A stretch of DNA of 43,448 nt from Chloroflexota bacterium. GTDB taxonomy: Bacteria; Chloroflexota; Anaerolineae; JAYEMR01. The stretch lies in contig JAYEMR010000108.1 of NCBI GenBank assembly GCA_034718215.1, positions 1 to 43,448 on the forward strand, given 5' to 3'. Below the pieces are notes generated by a model. That model did no database searches and had not been told where the DNA came from. It saw only the letters and a program-made list of their open reading frames with translations. Position numbers and translations under genes: made by a program. Shown one piece after another: positions 1 through 43,448 of the stretch (positions are counted from its first letter, which is position 1; each line of letters begins with the position of its first letter).

Positions 1-804
1 GTGGCGGCGGAGCGTCTCGACCACGTTCAGCGAGCTCGACTTCTTCTGTCCGATGGAGACGTATACGCAGGAGACCTCGCTGCCGCGCTGGTTGAGGATA
101 GCGTCGACGGCCAGGGTTGTCTTGCCGGTCTGACGGTCGCCCAGGATCAGCTCCCGCTGCCCACGGCCGATGGGAAACAGGGCATCCACGATCTTCCAGC
201 CGGTATGCAGCGGCTCGTTTACCGGCGCGCGCTCGATGATGTCTGGCGCTTCGCGATCGAGGAAGTGACGATCCGTCGCCTGGAGGGGGCCGGATTCGTC
301 GAGGGGTTCACCCAGGGGGTTCACGACGCGTCCCAGGAGCTGGTGGCCCACCGGCACGCGTACCCGCCCGCCCGTGGCCGTCACCACGTCGCCTCCCTGG
401 ATTCCCTCGTCGGGGCCCAGCAGGACGACGTCGAGACGCGCGTGGTCGAGGTTAAGGATCAGGCCCTGCACGCCGGTGGGAAAGCTCACCAGCTCGTCGG
501 TGGAGGCTCCGTGGAGGCCCGAGAGCCTGGCGACGCCGCTGCCGATACGCTGGACGGTGCCCACGTCCTGGAGCTGCACCAGGTCCGTCAGTTCGCCGAC
601 CTGCCCGCGCAGCAGGTCGATCACGTCGGGCACCGCCGGCTCCCTGCGAACTGTGCTCAGGAGCTCTGATGCGCGTTCGCGGATGCGCTGCTCGAGATCG
701 AGGCTCTGGATGTGGACATCTTCTATGATTTGCCGCTTGGTCTGCTCGCGGAGGATCTCGAGCAGCGCGTCCACGTCAGCGCTAATGTTCTCATCCTCAC
801 CCAT
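1..804 (-). CDS. atpA: F/N-type ATPase alpha subunit, first 268 codons; gene continues past the left edge
   Basis: Not in the ORF track because it runs off the edge. Reverse-complement translation from the ATG at 804 gives MGEDENISADVDALLEILREQTKRQIIEDV...VVTATGGRVRVPVGHQLLGRVVNPLGEPLD...LILGDRQTGKTTLAVDAILNQ, with Walker A GDRQTGKT. The start overlaps the atpF stop by 8 nt. Confidence 0.9.
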   Translation of the reverse strand, partial: MGEDENISADVDALLEILREQTKRQIIEDVHIQSLDLEQRIRERASELLSTVRREPAVPDVIDLLRGQVGELTDLVQLQDVGTVQRIGSGVARLSGLHGASTDELVSFPTGVQGLILNLDHARLDVVLLGPDEGIQGGDVVTATGGRVRVPVGHQLLGRVVNPLGEPLDESGPLQATDRHFLDREAPDIIERAPVNEPLHTGWKIVDALFPIGRGQRELILGDRQTGKTTLAVDAILNQRGSEVSCVYVSIGQKKSSSLNVVETLRRH

Positions 805-1579
805 TGGCCTCCCGCTCCCTTAGCGCCTGCGAAACCCGATCGCGCAGCTCCTCCAGCCGGCCGGCGATGGTGTTTCCTACGACGACGTCCACCAGGCGTA
901 TTCTTATCCCGGCTCCCAGCGATGGATCGGCCTCCACCACCAGGTCTACGTTGCGGTCGGCCAGCGCCGAGAGCGTGCGCGCCAGCTCGCCCTGTTGCTC
1001 CGAGGGGAGGGGATGCGCTGTCCACACGTGGGCCGTGGGCGTGCGCTCGCCCAGGGAGCGGCGGAACGTCTCCACGCGCTCTATCTCGGTGCGCCCCATC
1101 TCCCAGATGCGGTCGTTGAGCTGTTGAATCAGCTTGTCGTGCACCTCCGGGGGGGCGGCCTGGCTGATCACACGTGCGCTGACGTCTATGATAGCGTCCA
1201 GCAGCCGATCGTGGAACTCGTCCATCGCTTGTTGCTGCAGCTGCTCGGCGTCGGTGCGCGCCTCGGAGAGGATGCGCTCCGCCTCTCTCTCCGTCTCCTG
1301 CAGCAGCTCCTGTCGTCTTACCTCGGCCTCTTTCCGCACCTCGGCGACGATCTCCTCGGCCTCTTCCTCTGCCTCAGCCAGTCGTTCCTCCAGCTCGGCG
1401 CGCAGCCTCTCGACTTCCTGGCGCTCTTGGGTTAGCCGCTGCCGCAGGCGCTCTCTTTCGGCGGCGCGCTTTCTCATGCGGCGCGTCATCGGTCGGAAGA
1501 GGACGTAGTGGAGCACCGCTGCCGTGATCAGGAAGTTAACGATCTGGAAGGCGATCGTCGCCCAATCTAGCTTCAGCAT
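797..1579 (-). CDS. atpF: ATPase subunit b, long form with a delta/OSCP-like C-terminal half
   Basis: 260 aa. N-terminal TM helix (IAFQIVNFLITAAVLHYVLF) followed by a long charged coiled coil typical of subunit b. The C-terminal part (PSLGAGIRIRLVDVVVGNTIAGRLEELR) resembles the C-terminus of subunit delta. It sits between atpE and atpA. Confidence 0.8.
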   Translation of the reverse strand: MLKLDWATIAFQIVNFLITAAVLHYVLFRPMTRRMRKRAAERERLRQRLTQERQEVERLRAELEERLAEAEEEAEEIVAEVRKEAEVRRQELLQETEREAERILSEARTDAEQLQQQAMDEFHDRLLDAIIDVSARVISQAAPPEVHDKLIQQLNDRIWEMGRTEIERVETFRRSLGERTPTAHVWTAHPLPSEQQGELARTLSALADRNVDLVVEADPSLGAGIRIRLVDVVVGNTIAGRLEELRDRVSQALREREANG

Positions 1580-1582
1580 GCG

Positions 1583-1867
1583 CTATCCTCCAGGCGGGAA
1601 GAAGCGGTCGAGCATCGGGTTGGCGAAGATAAGGATCAGCACGACGAGCAGCACGTAGATCGCCGTGGACTCCAGGAGCGCCATAGCGACGATCAGCGTC
1701 GTGCGCAGGTCGTCGGCGACCTCGGGCTGGCGCACCATCCCCTCCAACGCCTTGAGGACCGCTCTGCCCTCCAAGATTGCGGGTAAGACACATCCCAGGA
1801 GGATGGTCACGCTCGATGCCAGGATAGTGACAAGGGTGATCAACGTTCCGGGTTCTATTTGTGCCAT
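1583..1867 (-). CDS. atpE: ATPase subunit c (proteolipid)
   Basis: 94 aa two-helix hairpin with an RQPE loop (MVRQPEVADD) and the ion-site motif ALLESTAIY in helix 2. Confidence 0.9.
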   Translation of the reverse strand: MAQIEPGTLITLVTILASSVTILLGCVLPAILEGRAVLKALEGMVRQPEVADDLRTTLIVAMALLESTAIYVLLVVLILIFANPMLDRFFPPGG

Positions 1868-1874
1868 GTTCTAC

Positions 1875-2624
1875 TTACTCCTTCTGATCGTTAACGTTAG
1901 TTACGTGATTTGTCTGCTTTGCTCGTTCGGCGCTTTGCCCATCTTCGGGCTCGTAGGCCGCCAGGGCGCCGCCGATAAATATCGTCGCCAGCGAGGTGAA
2001 GATATAAGCCTGGAGGAGGCCGGTAAACATGCTGAGCCCGGTCAGAGGCAGAGGGGCAACCGCCGGCACCAGCATGAAGACGACGGCCACGACCATCTCG
2101 GTGCTGATGACGTTGCCGAAGAGTCGCACTGCCATGGAGACCGTGCGGCTGAGATGGCTGAAGATCTCCAGGGGGAACGTCAGTGGAGCCAGGTAGATCG
2201 GTGAGGCCAGATCCTTGAGATAGTTCAGCGCGCCCTGTGAGCGGATCCCGTAATAGTGAACGACGAAGAACACGGTGGCTGCCAGCGCCACCGGCGTGTT
2301 GATGTCGCGGGTGGGGGACGTGATAGGCAGCATCTTGTTGCCCGGGAGCGGGATCGCCGGCAGGATGCTCAACAGGTTGGCGAAGGCGATGAATAGGAAC
2401 AGCGCTCCGAGGAAAGGCAGGTACGGCCCCGCTGGCCGGCCCATAATGCCCGATATGGTGTCTTCCAGGAACTCGATCAGTGCCTCCAGCGGCCTTCGCA
2501 AGCGGCGGCGAAGTGCGATCGTGACCGCCGCGATGATGATCATCATGATCCAGGTTGAGATCACCGTATCGCGCACGGGGATCCCAAAGACCGTGAAAAC
2601 CGTCTGAGGAAAGAATCCTTCCAT
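1875..2624 (-). CDS. atpB: ATPase subunit a
   Basis: 249 aa polytopic membrane protein. It has the conserved stator arginine context (MAVRLFGNVISTEMV) and sits directly upstream of atpE. Confidence 0.9.
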   Translation of the reverse strand: MEGFFPQTVFTVFGIPVRDTVISTWIMMIIIAAVTIALRRRLRRPLEALIEFLEDTISGIMGRPAGPYLPFLGALFLFIAFANLLSILPAIPLPGNKMLPITSPTRDINTPVALAATVFFVVHYYGIRSQGALNYLKDLASPIYLAPLTFPLEIFSHLSRTVSMAVRLFGNVISTEMVVAVVFMLVPAVAPLPLTGLSMFTGLLQAYIFTSLATIFIGGALAAYEPEDGQSAERAKQTNHVTNVNDQKE

Positions 2625-2627
2625 ATC

Positions 2628-2915
2628 TCAAGCTCCTAACAGTCCGGGCGGGGTCCGACCAAACCCCAGCCACCACACCACTCCCGACCGGGCCAGCCAC
2701 AGCCCGGCGAAGGCCAGCAGGCCAGGCCCGATGCCGCGCTGCAGTGCCGCGATCAGCAGCCCGGCGGCGAGACCCCAGCGCAGAATCGCCCCTGCCAGAA
2801 CCAGCGCCACGGCTGTGGAGGGAGCGCCAGGGTCTAGACGAGCCACCGTCCAACACAGTGTCAGCATGTTGAGCAGGCCGATCGCCAGGCCGATGAGGAG
2901 CCAAAATGCAGCCAT
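2628..2915 (-). CDS. atpR: AtpR-like small membrane protein of N-ATPase operons
   Basis: The internal ATG at 2915 (MAAFWLLIGLAIGLLNMLTLCWTVARL...) gives about 95 aa with 3 hydrophobic helices. Its A is shared with the TGA stop of the upstream gene (TGATG). The upstream part of the 163-aa track ORF is Arg/Gly-rich and looks non-coding. Its position between atpQ and atpB matches N-ATPase operons. Confidence 0.6.
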   Translation of the reverse strand: MAAFWLLIGLAIGLLNMLTLCWTVARLDPGAPSTAVALVLAGAILRWGLAAGLLIAALQRGIGPGLLAFAGLWLARSGVVWWLGFGRTPPGLLGA

Positions 2916-3161
2916 CAGTCTCCTCCATCCCCTTCTTCGCGGGCGGCGTACCCCCGCTCGTGTGCCTCCACCCGACGGACGGTGCGCATCACGTTGTAGA
3001 ACCCGGCGAAGACCCCGAACAGCAGCAGCCCCACGGTGAGGACGTATTCGGTCCCCAACCAGCGATCCAAGAAATGACCCCCCAGCACCCCGCCGAAGAT
3101 GGGCAGCGCCAGCTCCCACCCCAACGACGAGGCCAAAGCCGCGACGTGCCAGATCCTTTGC

Positions 3162-3175
<14 letters not shown>
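2915..3175 (-). CDS. atpQ: AtpZ/AtpI-family small membrane protein (AtpQ position)
   Basis: 86 aa: MKKDRQRIWHVAALASSLGWELALPIFGGVLGGHFLDRWLGT... This is the typical AtpZ/AtpI two-helix pattern. It lies between atpC and atpR. Confidence 0.65.
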
Positions 3176-5519
<2,344 letters not shown>

Positions 5520-5554
5520 GCAATTCCCCTCCGGGAAGCCACAAGGCCGCGTTT

Positions 5555-6454
5555 CTACAGGTATTCCCGCCAGGTGTATTGAGGCTGATAGCCAAAGGCC
5601 TGACGAGCCTTCTCAGTGCTGATGAAGGATTGATGTCCCTTCAATCCCTCGGCCAGGGGAAGCAGGTCAGGGCGGAATCTGGCCACCAGCTCGCGCGATT
5701 CCTCCAGGGCAGTGGTGTCAGCGCCATTTATGAAGTACACATCGTGGGGCGGTAGCCCATTGGCTTTCTCCATCAACTCCCGATGCGCCCAGGCCACATC
5801 CTCGCTGGCCACCCAGCCCCATAGCCAATCGCTCCAGCCCGTCGCCGGCTGCACATTCTCGGCCATGGCCCTGCGTCGCTCCGGGGGACAGATGCCCGCC
5901 GGCCTCGTGACGTAGGTGCGAATGTCATAGGCTCTGGTGAAGGAGGCCAAAAGCTCCTCTCCCACCAGCTTGGAGTAGGAGTAGGAATCCTCCACGTCGC
6001 TGGGGTGCTCCTCGTCAATGGGCAGATAGTGGATGGGGAAAGGCTTGTCGCTGATGCGGTAGCCGTGACCCAGGGCGCAGTTGCTCCCAGCCATCACCAC
6101 CAATTTCACCCTGGCCTGCACCGCGGCTTGCATCAGATAGTAGGTGCCCATGATGTTGGTGCGCATGGTCATGTCGAAGGGAGGTATCTCCCGCCCTTCC
6201 CTCTCCGCACGGGCCCGAATCTGGGGATGATCCACTGGATAAGGCACCGCTCCCAGGTGCTGGATGGCCTCCACTCCCTCCACCGCCCGCTGGCAGTCCT
6301 GGAAGCGGTTCAAATTCCCTTGGATCCAGGGCAGATGCGCTCGATCCTCCGGGGGACGGGAGCGGGAGAAGAGGACTAGCTCATAGTCCTCCTCCAGTTC
6401 GCGCACTACGTACTTGGCCAGGCGGCCGCTGCCGCCGGTGATGAGAACCTTCAT
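5555..6454 (-). CDS. NAD-dependent epimerase/dehydratase (extended SDR)
   Basis: Start moved to the ATG at 6454 (MKVLITGGSGRLAKYVV, Rossmann GxxGxxG), with GGAGG 6-7 nt upstream. The catalytic YxxxK context is YSYSKLVGE. Confidence 0.85.
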   Translation of the reverse strand: MKVLITGGSGRLAKYVVRELEEDYELVLFSRSRPPEDRAHLPWIQGNLNRFQDCQRAVEGVEAIQHLGAVPYPVDHPQIRARAEREGREIPPFDMTMRTNIMGTYYLMQAAVQARVKLVVMAGSNCALGHGYRISDKPFPIHYLPIDEEHPSDVEDSYSYSKLVGEELLASFTRAYDIRTYVTRPAGICPPERRRAMAENVQPATGWSDWLWGWVASEDVAWAHRELMEKANGLPPHDVYFINGADTTALEESRELVARFRPDLLPLAEGLKGHQSFISTEKARQAFGYQPQYTWREYL

Positions 6455-6476
6455 CGTTTTGTTCCTCCTGTTTTCT

Positions 6477-7730
6477 CTAGACACTCGCCATCTCCTGCAG
6501 TTCATCCAGATTGGCCTTCACCTTAGCCACCGCCTCCACGAAGTCGTCCATCCCCTCGCGTGAGCCCAGGAGCACCCTCTGAGGGAAGCCCAGCCAGCGA
6601 CCGGCTGCGCTCTCGGCATTGGGGCAATGCACCTGGGTATAGTCCACCTGCTGAGAGCTTGGAAAGTGGAACCGAGCTTCGGTAAAAAGCGGATGCTGAT
6701 ACAGCAGTCGGCCGCTACTCGCCCCGCAGGGTATGCCCTCAGCGAAGAGGGCTCGGGCCACTAGCTTAGCTGGCAAATCATCAAAGGCTTCAGCATGATA
6801 GCGCAGACGAGGGTAAACATAGCTCTGGCGGGTGATTCGCTCATCCTCGAGAGGCCAGCTCAGCCCCCCGATCTCAGCCAATCCCTGTCCCAGCGCCTCC
6901 GCGTTGCTGTTTTTCCGCTCCAGGATCTCATCCAGCCGCTCCAGTTGCACCAGCAGCACCGCTGCCTGGAACTCACTCATGCGGAAGTCCCAGCCCTGCT
7001 CCACGAAGAGGCTCCCCCGCTCTCCCATGCCCCGACCGTCGTTGTGCAGGATGTAGCACCCTTCGTATGCCTCCCGGTCGTTTGTGACGGCCATGCCCCC
7101 CTCACCAGCAGTGATCTGCTTGTCCTGTTGGAAGCTGAAGGCGCTGAGATCGGAGAGGGCGGCTACCTTCGTGCCCCGCCACTCAGTGCCGTGGGCATGG
7201 CAGGCGTCGGCAACTACTTTGAGATCGTGCTTGGCGGCGATCTCCATGACGCAGTCCATGTCGGCGGGATAGCCTCCCAGATGCAGGGGCACGATGAGCT
7301 TGGTGCGGGAGGTGATGGCTGCCTCAATGGCCTCGGGGGCAAGGCACAGGGTCTCAGGGTCCACATCAGCGAAGATGGGCACTGCGCCCAGCTGCAGCAC
7401 GGCTGTGGCGGTGGCGATGAAGGTATTGGGAGGCATGATAGCCTCATCGCCCGGACCCAAGCCGGCGGCAGCGTAGGCGATCTGCAGTGCGTCGGTGCCG
7501 CTGCCTGTGGCCACGCCGAATTCGCAGTCGTGATAAGCGGCGAATCTCTCCTCCAGTTGATACACCTTGGAGAGCGACATGTCGCCTCGGAAGATGTAAG
7601 GTGCGCTGGTCCAGCGTCGGCTATCCAGCACCTCCTTGAGAGCGGCCAGTTCCCGTTCGTCATAGATAGGCCGCTCTGGGAAGGGCTTTGTGCGCACTGG
7701 TGTTCCTCCTGTGATGGCCAATTTGCCCAT
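6477..7730 (-). CDS. DegT/DnrJ/EryC1/StrS-family PLP-dependent sugar aminotransferase
   Basis: 417 aa. N-terminus MGKLAITGGTPVRTKPFPERP, conserved lysine region FSFQQDKQITAGEGGMAVTND, and an AAGGGGGA RBS upstream. Confidence 0.85.
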   Translation of the reverse strand: MGKLAITGGTPVRTKPFPERPIYDERELAALKEVLDSRRWTSAPYIFRGDMSLSKVYQLEERFAAYHDCEFGVATGSGTDALQIAYAAAGLGPGDEAIMPPNTFIATATAVLQLGAVPIFADVDPETLCLAPEAIEAAITSRTKLIVPLHLGGYPADMDCVMEIAAKHDLKVVADACHAHGTEWRGTKVAALSDLSAFSFQQDKQITAGEGGMAVTNDREAYEGCYILHNDGRGMGERGSLFVEQGWDFRMSEFQAAVLLVQLERLDEILERKNSNAEALGQGLAEIGGLSWPLEDERITRQSYVYPRLRYHAEAFDDLPAKLVARALFAEGIPCGASSGRLLYQHPLFTEARFHFPSSQQVDYTQVHCPNAESAAGRWLGFPQRVLLGSREGMDDFVEAVAKVKANLDELQEMASV

Positions 7731-7808
7731 CGTTTCCCCCTTTTCCTAATTGAATTCGAATGCGGCCAACTGATCATACTTTACCTCAATCACACTACCT
7801 TGTCAACC

Positions 7809-7837
7809 TTGACTTCGGACCCAGTTGATGTTAAAAT
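7809..7837 (+). promoter_or_regulatory. sigma-70-like promoter TTGACT-N17-TAAAAT
   Basis: -35 TTGACT at 7809-7814, 17-nt spacer, -10 TAAAAT at 7832-7837. It lies in the lower-GC spacer upstream of the 7883 ORF and mutM. Confidence 0.45.
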
Positions 7838-7882
7838 CTAAGGCAAGTAACCTGGATCTCTGTTGAGTGAGCTGATAACAAT

Positions 7883-8248
7883 ATGTACCCTAAAAGCGAA
7901 ATTCTATTCCCCCGTCGTTGCCTGCCCAGCCTTAAGGAGACGCGCAGTTTAAGATGGCAGAAGTTAATCAGACGGGTCTCTGAGCTGCCTGAGGATCATG
8001 TGGACAGCCTGGCTCTGTCATTGCTGATGATTCGATTATGCAAATGCCTGAGGTGCAATCTGGGGAGCTATAAAGCTTCGCTGGGCTGTTGTGCCTGCGG
8101 CCAGCGTGCGCTCTCACGCTTCAAAGGCTCCGATGCCGAGCTTTTGCACCGCTTCGAGGAGGCCAGGGAGGAGGTGATTGCCTATCTCGAAAGCCAGGGT
8201 ATTGAGCCCATAACTTCTACCTCGACGACCAGTCCAGGCAAATCCTGA
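7883..8248 (+). CDS. hypothetical Cys-rich protein (CxCxxC...CCxC)
   Basis: 121-aa ORF ending 8 nt before mutM, so co-transcription is plausible. It has no clear RBS and no family I recognise. The Cys cluster is CKCLRCNLGSYKASLGCCACG. Confidence 0.35.
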   Translation: MYPKSEILFPRRCLPSLKETRSLRWQKLIRRVSELPEDHVDSLALSLLMIRLCKCLRCNLGSYKASLGCCACGQRALSRFKGSDAELLHRFEEAREEVIAYLESQGIEPITSTSTTSPGKS

Positions 8249-8255
8249 CCTCAAT

Positions 8256-9095
8256 ATGCCTGAGCTACCTGAGGTACAGACCACCGTTGACGAGCTGCGC
8301 CCCCAACTCCTGGGCAGGACCTTCATCGACCTGAGGGCGGATTGGCCCCCCACCCTCGCCACCGCGCCCCCATCCCAGTTTCGAGCACGCCTGGTTGGCC
8401 AACGCATACTGAAGACGCGGAGGCGGGGCAAGTACTTGGTATTCCCCCTCTCCGGCGGGGACACATTGCTCATCCACCTCATGATGAGCGGCCAGCTGTC
8501 GGTCGTTCCCAGCTCCAACCCCTGTGATCGCCACACCCACACTCGGTTTCTGATGGATGACGGACGAGAGCTGAGGTTTCGCGATGTGCGAAAGCTGGGT
8601 CGAGCATACCTGGTGGCTGACCCAGAGGAAGTGGTAGGCCACTTGGGGCCGGAGCCACTGGCCGAGGAGTTCACCCTCCCTCAATTCCGACGTCTCATCG
8701 CCCGGCGACGAGGAAGGCTGAAGCCCCTATTGCTCAACCAGCAGTTCCTGGCAGGGCTGGGCAACATCTACGCCGACGAAACACTTTTCGCCGCTCGACT
8801 TCACCCTCTGCGTACAGCGGACACGTTGACCGAACAGGAGATTGAGCGCCTGTATCATTCTATCCGTGCGGTACTCACCCGCGCTCTGGCCCATCAGGGT
8901 ACGACGCTAGATGACTCCGCCTATCGGCGTCCCGATGGCCAGGCTGGAAATTACCAGGAGCGGCTGCAGGTCTACGGCCGGGAGGGGGAACCCTGCTTCT
9001 TGTGCGGTACCTCCATCCAGCGGATCGCGGTAAGCGAGCGCGGAACCTATTTCTGTCCCCAATGCCAGAGGCGATTCCTAACCTCAACTTCCTGA
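8256..9095 (+). CDS. mutM: formamidopyrimidine-DNA glycosylase
   Basis: N-terminal catalytic MPELPEV, an H2TH region, and a C-terminal zinc finger CFLCGTSIQRIAVSERGTYFCPQCQ. Confidence 0.95.
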   Translation: MPELPEVQTTVDELRPQLLGRTFIDLRADWPPTLATAPPSQFRARLVGQRILKTRRRGKYLVFPLSGGDTLLIHLMMSGQLSVVPSSNPCDRHTHTRFLMDDGRELRFRDVRKLGRAYLVADPEEVVGHLGPEPLAEEFTLPQFRRLIARRRGRLKPLLLNQQFLAGLGNIYADETLFAARLHPLRTADTLTEQEIERLYHSIRAVLTRALAHQGTTLDDSAYRRPDGQAGNYQERLQVYGREGEPCFLCGTSIQRIAVSERGTYFCPQCQRRFLTSTS

Positions 9096-9112
9096 TTGCA
9101 AAGGAGGATTTC

Positions 9113-9742
9113 ATGACCATTTACGACATCAGTGTGCCCATCTCTCCCTCAATGCCCACCTGGCCTGGTGACGGCTTCTCCGTTTAACTCGAGCCAGTGT
9201 CCCGCATCTCCGGGGGCAGCAGAGTCAATGTCTCAAGTATCACCCTGAGCACTCACACCGGCACCCACATTGATCCCCCTGTACACTTCATCCCAGGTGC
9301 TAAAGCCGTGGATCAGTTGGATCTGGAGACGCTCATCTGCCCAGCGCTGGTAGTGGATATGAGGGAGCGAAGCGCTATCACGGCCGATGACCTTGAGATG
9401 ACGGTGCCGGCAGGTGTAGAACGCTTGCTCCTCAAAACTGATAACTCTAGCCTATGGGAGGGAAAGCGGGAGTTCACCCCTGACTATGTGGCCTTGACCG
9501 ATGAGGCTGCGCAATGGCTGGTGGAGCAGGAGGTGAGGCTGGTAGGCATAGACTATCTCTCCGTGCAGAGCTATGACGAGCCTCACTCCGGGACCCATAC
9601 CACACTCCTCGGCGCTGGAGTGATAATTGTGGAGGGCTTGAATCTGCTCGAGGTACAGCCGGGCCTTTATCGACTCGTCTGCCTCCCACTGAATATAGCT
9701 CAGGGCGATGGCGCTCCCGCGCGGGCGGTGCTGATCGGCTAG
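9113..9742 (+). pseudogene. cyclase-family protein / kynurenine (aryl)formamidase-like, interrupted by an in-frame TAA at 9185-9187
   Basis: The ATG at 9113 follows AAGGAGG. MTIYDISVPISPSMPTWPGDGFSV-stop-LEPVSRISGGSRVNVSSITLSTHTGTHIDPPVHF... The two track ORFs (9002..9187 and 9197..9742) are in the same frame. Together they give the usual length of about 209 aa, with the HxGTHxD metal motif. Confidence 0.75.
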
Positions 9743-9763
9743 CCCGACCTTTCAAGTCGGGCC

Positions 9764-11030
9764 TGTGTTCCGGTAACGCTAAAACTCCTCACTCTTGTGA
9801 AAGCCAAAATTCCCCATTAAAATAGGTCCCAGATGTCCATCTCCATCTCACGAAAGGGGGATCTGGGATCATGAAGATTCAAAACCTGTGGGATGTCCCC
9901 ATCGTCCGTCATCGCTTCCAAGTGGCCCTCCATGCGTTGATCCACGACAACAAATCCGCCACGGCCCGGAAGTTTAACCACGCCCGTAAGACCGTTCGAA
10001 GGTATATCGAGCGGTTCGAGGAGTATAAAAGGAGTGGTGACCTTAGCACCTTCTTAAATAAGCCCCGAGGGGACAATCATCGTACCCCTCGATGGATCGA
10101 GGACTGGGTAGTGGAGTGTTACCTGGAGGAGGACACCGAGCGAACTTGCCCCAACATCGCTCGAGAGTTGGGGAGAGTGCACGAGATTCCACTCACTCGC
10201 CAAACCATTCGCAATATTCTGATCCGTCGAGGAGTGTGGGAACCCACCCGAGAGCAGACTCCCATCATCCGCTTCGAAAAGGACAAACCTAATGCTCTCT
10301 GGCAGGTTGACCTGATTGAGCAAGCGAAGACTGATATAGGCAGGGTCTACGGCTTGGTAGTAGTGGATGACCACTCTCGCTATCTCATCACCCTGCACTT
10401 CCTGTTCACCAAAGAGGCGGAGGGGGTTCTCCATGCCCTTTATCTTGCCTTTTGCCGGTATGGCCTACCTACTAAGATTCTGTGCGACAAAGGAAGTCAG
10501 TTCTACTCCACCTTCCAGGGCAGCCTGAGTCGCTTTCAGAAAGTCATGGACCGATTAGGGGTCGAGGTGGAATTCACCAGTCGTCCCCAGACCAAGGGGA
10601 AGGTGGAGAAGTTGATCCAATTTATTGAGCGTGATTTCTTGGCCGTGTACCGCCATCGGGTGAGCCATCTCCAGCAGCTCAACGAGCACGCGGAGGGGTG
10701 GCGCCAAGGGTACAACAGGCGACCTCATGAAGGCATCCACACCTATCCCCAGCAGCGATACCAACCTTCCTCTTGCAAGGTGGGAAAGGACGCTTTGTGG
10801 GAGGCCTTTGCTCAAGAAGAGCGAAGCGAGATAGCACCATCCGATGGTGGGGTGGCAAATACTCGGTGCCCAGCGATTACATTGGTTCTCATGTCTGGGT
10901 TCAGACCTTTGGTGGGCAGATGAAGATCCGAGCTGGGGTTCGCAACAAGGTCATCGCCACCCACTCTATCCCTCCCTAGTGGGAAAGTTTAGCTTTTACA
11001 TACCTGGGCAGATTTAGCTTTTACGGAACA
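9764..11030 (+). mobile_element. insertion sequence with a single DDE (rve) transposase, imperfect terminal inverted repeats and subterminal repeats
   Basis: Left end TGTGTTCCGGTAACGCTAAAAC. Right end, reverse complement, TGTTCCGTAAAAGCTAAATC. Both ends are flanked by GGCC (9760-9763 and 11031-11034). TTTAGCTTTTAC occurs twice at the right end (10988-10999, 11013-11024), with related copies at the left end. The element looks lower in GC than its surroundings. Confidence 0.7.
9871..10979 (+). pseudogene. DDE transposase (HTH + rve integrase core), frameshifted near 10790-10815
   Basis: HTH (ARKFNHARKTVRRYIERFEE). DDE core WQVDL...VVVDDHSRY...LCDKGSQFYS...KGKVEKLIQFIERDF...YNRRPHEGI. The C-terminal beta-barrel-like segment RRAKRDSTIRWWGGKYSVPSDYIGSHVWVQTFGGQMKI is in another frame (track ORF 10773..10979). 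Confidence 0.75.
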
Positions 11031-11059
11031 GGCCTGAGAGCAGCTGGGAAAGGATACAG

Positions 11060-11407
11060 ATGCGGATCGAGAGGTACGACTTCGGCCACATCGTCATTGA
11101 GGGTCAGAGCTACAGGAGTGATGTGATCCTGCTGCCCGACCGAGTTATCCCCAACTGGCGGCGTGAACAGGGGCACAGCCTCTCGCCCTACGATTTGCAG
11201 GATGTTGTGCAGGCCCAGGAGCAGGTGGACACCCTGATCGTCGGCACCGGGGCCTATGGGATGATGGATGTGCCATCCGAGACCCGCTGCTACCTGCAGG
11301 AACAAGGCATCCAGGTGATCATCCGGCGCACGGGATCAGCGGTGGAGGAGTACAATAGGCGGCGAGTAGACCAGCCGGTGGCCGCGGCGCTGCACTTGAC
11401 CTGTTAG
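11060..11407 (+). CDS. Mth938-like domain protein
   Basis: 115 aa. MRIERYDFGHIVIEGQSYRSDVILLPDRVIPNWRREQGHSLSPYDL...DTLIVGTGAYGMM...VIIRRTGSAVEEYN matches the Mth938/DUF498 pattern. Confidence 0.75.
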   Translation: MRIERYDFGHIVIEGQSYRSDVILLPDRVIPNWRREQGHSLSPYDLQDVVQAQEQVDTLIVGTGAYGMMDVPSETRCYLQEQGIQVIIRRTGSAVEEYNRRRVDQPVAAALHLTC

Positions 11408-11453
11408 AAGCATTCAGCCATGTGTTAGCCGAGGAAGGGGGACTTAACATTTC

Positions 11454-12860
11454 ATGCCCGAACGAAATCTGAATGTCTTGATAGGTATCATCCTGCTGAT
11501 GGTGGCCGCTATCTGGGTGGATTGGCCCACGAATCCGGGGCTGAACCTCGACTTAGGCCCTCTCCACATCCACCGCGATATCCGGGTGCATCAGGGGCTG
11601 GACCTACAAGGCGGCCTGCAGGTGCTGTTGGAGGCGGATGTACCAGTTGGCCAGGAGGTGACCGCCGATGACATGACGGCAGCCCGGGTGATCGTAGAAA
11701 ACCGGGTGGACGGCCTGGGAGTGATGGAGCCGTTGGTGCAGAAGGCGGGAGAGCGGCGCATCATCGTCGAGTTGCCAGGCATCGAGAATCCAGAGCGGGC
11801 CATCGCCACGCTGCGGGAGACGGGCCTTCTGGAGTTCATTGACGCTGGGGCAACTTTTTTGCCGCCGGGAACCAGAGTGCACACCACTTACGGCGGCTCT
11901 GTGAGCACCCCAGTCACTGACACGACACCCGTCACCGCTACCAGCCCTGTCACCGGCATGAAAGTACCCGATGTCAGCGATCGGGTCTTCACCACCGCGC
12001 TCACTGGCCGGGACCTGGCCAAGGCAGCGCTGGCCATGAATCAGTATGGCAAGCCGGAGATACGCTTTCAGTTAAAGCCCGCTGGGGCCGAGAAGTTCAG
12101 GATTTTCACCGCTAGCCACGTGGGCCAGTTTCTGGCCATCGTCATGGACAAACAGGTCATATCCTGCCCCCGAATCCAGTCCGCCATCCCGGATGGAAGC
12201 GGTCGCATCACTGGTCGTTTCTCCCTGGAGGAGGCGCGCAGCCTCGCCATTCAGCTTAAATATGGAGCTCTGCCTGTCCCCTTAAAGGTAGTAGAGAACC
12301 GACTAGTTGGCCCTACCCTGGGACAGGATTCGGTACAGAAGAGCATCCGGGCAGGAACCATAGGCTTGGCCGTCGTCCTGCTGTTCATGCTGGCCTACTA
12401 TCGACTTCCGGGGCTGCTGGCCGACCTGGCCCTGATCCTCTATGCCCTGCTCAACTTCGCCTTCTACAAGCTGATCCCCGTCACTTTGACCCTGCCCGCT
12501 ATCGCCGGCTTCCTGCTTTCCATTGGCATGGCGGTGGATGCCAATATCCTGGTGTTTGAGCGGATTAAGGAGGAGCTGCGAGGAGGGCAGCCTCTGAGGA
12601 GGGCCGCCGAGGCGGGCTTCAGCAGGGCATGGAGCTCGATCCGCGACTCCGACCTCTCGAGCCTCATCACTTGTGCCATCCTATTCTGGTTTGGCTCCAA
12701 CTTCGGGGCCAGCATCGTAAAGGGGTTTGCCATCACCCTGGCCCTGGGTATGATCATCGATCTGTTCACAGCTATCATCGTCACGCGGGCTCTCATCCGG
12801 TTTGTGTTCTATCTGGGAGGTGAGGAGCTGCGGGGAAAACATTGGCTGCTGGGGGTCTAG
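11454..12860 (+). CDS. secD: protein translocase subunit SecD
   Basis: 468 aa. Signal-anchor helix, periplasmic domain (LGLDLQGG, RIIVELPG), and a C-terminal 5-TM bundle (GMAVDANILVFERIKEE). Confidence 0.95.
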   Translation: MPERNLNVLIGIILLMVAAIWVDWPTNPGLNLDLGPLHIHRDIRVHQGLDLQGGLQVLLEADVPVGQEVTADDMTAARVIVENRVDGLGVMEPLVQKAGERRIIVELPGIENPERAIATLRETGLLEFIDAGATFLPPGTRVHTTYGGSVSTPVTDTTPVTATSPVTGMKVPDVSDRVFTTALTGRDLAKAALAMNQYGKPEIRFQLKPAGAEKFRIFTASHVGQFLAIVMDKQVISCPRIQSAIPDGSGRITGRFSLEEARSLAIQLKYGALPVPLKVVENRLVGPTLGQDSVQKSIRAGTIGLAVVLLFMLAYYRLPGLLADLALILYALLNFAFYKLIPVTLTLPAIAGFLLSIGMAVDANILVFERIKEELRGGQPLRRAAEAGFSRAWSSIRDSDLSSLITCAILFWFGSNFGASIVKGFAITLALGMIIDLFTAIIVTRALIRFVFYLGGEELRGKHWLLGV

Positions 12861-12872
12861 CGCGGAGGATTT

Positions 12873-13805
12873 ATGTTCGAGATCGTTGGCAAGCGGAAGT
12901 GGTATTTTCTGACTTCAGGTGTTTTGATCAGCCTGAGCCTAGCGGCGATGGTCATCTCCCTCATCCGGTACGGCTCACTGGTGCGGTTGAGCGTGGATTT
13001 CACTGGTGGTGCTATGTTGGAGGTACTCTTTGAACAGCCGGTGAAGCCGGGGGAGGTGCGGCAGATATTCGTGGGCCGAGGTTACAGTGACACTTCAGTG
13101 CAGACGACGGCGGATGAGCGCACGGTTCTGATCCGCTCCAAGCCGCTGACCCCGGAGGAGAAGAAGGGGCTAAAGGAGGCGCTGAGGGAGCGTTTCGGCC
13201 CTTTGGAGGAACTCCGTTTCGAATCCGTGGGGCCTACCATCGGTCGGGAGGTGACGAGAGCCGCCGGCACCGCTGTCCTAGCCGCAGCAGCGGCGATCCT
13301 GGCCTTCATCTGGTTCGCTTTCCGCAAGATCCCCAACGCTTTCCGCTATGGGACCTGCGCCATCCTGGCCATGTTCCACGACATCCTGGTGGCCACGGGT
13401 TTCTTCGCCATCATGGGTCTGCTCCGCGCCTGGGAGGTGGATGCCCTCTTCCTGACCGCCATCCTCACCGTGCTGGGCTTCTCGGTGCAGGACACAATCG
13501 TCGTCTTCGACCGCATCCGGGAGAACACCCGCAGGCGGCGTGGAGAGCTCTTCGAGACCATCGTGAACCGCTCCATCTTGGAGACCATCCATCGCTCGCT
13601 GGCCACCCAGCTCAACGCCATCTTCATCATGATCGCCATCCTCCTGTTTGGCGGGGCGACCATCAAGAAGTTCATCGCCACGCTGCTGGTGGGGATGCTC
13701 TCCGGCACCTATTCCTCTATTTTCACCGCTGTGCCCCTTCTGGTAGCCTGGGAGAAGGGGGAACTTGGCGGCCTCTGGCAGCGGCTGCGCGGCGCGACGG
13801 CATGA
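12873..13805 (+). CDS. secF: protein translocase subunit SecF
   Basis: 310 aa. SVDFTGG motif and a TM bundle with GFSVQDTIVVFDRIREN. It lies immediately after secD. Confidence 0.95.
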   Translation: MFEIVGKRKWYFLTSGVLISLSLAAMVISLIRYGSLVRLSVDFTGGAMLEVLFEQPVKPGEVRQIFVGRGYSDTSVQTTADERTVLIRSKPLTPEEKKGLKEALRERFGPLEELRFESVGPTIGREVTRAAGTAVLAAAAAILAFIWFAFRKIPNAFRYGTCAILAMFHDILVATGFFAIMGLLRAWEVDALFLTAILTVLGFSVQDTIVVFDRIRENTRRRRGELFETIVNRSILETIHRSLATQLNAIFIMIAILLFGGATIKKFIATLLVGMLSGTYSSIFTAVPLLVAWEKGELGGLWQRLRGATA

Positions 13806-13992
13806 AAAAAGCCGACAGGCCGATGGACTATCTCTCCCCCCACTATGGGGATTGCCCGTCCTGGCCAGGGCTTCGCCTTCGGCTCGCAATGACACAGTCG
13901 GGCCTTGTTTCTTAGTAGGAGCGTAGCGACGAAGCCTCGGCCACCTTGCCAGTTACAGGTAGGACAGGCAAAACATCTGAGGACGTGGCTTT

Positions 13993-14021
13993 TTGACGTT
14001 TTGGGAAATTCATGCTATCAT
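13993..14021 (+). promoter_or_regulatory. promoter-like TTGACG-N17-TATCAT
   Basis: -35 at 13993-13998 and -10 at 14016-14021, upstream of the glycosyltransferase genes. Confidence 0.35.
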
Positions 14022-14037
14022 TACCTTGGTCGCTGGT

Positions 14038-14065
14038 GACCGGCCTCGGCTGGTCGCCGTTTTTT
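14038..14065 (+). terminator. weak hairpin plus T6 tract
   Basis: GACCGG (14038-14043) pairs with CTGGTC (14050-14055) including one G-U pair. GCCG and TTTTTT (14060-14065) follow. It could end the secDF transcript or act as a leader attenuator. Confidence 0.3.
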
Positions 14066-14129
14066 ATGCCGGCGAAAGGGGCAAGGGAGGGTTGTGTGGG
14101 CTGAGGGACCTGATCTTGAGGAAAGGACC

Positions 14130-15239
14130 ATGCGCATAGGGATAGATGCTCGCTTGATATACTACTCCAAAGTTGGTATCAGCCAGTACACCTTACGCCT
14201 CATCCAGGGTCTGGCGGAAATTGAGCAAAAGGATGAATTCCTCATTCTTCGTGATAGGCGGGATTCGCTTACTATCACCGATAACGACGATTTCGAGCGA
14301 ATCGATCTCTGGACCCCCAGCCACCATCGCTTTGAGCAGTTGGGGCTGCGCTTTGAGCTCTCCTCCCTGGGGCTTGACCTGCTCCACAGCCCCGATTTCA
14401 TCCCCCCCTTTCACCGCAACTTCAAATCTGTCATCACTATCCACGACCTGGCCTTTCTCCTCTATCCCCACTTCTTAACCCAAGACAGTGCTCGCTATTA
14501 TGGACAGATCAATCAGGCGGTGAAGAGCACCGATCACATCATCGCCGTCTCCGAATCCACCAAGCAGGATACGATCCGCTTGCTGGGTGTGCCGGAGTCA
14601 AAGATCACCGTGATCTACGAGGCGGCCAATCCCATCTATCGTCCAATGGATAAGGATAAAGCCAAGGCCTACGTAGGGAGTACCTACGGGCTGGAGGAAT
14701 ACCTGCTCTTCGTCTCCACCATTGAGCCCCGCAAGAACCTACCTACCCTCCTCCATGCTTTCCGCATTCTTCAGGATCAGTACAAAATCAAAGCGAAACT
14801 GGCTATCGTCGGCCGAAAAGGCTGGCTATCCGAGGAGATATCAGCTCTGGTGGAGAAACTACAACTGAAGGAGGGGGTGCGCTTCCTGGGCCGGGTGCCA
14901 TTGGAGGACCTAGTGCGTCTCTATAATGGAGCCCAGGCTCTGGTCCATCCCTCATTCTACGAGGGTTTTGGCCTGCCGCCTCTGGAGGCGATGTTGTGCG
15001 GAACCCCTGTGATCTGCTCTGATGTCTCAGCTTTACCTGAAGTAGTGGGGGATGCCGCACTGCTGGTATCACCGGAGGAGGTATCGGAGTGGACGGTGGC
15101 CATGCATCAAGTGCTCCACGACCAAGAGCTGCGGGCCGAGATGCGGGCTAAGGGCTATAAGCGAGCCGAATGTTTCTCCGTGGAGAAGACGGCTCGTCAG
15201 ACGCTGGAGGTCTACAAGCGGATAATCTTCGAGGAATAG
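14130..15239 (+). CDS. glycosyltransferase family 4 (GT-B, group 1)
   Basis: Start moved to the ATG at 14130 ([12 protein letters not shown]). The C-terminal GT1 motif is [40 protein letters not shown]. Confidence 0.85.
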
Positions 15240-15243
15240 ACCT

Positions 15244-16458
15244 GTGCGCCTCCTGATCCTCACTCCCCAGTTCCCCTATCCGCCTCACCAAGGGACCGCC
15301 ATCCGTAACTACAATTTAATCCATCAGCTAGCAGCTCGCCACAAGATACATCTCCTGTCCTTCCTGGAGGGCCCAGGGAAAGTGGAGATGCCGCTGAGAG
15401 CAGACTGTGCCGCCATCTGCACAGTGATGGCGCCCCGGCGGGGTATGCTGGACCGGATTCGCACCCTCCTCCTCTCGCCTCTACCTGACATGGCCCTTCG
15501 GCTGGAATCCGAGGCCATGCATCAGCAGTTAGATGAGCTTCTGACCAGGCACTCCTACGATGTGATTCAGGTCGAGGGCATTGAGATGGGACCCTATCTG
15601 CTGCAGATAGCAAGTGGCAAATGGCGAATGGCGAGGGATAGGCCGCTGCTGGTCTTCGATGATCATAACTGCGAGTATGTGCTTCAGCGGCGGGTGTTGG
15701 AGGCGGATGCACGACGGCGAGGAGGGTGGCTAGGGGCTTTCTACTCCCTCATCCAGTGGAGGAAGCTTGTCCACTACGAGCGGCGATGCTGTCGGGCAGC
15801 CGATCGGGTCATGGCGGTATCGGAGGCGGATGGAAGGGCCCTGGAGCGGCTGGTCCCTGGGCTGGAGGTGACGATAGTGCCGAATGGGGTAGACACCGCT
15901 GCCTACGATCCAAGGAGGGTTGAGCCCCTTGACCTTGGCCCTGGAGCGATAGTCTTCACCGGCAAGATGGATTTTCGCCCCAACGTGGATGGCGCACTGT
16001 GGTTCGCTCAGCAAGTGCTGCCCCTTGTCCGATCTAAGAGGCCTGAGGTCCATTTCTACATCGTCGGCCAGCAGCCTCACTCCCGGCTGGATGTCCTGCG
16101 CGGCGATCCAGCGGTAACCATCACCGGTTTCGTGCCGAGAATCCAGCCCTACATCGCTGGAGCTGCCGTCTACGTGATTCCACTGCGCATGGGTGGGGGC
16201 ACACGGCTCAAGGTGTTGGAGGCCATGGCCTTGGGGAGGGGGTTGGTCTCCACTCGCTTGGGTTGTGAAGGCTTTCCTCTGATGAGATCCGGTGAGCACC
16301 TGCTTGTGGCCGATGGTGCTGCCCCATTCGCTCAAGCTGTGCTGGCCCTGCTGCGCGATCCCTCCCTGGGGCGAGGTCTAGGCCAGGCGGCCCGAGATCT
16401 CGTCACCGCTCGGTACGATTGGGCTGAGATCGTCCCCCGTTTGGAGGCTCTCTACTGA
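15244..16458 (+). CDS. glycosyltransferase family 4
   Basis: GTG start. MRLLILTPQFPYPPHQGTAIRNYNLI, and C-terminal GGGTRLKVLEAMALGRGLVSTRLGCEG. Confidence 0.85.
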   Translation: MRLLILTPQFPYPPHQGTAIRNYNLIHQLAARHKIHLLSFLEGPGKVEMPLRADCAAICTVMAPRRGMLDRIRTLLLSPLPDMALRLESEAMHQQLDELLTRHSYDVIQVEGIEMGPYLLQIASGKWRMARDRPLLVFDDHNCEYVLQRRVLEADARRRGGWLGAFYSLIQWRKLVHYERRCCRAADRVMAVSEADGRALERLVPGLEVTIVPNGVDTAAYDPRRVEPLDLGPGAIVFTGKMDFRPNVDGALWFAQQVLPLVRSKRPEVHFYIVGQQPHSRLDVLRGDPAVTITGFVPRIQPYIAGAAVYVIPLRMGGGTRLKVLEAMALGRGLVSTRLGCEGFPLMRSGEHLLVADGAAPFAQAVLALLRDPSLGRGLGQAARDLVTARYDWAEIVPRLEALY

Positions 16459-16461
16459 CCA

Positions 16462-17268
16462 ATGACAGCTACATCAGATCTGGATTCTTATCTCGAAGTC
16501 GCTGTAGAGGCCGTTAGAGCGGCGGAGGCGGAGATCCGAGGGGCGCGGGATCAGCCCCGCCAGGCGCGGTACAAGGGGTTTCGCGATGTCGTCACCGACA
16601 CCGATCTAAGGGCCGAGCGGGCCATCGTGGAGACGATCCGCGTTCACTTCCCTGACCACGGCTTCCGCACCGAGGAGTCCCCCGACGAGCGGGCGGATTT
16701 CCTGTGGCTCGTGGATCCCCTGGATGGGACGACTAACTTCGCCCACGGTTATCCCCTATTCTCTATCTCGCTGGCCCTGCGGCATGGTGATGAGACATTG
16801 GTGGGCGTGGTGTGCGATCCAATACAGGATACACTCTTCACAGCCCAGGTCGGGGAAGGAGCCTGGCTCACCCAGGCGAAATCGGGTACGAGTAACAGGA
16901 GAAGGCTGCAGGTGAGCGAGCACGACCGGTTGGAAGATGCGCTGGTGGGCCTTGATTGGGCTCGGGTTCCGAAGATGCGGCAGCGGAGTGTGGCCTGCGT
17001 CGCGGCCCTATCCTCTCGCGTGGCCACCATGCGCGCTCTGGGATCGGCGGTGTTGGCCCTGTGCGGCGTGGCTGCCGGCTGGCTGGAGGGATACTTCAAC
17101 CTGGCCCTTTACGACTGGGATGTGGCCGCGGCGGAGCTCCTAATCCGAGAGGCCGGTGGGCTAGTGACAGACCTGGGGGGGAACCCCTGGCACCCGGGGA
17201 CGAGGGGATGCCTGGCCTCCAATGGCCATCTGCACGAGGAACTCCTGACCATACTCGGTGAGGTGTGA
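16462..17268 (+). CDS. inositol monophosphatase family protein
   Basis: Metal-site motifs FRTEES and WLVDPLDGTTNFAHGYPLFSISLAL, plus the C-terminal WDVAAAELLIREAGG. Confidence 0.9.
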   Translation: MTATSDLDSYLEVAVEAVRAAEAEIRGARDQPRQARYKGFRDVVTDTDLRAERAIVETIRVHFPDHGFRTEESPDERADFLWLVDPLDGTTNFAHGYPLFSISLALRHGDETLVGVVCDPIQDTLFTAQVGEGAWLTQAKSGTSNRRRLQVSEHDRLEDALVGLDWARVPKMRQRSVACVAALSSRVATMRALGSAVLALCGVAAGWLEGYFNLALYDWDVAAAELLIREAGGLVTDLGGNPWHPGTRGCLASNGHLHEELLTILGEV

Positions 17269-18010
17269 TCATCCCATGCTCCTCTGGGCTCTGATCAGCC
17301 TGAGCGTGCTCCTGCTGACCCTCCTGGGCTACTGGCTCTTTCACATCACCGAGGGTGCCTACTTGGGTCCCCAAGTGGTGACTCTGTTCTACGACTGGGC
17401 GGCCTCCCGCTACGATGATATCAAAGGCTTCAGCAACGCTGAGGAGTCCTGGTTCTTGGCCCGCCCGCTACTCGATCGACTGGCCGCCGTGCCTCAACCG
17501 CTCGTACTGGATGTGGCCACGGGAACTGGACGGTTGCCTCTGGCCCTGATCCGAGAACGACGCTTCCAAGGGCGGATCGTGGGCCTAGACCTGTCCCGCC
17601 GTATGCTGGATCAGGCGGCCCTCAAGACCGAAAACCACACCGATCGCATCCTCTTACTCCACCAAGATGCCACGCTGCTCCCCTTCCCCGATGGGGCATT
17701 CGATGCTGTAACCTGCTTGGAGGCGCTGGAATTTCTGCCTCATCCTCGCCATACCTTGCGGGAGATGGTCCGGGTGCTGCGGCCTGGGGGAGTGCTGCTG
17801 ACCACCAACCGTCGCGGCTGGGAGGCCCGGCTGTTCTTCGGTCGATCCTTCACCCAGTCCCAGATCATCTCCCTGCTGCGGGGAATGGGGCTGGTGGGTG
17901 TCAGGGTCCAGAGTTGGCAGCACATATACGATCTGGTCTGGGCCCGCAAGCCAGGCGATCTACCGAGGGTTATACCGGGTGGGGGAAACCCGCGAATCGC
18001 CTCTACTTGA
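17258..18010 (+). CDS. class I SAM-dependent methyltransferase with an N-terminal TM helix
   Basis: Motif I VLDVATGTGRL and post-I IVGLDLS, with LRPGGVLL. The start may be the ATG at 17276. Confidence 0.8.
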   Translation: MRCDHPMLLWALISLSVLLLTLLGYWLFHITEGAYLGPQVVTLFYDWAASRYDDIKGFSNAEESWFLARPLLDRLAAVPQPLVLDVATGTGRLPLALIRERRFQGRIVGLDLSRRMLDQAALKTENHTDRILLLHQDATLLPFPDGAFDAVTCLEALEFLPHPRHTLREMVRVLRPGGVLLTTNRRGWEARLFFGRSFTQSQIISLLRGMGLVGVRVQSWQHIYDLVWARKPGDLPRVIPGGGNPRIAST

Positions 18011-18869
18011 TGTACAGCACAAACAACACCGTCATCCCCCACAGAGCGATGTCCAAAAGGAGCGGCTTGTCCTTGAAGACCAGCTCCTCCGGCGTGCCTC
18101 CTTCATTCTTTACGTGGACGAGGTATAGGTAGCGGAAGATACCGTACAGAACGAAGGGGATAGTGAGCATCATGGTGTGGTTGGGGGCCAGGTTGGTGGC
18201 GGAGAAGGTGTAGAGTGAGTAGGCGACCACAGTGGTGGAGGTTACCACAGCGATCATCTCATCCAAGAGATGGGGGGTGTACTCATTGAGCGTGGTTCGA
18301 TGCTCATCCGCCGTTCCTCCTAAGATCAGAAGCTCGTGTCGCCTCTTGGAGAAGCTGATGAAGAGGGCCAGCAGCGTGGTGCACACGTAGAGCCAGGGGG
18401 AGAAGGGGACATCGGTCACGATCACCCCCGCCGCCACTCGCAGCACGTATCCTGCGGAGACGATCAGCACATCCACGATGACTAGGTCCTTAAGCAGCAG
18501 GGAATAAGCGATCATCATGGCCAGATAGAGAACCATCACCAGGCCGAGCTGTAAATCCATCAAGAAGGCCAATGGGATGCTGATCGCAGGGAACAGGCCG
18601 GCGGCGACCATCGCCACTCGGGGCGGCAGCCTCCCTGAGGGCAGGGGACGCTGCCGCTTGGTGGGATGTTGGCGGTCCTTTTCAATGTCCGCTAGGTCGT
18701 TGATGATGTATACAGCGCTGGAGATAAGGCAGAAGAGCGCAAAGGTCCCTACGTTTCTGGCCAGCAGCCTGGGATGGAACAGCTTCTGGCCGAAGACCAG
18801 GCCGGCGAAGATGAATAGATTCTTGGCCCACTGCTTGGGCCGCATAGTTTCCAAGAGCGCTTTGAACAT
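18003..18869 (-). CDS. UbiA-family prenyltransferase, decaprenyl-phosphate phosphoribosyltransferase-like
   Basis: 288 aa polytopic protein. YIINDLADIEKDRQHPTKRQRPLPSG is the first Asp-rich motif, as in the DPPR-synthase subfamily. Confidence 0.8.
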   Translation of the reverse strand: MFKALLETMRPKQWAKNLFIFAGLVFGQKLFHPRLLARNVGTFALFCLISSAVYIINDLADIEKDRQHPTKRQRPLPSGRLPPRVAMVAAGLFPAISIPLAFLMDLQLGLVMVLYLAMMIAYSLLLKDLVIVDVLIVSAGYVLRVAAGVIVTDVPFSPWLYVCTTLLALFISFSKRRHELLILGGTADEHRTTLNEYTPHLLDEMIAVVTSTTVVAYSLYTFSATNLAPNHTMMLTIPFVLYGIFRYLYLVHVKNEGGTPEELVFKDKPLLLDIALWGMTVLFVLYIK

Positions 18870-18915
18870 AGGATGTGATACCCCCCAGGGTGTAGTATTT
18901 CATTTGGGTTGTAGA

Positions 18916-18956
18916 GGCACCCCTTGCGGGTGCCCAGGGTGGGCGCAAGGCCCACC
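18916..18956. other. twin 7-bp hairpins with mutually complementary loops
   Basis: GGCACCC-CTTGC-GGGTGCC (18916-18934) and GGTGGGC-GCAAG-GCCCACC (18938-18956). Loop CTTGC is the reverse complement of loop GCAAG. TAGA/TCTA flanks could close a junction. Confidence 0.4.
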
Positions 18957-19116
18957 TCTAACCTATTTGAAACGCACCCATGTAAATCTGCCCTGAGTGC
19001 ATTTCATTTAGGGCCACCCCTCTGGCGACTCATCCCGCCCCTAATCTTAGGTCGAGCTGAGCCTTTGGCTGCAAACCGCTTGATCAGCGCCAGCGCGCCT
19101 CTGGCGGTAAACGGAC

Positions 19117-19145
19117 TTGCTGCCCGATAGCATCCTGATTATAAT
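19117..19145 (+). promoter_or_regulatory. promoter-like TTGCTG-N17-TATAAT, putative rho promoter
   Basis: -35 at 19117-19122 and -10 TATAAT at 19140-19145. This would give a rho leader of about 280 nt. Confidence 0.45.
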
Positions 19146-19433
19146 CATAGCACTGTAGTGACCCCTGATGAGGCCCTCGGCACACGATAGCGCTGGCGGG
19201 TGCTGTTTCACGATTTTCAACTTGATCAAGGACTTTGACCAGAATACTTGCCAATTCCTCTCCCAACTCTAGGATGGAGGGGATTGGAGCTCCCCAGAGA
19301 AGACCCCTCGTCCTATGCAGTCATCCAATCGTGCGGGCAATTGAATTGCTGATCCAGGGTGCCAGAGGAAGAGCCGCCAGTCGAGAAGGAATCACCATGA
19401 GCATTATTGGTAATGAAGAATGGAGCACCTAAG

Positions 19434-20699
19434 ATGGAACAACCTATGAATATGGCTGAACTAGAGAACCTAACCCTCGACGAGCTTAAAGATGTAGCTC
19501 GGGAGATGGAAATCTCCGGATACAGCCACCTTAAGAAGAATGATCTCATCCTTCGGCTGCTACGCGCTAATGCCGAACAGCAGGGCTACCTCTTCGATGG
19601 GGGCGTGCTGGATATCGTGCAGGATGGTATCGGCTTCCTGCGCTCTGATCACATGGTGCCCGGCCCAGATGATATCTACGTCTCCCAGTCGCAGATACGC
19701 CTCTTCAACCTCCGCACTGGGGACATGGTCGTGGGACAAGTACGGCCACCCAAGGAGACGGAGAGGTACTTTTCCCTGCTGCGTGTGGAGGCGGTCAACA
19801 GTCTGGATCCAGAATCGGCTAAGGTTCGTCCCCACTTCAACAATCTGACCCCCATCTTCCCCGAAGAGCATCTCCGTTTGGAGACCAAGCCCCACATTCT
19901 GGCCTCTCGCCTCATAGATATATTGGCCCCTATAGGCCGTGGACAACGAGGGCTGATTGTCTCCCCCCCTAAGGCGGGCAAGACCACTATCCTCAAGCAG
20001 ATCGCCAACGGCATAACCGACAACTACGGCGATGTTCACCTGATGGTAGTCCTCATCGGCGAGCGGCCGGAGGAGGTGACAGACATGGATCGCTCTGTCG
20101 AGGCGGAGGTGGTGGCCTCGACCTTCGATGAGCGATTCGAGGATCACGCAAAAGTGGCGGAGATGGCCCTGGAGCGTGCCAAGCGATTGGTGGAATGCGG
20201 TCGAGACGTGGTCATTCTCCTGGACAGCATCACCCGATTAGCCCGCGCCTACAACCTGACGGTTCCATCCAGCGGCCGCACACTATCCGGCGGCCTGGAT
20301 CCCGCCGCCCTCTACCCTCCCAAGCGGTTCTTCGGAGCGGCGCGCAACATCGAAGAAGGGGGAAGCCTTACCATCATCGCCACCTGTCTAGTGGAGACTG
20401 GCAGCCGCATGGATGATATGATTTACGAGGAGTTCAAGGGCACGGGCAATATGGAGTTGACCCTCAATCGACGGCTGGCGGAGCAACGTATCTTCCCCGC
20501 CATTAACATAGAACGCTCCAGCACGCGCCGGGAGGAGTTGCTGCTAGAGGAGTGGACCCTAAGCAAGGTGTGGACCCTGCGCCGAATAGTGGCTGCGATG
20601 GGTGGTGGTCAGCAGGCTATTGAACCCCTCCTAGAGCGATTGCGTAAGACACCCAATAACCGAGAGTTCTTGAAAAGCCTGAACCAGCCCAGCGACTGA
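19434..20699 (+). CDS. rho: transcription termination factor Rho
   Basis: The ATG at 19434 has GGAG 8 nt upstream; the track ORF starts at a TTG at 19407. N-terminal [31 protein letters not shown], an RNA-binding domain, and Walker [12 protein letters not shown]. Confidence 0.95.
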
Positions 20700-20720
20700 G
20701 CAACTGAAAGCCCTCGACGG

Positions 20721-20793
20721 TGCAACCTCCGGTCGCTTGTATTTTAATAGGAGTATCCGAAGGATGCAACCTCCGGTCGCTCGCTTTTAATAG
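20721..20793 (+). repeat. two copies of a 29-30-nt direct repeat just downstream of rho
   Basis: TGCAACCTCCGGTCGCTTGTATTTTAATAG (20721-20750) and TGCAACCTCCGGTCGCTCGCTTTTAATAG (20765-20793). Each is preceded by CGA(C/A)GG and ends in a T-rich run, so both are terminator-like. Confidence 0.7.
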
Positions 20794-20850
20794 CCCTCCC
20801 CCGAACATAAAGTGTCCGGGCTACGAAGCAGCGCCCCGTGAACGGGGCTT

Positions 20851-20888
20851 GCCTGTACCAGGTACTGGTGCCTGTACCAGGTACTGGT
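20851..20888 (+). repeat. perfect tandem duplication, 2 x 19 nt
   Basis: GCCTGTACCAGGTACTGGT at 20851-20869 and again at 20870-20888. The hairpin GCCCCG-TGAA-CGGGGC (20833-20848) precedes it. Confidence 0.9.
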
Positions 20889-20963
20889 GAAAACTTATTT
20901 TGGCATCACATCTGTATCCATCTGTGCCCGCCCGCACCTGAGCCTTTAAATCTGAGAGGCGAT

Positions 20964-20992
20964 TTGGCAATATTTCATCCTCCTGGTATAAT
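20964..20992 (+). promoter_or_regulatory. near-consensus promoter TTGGCA-N17-TATAAT with a TG extension
   Basis: -35 at 20964-20969 and -10 at 20987-20992 (TGGTATAAT), 65 nt upstream of the LysM/M23 gene. It shares GATTTGGCAAT with the promoter at 36041. Confidence 0.6.
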
Positions 20993-21056
20993 CTTGAATC
21001 TGTCAGAAGTCCATCGAAGGCGTTGTTAGTCAGAATCTCGGGAGACAAACTAACTC

Positions 21057-22307
21057 ATGACCGAAGCGGCTGAGAAACCCTCCATCATCACAGAGGACCC
21101 AGGAGGTGACGAAGATAGTTCAACTCCAGGCTGGGTTCTACATCTCACAGTACTGCTCGCTGTCCTCATTGCCCTTCTTTGGCTGAGCCTCATACAGCCA
21201 TCCTCACCTGTGGTATCCTCTACCCCCATGAATTCAACCGTAGATGCCATCGCCCCTGAGCTCCCCTCCCCTTCTCTCGAAGCCTCCTCGGGCCCCGTCT
21301 GCCCGATGGATAGACCGGAAAATCTCACTGACCCCACCCTTCCCCCGACTGAGCCAAGCCAGTCGGATCAATGGGCCGGCGAGACTGATTGGGAATTTTC
21401 TCCTCTACTCTCCACGCCCACCACTGTGCCCCAGATAGGACAACGTCCGCGGCGTCCTCGTCTTCTCACCTCGCGAGGAGGAGCGCGCCCCACATCCGCA
21501 CCAGCCACTTTCACACTGATCCAAAACCCGGTGCCCCACACCATCATCCCCGATCGGCCCCGGCTGAAGGTGGTCACCTACACCGTCCAGTCTGGGGACA
21601 CACTTCTAGGCATTGCCCAGAAGTTCGAGCTTGATGCGGACACCATCATGTGGGCCAGCGGCCGGATGGAGGATCATCCCGACCTGTTGAAGGTAGGACA
21701 GATACTCACCATCCTGCCCGTGGACGGGGTCTACCACACGGTGCAGGAGGGAGACACGCTGGAGGGCATCGCCAAGAAGTATAAGGTGGATGTGGAGGCC
21801 ATCGCCCAATGCAAATATAACGATTTGAAAGAGCCGTACAAGCTCACGCCAGGCCAAAAGCTCATAGTGCCTGGGGGAGAGAAACCCTACACCCCGCGAG
21901 TAGTTCATGTCTACACCGGCAAGGTGCCAGCCGAGGCATCCAAAGGGACAGGGGTCTTTGGATGGCCAGTTAGTGGAGTTATCACTCAAAAGTTCTGGGC
22001 TCGCCATAAAGCTATTGACATCGGCGCGCCCACGGGAACGCCCATCGTAGCCGCAGATTCAGGATACGTGGCGATAGCCGGATGGAGCAATGTGGGGTAT
22101 GGCAGCTATATAGTCATTGACCACGGTAATGGATTCCAGACCTTATACGCTCACCTGAGCGCCATTCTAGTCGAAGTTGGCCAGTCGGTGGGCAAGGGAG
22201 AGAGAATCGGCTCCGTGGGCTCAACGGGGCACTCCACCGGCCCTCATCTCCATTTCGAGGTACGATACAGGGGTGTGCAACGCAATCCCTTTGGATATCT
22301 GCCCTAA
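21057..22307 (+). CDS. LysM-domain M23 family metallopeptidase
   Basis: TM helix, Pro-rich linker and two LysM repeats (YTVQSGDTLLGIAQKF, HTVQEGDTLEGIAKKY). M23 motifs HKAIDIGAP and GSTGHSTGPHLHFEV. Confidence 0.9.
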   Translation: MTEAAEKPSIITEDPGGDEDSSTPGWVLHLTVLLAVLIALLWLSLIQPSSPVVSSTPMNSTVDAIAPELPSPSLEASSGPVCPMDRPENLTDPTLPPTEPSQSDQWAGETDWEFSPLLSTPTTVPQIGQRPRRPRLLTSRGGARPTSAPATFTLIQNPVPHTIIPDRPRLKVVTYTVQSGDTLLGIAQKFELDADTIMWASGRMEDHPDLLKVGQILTILPVDGVYHTVQEGDTLEGIAKKYKVDVEAIAQCKYNDLKEPYKLTPGQKLIVPGGEKPYTPRVVHVYTGKVPAEASKGTGVFGWPVSGVITQKFWARHKAIDIGAPTGTPIVAADSGYVAIAGWSNVGYGSYIVIDHGNGFQTLYAHLSAILVEVGQSVGKGERIGSVGSTGHSTGPHLHFEVRYRGVQRNPFGYLP

Positions 22308-22362
22308 CCTACTACACACAGTCTGAAAACACAAGGGGCCTGATCCAGTCAGGCCCCTTTTC

Positions 22363-23097
22363 TCATGCCTGCTTCTCCACCACCAGGAAGTGAGAGAGGC
22401 CGATACACCGCAACGGAGTCTTCTCCAGAAAATAGGTCACCTTCCGCAGCACTCGCCCTAGAACGGGCCAGCGGGCGGCGATCTTATCGTAGCCAGGGAA
22501 TATCTGGGTGTTCACGAGCACCCTAATCGGCAGGCCGTCGAGGAGGCGGCGCAAGTCCCGTCTGGTGTAGGCCCGCACATGGGGAGCTAACCGGCCGCGC
22601 AGTGGGTCGGGCAGCCAGTTGATGAGCGGGATATTGCCGAAGTGATACTTCCCCTGCCAAAAGAACCCGTGTGTCTCCAAGGGATAGAGGCGGTTAGGGG
22701 CAAAGATGACCATCCGCCCTCCAGGGGCCAGCACCCGATAAACCTCCTGGATCGCTCTCCGATCATCCTCCACGTGCTCGATCACCTCATGTAGCAGCAC
22801 TACCTCGAAGAAGCCTGAGGCGAAGGGCAATCGCTCCGCGGGAGCGACCACAATGTTCGGCAGCAACCGCCGGGCCTGAGCGGCTCTTTCGGCGTCAACG
22901 TCCATCCCGTACACCCGCTCGCTGAAAGCCTGCATAGCTCGCGCGTACATCCCGACTCCGCAGCCGACATCCAGAATCCTCTTTCCCTCCAGAGGGGCAT
23001 ATCTTTGGATAAAGCCTAGGCGTCGTTCCTGCCCAAAGCGCCAGAGATAACTTGGATGCCCTAACGCAATGGATTTATCCTCCCTGCGGAGTGTCAT
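22363..23097 (-). CDS. class I SAM-dependent methyltransferase
   Basis: Motif I ILDVGCGVGMY, VYGMDVD and LAPGGRMVIF. Confidence 0.8.
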   Translation of the reverse strand: MTLRREDKSIALGHPSYLWRFGQERRLGFIQRYAPLEGKRILDVGCGVGMYARAMQAFSERVYGMDVDAERAAQARRLLPNIVVAPAERLPFASGFFEVVLLHEVIEHVEDDRRAIQEVYRVLAPGGRMVIFAPNRLYPLETHGFFWQGKYHFGNIPLINWLPDPLRGRLAPHVRAYTRRDLRRLLDGLPIRVLVNTQIFPGYDKIAARWPVLGRVLRKVTYFLEKTPLRCIGLSHFLVVEKQA

Positions 23098-23110
23098 AGA
23101 CAGCTTCTCC

Positions 23111-24988
23111 TCAGATATATTCAGCTAGATCGAGGGCCGGGGCGTGGGTCCCCTTCCAGTAGCGCACCAGGGCGCGCAGCTCGCTGTCGGGGACAAAGCA
23201 GCCCTGAATGCGCACCAGCTTGGAGGAATCAGGAGGCATGTACAGCATGTCGCCTTCCCCCAGGAGCTTTTCCGCGCCCTCTGTATCCAGCACCACCCGC
23301 GAGTCCACGCGGGAGGCAGTGGCGAAGGAGATGCGAGCTGGAAAATTGGCCTTGATCAGACCAGTCACCACATCTACACTGGGCCGCTGGGTAGCGATGA
23401 CAAGATGAATACCTGTGGCGCGTGCCATCTGAGCGATGCGGCAAACCAGCCGCTCCACCTCCTGAGGGGCAGCCACCATCAGGTCGGCCAGCTCGTCAAT
23501 CACCACGATGATGTAGGGTAGGCCTCGCTCACCACGGCTGGCCACGCGCTGATTGTAGTCCATCAGATGACTAGCTCCGATGTCGGCGAAGCGCTGGTAT
23601 CGCTCATCCATCTGGTGGGTGACCCATTTGAGGGCTTCCACCACTTGCTCCACTTCTACCATCACCGGCGCCAGGAGGTGGGGAATGCCATTGTAAAGGG
23701 TCAACTCCACCATTTTGGGGTCAACCATGATGAACTTCAATTGGTCTGGGGTGTTGTTGCAGAGCAAGCAGGAGACGATGGATTTGATGCAGACCGACTT
23801 CCCCGAGCCGGTTGCGCCGGCGATCAACAGGTGAGGCATGGTGGACAGGTCAGCCACCACCGGCCAGCCCGACACCTCGCGTCCCAAGGCGATTTTAAGC
23901 GGCGACTTCAACCGCTGGAACTCTTCTGATTCCATCACCCCTCGCAGGGAGACCAGAGCCGGCTGCGAGTTGGGTACCTCAATCCCCACCAGTGACCGCC
24001 CCGGGATGGGGGTCTCAATGCGGATGGGGGAAGCGGCCAAGGCTAGGGCCAAGTCATCCGCCCGAGCGCTGATCTGGCTGACCTTGACCTTCTTACGCTC
24101 GCCACTGCGCTGAGTGATGAAGCCTGGTTCCACGCCAAACTGGGTGACAACTGGCCCCTGATTAACCTCCATCACCGTGGCCGGCAGGCCGAAATGAGTC
24201 AGCGTCTTCTCGATGGTCCGCGCTCGACGGCGGATCTCAGTCTGGCTTACCTCTGGCTCTGGCGAGTCGGTCAGGATCTCGGCGATGGGAGGAAGCTCCC
24301 AATGCTCTCCACCAATGATACGAGGACGAGGGAAAAACATGCCTGGAGGGGCGCGGCGTGGAGAAGGTGAGGGAGCTGGAGAGGGCCTCTCGGATGAAGA
24401 TGGGGTGCTTTGAACAGGGGATGAGGATGCCCTCTCGCCTTGGGCCATCCTCCACTGCCGCAACCTCCGCCCCATCCGCCCCAGAATCGCTGCGATCTCC
24501 AGTGGAGAGAGGCTGAGCAAGAGAGAGATAGCCGCCCCGATCAATGCAAATAGGAGAATATAGCCTCCCCAATAGCCAAGGCTGCTGATCAACAAGCTGG
24601 ATAGGCGCCAGCCCAGGTATCCGCCGCCTCCTCCATAACGAGCGACCGCCTCCCTCTCAGCCCCAGGGATGAGGAGATGTGTCAGGGCCAGAAGCAGACA
24701 GGCCAGCACCACCGCGCCTGCCACCCGTTCCCAAGCCACGGCAGGAGAGCGGCCCATGCCTCTGAGTAGGAGCCACAGCCCCGTCGCCCCTAGTCCTATC
24801 GGCGCCAGGTAGACCCCCCACCCAAACCCCTGTCGCAGCAGGTGCAACCAGCCGCCGGTGACCATCCCCTGCCTGAAGGATACCAAGCTCAACAGGGTGA
24901 AGAGGGCGGCGATGACGAAGATGATGCCCATCACCTGGGGGCGAAATATGAAAAGTCTCCGACCCTTCTTCCGTTTAGCCATATTCAT
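23111..24988 (-). CDS. ftsK: DNA translocase FtsK
   Basis: 625 aa. N-terminal TM helices, linker, motor domain with Walker A LLIAGATGSGKSV and Walker B IIVVIDELADLM, and a C-terminal gamma-like end. Confidence 0.95.
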   Translation of the reverse strand: MNMAKRKKGRRLFIFRPQVMGIIFVIAALFTLLSLVSFRQGMVTGGWLHLLRQGFGWGVYLAPIGLGATGLWLLLRGMGRSPAVAWERVAGAVVLACLLLALTHLLIPGAEREAVARYGGGGGYLGWRLSSLLISSLGYWGGYILLFALIGAAISLLLSLSPLEIAAILGRMGRRLRQWRMAQGERASSSPVQSTPSSSERPSPAPSPSPRRAPPGMFFPRPRIIGGEHWELPPIAEILTDSPEPEVSQTEIRRRARTIEKTLTHFGLPATVMEVNQGPVVTQFGVEPGFITQRSGERKKVKVSQISARADDLALALAASPIRIETPIPGRSLVGIEVPNSQPALVSLRGVMESEEFQRLKSPLKIALGREVSGWPVVADLSTMPHLLIAGATGSGKSVCIKSIVSCLLCNNTPDQLKFIMVDPKMVELTLYNGIPHLLAPVMVEVEQVVEALKWVTHQMDERYQRFADIGASHLMDYNQRVASRGERGLPYIIVVIDELADLMVAAPQEVERLVCRIAQMARATGIHLVIATQRPSVDVVTGLIKANFPARISFATASRVDSRVVLDTEGAEKLLGEGDMLYMPPDSSKLVRIQGCFVPDSELRALVRYWKGTHAPALDLAEYI

Positions 24989-25230
24989 CCCTGATCACCA
25001 ATACTATAACGATCACGCCTCTATTTCAAGCTCATCGCCGAGGGAGAGCCGTCCTATTTGACAACGACCAATTCGCCGACGAGGTGCGCACTGACAAGCT
25101 GGGTAACCTCATTGCCCTAAAGCGGGGAGAGGGCCAGGGGCCACATCCTCGCGTCATGCTGGCTGGGCACATGGACGAGATTGGGCTGATGATCACCGCA
25201 TTCAAGGAAGGCTTCCTGCACTTCACCACG
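24899..25230 (+). repeat. direct repeat R1 (ftsK 5' end + ftsK/M42 spacer + internal M42 fragment, with a 159-bp deletion)
   Basis: 24899-25068 aligns to 26866-27035, and 25069-25230 aligns to 27195-27356. I count 6 mismatches in 332 aligned positions. R1 lacks the 27036-27194 segment. Confidence 0.9.
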
Positions 25231-25426
25231 CTGGGGCTTCTCCCTCGCCGTCTCCGATGAGATAACCCGGATTATATAGCATCCGTGTGTCAGCAGTATG
25301 GCAGGGATGTTACAGTTCTGAAACAGTGTGTTACGGTTTTGAACGCTATTCGACCTCCAAGGCAAAGCAAACGCCCTCGAAACACTGAGGAATAGCCTAT
25401 TGGGAACGAGGATCGCCAGGCCTGGG

Positions 25427-26776
25427 TCAAATGCCCAGCACCAACTTGGCGATGGTAAAGTAGATGAACAACCCCGTGGCGTCCACCAGGGTGTCCAGGG
25501 CTGGGGCTGAGGCCACCGTCGGGTCTATGCCTATCAACTCGGCGAGGAAGGGCAGGAGGGCACCAATAATGTTGGCACTCAGCACCACGGCCAAGAGGGC
25601 TGCGGCTGCCGTCATTGCCAATCCTATGTCCACCCCCCAGGTCAGAGCCCGAACCATGGTGATCGCCGCCAGGCCCACCCCCATGATCAGCCCGGTGGCC
25701 ATCTCGTGCCAGATAGTGCGCAGGAAGTCCTTGAGATCGAGCTGCCTCATCGCTAGGGCGCGGATGACGATGGTGATGGTCTGAGAGCCTGTATTGCCCC
25801 CCGTGCCGATGAGCAGGGGAATGAAGATGGAGAGGACCACCCTAGAGGCCAGCGCGTCCTCGAAATGGCGCATCACCTCGCCAGTCAGCGTGTGGGTGAC
25901 GAAGAGCAGCAGTAGCCAGCCAATACGCTTGCGGGCCATGGCCAGAGGGCTGACGGATAGGTAGGGCTGATCCAGAGGTCGGGAACCACCCAGCCGATGA
26001 ATGTCCTCCGTGGCCTCCTCCTCCAGGACCTCCACCAGGTCGTCCACGGTGATGACGCTCAGCAGGCGATCTCCCTCGTCCACCACGGGCAGGGCCAGCA
26101 GATCGTAGCGGGACATCAGCCGGGCGCACTCCTCCTGATCGGCGTCAGCTCGGACGAAGATCACGTCCGGGTCCATGAGCTCGCCCACCGGGGAGAAGGG
26201 ATGGGCTACGATGAGCTGACGCAGGCTCACCACACCACACAACACCCCCTCTCGATCCACGACGAAAAGATAGTAGGCGGTCTCCACCTCCGGAGCCCAG
26301 GAGCGGATGGCCTCGATGGCCTGCGTGGCCGTCATGCGCGGGCGCAGGGCCAGAAACTCGGAGGTCATCAGTCCGCCGGCCGTCTTGTCGGGGTGCAGGA
26401 GCAGGGGCTGTACCTCCTCCGGCTCGGCCATCTGGTCCAGTGCGGCAGTGACGCGGTCGGGGAGGAGATCGCCCAACAGGTCCGCTGCCTCGTCGGGCTG
26501 CATCTCATCCAGGATGGGCGCGAGTGTGCTCACATCCAGCACCTCGGCCAGTTCAGCCACCTCCGCTTCCGCCATTTTCTCCAGGATATCGGCCGCGTCC
26601 TCCACACCGATCTGAGGCAGTAGCTCCTGCTGCTGCGCCGTTGGCAGTTCAGCGAAGATGTCCGCCTGGTCGGGGGGGCGCAGCGATTCGATGAGGGCGA
26701 TGGCTCCCTCCAAGTCGTTGGCCGCTAGAAGGTTGTGAAGATGCGCTAGTGCCTCGGCGACGATGGGCTGTTCCAT
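25427..26776 (-). CDS. mgtE: magnesium transporter MgtE
   Basis: 449 aa. N-domain (PPDQADIFAELP), tandem CBS domains, and a C-terminal 5-TM domain (PLLIGTGGNTGSQ). AAGGGGG RBS upstream. Confidence 0.95.
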   Translation of the reverse strand: MEQPIVAEALAHLHNLLAANDLEGAIALIESLRPPDQADIFAELPTAQQQELLPQIGVEDAADILEKMAEAEVAELAEVLDVSTLAPILDEMQPDEAADLLGDLLPDRVTAALDQMAEPEEVQPLLLHPDKTAGGLMTSEFLALRPRMTATQAIEAIRSWAPEVETAYYLFVVDREGVLCGVVSLRQLIVAHPFSPVGELMDPDVIFVRADADQEECARLMSRYDLLALPVVDEGDRLLSVITVDDLVEVLEEEATEDIHRLGGSRPLDQPYLSVSPLAMARKRIGWLLLLFVTHTLTGEVMRHFEDALASRVVLSIFIPLLIGTGGNTGSQTITIVIRALAMRQLDLKDFLRTIWHEMATGLIMGVGLAAITMVRALTWGVDIGLAMTAAAALLAVVLSANIIGALLPFLAELIGIDPTVASAPALDTLVDATGLFIYFTIAKLVLGI

Positions 26777-26865
26777 AGGTTAACCCCCTTTGATTTCGAG
26801 TTTAGATAAATGAGCGCAGAGGATCCAAGAGCAATTGACCCCTGAGTGGATGCTGCAGAGTCTGG

Positions 26866-27356
26866 GAAGAGGGCGGCGATGACGAAGATGATGCCCATCA
26901 CCTGGGGGCGAAATATGAAAAGTCTCCGACCCTTCTTCCGTTTAGCCATATTCATCCCTGATCACCAATACTATAATGATCACGCCTCTATGTCAAGCTC
27001 ATCGCCGAGGGAGGGCCGTCCTATTTGACAACGACGATTAATAAGCGTATAATAGCCTTCCATATTCCCTAAAGGACGAAACCAGGAGGTTACTGATTAT
27101 GGAGGTGATACCCTTTTTGCGTGCTCTGTCGGAGGCGGCAGGTGTCTCAGGATATGAGAATAGCATCCGAGAGTTGGTAATTGAGAAGTTCAGCCAGTTC
27201 GCCGACGAGGTGCGCACTGACAAGCTGGGCAACCTCATTGCCCTAAAGCGGGGAGAGGGCCAGGGGCCACATCCTCGCGTCATGCTGGCTGGGCACATGG
27301 ACGAGATCGGGCTGATGATCACCGCATTCAAGGAAGGCTTCCTGCACTTCACCACG
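26866..27356 (+). repeat. direct repeat R2 (ftsK 5' fragment + spacer + promoter and 5' part of the intact M42 gene)
   Basis: Partner of R1. Its ftsK-derived part gives the chimeric track ORF 26746..26955, whose first 30 aa are identical to the FtsK N-terminus. Confidence 0.9.
27025..27053 (+). promoter_or_regulatory. consensus sigma-70 promoter TTGACA-N17-TATAAT
   Basis: -35 TTGACA at 27025-27030 and -10 TATAAT at 27048-27053. AGGAGG follows, then the ATG at 27099. Confidence 0.7.
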
Positions 27357-28172
27357 GTGGGGGGCATCGACCCCAGGGTGCTACTGGGGCAGGAGGTGGT
27401 CGTCCACGGGCGACGCAATCTGCCGGGCATCATCAGCAGCCGCCCGCCCCATGTGCTACCTGAGGAGGAGCGAGAGAAGCCTCGTCCGACGGAGAAGCTT
27501 TTTATTGACCTCGGACTGCCTCAGGAGGAGCTTACCCAATGGGTGCAGGTGGGCGACCTGGTCACCATTCAGCGGCGCTTCACCGAGCTGAAAAATGGCT
27601 GGGCGGCGGGCAAGGCATTTGACGATCGGGCGGCGGTGACAGCCATCGCCCTCTGCCTGGCCGAGCTGGCCCGGATGCGCCACGAGTGGGATGTGTATGC
27701 GGTGGCCACAGTGCAGGAGGAGGTGGGGCTGCGGGGAGCGATCACCAGCACCTACGACATCATGCCCCAGGTGGGCATCGCCATAGATGTGGGCTTCGGC
27801 GCTGGGCCGGGTCAGCCGGAGGGAAAGACCATCGAGATGGACAAGGGGCCAGCTATCGCCTTCGGCCCCAACATCCATCCTAAGGTCCATGAGGGGCTGG
27901 TGGAAGCGGCCCAGGTGTTGGAGATCCCCCATCAGATCGAGCCCATCCCTGGCAGGAGCGGCACCGATGCCTGGGCCATGCAGATCACCCGAGAGGGGAT
28001 CCCCACCGGGCTGCTCTCCATCCCTCTGCGCTACATGCACACTTCAGTGGAGACGCTGGTGATAAAGGACATCGAGCGCACTGGAAGGCTGCTGGCTGGA
28101 TTCATAGGGCGGTTGGATGAGGCCTTTATCAAGGCGCTGAATGAGCAACTCCAAACAGAGGAGGCAGCGTGA
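27099..28172 (+). CDS. M42 family metallopeptidase (glutamyl aminopeptidase / FrvX-like)
   Basis: 357 aa. GVSGYE, MLAGHMDEIGLMIT, AFDDRAAV, VQEEVGLRGA, and the C-terminal RYMHTSVE. Confidence 0.9.
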   Translation: MEVIPFLRALSEAAGVSGYENSIRELVIEKFSQFADEVRTDKLGNLIALKRGEGQGPHPRVMLAGHMDEIGLMITAFKEGFLHFTTVGGIDPRVLLGQEVVVHGRRNLPGIISSRPPHVLPEEEREKPRPTEKLFIDLGLPQEELTQWVQVGDLVTIQRRFTELKNGWAAGKAFDDRAAVTAIALCLAELARMRHEWDVYAVATVQEEVGLRGAITSTYDIMPQVGIAIDVGFGAGPGQPEGKTIEMDKGPAIAFGPNIHPKVHEGLVEAAQVLEIPHQIEPIPGRSGTDAWAMQITREGIPTGLLSIPLRYMHTSVETLVIKDIERTGRLLAGFIGRLDEAFIKALNEQLQTEEAA

Positions 28173-29209
28173 TTCTACAAGAACTATCCGAGGCTTTCGG
28201 TGTATCGGGGCACGAAAGCGCGGTCCGCGAAATCGTCCTGGAAGCCATCCAGGAAGATGTGGACAGCTATCAGGTGGACGCCCTGGGCAACCTCATCGCT
28301 TTTAAGAGAGCCCATTCGCAGTTCGCGATTCGCAATCCGCTCAAAGTAATGGTCTCAGCCCACATGGACGAGGTGGGGATCATGGTCACCCACGCCGATA
28401 AAAACGGGCGGTTGCACTTCGACGTCGTGGGTGGACTAGGTGCAAGGGTGCTGCTTGCCCAGCCAGTGGTTTTGGGCGATGATGGACTGTCGGGCGTGAT
28501 CGGCCTCAAGCCCATTCACCTGCAGGAGAAGGAGGAGCGAAAGAAGCTTCCCAAGGTGTCGGATCTGACCATTGACATCGGGGTTGCTGAGAAGGAGGAG
28601 GCGGAGAAGGCGGTCTCTAAGGGCACCTATGGTGCTTTCGCCACCCCCTTCACCGAGCTGGGCGGTGAACTACGAACGGTGAAGGGCAAGGCTTTCGACG
28701 ACCGAGCGGGATGCGCAGTGCTGATCGAGTTGCTGAAGGCGGACTATCCCTTCGATCTGTGGGCCGCCTTCACCGTGCAGGAAGAGCTGGGGCTGCGGGG
28801 AGCGCGGGTGGCTGGCTTTCGAGTGGATCCCGACGTAGCCTTCGTGTTGGAGGGCACTGTCTGCGACGATCTGCCCAAGGAGAGGGATGAGAGCCCCACG
28901 ACGGAGCTGGGCAAGGGGCCAGCTATCACTATCCGCGACCGTTCGGTGGTGTGCGATCCCCGGTTGATCAAGCATCTGGTGGAGGTAGCCAAGGCAGAGG
29001 ATATCCCCTATCAATTCAAGCAGCCGGGGATAGGAGGAACCGACGCGGGGGCGATCCACCTGGTCAAGGAGGGGGTACCCTCAGTCGTGGTCTCAGTCCC
29101 CAGTCGTTACATACATTCTCCGGTGAGCCTGTTGAGCCTGGTTGACTTCGAGAACACGGTGCGGTTGATGCAGGCGGCGCTCTCGCGCCTGCCGGAAAGC
29201 TGGACTTAG
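28169..29209 (+). CDS. M42 family metallopeptidase, tandem paralogue
   Basis: 346 aa. GVSGHE, VSAHMDEVGIMVT, AFDDRAGC, VQEELGLRGA, RYIHSPVS. The GTG start overlaps the upstream stop by 4 nt. Confidence 0.9.
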   Translation: MILQELSEAFGVSGHESAVREIVLEAIQEDVDSYQVDALGNLIAFKRAHSQFAIRNPLKVMVSAHMDEVGIMVTHADKNGRLHFDVVGGLGARVLLAQPVVLGDDGLSGVIGLKPIHLQEKEERKKLPKVSDLTIDIGVAEKEEAEKAVSKGTYGAFATPFTELGGELRTVKGKAFDDRAGCAVLIELLKADYPFDLWAAFTVQEELGLRGARVAGFRVDPDVAFVLEGTVCDDLPKERDESPTTELGKGPAITIRDRSVVCDPRLIKHLVEVAKAEDIPYQFKQPGIGGTDAGAIHLVKEGVPSVVVSVPSRYIHSPVSLLSLVDFENTVRLMQAALSRLPESWT

Positions 29210-30114
29210 ACGATCACCCGCAGCCCCTGGGGGATGACCTCCATCTCCAGCCGGTGGGCTGCGGTGCAGAGGATCTCCCCATCCGCGTGGGCCACCAGAT
29301 CATCCTCCGAGGTGATGACCACTCGCGTCGCGTGATCCATCGTGATCTTCGGCTCGTGGATGTGCGTGCCCTGTATGGCCTTGGGTAGGAAATCGAGGAT
29401 TTTGAGGCGGCTCATCTCATCGGCCAGGAAGACGTCAAAGAGGCCATCATCCACCTCGGCTTGAGGGGTGAGCAGGAAGCCGCCGGCGTAGCGTCGACCA
29501 TTGGATACGGAGATGAGCAGCGCTGGCTGGGTGTGCACCTCCTGGCCGTTGTTAATGGTCAGGGTGGGAATTTGATAGTGGAGGAGCAGGGTCTTGAGCA
29601 GGGCCCAGAAGTATAGGGCAAAGCCTCGCAGCCTCTTGATCTTGGTGCTCTCAACGGCCACCTGGGCATCGAAGCCGATCCCCACCCCATTGCCGAAATA
29701 GCGGTCTGGAAGGCCATCCACATGAACGAAGCCCAGGTCAATCACCCTGGTCTGCCCGGCGGCCAGATGTCCCACAGCAGCCTCCACATCCAGCGGGATG
29801 CCCACTCCGTAGGCGAAATCGTTCCCTGAGCCTACTGGAAGAACGCCCAGCGTCCCGGCTGGACCTGTCTTTTGAGCCTGCATCAGCCCATTGATCACCT
29901 CCTGGCTGGTGCCGTCCCCGCCCACAGCTACCACTGTCTCACAGCCAGCCTCAGCCGCCGCTTGCGCCAACTCGATGGCCTCCCCTGGATAGCTGGTGTA
30001 CTTCACGTCAAAGTCCAGCCCTCTCTCAGCCAGCAGGGGTAGGACCGCATCCGCCCTCTGGCGCGCCTTCCCCCGTGCGGCCGCTGGATTGACGATGACC
30101 TTCATTTTAGCCAT
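29206..30114 (-). CDS. diacylglycerol-kinase-family lipid kinase (YegS/BmrU type)
   Basis: 302 aa. VAVGGDGTSQEVINGL and LPVGSGNDFA motifs. Confidence 0.85.
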   Translation of the reverse strand: MAKMKVIVNPAAARGKARQRADAVLPLLAERGLDFDVKYTSYPGEAIELAQAAAEAGCETVVAVGGDGTSQEVINGLMQAQKTGPAGTLGVLPVGSGNDFAYGVGIPLDVEAAVGHLAAGQTRVIDLGFVHVDGLPDRYFGNGVGIGFDAQVAVESTKIKRLRGFALYFWALLKTLLLHYQIPTLTINNGQEVHTQPALLISVSNGRRYAGGFLLTPQAEVDDGLFDVFLADEMSRLKILDFLPKAIQGTHIHEPKITMDHATRVVITSEDDLVAHADGEILCTAAHRLEMEVIPQGLRVIV

Positions 30115-30123
30115 TGGTTTCCC

Positions 30124-30402
30124 TCACTCCTCTCCTGTGGTTTTTCCATCCTGACCGGCCTCCACCACGGCAGTGGTTAATGCCCAGCTAACCAGCCCCC
30201 AGGAGCCACCCGACAGGATTATAGCCATAGCCAGTCCTCGCCAGGAGAAGGGCTCGAAGGCGCCTCGCACCAGCCCGATGGCGGCCAGGATGGCGCCGAG
30301 AAGACCGCAGAAGATTCCCACCTTCATTGGCAAGTTGATCATCTCCCATATTTTTCGCCAGCAGGGCAACCGCAGAGAGTCGCCCCTACGATCGCTATCC
30401 AT
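30124..30402 (-). CDS. small hypothetical membrane protein (two predicted TM helices)
   Basis: Start moved to the ATG at 30402 to avoid overlapping recJ; 30342 is an alternative. The hydrophobic segments are VGIFCGLLGAILAAIGLV and LAMAIILSGGSWGLVSWAL. Confidence 0.4.
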   Translation of the reverse strand: MDSDRRGDSLRLPCWRKIWEMINLPMKVGIFCGLLGAILAAIGLVRGAFEPFSWRGLAMAIILSGGSWGLVSWALTTAVVEAGQDGKTTGEE

Positions 30403-30425
30403 CCCTGTTTCCCTTTCCAGGCCCC

Positions 30426-32198
30426 TCACTCCGCAGGCCGCAGATCCTGCACGTTGAGCTGCAGTCTGCGCTCTCCGTTCCACACGTTGACCTCGATGGT
30501 GTAGACTACATCCACTCGGTCATCCAGCCTGCCGGCCCAGTTACCCAACCCGAAGCCGATCCCTCCCCATACCGCCCTTCCGTCGGATAACAGCATCTTT
30601 AGGTGACGTCCCTCCTTGCCCACGGCTCGGGCCCTGCGCAACTGGACCTTACGGCTGAGGAAGAGAGGAGGGGGATTGCCCTCGCCGCAGGGTTCCATCT
30701 TTTCCACCAGCGCCTGGGTAGCCCAGTCCATCTCCCTCAGCTCCACCTCTAGGTCGATATCCAACTTGGGCACCAAGTCCACATCCTTCAACTCCCGCTG
30801 GGCGATTGTCAGGAGCTGCTCGCGGAAGGCAGGCAGGTTTTTGTTGCGGATGGTGAACCCACCGGCCATGCGGTGGCCGCCGTGTCGCTCCAGCAGATGC
30901 TCGCACTCATCGAAGGCGCGGGTGATGTGGAACTCGAGGATGCTCCGCGCCGAGCCCCGGCTGAGACCTTCGTTCAACCCCACCACCACTGCCGGTCGGT
31001 AGAACTCCTCGACCAGGCGGCTGGCCACCAGCCCTACGACTCCAGGGTGAAAGCTCTCATGGGCTGCAAAAAGCAGGGGAGGGAGGGGCTTAGCCACCAC
31101 CTGCTCTCGGGCCTGCTCCAACATATCCTCCGTCAGTCGCCTCCGCTCTCGATTGATTACCTCCAACCTCTCCGCCAGAGCTTTGGCCTCCTCCAGCGAG
31201 GGGCTGGTAAGCAGCTGATAGCTGAGCATGGCCGTGTCCAGCCGGCCGGCGGCATTCAATCGGGGGCCGAGGATGAAACTGATTGAGTTGGCCGTGACCT
31301 CCCCAGGCTGCACTCCGGCCTGGCTCATCAGCGCCTGCAGGCCTGCCCGTTGAGGCTCGTTGAGCCGTTCCAGTCCTCCTTTGGCCAGCGTCCGGTTCTC
31401 GTCTGTCAGCGGCACAATGTCCGCCACCGTGCCCAAAGCCACCAGGTCCAACAGATCCTCCTCCTGAAGTGCGACCGGTCCTCCGAGGGGAGTTCTGGCA
31501 TTGGCCCGCAGCAGAGCTCGGGCCAGCTGAAAGGCCACACCCACTCCGGCCAGCTCTTCGAATGGGTAGGGGCAATCGGGCTGTCTGGGATTGATCACTG
31601 CCAGTGCGGGCGGGAGCTCAGGCCCCAGGTGGTGATGGTCAGTAACGATGATATCCAAGCCGCGCCGTGCCTGCTCAATCTGAGGTGCAGCTCGAATGCC
31701 GCAGTCAACGGTTACCAGCACACGCACCCCCTGCCGATAGAGGTTTCGCAGGGCCTCCAGTTGCAGCCCGTACCCCTCCTCCACCCGATGAGGGATGTAG
31801 GGCTGCACTTGAGCCCCCAAAGCGTGCAGCGTCTGCACCAGAAGGGCCGTGGCCGTCACCCCATCCACGTCGAAATCGCCAAACACAGCGATAGGCTCAT
31901 CGTCGCGGATAGCCCGCCGCAATCGTGTAACCGCCCTGGCGACGCCCTTCATCCGAAAGGGGTTGGACTCCAACTCGCCTCCTTGCAGGAAGGATCGAGC
32001 CGCGCCCGGGTCGGTGATGCCCCGATTATAGAGAAGTTGGGCCAAAAGGGGTGAGGGATGGGGGAAACGCTCTAAGAGAGAGGGGGAAATAGGTGGCTTC
32101 ACCCGCCAGCGTTGGGCCTGAGCCTGCAATGGACTTCGTCCTTTCGTCTGGGCTGAGCACAGAGATCCAATCTCAGGAGAGCGTGAGTATGCTAGCAC
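30426..32198 (-). CDS. recJ: single-stranded-DNA-specific exonuclease RecJ
   Basis: 590 aa. DHH motifs FGDFDVDGVTA, VTVDCG and IVTDHHH, plus the DHHA1 motif GGHRMAGG. GTG start. Confidence 0.95.
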   Translation of the reverse strand: MLAYSRSPEIGSLCSAQTKGRSPLQAQAQRWRVKPPISPSLLERFPHPSPLLAQLLYNRGITDPGAARSFLQGGELESNPFRMKGVARAVTRLRRAIRDDEPIAVFGDFDVDGVTATALLVQTLHALGAQVQPYIPHRVEEGYGLQLEALRNLYRQGVRVLVTVDCGIRAAPQIEQARRGLDIIVTDHHHLGPELPPALAVINPRQPDCPYPFEELAGVGVAFQLARALLRANARTPLGGPVALQEEDLLDLVALGTVADIVPLTDENRTLAKGGLERLNEPQRAGLQALMSQAGVQPGEVTANSISFILGPRLNAAGRLDTAMLSYQLLTSPSLEEAKALAERLEVINRERRRLTEDMLEQAREQVVAKPLPPLLFAAHESFHPGVVGLVASRLVEEFYRPAVVVGLNEGLSRGSARSILEFHITRAFDECEHLLERHGGHRMAGGFTIRNKNLPAFREQLLTIAQRELKDVDLVPKLDIDLEVELREMDWATQALVEKMEPCGEGNPPPLFLSRKVQLRRARAVGKEGRHLKMLLSDGRAVWGGIGFGLGNWAGRLDDRVDVVYTIEVNVWNGERRLQLNVQDLRPAE

Positions 32199-32229
32199 AA
32201 TCAGGGGGGATAGTCAATTGGAGGAAGTC

Positions 32230-33020
32230 CTGAGGCCCGAAAAGGCTCTTCCTTTTCAACGAGGTGATGCAGGAGAATCTGGCGGGCATCCGGGTGGTCA
32301 AAGCCTTCGTGCGCAGGCATCACGAGCGGACGCGCTTCGAGGCCGCCAACGCGGATCTGGTCGATCAGGCGATCCTCGCGGCCCGCACGGTCGCCGTGAT
32401 GAGGCCCTTCGTCATGCTGACCCTGAACCTGGGGGTGATAGGCGTGCTGTGGTTCGGCGGCATTCAGGTGAGCCAGGGCGCCATGCAGGTTGGCAGATCA
32501 TCGCCTTCGTCAACTATCTGCTGCGCACCCTATTTTCGCTGCTCATGGTCAGCATGCTGGTGATCCAGATGGCGCGGGCTAAGGCCTCGGCGGATAGGAT
32601 CGAGGAGGTACTGGAGAGCGAGCCCTCGGTGCAGAACCGGCCCGCCGCGGTGCGCGATTTTGCACCTCGAGGCTGGGTGACATTTGAGGAGGTCACCTTC
32701 GGCTACGATGGCGCTAGCGGCGACCCCGTGCTGGAGGACGTCAGCTTCACCGCCGAGCCGGGGCAGACGGTGGCCCTGCTGGGCACCACGGGCGCGGGCA
32801 AGTCGAGCTTGGTCCACTTCATCCCGCGTTTCTATGATGCGACTGAGGGGTGCGTGAAGATCGATGGCGTCGACGTACGCGACGTGGATAAGGACACTCT
32901 GCGCAGACAGATAGGCATCGCCCTGCAGGAGACGGTGCTCTTCAGCGGCACCATCCGCGATAACATCCGCTACGGGCGTCCCGACGCCACCGACGAGGAG
33001 GTGATCGGGGCCGCAGCCAG
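32230..33020 (+). pseudogene. ABC exporter (fused TMD-NBD, MsbA-like) remnant: 5'- and 3'-truncated, with one frameshift near 32490
   Basis: One frame reads FNEVMQENLAGIRVVKAFVRRHHERTRFEAANADL...GAMQVG. The next frame reads QIIAFVNYLLRTLFSLLMVSMLVIQMARAKASADRIEEVL...VTFEEVTFGY...LGTTGAGKSSLV (Walker A)...ALQETVLFSGTIRDNIRYG. The first four TM helices and everything from the LSGGQ signature onward are absent. Confidence 0.75.
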
Positions 33021-33127
33021 TTCAAGGAACAACACCACCCAGTGCCTGAACCGACGACCTGATTAACGAATCGATGCCAGTCGCAACGGCGGCCTCTACC
33101 AGGTGGCCTGAGCATAGGCGGTGAGAA

Positions 33128-33481
33128 TCAAGGGCCCACGTTCTCAAGAAATACCACAAACCCCTTGCCGCCAAGGGCATTATCAGGCTGTGGATCCCAA
33201 GGCTTGGAGAGAATATCGAGCAGGCCGTTGCCGGTGACGTCGCCGACCACCGCCGCGTGACCGCCGAGGTTGGCGTCGAGGATGACGTGCGCCTGCCACA
33301 TCCCGCCCTTGCCGTCGAGATTCTCCCAGATGTAGTAGCGCGGCGGGCGCTTCCCCCCGACCGCCTCCATCTCGCAGGAGAACACATCAAAATCCCCATC
33401 TGCGTCCAGGTCGCCCACATACAGCGAGTGGTAGGCACCCCGTGCCTCGGCTGTGTTGCAGTGCACACCGTCCTCTGTCAC
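33128..33481 (-). pseudogene. FG-GAP/VCBS repeat protein, C-terminal fragment only
   Basis: Two FG-GAP-like blades (VGDLDADGDFDVF, VGDVTGNGLLDIL) in only 117 aa. A functional beta-propeller needs about seven blades. Confidence 0.55.
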
Positions 33482-33556
33482 ATACTCCTCACTGTGCTTA
33501 ATGCTTCGATAGCGTTGCCCAACAGATTGTAGCCGCCCTACCGTCAGGCAGGAGAG

Positions 33557-34591
33557 CTAACTCAGCGCTCGAAGGGCCTCCTGGATTCGAGCCTGAGCAT
33601 CGGCCAACTGCCGGCTGAGAGTGTCCCTCTCCTGCTCCAGCTCCGCAACGCGCTCTTGGACCTCGGTCAACTGTCGGCTGAGGGCGGCGTTCTCCCTCTC
33701 TAGCTCAGCGATGCGTGCCAGAAGCTCCTCTCGCTCGCTCGGGGGAGCCTCGGCCTGCTCCCTGAGATAGTTGGCCAGGAGGCTCACCATTTCGCCGCTG
33801 AGATCAAAGGTATCCCACGTAGGATCCAACGTCCCCAAGCAGAAGATAGTGGCCCCAGCTACATAGTCATCCTCTTGAAGGTTCTGATCGTACCATATAA
33901 GCTGATCCAGGTAGTCCTGGGCATCGGTGAAGCTGCGCCATCCACCCTGAGCACCTGGGTCCCAGTGAGCAGCCCCGCTGTCAATGCCGCATTCGGTGAT
34001 GAGGAACCTCGGCGGATTTTCCAGATGCTTGGAGATCGCATCCCAAGCCTGGCGATACCGCAGTGTGAACCAACCGGTGTCGGGTGGATTGAAGCCCCTG
34101 GGATCGTCCAAGCGCGGCGCGCAGTACTCGTGGACGCCGACGTAGTCGGCTACACGAAGCGCGTCCAACATCTCCGGCCTTTCCCAATCGGCGATCTCCG
34201 GAACGCCCACGCTCCAGGAGCCAGCTACATACTTCAGCCCCTCCTCATGGACCAGCTCGGCCATCCGCCTGTCGAAGCGGCAGAGGGAGGACAGCCTGCT
34301 TCGGGAGAGCTCGTTATAGCCCTCCACTGCATCGTAGAACCGCGCCGCGCTGGAATCACGGTACCAACTCGCCAGCTCCTCGGCCTCACCCTCTGGGTCA
34401 TCCAGCGGCTGATTCTCGCAGAATTTGCGGCCGATCAGCAGCAGCTCCGGGTACTCGGCCTTTATCTCCCGCCAGAAGGCGGCGTCATGATGCACCGTCT
34501 TCACCACCACTGGGCGCGCGTCCAGGATGAAGTCGCGCATGGTGTCGGCCTCGGTGATGAAATTGATGTGAACACCTAGCTTGCTCGGCAT
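33557..34591 (-). CDS. putative TIM-barrel glycoside-hydrolase-like protein with a C-terminal coiled coil
   Basis: 344 aa. Clan GH-A-like features (VGVHEY, FLITECGID) and a C-terminal heptad segment LLARIAELERENAALSRQLTEVQERVAELEQERDTLSRQL. The family assignment is tentative. Confidence 0.5.
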   Translation of the reverse strand: MPSKLGVHINFITEADTMRDFILDARPVVVKTVHHDAAFWREIKAEYPELLLIGRKFCENQPLDDPEGEAEELASWYRDSSAARFYDAVEGYNELSRSRLSSLCRFDRRMAELVHEEGLKYVAGSWSVGVPEIADWERPEMLDALRVADYVGVHEYCAPRLDDPRGFNPPDTGWFTLRYRQAWDAISKHLENPPRFLITECGIDSGAAHWDPGAQGGWRSFTDAQDYLDQLIWYDQNLQEDDYVAGATIFCLGTLDPTWDTFDLSGEMVSLLANYLREQAEAPPSEREELLARIAELERENAALSRQLTEVQERVAELEQERDTLSRQLADAQARIQEALRALS

Positions 34592-34614
34592 TTATAGCCT
34601 CCCTCCTATTGTCA

Positions 34615-34640
34615 TGCCCGCACCTGATCGGGCACAGGTG
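34615..34640 (-). repeat. 26-nt interleaved-palindrome element, copy 1
   Basis: Plus strand TGCCCGCACCTGATCGGGCACAGGTG. It lies in the spacer between the GH-like gene and larA. Confidence 0.85.
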
Positions 34641-34674
34641 GACAGGAATAGGGAACACACTACGTCAGTGAGAG

Positions 34675-35955
34675 TTAACTCGGGGATACTACGGGCAACG
34701 TCTCCGCCGCCCGAGGTAAGATGTGCACCTTCGCATCGGGCCCGTGGCGGCTCAAAGCCTCCTCCAGCGCCTCCTGCACTGTGGCGAAGGGCACGTACCC
34801 CAGGGCCTCTGTCTCCTGAGCTGATATCCCATCGGAGACCAGGCTGATCTGTCGGCCGGCGCGCACCCTGGCCCAGGCAATGGCCAGTGCCGCGGCGACC
34901 CCGTCCTCGATTCCTCCCTCCCGAACTTTGGCGTCTATCTCCTCCGGGCTCCAGGCGGTGAACTCCAGCATCTCCGAGTGCATAACCGAAACTCCCTCGG
35001 GGCAGGGGGACACCACTATGATAGTTCCCCCCGGCTGGACCGCCATGTCCGCCGGATAGAGGGCCTTGTGCGACTGCCAGAACTCGATCTCGGCGGGGAA
35101 GGCCCCAGAGACCGCTATATCCGCCCGCGTGTCGAAGGGGCAGGCGTGCACCTCTCGGCAGGTCTCAACGCCAGCGCGGAAGGCCTGCCTCTGGTCGCCG
35201 AACACGACGCGCACCGTCTTCCCCTCCTCATTGAGCACCACATTCAGGATGGCCGTCAGCCCCGCCTGCCCGGCAACCTCCTCCATCTCAGCCCGCACCT
35301 CGTTCTCCACCTCCCCCAGCAAAGAAGGGCGCTGACGGACGCCTAGCAGATGGGTAGCGGCCGTCGTCTCAGCGCCGGAGACCCCCGGCTGGATGATCTT
35401 GGCCCCGCCGGAGAAACCGCAGAGGTGGTGAGGCATGATGGAGCCCACCCCGATTACACAGTCCGCCTCCCACACGGTACGGTTTATGAGGATGGGCGTC
35501 CCCCGATCCGTGACACCCAGGTCCACTAGGCGGTCGATATCGTGGCAGTCGTGGTTCTCTATGGCGATGCGCTCCACGACCTCCTCGCCGTACTTAGTCC
35601 TGCACTCCGCCTCGCTCATCGGCCGGTGAGTCCCCAGGGCGATGATCAGAGTGATCTGATCATCAGCGACCCCAGCGGCATTTAGCTCCTCCAGAAGCGG
35701 GGGCAGGAGAAGGTGCGTTGGGGTTAGGCGAGTGATGTCGTCGGCGATGAGGGCCACCCGTCGGGCGCCGTGAGCCAGCTCTCTCAGAGGAGGGACGCCG
35801 ATAGGATGCTCCAAGCCCCGCCGCACCTCAGCGGCGACGTCTGAGCAGGGAGTCGTGGGCTGAGGCTCCAGCACCAGGCCCAGGTTTCGACGATCCACCT
35901 CCACCCTCAGCACTATCTCCCCGTAGGGAATCTCGATAGATATAGCTTTGGACAT
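34675..35955 (-). CDS. larA: LarA-family (nickel-pincer dependent) 2-hydroxyacid racemase/epimerase homologue
   Basis: Start at the ATG at 35955 with GGAG upstream (MSKAISIEIPYGE). DUF2088/LarA N-domain, ALGTHRPM and PHHLCGFSGGAKIIQPG motifs. No larBCE genes are in the window. Confidence 0.8.
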   Translation of the reverse strand: MSKAISIEIPYGEIVLRVEVDRRNLGLVLEPQPTTPCSDVAAEVRRGLEHPIGVPPLRELAHGARRVALIADDITRLTPTHLLLPPLLEELNAAGVADDQITLIIALGTHRPMSEAECRTKYGEEVVERIAIENHDCHDIDRLVDLGVTDRGTPILINRTVWEADCVIGVGSIMPHHLCGFSGGAKIIQPGVSGAETTAATHLLGVRQRPSLLGEVENEVRAEMEEVAGQAGLTAILNVVLNEEGKTVRVVFGDQRQAFRAGVETCREVHACPFDTRADIAVSGAFPAEIEFWQSHKALYPADMAVQPGGTIIVVSPCPEGVSVMHSEMLEFTAWSPEEIDAKVREGGIEDGVAAALAIAWARVRAGRQISLVSDGISAQETEALGYVPFATVQEALEEALSRHGPDAKVHILPRAAETLPVVSPS

Positions 35956-36040
35956 AGCGTCTCCTTTTCTCAAGTCGATTCAGGATCAGGAGTAGATTAT
36001 AGCACATCTGTGGCCAGGGCCAAGATGTAGGGAAGGAGAT

Positions 36041-36069
36041 TTGGCAATCAACGGCGAAACGGGTATAAT
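36041..36069 (+). promoter_or_regulatory. near-consensus promoter TTGGCA-N17-TATAAT
   Basis: -35 at 36041-36046 and -10 at 36064-36069. The leader of about 120 nt holds an 8-bp hairpin (CTCCTGTC 36094-36101 / GACAGGAG 36123-36130) and element copy 2. Confidence 0.6.
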
Positions 36070-36135
36070 AATCCCTCAGGTTCAGTTTGAAGGCTCCTGT
36101 CCACCTGTCCCTCGCCTGCGCAGACAGGAGCCGAT

Positions 36136-36161
36136 CACCTGTACCCGATCAGGTGCGGGCA
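36136..36161 (+). repeat. 26-nt interleaved-palindrome element, copy 2
   Basis: CACCTGTACCCGATCAGGTGCGGGCA, in the leader of the 543-aa ORF. Confidence 0.85.
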
Positions 36162-36195
36162 GGCACGGGTGCCGACAGGCAGTAAAGGAGAAGAG

Positions 36196-37827
36196 ATGAT
36201 TAAGCGCCAGACTCAGCAGTTTGATTATTGGAAGGAGTTTTCGGTCACAGAAGGTAGCCTGGAGCATCTATATGAGTTGTTCCTCGAGGGGGAGGAGCCA
36301 CACACCAGCGAGGAGCTAGCTCTGGCCCTCATCCGGAGCCGTTACCGCGAGGAGGAGGATCGCCTGCGCCAGAAATTGTCGAGCGGCGAGATCTTTCAGC
36401 CACGGAACTCATACCCTGAGGGTACGCAGCTTATTTTCCCAGCCCTAGGCTATGAGCTGGCCACCGTCGTCGGCAAGCGACCGGGCCACAGCGTGCGGTA
36501 CGGTGATTTCACAGTTATTCAGGCCCAGTTCGCTGAGGGAGGGCCGACGCGCGAGTTCGCCTCGGAGCTTGAAGCCTCCCATCCCCTCAACCTTGAGAAG
36601 GAGGGGGATATCCTGGCCAGCGGTGATCTGCTTTCACCCAAGGAGCTGTACTCCGCTCGAGGGGACGCAGTGGCCTCAACCCTGGAGGAGACGCTGGCTG
36701 AGAGCGAGGATTTCGTCCACTGGAATGATGAGTGGTACCTCCGGGAGCTCATGCCCGATCTAAATGAGGGACATCGAAACATCGTGGAGGCGGTTATTGA
36801 GGTGGAGGGCGAGCCCATGGAGGCGGAGGGGCTCCTGCCCAAGTTGGATCTCTCGGATGAGTTCAAGCCTAGGGCCCAGGTCTTTGCCCTCAATTATTCC
36901 CTGGCCCACGATGAACGCTTCGAGGATGTGGGGCCAGCGGGCCAGGTCCGCTGGTTCCTGAGGCGCATGGAGCCGGAGGAGGTCCATGAGAAACCTCCCC
37001 GCCTTCGCTGCCAGAGGGAGTCCTACGATCCTACTGTGATCCGGCCGGATATGCTGGATTGGGTGCAAGAGTTCGCTGATGAGTTGATTGAGCCAGAGCT
37101 GCAGCCGACTTGGGAACCGGAGCAGGAGGAGACGACGCTGGTGCTCACCTACCCCCACCGCAGAGCGGGCACCCTTCCCCTGACGCCTCAGACCACCCCC
37201 TTCTTCCCTCAGAAGGAGGATGGCCCAGTGCATATCTATTTCCGCCATCCGCAGAGCAAAACGCGCTGGCCGGGCTGGGTCGTGGCTCAGGAGGGCTACG
37301 TGTATGGCCTGAGGCAATGGTACGATGAGGCCTCCATCCCCGCTGGGACTTATATCACACTGAGGCGCGGGGCTGACCCTTTGGAAGTGCTGATCGAGTG
37401 TCAACAGCGGCGCCTGAGGGAGTGGGTACGGGTAGCCCAAGTTCGGGATGGGAAGCTGACCTTCGAAATGCAGTCCCGCTCCGTTTCCTGGGAATATGAT
37501 GACTTGATGCTCATATCCGAGGCCCATCCTTCACCTGTGCCTGATCAGGTGCAGGCAAAGATAGATCGTGTGTGGCAGCGGGCGGAGGAGGAGCGCAGGT
37601 CCATTTTCACCATCCTCTGCGAGATATTCCCTGAGCTGTCCAAACTCAATCCGCAGGGTACGGTACACGTCAAAACGCTCTACGCGGCGGTGAATGTGAT
37701 ACGCCGCTTCTCGCCAGGCCCCATCTTGGCCGAGCTGTCCACACGGGCATGTTTCCTTCCCGTGGGCGACGGTTATTGGAGCTACCATGAAGAACACCTG
37801 TGCCTGATCAGGTGCAGGCAAAGGTAG
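36196..37827 (+). CDS. hypothetical acidic protein, 543 aa, no family recognised
   Basis: ATG at 36196 with GGAG 5 nt upstream; the track ORF starts at a GTG at 36169. It is a long uninterrupted ORF. The N-terminal segment (SLEHLYELFLEGEEPHTSEELALALIRS) looks winged-helix-like. It carries element copies 3 and 4 in frame. Confidence 0.7.
   Translation: MIKRQTQQFDYWKEFSVTEGSLEHLYELFLEGEEPHTSEELALALIRSRYREEEDRLRQKLSSGEIFQPRNSYPEGTQLIFPALGYELATVVGKRPGHSVRYGDFTVIQAQFAEGGPTREFASELEASHPLNLEKEGDILASGDLLSPKELYSARGDAVASTLEETLAESEDFVHWNDEWYLRELMPDLNEGHRNIVEAVIEVEGEPMEAEGLLPKLDLSDEFKPRAQVFALNYSLAHDERFEDVGPAGQVRWFLRRMEPEEVHEKPPRLRCQRESYDPTVIRPDMLDWVQEFADELIEPELQPTWEPEQEETTLVLTYPHRRAGTLPLTPQTTPFFPQKEDGPVHIYFRHPQSKTRWPGWVVAQEGYVYGLRQWYDEASIPAGTYITLRRGADPLEVLIECQQRRLREWVRVAQVRDGKLTFEMQSRSVSWEYDDLMLISEAHPSPVPDQVQAKIDRVWQRAEEERRSIFTILCEIFPELSKLNPQGTVHVKTLYAAVNVIRRFSPGPILAELSTRACFLPVGDGYWSYHEEHLCLIRCRQR
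37532..37557 (+). repeat. 26-nt interleaved-palindrome element, copy 3 (intragenic)
   Basis: CACCTGTGCCTGATCAGGTGCAGGCA, translated as SPVPDQVQA within the 543-aa ORF. Confidence 0.9.
37795..37820 (+). repeat. 26-nt interleaved-palindrome element, copy 4 (supplies the ORF C-terminus)
   Basis: Identical to copy 3 but read in a different frame (HLCLIRCRQR-stop). The TAG at 37825-37827 lies just beyond it. Confidence 0.9.
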
Positions 37828-37843
37828 TATGGAGATAAATACC

Positions 37844-38299
37844 ATGCCTACATCCCTAAATGACGATCCGGAGGCTCAGATAAGCATACTGCGATCTACG
37901 GTAGAGACCAAGTTTCACATAGACACGGAGTGGTGGGAGGAGCAGGGACGCAACCTGCGCTTTCACCTATATGATCGCCTATGTCCCGATTGCAAGGAAC
38001 TCTACTCCTCCTACAATGAGGTGGAGGAGGTGGATTGGGTAGATGATGAGACCGCGGAGGTAACCCGAGTGAATGCTCTGTGGCATGCCCTAAGCACCTG
38101 TTGCAGCAACAGGCCCGATTACATCACCGAGGAAACACCTTTCATTGAGGCCATCTTTCGAGTTTTCCTATCCAATGGCAACACCCCTCTCACCCCCCTC
38201 GAACTGCATGAACGCCTCAACCCCCGTCCGCCAAAGGTCATCCTCCGACTGCTGACCGGGGATCGGATCTACAACGGCATCAGGCCTTGTCCCTCCTAA
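37844..38299 (+). CDS. hypothetical protein, about 151 aa, no family recognised
   Basis: ATG at 37844 with GGAG 9 nt upstream; the alternative ATG at 37829 is used in the track. It has a CPDC pair and a C-terminal segment (TPLTPLELHERLNPRPPKVILRLL), and is co-oriented with the 543-aa ORF. Confidence 0.6.
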   Translation: MPTSLNDDPEAQISILRSTVETKFHIDTEWWEEQGRNLRFHLYDRLCPDCKELYSSYNEVEEVDWVDDETAEVTRVNALWHALSTCCSNRPDYITEETPFIEAIFRVFLSNGNTPLTPLELHERLNPRPPKVILRLLTGDRIYNGIRPCPS

Positions 38300-38341
38300 C
38301 CTTGAGCCTGACGCTACAGCTAGCGGCTGCGGAAGGCCGTG

Positions 38342-38367
38342 CACCCGTGCCTGATCGGGTACAGGCA
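38342..38367 (+). repeat. 26-nt interleaved-palindrome element, copy 5
   Basis: CACCCGTGCCTGATCGGGTACAGGCA, 7 nt upstream of tRNA-Arg. Confidence 0.85.
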
Positions 38368-38374
38368 AACACCT

Positions 38375-38447
38375 GCCCCTGTAGCTCAGCGGACAGAGCA
38401 CCTGCCTTCTAAGCAGGGTGCCGGGGGTTCGAATCCCTCCAGGGGCA
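38375..38447 (+). tRNA. tRNA-Arg (anticodon UCU), 73 nt, CCA not encoded
   Basis: Hand-folded cloverleaf. Acceptor GCCCCTG/CAGGGGC, D stem GCTC/GAGC, anticodon stem CCTGC/GCAGG with loop CT-TCT-AA. Variable loop GTGCC, T arm GGGGG-TTCGAAT-CCCTC, discriminator A. Confidence 0.9.
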
Positions 38448-38495
38448 CTGGACTAGGAGGTCGATGCAAGTGGGATGGGCCTGAATTACCGGTGA

Positions 38496-38514
38496 CCTGT
38501 CTGCCACAGGCAGG
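38496..38514 (+). repeat. 19-nt hairpin element, left copy of a perfect inverted pair
   Basis: CCTGTCTGCCACAGGCAGG. It folds as an 8-bp stem (one G-U pair) with loop CCA. Its exact reverse complement is at 38715-38733. Confidence 0.85.
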
Positions 38515-38518
38515 AAAG

Positions 38519-38695
38519 TTATGCGGGACTGCCTATAACACTGAGCATCTCCTCAGGATTGCCCGCCATTTCTTCCATCGCCTCCTGCCTGCACCTGATC
38601 AGGCACAGGTGGTCGCTCCAGGGAATCTCCGCTGTGCCAAAACACATCGAGCGCTCGTGGCCCTTGCCGGTGACCAGCACCAGATCGCCACCTGA
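38519..38695 (-). pseudogene. diverged duplicate of the murE 3' end (last ~57 codons), carrying a 24-nt element insertion
   Basis: Reads GDLVLVTGKGHERSMCFGTAEIPWSD-HLCLIRCR-QEAMEEMAGNPEEML...stop. Authentic MurE reads GDLVLVTGKGHERSMCFGTTEYPWSD-QEAVREALREVLCR. 38612-38689 aligns to 39206-39283 with 10 differences in 78 nt by my count. Confidence 0.8.
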
Positions 38696-39095
38696 TGCGG
38701 CTTATCGGTTCATCCCTGCCTGTGGCAGACAGGAGAGTGGCGAGGAGCATCGGCAGTGGCTTCAGCTCCCGCTTCAATGGGTCGAGGACCAGTCCAAGTG
38801 CCTCCAGGGTGAACGCCCCCAGGAGTGTGTGGTCGCCCTTTTCACCAAAGATGACATCAGCCCCGCCTACCCTTTCACCATACCGGAAGAAAGCAAAGCC
38901 CTTCTTGCGGACGACCTTAGTGCCATTGGCCAGTCGGAATTCCTCTTCCGCTATTGGTTTAATACCGAGCTTCTGCAAAATAGGGATGGGGACCACCGAA
39001 TAGACGGCCCCAGAATCAATCAGAAAATCCACCTTCTCCGTCACCTCAGGATTAGCCGGGTTTCCAACTTCAATTTCCAACACCGTCAGTCCCAT
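38553..39095 (-). CDS. retropepsin-like (clan AA) aspartic protease with an anomalous C-terminal extension of about 60 aa
   Basis: ATG at 39095 with AGGAGG 5 nt upstream. MGLTVLEIEVGNP...VDFLIDSGAVYSVVP (DSGA active site)...LLGAFTLEALGLVLDPLKRELKPLPMLLA is a complete domain of about 119 aa. The ORF then reads on through the 19-nt hairpin, the murE fragment (out of frame) and element copy 6. Confidence 0.7.
   Translation of the reverse strand: MGLTVLEIEVGNPANPEVTEKVDFLIDSGAVYSVVPIPILQKLGIKPIAEEEFRLANGTKVVRKKGFAFFRYGERVGGADVIFGEKGDHTLLGAFTLEALGLVLDPLKRELKPLPMLLATLLSATGRDEPISRIRWRSGAGHRQGPRALDVFWHSGDSLERPPVPDQVQAGGDGRNGGQS
38586..38611 (-). repeat. 26-nt interleaved-palindrome element, copy 6 (inside the murE fragment)
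   Basis: Plus strand TGCCTGCACCTGATCAGGCACAGGTG. Comparison with murE shows that 38588-38611 (24 nt) is the inserted block. Confidence 0.9.
38715..38733 (-). repeat. 19-nt hairpin element, right copy of the inverted pair
   Basis: Plus strand CCTGCCTGTGGCAGACAGG, the exact reverse complement of 38496-38514. It sits directly after the conserved end of the retropepsin-like domain. Confidence 0.85.
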
Positions 39096-39160
39096 CGCTT
39101 CCTCCTTCTCTGAAAGCAACCAGGTATCTGACCCAATCATACTACATTGAGGCCACTTTG

Positions 39161-40783
39161 TCAACGGCACAGCACCTCTCTCAGCGCTTCCCTCACCGCC
39201 TCCTGGTCGCTCCAGGGATACTCCGTCGTGCCAAAACACATGGAGCGCTCGTGACCCTTGCCAGTCACCAGTACCAGGTCGCCCGGGCGGGCGCGCTCGA
39301 TGGCGAAACGGATCGCCTCCCCTCGATCCTCGATCCGCCAGTAGCTCTCCCCCTCCACTGCCCCTTCACTCTCGCAGCCAGCAGCGATCTGCTCAATGAT
39401 CTCCTCCAGCGGCTCGGTGCGGGGGTCCTCGGCGGTGAGCACGGCGAAATCAGCCAGCCGGGCGGCGATCTCCCCCATCATGGGCCGCTTCCCCACGTCG
39501 CGCAGCCCCGCGCAGCCGAAGACTACCCACACCCGCCCCTCGGCCAGCCCGCGCACGGTCCTCAGCGCCTGCTCCAGCGCGGCCGGCGTGTGGGCGAAGT
39601 CCACGATCACGGTGAAGGGCTGCCCACCTGTGGCCGACAGGCTACAATCAATGCGCTCCATGCGGCCGGAAATGCCCCCCAGCGCCCTGATGCCAGCCTG
39701 CATGGCCTCCACGGGCGCCTCCAGGGCTATCCCCACCGCGATGGCCGCCAGGCAGTTGTACACGTTGTAGCGCCCGATGAGAGGGATATGGACCGGGAAG
39801 TCTCCCACCGGGGTGTGTGCGGTGAAGGCGAGCGCCTGGGGCGAGGGGCGGATATCCGAGGCGGTGATGTCAGCGGGATGAGCCAGAGCGCCTGTACCCT
39901 TCAGGGTGCCTGTACCCTTTAGGGTATAAGAGAGGTGGCGGTTAGCGGGGATGGCGCGCAGATAATCGTAGGAGGGATCGTCGGCGTTGAGCACGGCGGT
40001 CTTGGGCAGGCCCGGCTTTTGGCGGGCGGAGGCCAGCCCTCGGAAGAGCATGGCCTTCGCCTCCCTGTATTTCTCGAATGTCCCGTGGGCATAGAGATGC
40101 TCGTGGGTGATGTTGGTCACGACCGCTATATCGAAATCGCAGGCCGTGACCCGATGCTGGGCCAGCCCCTCGGAGGTGGCCTCCAGCACGGCGTGGGTTG
40201 TGCCCGCGGCCACCATCTCCACCAGGTAGCGCTGCACGTCGGGGGCATCGGGCGTGGTGGTGTGCAGCCCGGTATCGTGAACTGTGTCACCGAGGACCGC
40301 GTTCACGGTGGAGATCATCCCCGTCCTGTAGCCTGCGGCGCGGAGGATGTGGTAGATCAGGTTGACGGTGGTGGTCTTGCCATCTGTTCCGGTCACGCCG
40401 ATCATGGCCATCTGACGGGCGGGGAAATTGTGCCAGGCGGCGCTCAGGTGAGCCAACGCCTCCCGGCCGGAGGGGACGACGATGAGGGGCACTTTTTGAT
40501 GCACTCGATGGCCCAGAGTTAAACTCTGGGCCATCGAGGCCATCGAGTGTTCCACCACGACTGCCGCCGCTCCCCGCTGGATCGCGTCGGGGATAAAATC
40601 GTGTCCATCCACCTGAACACCCTCGTAGGCCACGAATAGATTCCCCGCCCTCACCTCCCGCGAATCCTCGGTGATGCCGGTGATGAGCGCCCCCGGATCG
40701 CCGTGGAGCGTGGCCTGCGGAAGCGCGGGGAGCAGTTCTCTCAGCGGGCGACCTGTTGCCTCGTTCACTCGTCTCTCCGTCAA
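39161..40783 (-). CDS. murE: UDP-N-acetylmuramoyl-L-alanyl-D-glutamate--2,6-diaminopimelate ligase (MurE)
   Basis: 540 aa. P-loop GVTGTDGKTTT, Mur ligase middle and C-terminal domains, and an EDPR variant of the DNPR motif. The start overlaps the pcrA stop by 4 nt. Confidence 0.95.
   Translation of the reverse strand: MTERRVNEATGRPLRELLPALPQATLHGDPGALITGITEDSREVRAGNLFVAYEGVQVDGHDFIPDAIQRGAAAVVVEHSMASMAQSLTLGHRVHQKVPLIVVPSGREALAHLSAAWHNFPARQMAMIGVTGTDGKTTTVNLIYHILRAAGYRTGMISTVNAVLGDTVHDTGLHTTTPDAPDVQRYLVEMVAAGTTHAVLEATSEGLAQHRVTACDFDIAVVTNITHEHLYAHGTFEKYREAKAMLFRGLASARQKPGLPKTAVLNADDPSYDYLRAIPANRHLSYTLKGTGTLKGTGALAHPADITASDIRPSPQALAFTAHTPVGDFPVHIPLIGRYNVYNCLAAIAVGIALEAPVEAMQAGIRALGGISGRMERIDCSLSATGGQPFTVIVDFAHTPAALEQALRTVRGLAEGRVWVVFGCAGLRDVGKRPMMGEIAARLADFAVLTAEDPRTEPLEEIIEQIAAGCESEGAVEGESYWRIEDRGEAIRFAIERARPGDLVLVTGKGHERSMCFGTTEYPWSDQEAVREALREVLCR
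39890..39925 (-). repeat. 18-nt tandem duplication inside murE (LKGTGT / LKGTGA)
   Basis: Plus strand GCCTGTACCCTTCAGGGT (39890-39907) and GCCTGTACCCTTTAGGGT (39908-39925), with one mismatch. Each unit contains ACCCTTYAGGGT. Confidence 0.9.
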
Positions 40784-42933
40784 CTCATCCGCTCCAGGTT
40801 GGCAAAGCTGACCAGCAGTCGCTTGACCCCCACCTCCTCGAAGGCCACGGTGACCTCCTCTTCGCCGCCTGAGATCTCGCTCTCGACGACTATCCCGTCG
40901 CCAAAGGTTGGATGGTGCACCCGATCCCCTGAGCGGAACTGAGCAGCCACAGGCTTCTTGGCTTCCTCCCAGTGGGTCTGACCCTGGCCTCGACGGCTCT
41001 CCTGATCCTCCCGACGCTCTTCAACCAACTCTGAGGGGATGTCGGACAGGAAGCGGGAGGGGATGCGCACATCGCTATCGCCCCAGAAGGCGCGGCGGAA
41101 GGTGTACAGCAGGTACAGCCGCTCCTTGGCCCGGGTGATTCCCACGTAGCACAGCCGGCGCTCCTCCTCCAACTGCTCTGGGTCATCCAGTGAGCGGGAG
41201 TGGGGCAGCAGCCCTTCCTCCATGCCCACGATGAATACCACAGGGAACTCCAGCCCCTTGGCCATGTGCAAGGTCAAGAGGGTCGGCGCCTCTTCTTGCT
41301 CCTCCAAGTTGTCCACACCCGACACCAGCGCCACCTCCTGCAGAAAGGTAGCCAACCCCTCCTCCGGCGGGAGGTCCCCATAAGCTTGGGCCACCGAGCG
41401 CAGCTCCATCACATTGGCCCATCGCTCCTCACCCCTCTCCTCATCAGCGTGGATGTAGGCCTGATAGCCTGTGCGCTCCAGCACTAGGTTGAAGAGCTGG
41501 GGCAACGGAAGGCTGGTTCGGGCATTGACCAGCTCGCCCCACAGGGCGCCGAAGTCAGCCAGCACGTGGCGCGCCCTCGTGCTCAGCGGTGCCTCGATCT
41601 CCTGGTCTCCGAGGAGCTGCAGGGCATCGTACGTGGCCAGACCCTCCAACATCCGCCATCTCTCCAGCGCCTGGCGAGTCTTGGGGCCGATGCCACGAGG
41701 GGGAACGTTGAGGACACGCTCCAGGCTTATCCCATCGTAGGGATTGTGAATGATGTGCAGATAGGCCAGCAGATCCTTGATCTCCCGACGGGCGTAGAAT
41801 CGGGTGGCGCCCACCAGGTGATAGGGCAGCCCCCGCCGGATGAAAGCATCCTCCAGGGCCCGGGACTGAGCGTTGGTTCGATACATCACCGCGCAATCGC
41901 CGGGGTTATGGCCCTCCAAGGTGAGGCGAGCTATCTCCTCCACCACGAACTGAGCCTCCTCATCCTCGTCGTACAGCTCCTTGACCACGATGGGTGATCC
42001 AGTGCCCTCCTCGGTGTATAGCACCTTGGGGTGGCGATTGGGGCTGGGGGCGATGACGGCATTGGCCACATCCAGCACCGTCTGCGTAGAGCGGTAGTTG
42101 CGCTCCAGCAGGATGACCCTAGCCTCCGGGTAATCGCGCTCGAAGCGGTGGACATTGCGGTAGTCCGCGCCTCGAAAGCGATAGATGGACTGATCGGGGT
42201 CGCCCACTACGAACACATTGCGGTAGCGGCCTCCCAGCAGCTTCACCAGCTCATACTGGGCCATGTTGGTGTCCTGCCACTCATCCACCAGGATGTATTG
42301 GTAGCGTTCCTGGTAGCGGGCCAGGATCTCATCGTGTTCCCGGTAGAGGTGAACAGTGTCCATAAGCAGGTCGTCGAAGTCTCGGGCATCATTATCCCCT
42401 AGGATCTTCTGGTACTTGAGGTAAACTCGGTGGGCCACTTCCTGCCAGTAGGTGCGAGGCTGATACTCATCAGGGTTGATGAGATCATTTTTGGCGTGGG
42501 AGATGGTCGAGTGCAGCGGTCGAGGCCGGTACTGCTTCTCATCCAGGTTAAGCTCCTCCAGAGCCTGCCCGATGATCGCTAATTGGTCATCGGAATCGTA
42601 GATGACGTAATCTCGGCTGAGTGGAGTATATTTCGCCTCGCGGCGTAGGATACGGGCGCAGGTGGCGTGGAAGGTGCCCAGGGTGAGTTGGTGGGAAGGC
42701 CCCTCGCTCAACAGCGATTCCAGGCGCTCTTTCATCTCCCGAGCCGCCCTGTTGGTGAAGGTCACAGCTAGGATGTGCCAGGGAGGCACATCGTGCTCGC
42801 GGACCAGATAGGCCACCCGGCAGGTAAGCACCCTTGTCTTGCCCGAGCCTGGCCCGGCCAACACCAGCACCGGCCCCTCAATCGCTTTCACCGCCTTCCA
42901 CTGGGCGGGGTTTAGGTCTTGTAGCCAGTCCAA
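40780..42933 (-). CDS. pcrA: ATP-dependent DNA helicase PcrA/UvrD (SF1A)
   Basis: 717 aa. Motif I LAGPGSGKTRVLT, motif II ILVDEWQDTN, and later SF1 motifs. C-terminal Tudor-like FRSGDRVHHPTFGDGIVV. Confidence 0.95.
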   Translation of the reverse strand: MDWLQDLNPAQWKAVKAIEGPVLVLAGPGSGKTRVLTCRVAYLVREHDVPPWHILAVTFTNRAAREMKERLESLLSEGPSHQLTLGTFHATCARILRREAKYTPLSRDYVIYDSDDQLAIIGQALEELNLDEKQYRPRPLHSTISHAKNDLINPDEYQPRTYWQEVAHRVYLKYQKILGDNDARDFDDLLMDTVHLYREHDEILARYQERYQYILVDEWQDTNMAQYELVKLLGGRYRNVFVVGDPDQSIYRFRGADYRNVHRFERDYPEARVILLERNYRSTQTVLDVANAVIAPSPNRHPKVLYTEEGTGSPIVVKELYDEDEEAQFVVEEIARLTLEGHNPGDCAVMYRTNAQSRALEDAFIRRGLPYHLVGATRFYARREIKDLLAYLHIIHNPYDGISLERVLNVPPRGIGPKTRQALERWRMLEGLATYDALQLLGDQEIEAPLSTRARHVLADFGALWGELVNARTSLPLPQLFNLVLERTGYQAYIHADEERGEERWANVMELRSVAQAYGDLPPEEGLATFLQEVALVSGVDNLEEQEEAPTLLTLHMAKGLEFPVVFIVGMEEGLLPHSRSLDDPEQLEEERRLCYVGITRAKERLYLLYTFRRAFWGDSDVRIPSRFLSDIPSELVEERREDQESRRGQGQTHWEEAKKPVAAQFRSGDRVHHPTFGDGIVVESEISGGEEEVTVAFEEVGVKRLLVSFANLERMS

Positions 42934-43014
42934 TAGAGAAACTCCTTCAAAAACGTGGAGCGGAGAGCGTAGAGCGTGGAGTGATCAGCTGCCTCTATCT
43001 CTATGCTCCATGCT

Positions 43015-43407
43015 TCACACCTGAGGCCCTACGCCCTTGGGTCTCCACTCATGTGGTTTGGCCATCATTAGCGTAAGCTGCCTGCAGATGTGGTCATAGT
43101 GATCTGCCAGTTCCTTGTGAAGCGCGCTGGAAATGTAGCCAAAATGCAGCGCAAAATCCAACCAAACGAGCGTTTCGGCTGCTTCCGTATCAGCATCGCT
43201 CAGCCTGCTGACGAAGCTTTTGGGATAGCGCCTTTTGCGCCAGGCTTCAGCGATGTTAGCGCAAACGGAGCGCGATGAACGCCGGATTTGATCAGTCAGG
43301 CTGTAGCGTTCCTCGTTGGGAAACGACTTCGTCAATTCGTGGATCTGGATTGCTGACTCAAAAGCAAGCCGGTATACGCGCAGTTCACGATGGTCTTTCA
43401 CTGGCAT
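43015..43407 (-). CDS. four-helix-bundle protein (23S rRNA intervening-sequence protein / Avd-like family)
   Basis: ATG at 43407 with GGGAGGG upstream. MPVKDHRELRVYRLAFESAIQIHELTKSFPNEERYSLTDQIRRSSRSVCANIAEAWRKRRYPKSFVSRLSDADTEAAETLVWLDFA matches the family signature closely. The sequence looks lower in GC than its neighbours. Confidence 0.85.
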   Translation of the reverse strand: MPVKDHRELRVYRLAFESAIQIHELTKSFPNEERYSLTDQIRRSSRSVCANIAEAWRKRRYPKSFVSRLSDADTEAAETLVWLDFALHFGYISSALHKELADHYDHICRQLTLMMAKPHEWRPKGVGPQV

Positions 43408-43448
43408 TTTCCCTCCCAGGCAAATCGCTTCACGCTCCACAGTCTATA

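Follow-up and report, generated by a model that had tools for sequence, protein, structure and literature searches.

How did mgtE come to lie between ftsK and a gene for an M42 peptidase in an uncultured Anaerolineae bacterium, with a copy of the ftsK/M42 junction on either side of it? The locus was analysed within a DNA stretch of 43,448 nt (the window), and its features are collected in Table 1. The two flanking copies, R1 and R2, form a direct repeat pair that differs at 7 of 338 aligned nt (2.1% divergence). The original prediction had described long direct repeats that duplicate the ftsK-M42 junction around mgtE, and both the repeat search and a base-by-base comparison bear this out. Its count of 6 mismatches in 332 nt is exact for an end at 25230, but the repeats run 6 nt further, to 25236 and 27362, and take in a seventh mismatch (in R1 numbering, the sites are 25010, 25025, 25047, 25071, 25104, 25182, and 25231). 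The search returns two co-linear blocks of 98% identity each, one pairing 24899-25068 with 26866-27035 and the other pairing 25068-25236 with 27194-27362. These are the longest repeats in the window by far, and a chance origin is excluded because the next-longest is a single 80-nt pair at 88%. The stretch 24899-25009 (111 nt) is identical in both repeats, and every marker that distinguishes R1 from R2 lies to the right of it.

R1 is composed of ftsK codons 1-30 (24899-24988, minus strand), a spacer (24989-25068), and M42 codons 33-88 (25069-25236, plus strand). In R2, the 5′ piece of ftsK (26866-26955, minus strand) is followed by a 143-nt spacer, which harbors both promoters, and by M42 codons 1-88. 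The 30 ftsK codons have the same translation in both repeats, MNMAKRKKGRRLFIFRPQVMGIIFVIAALF. As had been proposed, R1 lacks 159 nt with the -10 box, the RBS, and the first 32 codons of the M42 gene; in R2 this segment reads as a TATAAT -10 box at 27048-27053, an AGGAGG RBS at 27085-27090, and the M42 ATG at 27099. The deletion point in R1 is 25068/25069, with a boundary that is ambiguous by 1 nt owing to a single C common to both sides. Because both repeat copies carry the ftsK/M42 adjacency, it must be older than the duplication, which agrees with the proposal that the two genes were neighbours ancestrally. The C-terminal FtsK_gamma domain is not found by Pfam in the FtsK of the window; FtsK proteins of relatives have 699-767 aa and contain it.

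Table 1. Features of the mgtE insert and of the duplicated ftsK/M42 junction (positions in the window).
Feature	Position	Strand	Basis or remark
ftsK, 625 aa	23111-24988	-	Pfam FtsK_4TM, FtsK_alpha, FtsK_SpoIIIE; first 30 codons inside R1
R1, left copy of the ftsK/M42 junction, 338 nt	24899-25236	.	Repeat search, base-by-base comparison
ftsK promoter-like site, TTGAAA-17 nt-TAGTAT, 9/12	25001-25029	-	Consensus match only
Left filler, 190 nt	25237-25426	.	Terminator-like hairpin; tandem 16-mer at 25310-25345
Terminator-like hairpin for mgtE	25391-25374	-	Terminator scan, consensus match only
mgtE, 449 aa, intact	25427-26776	-	Pfam, PDB 2YVX alignment
Chimeric ORF, 69 codons (FtsK residues 1-30 and 39 new residues)	26746-26955	-	
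mgtE RBS region, GGGGG	26777-26788	-	Last bases resembling relatives
Right filler, 77 nt	26789-26865	.	Stands where relatives have the conserved leader
R2, complete junction copy on the right, 497 nt	26866-27362	.	Repeat search, base-by-base comparison
ftsK promoter-like copy facing mgtE, TTGACA-17 nt-TAGTAT, 10/12	26968-26996	-	Consensus match only
M42 promoter, TTGACA-17 nt-TATAAT, 12/12	27025-27053	+	Consensus match only
159 nt missing from R1	27036-27194	+	-10 box, RBS, M42 codons 1-32
M42a peptidase gene, 357 aa	27099-28172	+	Pfam
M42b, paralogue of M42a	28169-29209		Pfam; follows M42a (tandem pair)

Between the repeats lie 1,629 unique nt (25237-26865), in which mgtE is the sole credible gene according to ORFs and Pfam, as expected from the original prediction. 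The insert is a composite of a 190-nt filler, mgtE with its RBS, and a 77-nt filler. The encoded protein has the full MgtE domain set (MgtE_N PF03448, two tandem CBS domains PF00571, and the C-terminal 5-TM MgtE domain PF01769) and matches Thermus MgtE (2YVX) over its full length with E=7e-94. The pore Asp is aligned in the motif pair ...LSDVTG... / ...LVDATG..., and the cargo thus has the hallmarks of an MgtE Mg2+ channel. It is 88% aa identical to its closest relative at a dN/dS of 0.14, a ratio that indicates purifying selection; dS amounts to 0.42 to the nearest relative and at most 0.006 among three population variants. The identities to three relatives (88, 79, and 76%) fall within the range shown by flanking housekeeping genes that derive from the same samples, and the GC content is not anomalous; on these measures the gene looks native rather than foreign.

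The relatives show where mgtE otherwise resides. In four related lineages it is located between fpg and murJ, downstream of a conserved leader that contains a terminator, within the order ahpC-fabF-fabH-GNAT-fpg-leader-mgtE-murJ (74-79% aa identity); the closest relative (88% aa) also possesses the leader. The window contains no murJ and no orthologous fpg adjoining mgtE, and its mgtE lacks the conserved native leader. Similarity to all relatives breaks off at the stop codon on one side and, on the other, at the ATG or at most some 12 nt before it; in blastn the upstream limit is 26788 for three relatives (L105, L057, L060) and the ATG at 26776 for L056. The filler segments resemble neither the mgtE flanks of relatives nor the remaining window. 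Since the relatives hold mgtE at another, conserved locus, mgtE is the insert at the ftsK/M42 junction, as had been claimed, and its position here is derived.

Both joints of the insert recur in two independent assemblies from other sequencing runs. The Logan contigs L055 (SRR26901928) and L106 (SRR26901925) have 1,695 nt each, correspond to 25201-26895, and each differ from the window by three SNPs, which are not the same in the two; because they cover this interval independently, both novel joints exist in the reads. They end 36 nt inside R1 and 30 nt inside R2, where a k=31 graph breaks at repeats as expected. A mis-threaded assembly would require a single chromosomal junction, with mgtE and the deleted junction copy residing on a separate circle or tandem molecule and joined to it via the 111-nt identity. 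Short k-mers are unable to phase the R1/R2 markers past this stretch, and the Logan contigs enter the repeats by 30-36 nt only. Such an artefact is nevertheless highly improbable: the joints are genuine in three data sets, a 2-kb circle with only mgtE cannot replicate and could arise solely by excision from the integrated form, and an intact mgtE under purifying selection is hard to square with a transient molecule.

No relative examined for FtsK or M42 has ftsK adjoining M42, and hence there is no empty site among them. The uninterrupted junction that the original prediction would have compared is missing there: at 79% FtsK identity or 80-85% M42 identity, the relatives show different neighbours at that position. 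The repeated stretch would be the target sequence because each of its copies is continued, on one of its sides, by an intact gene. The order M42a-M42b-DAGK-recJ is kept in L062 and L063, and the M42a-M42b pair alone in L061; the similarity to L062 at the M42 promoter region begins at 27020. The neighbourhood is reshuffled among relatives, with rho, an M23 gene, and the M42 block in varying order. This reshuffling speaks for a rival route, in which a large tandem duplication was trimmed by a later deletion; tandem duplication with subsequent loss is generally the commonest source of partial gene copies in bacteria. Here, mgtE would originally have been located some distance downstream of the M42 block, a long stretch bounded by ftsK codon 30 and a point shortly before mgtE would have been doubled in tandem, and the first copy would have lost its part between M42 codon 88 and a point shortly beyond mgtE. 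This route is very improbable, as there is no second mgtE or other duplicated material within 16 kb downstream, the unbranched Logan contigs across mgtE and both similarity limits argue against a near-identical second copy with different flanks in those populations, and the loss of the native leader is left unexplained.

Conventional mobile elements do not fit the locus. An IS or composite transposon was rejected, as the insert has no transposase in or adjoining it (the nearest, at 9871-10923, is 15 kb off), its only inverted repeats are of 20-37 nt at 70-82% complementarity and thus not meaningful, and the duplication of 497 bp is not short. A site-specific integrative element was rejected likewise, with no integrase near the insert and neither a tRNA gene nor a significant Rfam match at it; the only tRNA gene of the window is at 38375-38448.

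The most probable origin, at roughly 0.55, is an illegitimate duplication-insertion of the bacterium's own mgtE, or that of a close relative, between ftsK and M42, followed by the 159-nt deletion. We infer that mgtE was relocated in this lineage specifically into the back-to-back ftsK/M42 promoter region. A 497-bp stretch comprising ftsK codons 1-30, the 143-nt spacer, and M42 codons 1-88 would have been duplicated, and a 1,629-bp composite (190 nt, mgtE with only its RBS, and 77 nt) captured at the joint. The same event may equivalently be described as a short tandem duplication that captured an insert, as staggered-break repair, or as a replication template switch that re-enters 497 bp behind its departure point. 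Later, the -10 box, the RBS, and codons 1-32 of the duplicated M42 start would have been deleted from the left copy. The outcome would be an mgtE stripped of the conserved terminator-containing leader seen in relatives. Replication template switching as known from eukaryotic genomics (FoSTeS/MMBIR) likewise duplicates the target and places a templated insertion at the joint; its inserts are composite, and small deletions follow secondarily. Such events are defined by joint microhomology and identifiable templates; the likeness here is one of layout.

Insertion with long target duplication, reportedly described by Nobusato et al. in 2000, is the closest known rearrangement. In the cases of Furuta, Abe & Kobayashi 2010 (PMC2853133), the inserts lack mobility genes and are flanked by repeats of 46 to ~420 bp with 93-100% identity, and the repeats could permit amplification or excision. 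Restriction-modification genes are the cargo of the published cases, for which breakage of DNA by these enzymes was invoked (PMC2853133). As in these cases, a short gene segment without transposase or integrase is located between long repeats of ordinary chromosomal DNA; those at this locus measure 338 and 497 bp and are 98% identical. The survey's criterion iii asks for direct repeats of >30 bp flanking the insert, and both copies exceed this length at 7 mismatches in 338 aligned nt. The insert, restricted to <20 kb without mobility genes in the survey, has 1,629 nt and mgtE only. Restriction and modification genes are absent, and mgtE, a housekeeping gene for an Mg2+ channel, takes their place. 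The cargo criterion defined the published surveys and not the rearrangement type; the case is therefore classed with this kind of rearrangement, as one that carries another cargo. It further differs in the secondary 159-nt deletion in one repeat, in the two-filler composite insert, and in that published cases are proven against an empty-site genome, while the target is here deduced from two copies.

In Campbell single-crossover integration, as with a suicide plasmid or an episome, an insert ends up between direct repeats and the event is reversible by recombination between them. The original prediction put this route first and named duplication-insertion as the other possibility. A small circle with mgtE and a copy of ~340-500 bp of the ftsK/M42 junction would have entered the chromosome by one homologous crossover, which yields exactly R1-insert-R2; the circle could come from a sibling strain or from an earlier excision from the R1-insert-R2 structure. 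With all markers to the right of the 111-nt identity, R1 could consist of chromosomal sequence on its left and donor sequence on its right. In the M42 part of the repeats, three of the four R1-specific changes are synonymous, as in an allele that diverged while functional; this leans slightly toward sibling-strain DNA, with four sites being too few to decide. All four differences are derived in R1, however, and R2 retains the outgroup state throughout, although diverging functional alleles should split them. The pattern fits the decay of a non-functional copy. Gene conversion between R1 and R2 would make the event older than the ~2% divergence implies.

As in Campbell integration, the insert stands between direct repeats of a homologous segment, but none of its DNA provides a vector, replication, or integrase function, and the homologous segment spans two gene starts, so that its presence on a circle needs explaining. 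A 2-kb circle without replication functions would not be maintained. Moreover, the circle itself requires both illegitimate joints, one that links M42 codon 88 with the insert and one that links the insert with ftsK codon 30, so that this route only defers the origin. The Campbell route thus fails as the primary origin and is unlikely overall; it accounts for the layout only if a circle had left a repeat-insert-repeat structure that was already present and then integrated again. Duplication-insertion is the more economical of the two and has a documented precedent (PMC2853133).

Duplication-insertion would also have rewired mgtE. Both ftsK and the M42 gene retain one intact start and promoter each, and a repeat mismatch at 26992 gives the mgtE-facing copy of the ftsK promoter a perfect -35 box. 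A consensus scan finds three promoter sites (Table 1) and no promoter-like or terminator-like site from 26968 to the mgtE ATG. Transcription of mgtE may start at the duplicated ftsK promoter and pass through the chimeric ORF, a leader that stops 31 nt within mgtE in another frame and has no Pfam match. In R1, only the -35 box of the M42 promoter is left; the deletion probably silences a perfect-consensus promoter that would otherwise be antisense to mgtE. Promoter capture by tandem duplication is reported for Cit+ E. coli, whose rnk-citT module arose during the long-term evolution experiment (Blount et al. 2012). There, too, the promoter of another gene is copied in front of a transporter gene and the original gene stays intact, but the duplicated segment includes the transporter and expression was measured, whereas here the transporter comes from another locus and its expression is predicted from consensus promoters.

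Excision or amplification of mgtE by recombination between the repeats is plausible from their arrangement. A further-reaching reading, in which a housekeeping gene moved by insertion with long target duplication, without a mobile element, gave up its conserved attenuator-type leader and in the same step gained the copied promoter of a cell-division gene, and was kept tunable in copy number by the repeats (through amplification and excision) to adjust Mg2+ uptake in the population, is improbable. If true, it would extend the restriction-modification 'life cycle' to ordinary cellular genes.

The significance is modest, as the rearrangement is of an already known kind, and the current understanding of MgtE, FtsK, and M42 peptidases is unchanged. 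The locus offers a clean natural case of a core gene that was relocated without a transposon and apparently rewired in one event: the native leader was lost, a foreign promoter copy gained, and an antisense promoter probably disabled by the follow-up deletion. If the proposed mechanism holds, insertion with long target duplication, so far seen with restriction-modification genes only, can move ordinary genes too, which bears on the evolution of gene order and regulation in bacteria with few mobile elements.

The composite make-up of the insert, the loss of the native leader, and the placement of mgtE behind the ftsK promoter copy are points on which the original prediction was silent. For users of MAGs, the 111-nt identical stretch makes the locus prone to contig breaks, as illustrated by the two 1,695-nt Logan contigs.

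The gene identities assigned in the original prediction (ftsK, mgtE and M42) are borne out by domain content and by alignment of MgtE, which matches MgtE from Thermus thermophilus (2YVX, E=7e-94) over its full length, pore aspartate included. The window, a complete contig, is ordinary chromosomal DNA that carries secDF, rho, recJ, uvrD, and a Mur ligase gene, and its best matches are all Anaerolineae/Chloroflexota MAGs. Exact-protein look-ups of MgtE and of the first M42 peptidase, M42a, returned nothing on record.

The direct repeats proposed to flank mgtE were recovered by a repeat search and by pairwise alignment. They consist of two co-linear blocks (24899-25068 = 26866-27035 and 25068-25236 = 27194-27362, each 98% identical), which are the sole repeats of such size across the 43,448 nt. 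Pairwise alignment joins the blocks into a single continuous repeat, of which the left copy (R1) is broken by a 159-nt gap relative to the right copy (R2). The boundary of the gap is accurate to ±1 nt because a single C is common to both sides of the deletion joint. Compared base by base, the two copies differ at 7 of 338 aligned nt; the earlier figure of 6 in 332 nt is correct up to the end point chosen there, beyond which the repeat extends another 6 nt and includes the seventh mismatch. Both copies open with ftsK codons 1-30. The 159 nt absent from R1 hold the -10 box, the AGGAGG ribosome-binding site (RBS), and codons 1-32 of M42, and the -10 box belongs to a perfect TTGACA-17-TATAAT promoter at 27025-27053. 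A duplication associated with inversion was ruled out, as the repeats are direct and not inverted.

Features of the mgtE insertion and its surroundings, with leader positions in related loci
Feature	Position	Strand	Length	Remark
ftsK	23111-24988	-		4TM, alpha, and FtsK/SpoIIIE domains
R1	24899-25236		338 nt	left repeat copy
Novel joint 1	25236/25237			M42 codon 88 to insert
Unique DNA separating R1 from R2	25237-26865		1,629 nt
Left filler	25237-25426		190 nt
mgtE	25427-26776	-		MgtE_N, two CBS domains, MgtE membrane domain
Chimeric ORF	26746-26955		69 codons	ftsK codons 1-30 of R2 running on; ends 31 nt inside mgtE in a different frame
Right filler	26789-26865		77 nt
Novel joint 2	26865/26866			insert to ftsK codon 30
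R2	26866-27362		497 nt	right repeat copy
Segment missing from R1	27036-27194 in R2		159 nt	±1 nt
Tandem M42 peptidase paralogues	27099-28172 and 28169-29209
R1/R2 mismatches	25010, 25025, 25047, 25071, 25104, 25182, 25231			R1 numbering
Leader upstream of mgtE in relatives	L105 1-223; L057 9700-10000; L056 9640-10000; L112 5690-6000; L113 1-194			L-numbers are fetched loci

Reads from at least three populations that differ slightly from one another contain both novel joints. MgtE falls into a 90%-identity cluster with two further members, which come from Logan assemblies of runs SRR26901928 and SRR26901925; a literature search on these runs yielded nothing useful. Both Logan contigs are exactly 1,695 nt long and correspond to 25201-26895, each with three SNPs relative to the window that differ between the two. 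They end 36 nt into R1, just beyond the R1-specific base 25231, and 30 nt into R2; if the flanking sequence is repeated, these are the points at which an assembly graph with k=31 has to break. As the contigs span both joints and stop inside the repeats, both joints exist in the reads. The attachment of ftsK to R1 and of M42 to R2 cannot be proven by short k-mers, since a 111-nt stretch (24899-25009) is identical in the two copies and every distinguishing marker lies beyond it. The same reads could stem from an intact ftsK/M42 junction accompanied by a separate 2-kb mgtE circle, the likelihood of which is low because the circle would have no replication function.

The adjacency of ftsK and M42, taken in the original prediction as the earlier arrangement, must predate the duplication because both repeat copies contain it. 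An uninterrupted ftsK-M42 junction was looked for in relatives and was found at none of the ftsK and M42 loci compared, so the adjacency is specific to the lineage of the window. Neither M42 nor mgtE lies near ftsK at 54 loci from GTDB genomes or at 41 loci from JGI metagenomes. The best ftsK relative (L086, 79%) retains the order M23-methyltransferase-ftsK and has three co-directional genes upstream of ftsK, namely DUF362, a PHP-domain gene, and one unknown. M42a relatives at 80-85% identity (L061-L063 and L107-L111) retain the M42a-M42b pair, in L062 and L063 together with DAGK and recJ downstream, and are preceded by ResB and hypothetical genes or by other small ORFs. A partial ORF upstream of M42 in L063 was rejected as FtsK because of its low complexity. 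Similarity of the window to L062 starts at 27020, just ahead of the M42 -35 box.

The arrangement of mgtE in the window is derived. Four related lineages (L056; L057-L060; L112; L113), with MgtE proteins 74-79% identical to that of the window, carry mgtE immediately upstream of murJ, with an XcyI-type restriction-modification pair between the two genes in L057-L059. The upstream flank, where covered (L056, L057, and L112), reads ahpC-fabF-fabH-small ORF-GNAT-fpg-mgtE. The closest mgtE relative (L105, 88% aa and 87% nt identity) is on a short contig, and its 223 nt upstream of mgtE are 87% identical to L057 and 78% to L056. Compared with every relative, upstream similarity of the window ends at the mgtE ATG or within ~12 nt of it, with the GGGGG RBS retained, and downstream similarity ends at the mgtE stop codon. 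No murJ is present in the window. The native locus appears to be a hot spot for insertions. L057, like L058 and L059, harbors genes for an XcyI-type restriction enzyme and a DNA methyltransferase (11416-13780 in L057), followed in L057 by a PhdYeFM antitoxin gene (13790-14047). In L112 and L113, murJ directly follows mgtE. The sequence right after mgtE in L105 matches the methyltransferase 3′ end, and the XcyI gene is missing. A paralogue of fpg/nei is found in the window at 8256-9095, 17 kb away, and shares only 35% identity with the fpg located upstream of mgtE in relatives. After this paralogue come a 181-aa ORF and, at 9871-10923, a transposase gene of the rve family; no other mobility gene was seen in the window.

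Since similarity to relatives stops near the mgtE ATG and at its stop codon, the insert is a composite of the left filler, mgtE with its RBS, and the right filler. The filler segments show no similarity to the rest of the window or to any fetched locus, and hold no remnant of fpg, murJ, or restriction-modification genes. The left filler contains a terminator-like hairpin 36 nt past the mgtE stop. It also contains, at 25310-25345, a tandem 16-mer (GTTACAGTTCTGAAAC-agtgt-GTTACGGTTTTGAAC) with a period of 21 nt, the first unit of which is a near-palindrome; this may be an operator remnant of the donor sequence.

The mgtE gene itself looks native rather than foreign. MgtE is 88, 79, and 76% identical to its relatives in ERZ24794679, 3300005098, and 3300024353, values in the same range as those of flanking housekeeping genes from these samples (M42a 84%, M42b 86%, and RecJ 81%; M42a 83%, M42b 80%, and M23 87%; FtsK 79%, methyltransferase 78%, and M23 71%, respectively), although paired contigs of one sample may not belong to one genome. 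The mgtE reading frame is intact and evolves under purifying selection (dN/dS 0.14 against L105), and a foreign origin by composition was rejected because its GC content is not anomalous. The Logan contigs cross the whole of mgtE and both similarity limits without branching, which argues against a second near-identical mgtE with other flanks there; on balance, mgtE thus seems to have been relocated.

Any route to this structure must include two illegitimate joints and a third at the mgtE RBS. The insert contains no tRNA gene, no significant Rfam match, and no significant inverted repeats, and there is no mobility gene within 15 kb of it; nothing points to a mobile element at this site. The most economical reading is a single complex duplication-insertion, in which a target of 497 bp would have been duplicated, possibly through staggered breaks with fragment capture or through replication template switches. 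That mgtE was inserted is supported by relatives that hold it at another locus and by the similarity limits at the insert. A Campbell crossover, the other route originally proposed, would integrate a circle carrying mgtE; it is not favored as the origin, as the circle must already bear the same illegitimate joints, so that it explains re-integration only. Insertion with long target duplication has been documented for restriction-modification genes in several bacterial phyla, with flanking repeats of 46 to ~420 bp and no mobility genes (PMC2853133). The mgtE insert shares the long flanking repeats and the lack of mobility genes and differs in its cargo, which would make it a new instance, with a housekeeping gene, of an already known type of rearrangement.

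The repeats diverge by 2.1%, which is below the dS of mgtE to its nearest relative (0.42) yet above that among the three population variants (≤0.006). If there was no gene conversion, the event is therefore recent on the species scale and older than the sampled population diversity. In the M42 part, 4/4 differences are derived in R1, R2 having the state of three outgroups, with one site ambiguous. These changes, at four sites only, fit the decay of a dead copy; that three of them are synonymous would fit an allele that retained its function as it diverged. Recombination between the repeats would restore the ancestral junction if it fell in the left 170 nt, and would deprive M42a of its promoter, RBS, and first 32 codons if it fell in the right 168 nt.

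Consensus scans place back-to-back promoter-like sites in the ftsK/M42 spacer. The M42 promoter is a 12/12 match. The site directed toward ftsK is TTGAAA-17-TAGTAT in R1; in R2 it is TTGACA-17-TAGTAT, whose -35 box is perfect through one of the seven repeat mismatches. As these scans found neither a promoter-like site in the right filler nor a terminator-like one on the way from the R2 promoter to mgtE, the duplicated ftsK promoter most likely drives mgtE, with transcription passing through the chimeric ORF. From the duplication until its -10 box was lost in the 159-nt deletion, the perfect M42 promoter of R1 would have driven antisense transcription of mgtE, a plausible selective reason for the deletion.

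In relatives, a conserved leader of ~200-270 nt separates fpg from mgtE. A TATACT resembling a -10 box occurs in it, its end directly before the RBS is formed by a 13-bp GC-rich hairpin with a T-run, and an upstream segment is able to pair with the 3′ arm of the hairpin (terminator/antiterminator). A hairpin and T-run with alternative pairing is an architecture typical of an attenuator or riboswitch. The leaders match no Rfam family, M-box included, even at E≤10, and a literature search on mgtE riboswitches of Chloroflexi gave no useful result. Leader identity is 79-88% against 81-82% for the coding sequence (dS 0.4-0.8), and covariation is weak among only 3-4 distinct sequences. The leader is a candidate for an undescribed cis-regulatory RNA. 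This architecture is absent from the window, and an Rfam scan of the new mgtE upstream region found no riboswitch; judged from consensus scans, the relocation thus appears to have replaced native mgtE control, a neat predicted consequence. The 99.5% leader identity between L056 and L112 cannot be taken as a sign of strong constraint, because the 5.6 kb upstream are 99.6% identical as well and the two loci form a recombination mosaic inside mgtE (L056 10001-11350, L112 6001-7350). In steps of 100 nt, identity is 95-100% across the leader and the 5′ ~700 nt of mgtE, drops to 47-78% in the 3′ ~650 nt, which encode the membrane domain, and is back at 98% in murJ.

Further differences were seen outside the insert. 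FtsK of the window has 625 aa and is without the gamma domain, which serves in KOPS reading and XerD activation. At the 3′ end of ftsK (23111-23200), ~240 nt are absent relative to L086 and a further relative, L064, and similarity resumes where the methyltransferase gene downstream begins. Of 11 FtsK relatives checked, all 10 with a readable full-length ORF have 699-767 aa, and L086 has PF09397. Relatives carry a ~470-aa Fucose_iso_C gene between M42b and DAGK/YegS (L062 5929-7341, L063 2840-4249), which the window is without (29206-30114); in L062 the DAGK gene itself is fragmented. A second, older partial duplication is found at 38567-38698 against 39204-39283. The Mur ligase gene (39161-40783, minus strand) is trailed at ~500-600 nt by a fragment that adjoins tRNA-Arg (38375-38448) and resembles the last ~40 codons of the gene (87.5% nt identity over 80 nt, 64% aa identity over 44 residues). 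This could represent either a further insertion with target duplication or the scar of an old integration.

Follow-up and report, generated by a model that had tools for sequence, protein, structure and literature searches.

A 24-nt repeat at CA dinucleotides in uncultured Anaerolineae: a probable non-autonomous mobile mini-element

Within 4 kb of a 43,448-nt contig from a Chloroflexota bacterium (JAYEMR010000108.1; the whole of this stretch is referred to as the window) the repeat CACCYGTRCCYGATCRGGTRCRGGCA occurs six times (n=6), where chance would give none. The question raised by this locus is whether these copies are sites that serve the neighbouring genes, or insertions of something that moves. 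As set out below, they are very probably copies of a non-autonomous mobile mini-element.

Six copies within 4 kb

A search of the window with a degenerate 26-mer recovered the six copies that had been reported in the initial annotation, each at the position and on the strand given there (Table 1) and all with 0 mismatches, and 0 of 100 shuffled sequences contained a match. The identical six copies and no others were obtained in the window when only the core was specified and the flanks and spacer dinucleotides were left free. The clustering is real, as the other 39 kb of the window have 0 copies and the loci of relatives that were retrieved via orf543, not via the repeat, have 3 copies in ~52 kb. 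No switch of the GC skew occurs near the cluster. The layout of the element is CA-[CCYG TR CCYG AT CRGG TR CRGG]-CA. The six copies are drawn from three subfamilies and carry the paired changes as first described (11C/22G in copies 1 and 2, 5C/16G in copy 5). The subfamily sequence of copy 1 is present in identical form at unrelated sites in the related loci L107, L108 and L116, and the variant of copy 5 is also found at an unrelated site in L103. In relatives that share the orf543-orf15x-tRNA synteny, the position of copy 5 is empty, and genomes of the L004 type are without copies.

Other parts of the first description had to be modified. The placement of the copies at gene boundaries stood for 5 of the 6, with the qualification that copy 4 rewrites the last codons of orf543 and copy 6 lies inside a murE 3' fragment. 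The rest of the window was said to contain only half-sites, but shortened look-alikes in tandem are present at two places (Table 1). The two 19-nt units among these share the 5' CACC and the 3' GGTACAGGCA with the element and are tentatively regarded as a possible shortened relative, found only there. The AAGRTAG that was noted after copies 3 and 4 is located outside the element; at copy 4 the AGGTAG is ancestral and is present in the homologues.

Table 1. Positions of the repeat copies and associated features in the window
Feature	Position	Strand	Description
Insertion sequence (IS)	9766..11030		rve-family integrase
Two tandem 19-nt units	20850..20889	-	CA-CCAGTACCTGGTACAGG-CA-CCAGTACCTGGTACAGG-CA; CA common to both units
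Copy 1	34615..34640	-	subfamily 2 (11C/22G); between larA stop and ribosome-binding site of 344-aa gene
Promoter-like site	36041..36069		upstream of copy 2
Copy 2	36136..36161	+	subfamily 2 with 8A; 5' leader of orf543
Older-copy 5' half (CACCCGTGCCTG)	36160..36171	-	remnant disrupted by copy 2
Copy 3	37532..37557	+	consensus; in frame within orf543; +8 residues (S-PVPDQVQA-K)
Copy 4	37795..37820	+	consensus; orf543 last codons; ...YDERRR* to ...YHEEHLCLIRCRQR*, net +24 nt
Copy 5	38342..38367	+	subfamily 3 (5C/16G/20A); 8 nt upstream of tRNA-Arg(TCT)
Displaced murE 3' fragment	38520..38689	-	without copy 6 encodes ...PWSDQEAMEEMAGNPEEMLSVIGSPA*; hosts copy 6
Copy 6	38586..38611	-	consensus; in frame in displaced duplicate of murE 3' end
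Empty site in functional murE 3' end	39204..39205	-	single CA (GAGCGAC-CA-GGAGGCG); paralogous to copy 6 site
Tandem look-alikes	39893..39928		short

From related metagenome contigs 33 insertion sites were collected, with 15 distinct sequences, and 15 unrelated sites in assemblies from JGI, ENA and Logan carry the identical consensus. The strict 26-mer gave 0 matches in the GTDB representative genomes. A looser 21-mer gave at least 89 single matches there, mostly in Streptomyces and other GC-rich genomes; these were treated as chance matches and not as members of the family, no multi-copy loci being among the matches listed. Viral contigs had 0 repeat matches. No family member was present at <=6 mismatches in 61 other Chloroflexota loci (946 kb) that were retrieved via PcrA, and a pattern search of GTDB genomes revealed no close relative of orf543. 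The impression that the repeat belongs to no described family was borne out: a tRNA was the sole Rfam match in the window, with none at the repeats, the sequence was absent from the literature searched and a GTAG or CGTC tag is lacking. The best explanation is that the element is hosted by a narrow lineage of uncultured Anaerolineae (Chloroflexota).

Empty and filled sites

Empty and filled sites were compared in four cases (n=4): the two sites of orf543, the murE 3' end with its duplicate and, on a related metagenome contig, the gene of a glycosyltransferase. The net gain reported is 24 nt for each comparison. Precise empty sites contain one CA and filled sites CA-[22-nt core]-CA. The orf543 product has an internal insert of 8 residues and a C-terminus that is 8 residues longer, both of which are absent in 17 of 17 homologues (44-77% identity). 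In the DNA alignment of orf543, copy 3 corresponds to a clean 24-nt gap and the relative L005 has TCA at this site, as a CA target would allow; copy 4 is ambiguous in the alignment (a 14-nt gap and a diverged flank), its +24 nt being given by the codon count. When 24 nt are excised from the murE duplicate, unbroken homology with the functional murE end is obtained. The GT39 glycosyltransferase in L108 contains a 16-residue (48-nt) insert that is absent in 8 homologues (74-87% identity), the empty site reading AA-TG-AACTG and the filled site AA-TG[...]TG-AACTG. Because empty-versus-filled comparisons show a net gain, the repeats are insertions and not operators.

The element has also been inserted into itself. 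Three nested self-insertions were found (L107, L108 and window copy 2), 3 of 3 at TG 11-12 of the outer copy and inverted. Copy 2 has split an older, now decayed copy at its TG (positions 11-12), in the opposite orientation, and the excision of copy 2 in silico restores CACCCGTGCCTGATCGG.... A promoter-like site is located upstream of copy 2, which occupies the leader of orf543, and the k=31 Logan contig L001 terminates within this copy. Genes, intergenic DNA and its own copies are all targets of the element, with an insertion of exactly 24 nt at a CA dinucleotide.

Many copies are in frame within genes, where they read xPVPDQVQA or xPAPDQAQV, and those deep in long ORFs are all in the PVPDQVQA or PAPDQAQV frames. 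The unrelated genes that carry in-frame copies include DnaA (in a linker), GlyQS, PurF and a 2532-codon ORF; PDB alignments of the L110 and L109 ORFs were too distant for the insert to be delimited. Since 24 is a multiple of 3 and 4 of the 6 reading frames of the element are free of stops, insertions into coding sequence persist as linker-like inserts of 8 residues, rich in proline and glutamine.

Pairing, orientation and mode of insertion

The initial annotation had described the unit as two interleaved inverted repeats. The double substitutions of the subfamilies preserve the complementarity of tetramer 1 with tetramer 3 and of tetramer 2 with tetramer 4. For the 33 sites the covariation of the interleaved structure was 0.129 against 0.088±0.012 for shuffled alignments, a score reached in 0 of 500 shuffles, with 5 cells in which both sides were changed; behind it stand about two independent double substitutions, which were subsequently propagated within the subfamilies. 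The plain hairpin had no both-side changes and scored under every shuffle. The covariation of 5/16 and 11/22 upholds the interleaved architecture for the CCYG/CRGG tetramers, where it defines the subfamilies, but not for the outer bases of the arms. Part of the 6-bp arms is of a different nature: positions 1-2 and 25-26 are the CA of the target or its duplicate. In 8 of the 15 distinct sequences pair 1-20 is broken, and the G>A changes at positions 8 and 20, which lose the proposed CA:TG contacts, turn G·T pairs of the plain hairpin into A·T and improve it. No support was obtained for the outer CA:TG 'pairs'.

That the unit is not a plain hairpin was an overstatement. Positions 3-12 can pair with 15-24 in a 10-bp stem of 8 Watson-Crick and 2 G·T pairs, which for the top-strand RNA has the minimum energy (-13.4 kcal/mol) and is more stable by a clear margin, whereas as single-stranded DNA subfamily 2 favours the 7-12:21-26 hairpin (-6.6 vs -3.0 kcal/mol). 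An H-type pseudoknot that joins both interleaved helices was rejected on steric grounds, as it would need linkers of zero length.

Of 13 copies that were found with unconstrained flanks, 12 had CA...CA, 1 had CC...CA and 0 had TG...TG. The CA at the flanks thus goes with one orientation of the asymmetric core, which argues for strand-specific, site-specific insertion, like that of HUH/REP-type or SDR-type elements. In the mechanism that we propose, the unit would move as 24 nt of single-stranded DNA. An enzyme acting in trans would cut 3' of the CA at both ends and join the unit 3' of a target CA, which would correspond to the logic of HUH Y1 enzymes (IS200/IS605 TnpA, REP-associated RAYT). 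The two mutually exclusive hairpins of 4-6 bp (3-6:15-18 and 9-12:21-24) might overlap as the structures by which the left end and the right end are recognized. The account as a whole, a mobile mini-element together with its mechanism, is considered probable; an HUH-like single-strand mechanism taken by itself is a tentative proposal. It seems unlikely, if conceivable, that the 24-nt unit is a complete strand-specific transposition substrate, with the overlapping hairpins as its ends, CA as cleavage and target site and an enzyme in trans that is possibly of the HUH type. We know of no experimental precedent for a single-stranded circle or unit of 24 nt. A Pfam scan of the window ORFs revealed no HUH/Y1, RAYT or other candidate transposase, and regular expressions for the HUH motif, a weak test, had no match in ~340 kb of related loci. 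With three subfamilies among its six copies, the 4-kb cluster would represent a local insertion hot spot and not a function at gene boundaries.

A DDE transposase that makes a 2-bp target duplication yields the identical CA...CA product at any single site. The element could in that case be a minimal MITE, in which the core consists of two 11-nt imperfect terminal inverted repeats (CCTGTGCCTGA / CCTGCACCTGA) and the CA is a true 2-bp target-site duplication. Such a MITE would give CA-core-CA when filled and a single CA when empty, the core termini are inverted repeats that match at 9 of 11 positions, and the window holds an IS with an rve-family integrase. However, equivalent ends and a non-palindromic target predict both orientations, against 12 of 13 CA...CA and 0 TG...TG, and covariation is seen for the offset pairs but not for the equivalent repeat positions (5/22, 11/16). 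The IS of the window was rejected as the parent element, since its 54-nt terminal repeats are unrelated, and 22 bp is far under the size of the MITEs that we know to have been described. A MITE is for these reasons quite improbable.

Copying without a transposase, either by template switching in replication or through an RNA intermediate as proposed for the cyanobacterial small dispersed repeats, is also improbable, and slightly more so. In template switching a nascent 3' CA would anneal to an existing copy, copying of 24 nt would proceed as far as the next CA, after which synthesis would return to the original template. The 2-nt microhomology would predict CA plus 24 nt ending in CA, orientation-specific and with no further need of a target, and the negative transposase search (window ORFs and ~340 kb of related loci) agrees with such a route. 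Yet 2 nt of homology alone cannot give identical boundaries at 33 sites, nor can it explain the consistent choice of TG 11-12 in nesting. The RNA route has in its favour the stable top-strand RNA hairpin (-13.4 kcal/mol) and against it that no reverse transcriptase was seen in the window.

Functional sites under selection, whether bound by two offset dimers as an operator or recombination site or acting as RNA hairpins in termination or mRNA stability, are very improbable. In their favour, 5 of the 6 window copies are at gene boundaries, copy 2 lies in the orf543 leader downstream of the promoter-like site and co-option of this kind is known for REPs (PMC3733652). But copies occur within unrelated housekeeping coding sequences and within one another, orthologous loci in relatives are without copies, no copy is followed by a T-run or appeared terminator-like in a terminator scan, and there is no Rfam match. 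The copies are neither confined to promoters and leaders nor conserved at orthologous loci, as the sites of a regulon would be, and individual copies may have been secondarily co-opted. Of the three explanations that had initially been left open, the REP-like element mobilized in trans and the in-frame palindrome of the Rickettsia kind agree with the empty and filled sites, the nesting and the in-frame copies. An operator or recombination site does not fit, because copies are inside the coding sequences of DnaA, GlyQS, PurF, a glycosyltransferase and orf543.

To our knowledge, it is unsettled how repeats of REP or SDR size move, and most families are without nucleotide-exact boundaries or clean empty sites. 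The mobile mini-element proposed here offers a test case, with exact boundaries, a fixed gain of 24 nt, a 2-nt target, orientation specificity, self-nesting at one position and compensatory subfamilies, which would allow concrete models of the mechanism to be tested on short oligonucleotides. It is also an example of mobile DNA that is 'frame-neutral by design', with a linker-like octapeptide in DnaA, GlyQS, PurF and MurE. This is relevant to protein evolution and to the annotation and assembly of metagenome-assembled genomes; the bearing on assembly follows from the contig that stops within copy 2. If the 24-nt unit were indeed a complete strand-specific substrate, it would be among the smallest defined transposable units and a natural source from which essential genes of this uncultured Chloroflexota lineage acquire insertions of 8 residues in frame.

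Comparison with known systems

MITEs share terminal inverted repeats with a parent IS, have a target-site duplication and measure ~50-500 bp. The Anaerolineae element has a core of 22 nt and a flank that is coupled to orientation, and the terminal repeats of the window IS are unrelated to it. IS200/IS605 elements measure 0.7 kb or more; their left and right hairpins are separate, and their target has four or five nucleotides. They (IS608, ISDra2) resemble the Anaerolineae element in orientation-specific insertion beside a short sequence without real duplication and in the recognition of hairpins, and their cleavage sites are read by pairing with internal guide bases (PMC3479197). The 24-nt unit, in contrast, would require overlapping hairpins and a 2-nt site, and no TnpA is in evidence. 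The single CA at empty sites and the 12 of 13 CA...CA are compatible with an IS200/IS605-like insertion, which per site is indistinguishable from a 2-bp duplication.

Rickettsia palindromic elements (RPEs) and other in-frame MITE insertions, such as those in Coxiella, are likewise selfish palindromes that are tolerated in frame in functional and even essential genes, to which they add a peptide segment (PMC3733652; PMC5896051). The in-frame behaviour of RPEs is found in the Anaerolineae element, but their size and sequence class are not: RPEs are ~100-150 bp and add 30-50 residues, as against 8 residues and a nucleotide-exact boundary and target.

REPs, among them the GTAG- and CGTC-tagged superfamilies, are palindromic units of 20-40 nt whose subfamilies differ in complementary residues of the stem, with G·T pairs (PMC3733652, PMC3479197). 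They resemble the Anaerolineae element, in which a 10-bp stem with 2 G·T pairs can form although its double substitutions follow the interleaved pairing, and both have some intragenic copies, clusters and inverted pairs. [quoted passage not shown] The latter differs in that no RAYT, whose gene is flanked by the repeats in a REPtron, was found in the window ORFs or in ~340 kb of related loci (by a weak motif scan), that its covariation does not track a plain hairpin, and that it has exact boundaries and a fixed added length and is often intragenic, whereas REPs are mainly extragenic. Moreover, the 26-mer consensus and all 15 variants are without a GTAG or CGTC tag. The GTAG 4-7 nt after copy 4 was rejected as such a tag, being ancestral sequence of the orf543 stop region.

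Elhai et al. (2008, in Genome Res 18:1484) reportedly described small dispersed repeats, SDR1-8, of 21-27 nt in Nostocaceae cyanobacteria, which were recently mobile. These are said to show self-nested insertions and a secondary structure with compensatory changes. We know of no transposase associated with SDRs. At 24 nt net, or 26 nt with both CA, and with recent insertion, the Anaerolineae element falls into this class of dispersed repeats. According to PMC4390886, SDR5 inserts between nucleotides 3 and 4 of HIP1; other details of SDRs come partly from citing papers (PMC5861425, PMC4390886). The likeness extends to size class, recent mobility, precise insertion at a short site, self-nesting, a structure with compensatory changes and the absence of an associated transposase. 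The differences are the host (Chloroflexota/Anaerolineae as against cyanobacteria), the target (CA as against HIP1), the gain of exactly 24 nt, often in frame in coding sequence, and a complementarity that is interleaved and not nested. The Anaerolineae element would at best be an analogue of the SDRs, with which it is compared by description and not by sequence. Tiny mobile elements are known from other bacteria; the pairing pattern of this one is unusual.

Comparison of filled and empty sites

The DNA of the window is chromosomal, from an uncultured Anaerolineae bacterium, and has housekeeping genes all along it (ATP synthase, SecDF, Rho, FtsK, RecJ, MurE and PcrA, the latter 82% identical to that of the nearest GTDB species genome). 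The product of orf543 is a conserved hypothetical protein that lacks a Pfam domain and has >600 Chloroflexota homologues. It was aligned with 17 homologues (44-77% identity). An 8-residue internal insert was found in the window protein alone (...AHP-SPVPDQVQ-AKIDRVW vs ...DHP--------AELDRVW), which appeared as a clean 24-nt gap in the DNA alignment. Its C-terminus was 8 residues longer (...YHEEHLCLIRCRQR vs ...YDERRR in the homologues); here the DNA alignment was ambiguous (a 14-nt gap beside a diverged flank) and the additional 24 nt follow from the codon count (15 vs 7). The order of orf543, its ~150-residue neighbour and tRNA-Arg(TCT) is retained in relatives.

The segment in which copy 6 lies is a duplicate of the murE 3' end (see table). 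After removal of 24 nt the homology was uninterrupted, and the fragment then read as a full alternative C-terminus for MurE (...PWSDQEAMEEM...*). The paralogous sites are GAGCGAC-CA-GGAGGCG (empty) and GAGCGAC-CA[CCTG...CAGG]CA-GGAGGCG (filled). In a GT39 glycosyltransferase on a related contig (L108), a 16-residue insert was missing from eight homologues (74-87% identity) and corresponded to a 48-nt gap (empty AA-TG-AACTG, filled AA-TG[...]TG-AACTG). The orf543, murE and GT39 comparisons therefore yield one rule: at a CA, the sequence grows by 24 nt net, made up of the 22-nt core and one additional CA. As judged from these alignments, the 26-mer copies are insertions.

The two murE ends are ~594 bp apart, with a gene for a retropepsin-like aspartyl protease (PF13650) between them, and their homology extends beyond the 88% segment. 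The downstream end is at present broken by copy 6. It looks as if a segment carrying a substitute end had been inserted into the 3' end of murE.

Features of the window
Feature	Position	Strand	Remarks
26-mer copy 1	34615	-	11C/22G
26-mer copy 2	36136	+	11C/22G
26-mer copy 3	37532	+	
26-mer copy 4	37795	+	
26-mer copy 5	38342	+	5C/16G
26-mer copy 6	38586	-	
Doubled murE 3' end	38520-39283		80-nt segment 38610-38689 duplicates 39204-39283, 88% identity
Palindrome CCTGTCTGCCACAGGCAGG	38496-38514	+	inverted pair flanking the displaced murE fragment
Palindrome CCTGTCTGCCACAGGCAGG	38715-38733	-	second member of the pair
19-nt units	20850-20889	-	two in tandem, CA-CCAGTACCTGGTACAGG-CA-...; 5' CACC and 3' GGTACAGGCA in common with the 26-mer family
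18-nt tandem in murE	39893-39928	-	CCCTAAAGGGTACAGGCA / CCCTGAAGGGTACAGGCG; LKGTGT encoded twice; ends in family tail GGTACAGGCA
orf543 and ~150-residue neighbour	36196-38299		pair widespread in Chloroflexota (also L002, L004, L005), without Pfam domain, tRNA-Arg(TCT) usually next
Insertion sequence (IS)	9766-11030		rve-family integrase (ORF 9871-10923); 54-nt imperfect terminal inverted repeats unlike the 26-mer
170-nt repeats beside ftsK start	26866-27035, 27194-27362		98% identical to 24899-25236, which covers sequence upstream of the first M42 peptidase gene and the 5' part of that gene

Distribution of the copies

All six 26-mers of the initial annotation were recovered at their positions and on their strands with a degenerate 26-mer pattern for which no match is expected by chance, and the paired substitutions it listed were confirmed. 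A core-only pattern, CCYGNNCCYGATCRGGNNCRGG, constrained only at its four tetramers and at the AT in the middle, gave the same six matches and none further in 43 kb. In loci of relatives obtained independently of the repeat (L002, L004, L005) there are 3 copies in 52 kb; at this density of ~1 per 17 kb about 0.23 copies are expected per 4 kb, which for six copies gives a Poisson P of ~10^-7 by our own estimate. As the six fall in three subfamilies, the cluster did not arise by local duplication. The 4-kb stretch also contains the displaced murE end, a small inserted gene and further small palindromes, and we read it as a local hot spot.

Other small repeats occur in the window. The CCTGTCTGCCACAGGCAGG palindrome, absent from the other loci, has overlapping complementarity as well (CCTGT:ACAGG, CTGCC:GGCAG). 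In the 19-nt units T5>A is matched through pairing to T11 in the interleaved style; they may represent a shorter offshoot of the family, one unit having inserted beside the other at a shared CA. The region of the 18-nt tandem was too divergent from PDB MurE sequences to prove insertion. The 170-nt repeats are a recent partial duplication.

The strict pattern had no match in GTDB representative genomes or viral contigs and matched 20 contig stretches in three JGI metagenomes; further copies were present on loci obtained via orf543 homologues. Rescanning all related loci with <=7 mismatches gave 33 distinct insertion sites with 15 distinct sequences, the exact consensus occurring at 15 unrelated sites. 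In 61 other Chloroflexota genomes, ~946 kb of sequence contained no family copy, which assigns the family to a narrow lineage. Its independent presence in assemblies from JGI, ENA and Logan shows that it is not an artefact. One Logan contig (k=31) terminates within copy 2. Three near-identical contigs (L005, L006, L007) share an orthologous site at ~position 3710 where the copy differs at positions 16 and 20 only (A/G vs G/A). The same two changes define the right half of subfamily 3, which suggests gene conversion between copies.

As read directly from the sequence, the 26-mer has TGA in frame 2 of each strand and is open in the remaining four frames. Copies deep within long ORFs all encode xPVPDQVQA or xPAPDQAQV (in a 2532-codon multidomain ORF, GlyQS, the DnaA linker, the PurF end, the GT39 enzyme, orf543, an alcohol-dehydrogenase-like and a sialidase-like protein), and the HLCLIRCR frame is found chiefly at ORF ends or in dead DNA. 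This usage looks like a survivorship filter and not a function.

Pairing and folding of the unit

The initial annotation held that the unit is not a plain hairpin. Such a hairpin does exist (3-12:15-24, 8 Watson-Crick and 2 G·T pairs), but the double changes follow the interleaved pairing. Among the 15 distinct sequences the interleaved structure (1-6:15-20, 7-12:21-26) had 90.6% of cells paired, both-side changes in five cells (equalled in 1/500 shuffles) and a covariation score of 0.129 vs 0.088±0.012 in shuffles (reached in 0/500). The plain hairpin had 92.7% of cells paired, no both-side changes and a score under every shuffle. This covariation was not built in by the search, because the pattern left positions 5, 8, 11, 16, 20 and 22 free (Y/R). 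It goes back to about two founding events, later multiplied by copying (subfamily 2, 11C/22G, six sites; subfamily 3, 5C/16G/20A, three sites), with as exceptions one copy with 11C alone and one with 16G/20A without 5C. Of the proposed 6-bp arms, the pairing of tetramers 1 with 3 and 2 with 4 is thus upheld, whereas the outer CA:TG contacts are unsupported by variation. Pair 1-20 is broken in 8/15 sequences because 20G>A is common, a change that converts T·G to T·A in the plain hairpin.

Both interleaved helices at once are ruled out, as the linkers would have zero length; they would be alternative hairpins. As RNA, the top strand has the plain hairpin as minimum-energy fold (-13.4 kcal/mol, vs -8.3 and -8.5 for the interleaved hairpins). 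For single-stranded DNA the energies are close (plain -6.0 vs -5.4 and -4.4), and in the 11C/22G variant the 7-12:21-26 hairpin is favoured (-6.6 vs -3.0).

Target, mode of insertion and known relatives

In-silico excision of 24 nt from the L107 and L108 copies regained an intact outer family member, and from window copy 2 the 5' half of one. In 3/3 cases the inner copy had entered its outer copy at TG 11-12 and in inverted orientation. Flank preferences were weak (T at -1 in 14/30, G at -3 in 16/30, G at +4 in 18/30), except for a sharp rule at the base directly after the 3' CA, which was C in 0/30 flanks, C being ~30% of these genomes. The core is asymmetric, since spacers 7-8 and 19-20 are both TR. 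Because the strict pattern imposed CA at both ends, orientation was assessed only in copies found without flank constraint (n=13, the six of the window and seven from the mismatch-tolerant rescan). Their flanks were CA...CA in 12, CC...CA in one and TG...TG in none. A symmetric cut and paste with 2-bp duplication predicts both orientations; insertion therefore appears to be strand-specific or, equivalently, one CA appears to be part of the unit and the other the required target.

Insertion is thus specific for site (CA) and orientation and fixed in length, and the unit can form two alternative small hairpins. By analogy we infer that the unit would be moved by a single-strand, HUH-like cut and paste. 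RAYT cleaves at CT dinucleotides flanking the REP hairpin, the site being read via guide-base pairing, and IS200/IS605 elements insert, without creating a duplication, beside a fixed short sequence (PMC3479197). No HUH-like enzyme was found in the window, nor in ~340 kb of related loci by a weak, motif-based scan. Rival explanations are a DDE-type mini-MITE with 2-bp duplication, against which the lack of TG...TG among the 13 copies speaks, template switching guided by 2-nt microhomology, and an RNA route. The only IS of the window was rejected as parent, its terminal repeats being unrelated to the 26-mer.

Neither Rfam nor a literature search with the 26-mer sequence gave a match, in agreement with the earlier statement that the architecture was not recognised as a described repeat family. 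The 26-mer family resembles the cyanobacterial small dispersed repeats (SDR) that Elhai is said to have described in 2008, which reportedly share its size range (21-27 nt), precise insertion, self-nesting and compensatory changes. SDR5 inserts precisely into HIP1 (PMC4390886). REPs, some copies of which are intragenic, have subfamilies with complementary stems (PMC3733652), and the 26-mer family behaves like them, although it lacks the tag that defines the GTAG/CGTC REP superfamilies. It is like the Rickettsia elements in that its in-frame presence is tolerated, and much smaller than MITEs and RPEs. The 26-mer is a genuine feature. It is an insertion element whose general kind is known, found here in a new phylum and with an unusual anatomy.

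Follow-up and report, generated by a model that had tools for sequence, protein, structure and literature searches.

MITEs are 70–300 bp long, carry terminal inverted repeats of 15–30 bp and generate a target-site duplication of fixed length. Islands that integrate at the 3' end of a gene leave a direct repeat and keep the target gene intact. The cyanobacterial small dispersed repeats (SDRs) are reportedly 21–27 nt long with some hairpin-forming families, and Elhai et al. are said to have shown in 2008, by comparing otherwise matching sequences, that they are insertions. SDRs of Nostocaceae are described as short mobile elements, and one of them, SDR5, goes into HIP1 at a precise place (PMC5861425, PMC4390886). 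REPs bear a GTAG or CGTC tetranucleotide tag at one end (PMC3733652). Occasional intragenic REPs are known, also in genes for replication and repair, and Chloroflexi are among the hosts (PMC3733652, PMC3116915). Rickettsia palindromic elements (RPEs) lie in-frame in unrelated genes that stay functional, to which they contribute a conserved peptide where it is tolerated (PMC10969869, PMC3733652).

A second, diverged copy of the murE 3' end carries an extra block of 24 nt in the window, the whole stretch of 43,448 nt that was analysed. The block is best explained, and quite probably, as a single inserted copy of a tiny palindromic repeat, non-autonomous and spread through an uncultured Anaerolineae-like genome, that lies in the relic of a related functional murE allele. 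The consensus of the element is 26 nt long (CACCTGTGCCTGATCAGGTGCAGGCA) and its insertion results in a net gain of 24 nt. Three matches with at most 3 mismatches were found in the window as against 0.00 expected, thus the block in the fragment is no chance match. Looser matching revealed six copies, all between 34615 and 38611, and none in the remaining 39 kb. Metagenome loci outside the window contain 24 further copies, giving 30 in total; five shuffles gave 0. The element stretches, 21 in number, come from three metagenomes. One copy lies at a contig end, and each of the 29 fully contained copies (29/29) begins with CACC and ends with GGCA, while the flanks are not conserved. The exact degenerate pattern had no match among 185,579 species genomes, a set expected to include cyanobacteria, and none in viral contigs.

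The element resembles REPs, RPEs and cyanobacterial SDRs, which are the closest known kinds, and would be an undescribed variant. It shares with REPs and REPINs the imperfect palindrome in the range of 20–40 nt, the multiple copies, the ability to form a hairpin and the presence of several families in a genome. However, none of the 29 complete copies has a GTAG or CGTC tag, and each copy stands singly and not as part of a doublet. REPs lie almost wholly outside genes whereas at least 12 of the 29 distinct sites of the element are inside ORFs of confirmed genes, and REPs are mobilised by RAYT tyrosine transposases whereas no RAYT gene was found near the element. Like RPEs it is palindromic, lies in-frame in ORFs and adds a conserved peptide; RPEs, in contrast, measure about 100–150 bp and are confined to Rickettsia, as against 24–26 nt and 8 residues in Chloroflexota. 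With SDRs, compared by their description and not by sequence, it has in common that it is a short dispersed repeat, here with a net 24-nt gain at three sites. SDRs are reported only from Nostocaceae, in another phylum; for the element no HIP1-type target was seen, and a further difference is how heavily it occupies coding sequence, where certain frames are favoured. A total length of 24–26 nt separates it from MITEs. The locus offers an internally controlled case of putatively mobile DNA of about 24 nt in bacterial genes that are not destroyed by it, to which only REPs, RPEs and cyanobacterial SDRs come close.

The features of the locus are given in Table 1. It was found on rechecking that all the sequences and coordinates of the initial annotation are correct. 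On the plus strand, the end of the intact murE (39194–39217) reads CACCGCCTCCTG followed directly by GTCGCTCCAGGG, and the fragment (38576–38623) reads CATCGCCTCCTG, then CCTGCACCTGATCAGGCACAGGTG, then GTCGCTCCAGGG; the extra block, at 38588–38611, is exactly 24 nt, with every base as first described. In the minus-strand ORF 38519..38680 this place reads PWSD-HLCLIRCR-QEAMEEMAGNPEEML and its counterpart in murE (39161..40783) reads PWSDQEAVREALREVLCR up to the stop codon. The two copies form a direct repeat of 80 nt (D2, 38610–38689 and 39204–39283, 88% identical, spacing 594 nt), in which 68 of 78 bases are identical; the count of 10 differences came out as before. Beyond the block the match to murE resumes with 11 of 12 bases (CAGGAGGCGATG vs CAGGAGGCGGTG), so the block interrupts a continuous murE sequence. 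That it is an insertion and not ancestral, as first proposed, is borne out by MurE homologues: of the 120 best listed, 117 have a recognisable PWSD-type motif and the block is absent in all 117. The possibility of an ancestral block later deleted from the intact murE is ruled out by the same count, and the same 24-nt gain is present at two sites of another conserved gene. On these comparisons the block is a true insertion.

Table 1. Features of the murE locus and copies of the small palindromes in the window
Feature	Position	Strand	Evidence
Variant element copy, intergenic, downstream of LarA-like gene	34615..34640	-	Looser pattern match
Variant element copy, intergenic, 8 nt before start of ORF 36169	36136..36161	+	Looser pattern match
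Element copy in conserved gene 36169..37827, adds SPVPDQVQ	37532..37557	+	8-residue gap in 19 homologues; 24-nt gap in L026, L027, L028
Element copy two codons before stop of 36169..37827, adds HLCLIRCR	37795..37820	+	8-residue gap in 19 homologues
Element variant (CACCCGTGCCTGATCGGGTACAGGCA) upstream of tRNA-Arg, at a distance of 8 nt	38342..38367	+	Looser pattern match
tRNA-Arg(TCT), convergent with fragment, marks end of syntenic ORF552 block	38375..38448	+	Synteny; Rfam
Identical second 19-nt copy, opposite orientation, 4 nt past fragment stop codon	38496..38514	+	Perfect 19-nt inverted repeat I12
Relic 3' fragment of diverged murE allele (GDLVLVTGKGHERSMCFGTAEIPWSD, HLCLIRCR, QEAMEEMAGNPEEMLSVIGSPA, stop)	38519..38690	-	Sequence comparison with resident, L001 and L031 murE
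Element copy in fragment (net inserted block 38588–38611, 24 nt)	38586..38611	-	Zero mismatches to 26-nt consensus; empty site GAC/CAGGAG in intact murE
Octamer CACCTGAT ("half-element") at upstream breakpoint of fragment	38689..38696	+	Present; internal octamer of consensus
Retropepsin-like aspartyl protease gene (133 aa)	38697..39095	-	Pfam PF13650
Second kind of small palindrome (CCTGTCTGCCACAGGCAGG), 19-nt insertion near protease gene end	38715..38733	-	Exact 19-nt gap in L031, homology both sides
Promoter-like site TTGACA-17-TATGAT over murE stop codon	39136..39164	-	11/12 consensus matches
Intact, native murE (UDP-MurNAc-tripeptide ligase, 540 aa)	39161..40783	-	ORF; best homologues Mur ligases, 74–79% identity
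Intact-murE segment repeated in fragment	39204..39283	-	Repeat D2; pairwise alignment
Window-specific in-frame 18-nt palindromic insertion in intact murE (SLSATG)	39628..39645	-	16/19 match to 19-nt family
Window-specific in-frame insertion of 36 nt in intact murE (an 18-nt unit twice in tandem, each coding for TLKGTG)	39882..39917	-	Repeat D14

The initial annotation described the insertion as in-frame. The frame is indeed kept, but no special meaning attaches to it, since at each of the three sites that could be compared with an empty one the element had a net length of 24 nt, and such a gain leaves the frame unshifted. The HLCLIRCR frame, which is used by the copy in the fragment, was found elsewhere only near protein ends; the insertion into the fragment may therefore be later than its loss of function. 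Inside genes a different reading prevails. The PxPDQxQ frame is used in 11 of 11 deep intragenic copies and nearly always within genes overall. Even essential genes are among the hosts. Ten host ORFs were confirmed by Pfam, including a polyketide synthase, a fused GlyRS (glycyl-tRNA synthetase), DnaA, lactate permease and amidase, and several of the intragenic sites are between or before domains. Copies can persist inside genes because exactly eight codons are added and four of the six frames of the element are open (two have a stop). These counts establish, at the level of sequence, a multi-copy element which coding sequence tolerates, preferentially in certain frames; its copies persist mainly in linkers and at the ends of proteins, where they read PxPDQxQ. 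Short added peptides in DnaA, GlyRS, MurE and other proteins would make it a source of protein-length variation. Such elements can also mislead gene callers and alignment-based phylogenies in MAGs. Among overlapping metagenome loci, which could reveal filled and empty forms of one site, only L006 and L022 overlap, and the element is in both.

The element is predicted to form a 9-bp hairpin as DNA and as RNA. A simple hairpin and an interleaved pairing model each pair about 92% of cells, and changes on both sides of a pair occur under the interleaved model only (11 variants, a set biased by the search pattern). The co-variation among variants at positions 5/16 and 11/22 is kept as a mere observation because of this small and biased set. 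It hints at a constrained structure and, along with the very strong conservation of the 26 nt between copies, the strand asymmetry of the predicted RNA hairpin (-13.4 kcal/mol on one strand vs -9.4 on the other) and the position of several intergenic copies just past gene 3' ends, would suit a selected functional motif (a protein-binding, uptake or RNA-stability signal) in place of mobile DNA. We regard this as highly improbable: a motif built up by point mutation does not show up as a gain of exactly 24 nt in genes that otherwise align, copies are within unrelated genes in both orientations, a U-tract for termination is absent, and six copies are crowded within 4 kb with none in the other 39 kb of the window.

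For an insertion of a mobile repeat, the manner of movement has to be considered. At the murE site a target-site duplication amounts to at most a 2-nt (CA) ambiguity. Since on insertion the target is duplicated by 2 nt at most, if at all, movement may have taken place in trans, with the element as a single-stranded hairpin and the enzyme, most plausibly a HUH/IS200-RAYT-like transposase, encoded elsewhere. None of the genes of the window codes for a transposase able to move the element, and a search of about 1 Mb of loci for an IS200/IS608-type transposase, with approximate probe sequences and low power, gave no match. The variant copy next to the tRNA-Arg occupies the place of thiF: the gene order of relatives is ORF552, small ORF, ThiF, tRNA-Arg, and there is no ThiF homologue in the window. 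The tRNA was the sole match of the Rfam scan.

As to which of the two murE ends is native, the comparison with a related locus, L031, points to the intact one. Colinearity of the window with L031 extends down to 38734, and the divergence at four-fold sites is 32% in uvrD, 28% in murE (24% in its last 45 codons, uniform along the gene) and 24% in the protease gene. The protease gene has 92% DNA and 94% protein identity with the gene that follows murE in L031, and the promoter-like site is kept in L031 as well as in both murE-end copies of another relative, L001. This colinearity and uniform synonymous divergence mark the intact end as native. The uniform identity and four-fold-site divergence also exclude that the murE end was recently imported, along with the protease gene, from an L031-like donor. 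The lineage is without a close genome representative (MurE identity 64% or less).

The fragment, on the other hand, looks foreign. Ten of 78 nt differ between fragment and resident copy; over the 26 comparable codons, 7 of the differences fall in synonymous codons, and of the 13 four-fold sites 6 are changed, a synonymous bias which rests on few sites since the fragment is so short. The fragment is closest to the murE of L001 and L031, with 89.7–90.8% identity vs 87.2% to the resident copy. The proposal of a different allele, and not a recent duplicate, is thus upheld, with the murE of relatives slightly nearer than the resident one. Because most differences are synonymous, the fragment is taken as the non-functional relic of another murE allele, one that was functional and belonged to the same narrow clade. 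No sequence compared contains a counterpart of its tail, and neither an allele with the MEEMAGNPEEML tail nor an intact murE with such a tail was found; GGAGGCGATGGAAGAAATGGCGGGCAATCCTGAGGAG is an example of fragment-specific DNA. A protein search with the fragment peptide including the insertion gave a single match, an unrelated short MurE piece. Derivation of the tail from the protease N-terminus, through a deleted tandem unit, was also considered and dropped, the similarity being marginal (11–14 of 500 shuffles scored as high).

The relic sits downstream of the matching part of the resident murE, past a promoter and a retropepsin-like gene that appear to be vertically inherited, and could have arrived by homology-guided, one-ended recombination with DNA of a relative. 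Conversely, the fragment might be the original 3' end of murE, displaced by a cassette (murE-like 3' end, promoter and protease gene) through site-specific or Campbell-type recombination. The murE-end direct repeats bracket a single small gene, the layout in L001 is alike, the fragment adjoins the tRNA-Arg block, which is native by synteny, and the region downstream of murE is variable among relatives and rich in toxin-antitoxin-like genes. Islands with a duplicated att site likewise have a 3'-end direct repeat that brackets DNA next to an intact gene; here, however, a single gene of 133 aa is bracketed, its age equals that of the genes on either side, and there is no integrase in or beside the insert. 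Displacement is unlikely for further reasons. The murE end and the protease gene are as diverged from L031 at synonymous sites as uvrD and the rest of murE, so that any cassette integration would predate the split between the window and L031; a fragment displaced so early should show neutral decay, but its differences are mostly synonymous. In addition, no second murE copy accompanies the protease gene in L031.

Arrival of a relic by recombination is also to be weighed against an assembly chimera, in which contigs of two co-occurring related populations were joined. The window is an entire metagenomic contig, close relatives co-occur in related samples and the fragment belongs to a different allele. 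Even so, a chimera is very unlikely: a k-mer misjoin would produce a colinear hybrid gene and not two copies separated by the protease gene, the junction (38690–38697) has only 7–8 unassigned bases in common with anything else, and L001, assembled independently from another sample, has an analogous duplication. The duplication in L001 is its own, surrounds a different 83-aa gene, carries the promoter in both repeats and has other repeat boundaries than that of the window. No murE-end duplication was seen in 80 more distant genomes (0/80). Its recurrence in two relatives would mark a recombination hotspot downstream of murE, which shuffles small toxin-antitoxin-like genes.

The initial annotation had proposed that a half-element took part in the breakpoint of the fragment. 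This is not supported, as the octamer is internal to the consensus and is not a terminal half; 34 such octamers occur elsewhere in the window, and the chance of one within 10 nt of a given point is about 1.6%. A role of the octamer at the breakpoint (p about 0.016) is suggestive at most. Taken together, the 18–26-nt CCTG...CAGG palindromes could tentatively, and with considerable doubt, be read as an undescribed class of minimal mobile elements. The 26-mer would then be made of two interleaved 6-bp inverted repeats (A B AT A' B') and not a plain palindrome, movement would be independent of RAYT and of GTAG recognition, survival would be mainly in coding sequence, essential genes included, as an 8-residue PxPDQxQ linker, and the elements would seed local rearrangements such as thiF loss, the murE relic junction and the protease frameshift.

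The second kind of small palindrome has only two exact 19-nt copies in the window, and these flank the fragment. A search of viral contigs with the 19-mer gave one match, which is about chance level on a rough estimate of the expectation. The copy in the protease gene was inserted cleanly, without target duplication, and destroyed the stop codon. The native stop would have been at 38702–38704; since the 19-nt insertion shifts the frame past it, the protease ORF now extends to 38553.

The second, partial copy of the murE 3' end carries an extra block: a single copy of a repeat whose consensus, 26 nt long, is CACCTGTGCCTGATCAGGTGCAGGCA. The sequences and coordinates of the initial annotation were all correct on re-reading the window, and the claimed exact 24-nt length of the block was confirmed. 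The fragment and the intact murE share a core (38610-38689 versus 39204-39283) that is 88% identical, with 10 differences in 78 nt, and 11 of the 12 bases after the block still match murE; thus the block interrupts a continuous murE sequence. Its description as in-frame is true in that the frame is kept, but has no separate meaning, as this follows automatically from the 24-nt length.

Coordinates of the features in and around the murE region
Feature	Position	Strand	Remark
Intact murE	39161..40783	minus	C-terminal end reads ...GKGHERSMCFGTTEYPWSDQEAVREALREVLCR, stop
Partial second murE copy	38519-38690	minus	reads GDLVLVTGKGHERSMCFGTAEIPWSD-HLCLIRCR-QEAMEEMAGNPEEMLSVIGSPA, stop
Extra block in the partial copy	38588-38611		exactly 24 nt
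Breakpoint octamer	38689-38696		CACCTGAT
19-nt palindrome, two copies	38496-38514; 38715-38733		CCTGTCTGCCACAGGCAGG
Protease ORF, as extended	38553-39095		
Promoter-like site	39136-39164	minus	TTGACA-17-TATGAT
Intact murE insertion 1	39628-39645		18 nt, SLSATG; 16/19 positions match the 19-mer
Intact murE insertion 2	39882-39917		36 nt, two tandem 18-nt units, TLKGTG twice
Expected place of thiF	38300-38374		thiF absent
Possible mid-thiF relic	38319-38336		18 nt, weak
DDE (rve) transposase gene	9871-10923		

The proposal that the block was inserted and is not ancestral was borne out by the relatives. In a listing of the 120 best MurE homologues, 117 have a recognisable PWSD-type motif and none of these shows an insertion after it; element-coded peptides were found in none of the 120. 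The product of ORF 36169..37827, a conserved Chloroflexota protein of unknown function, shows two additional 8-residue stretches against 19 homologues, SPVPDQVQ and HLCLIRCR, which coincide exactly with element copies at 37532 and 37795; for the site at 37532, an exact 24-nt gap is seen in three orthologous loci at the DNA level. These two sites and the murE fragment represent three independent +24-nt events.

The window contains six copies of the element, all within 34615-38611, where none is expected by chance. The element pattern had no match in 185,579 species genomes or in viral contigs, and matched in 21 stretches from three metagenomes; one of these samples is the source of locus L001, the closest murE relative of the window. 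Among the 30 copies in the window and the other loci examined, the CACC...GGCA ends are kept in all 29 that are fully contained (the remaining copy lies at a contig end), and the flanks are not conserved. It was observed that the six elements and both copies of the 19-nt palindrome cluster inside 4.1 kb of the 43-kb contig; the relatives compared usually have one element copy per roughly 10-kb locus. The element is predicted to fold as a 9-bp hairpin (RNA, -13.4 kcal/mol for one strand and -9.4 for the other). It is not a plain palindrome, its form being hexA hexB AT rc(hexA) rc(hexB), and its variants co-change at positions 5/16 and 11/22 (T-to-C with A-to-G, 11 nt apart), which in this small set, biased by the search pattern, fits preservation of two interleaved 6-bp pairings and not of a simple hairpin. 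The T11C variant also abolishes the TGA stop of the third frame.

Ten Pfam-confirmed ORFs in the metagenome loci host an element copy: a polyketide synthase, a fused glycyl-tRNA synthetase, DnaA, a PMT_2 glycosyltransferase, an alcohol dehydrogenase, a lactate permease, SpoIID, an amidohydrolase, an amidase and a GXGXG protein. In several cases the copy sits between or ahead of recognised domains; that of GlyRS lies between the alpha and beta parts and that of DnaA between DnaA_N and the ATPase domain. All deep intragenic copies (11/11), in both orientations, use the PxPDQxQ frame; the other open frame, HLCLIRCR, is confined to the murE relic and to sites at most a few codons from a protein end. 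This frame bias points to translation and purifying selection.

Compared by description only, the closest known kind are the cyanobacterial small dispersed repeats, reportedly 21-27 nt in size in the original study. Citing papers describe them as short mobile elements that insert at a precise site (PMC5861425, PMC4390886). REPs are alike in size and shape and have been reported within genes and in Chloroflexi (PMC3733652); however, the 26-nt element lacks the GTAG/CGTC tag and is not predominantly extragenic, both being defining features of REPs. Rickettsia palindromic elements share the in-frame residence in ORFs (PMC10969869), but the present element is about six times smaller.

Locus L031 is colinear with the window through uvrD, murE, the promoter-like site and the retropepsin-like aspartyl protease gene (PF13650), down to 38734. 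Divergence at four-fold sites is 32% for uvrD, 28% for murE (24% over the final 45 codons) and 24% for the protease gene. Thus the intact murE end is the native one, inherited together with the protease gene and the rest. The fragment, as proposed, comes from a different allele; it is slightly nearer to the relatives (L001 90.8%, L031 89.7%) than to the resident murE (87.2%). Only 2 of 26 residues differ from the resident copy as against 6 of 13 four-fold sites, and this, with the closer identity to L001 and L031, indicates that it diverged within a working murE of another member of the narrow clade and is a recent relic here. An att-type displacement, leaving the original murE end as the fragment, agrees with the layout but is at odds with a synonymous divergence that is uniform and with a fragment that shows no neutral decay. 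The relic lies 594 nt from its homologue, which argues for a homology-guided arrival. Its tail had no counterpart in the sequences searched. The octamer at its upstream breakpoint, which had been taken for a half-element involved in the break, comes from inside the consensus and is not a terminal half; 34 others occur in the window, giving a chance of ~1.6% that one falls 10 nt or less from a given point, so that a role in the break is at most suggested.

It is unlikely that the second copy is an assembly chimera, since a k-mer misjoin would give no duplication with an intervening gene, and L001, from a separate assembly, has its own duplication. There the murE 3' end and promoter are repeated (7558-7685 and 7974-8094, 82% identical) around an unrelated 83-aa ORF without Pfam match; this L001 repeat begins 34 nt deeper in murE than does the fragment of the window, and the two duplications are independent. 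None was found in 80 more distant genomes. The L001 murE (6001-7641) also has a 78-nt tandem duplication in a conserved part (ELAEGRVWVVFGCAGLRDVGKRPMMG twice), either real or an assembly artefact. The near-consensus promoter-like site overlaps the murE stop codon and is conserved in three lineages (the window, L031 6539-6570, and both murE-end copies of L001, 7637-7668 and 8047-8078); it probably drives the variable gene downstream. Downstream of the protease gene, L031 has a GNAT acetyltransferase C-terminal remnant (6985-7095, ...RLYESAGFHPFSRTI, stop, as read by eye), and in L032 an intact acetyltransferase directly follows murE; small genes thus turn over downstream of murE.

The order ORF552, small ORF, thiF, tRNA-Arg is conserved in relatives; L026 and L028 show thiF in this place. 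In the window thiF is absent, and a variant element copy occupies its position at the junction; shuffles scored as high as the possible relic in 8/300 (L028) and 85/300 (L026). The rest of the window is ordinary chromosome (ATP synthase, SecDF, Rho, FtsK, RecJ). The contig's sole recognisable mobile-element gene, that of the DDE transposase, is separated by about 24 kb from the nearest element copy and by about 28 kb from the murE fragment; an HUH transposase turned up neither among the window genes nor in a rough, low-power probe of about 1 Mb of loci.

The two 19-nt palindromes form a perfect inverted pair around the fragment. The copy at 38715-38733, shortly before the stop of the protease gene (38697..39095, minus strand), is a clean insertion relative to L031, with no target duplication, and shifts the frame beyond the native stop (...LLATLMNR), so that the ORF now continues through the murE relic. 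The ORF gains about 60 residues from the relic, in which the 24-nt element is read as PPVPDQVQA. Two in-frame insertions in the intact murE are specific to the window, without counterpart in six close relatives; both have CCTG/CAGG palindromic cores related to the small element families.
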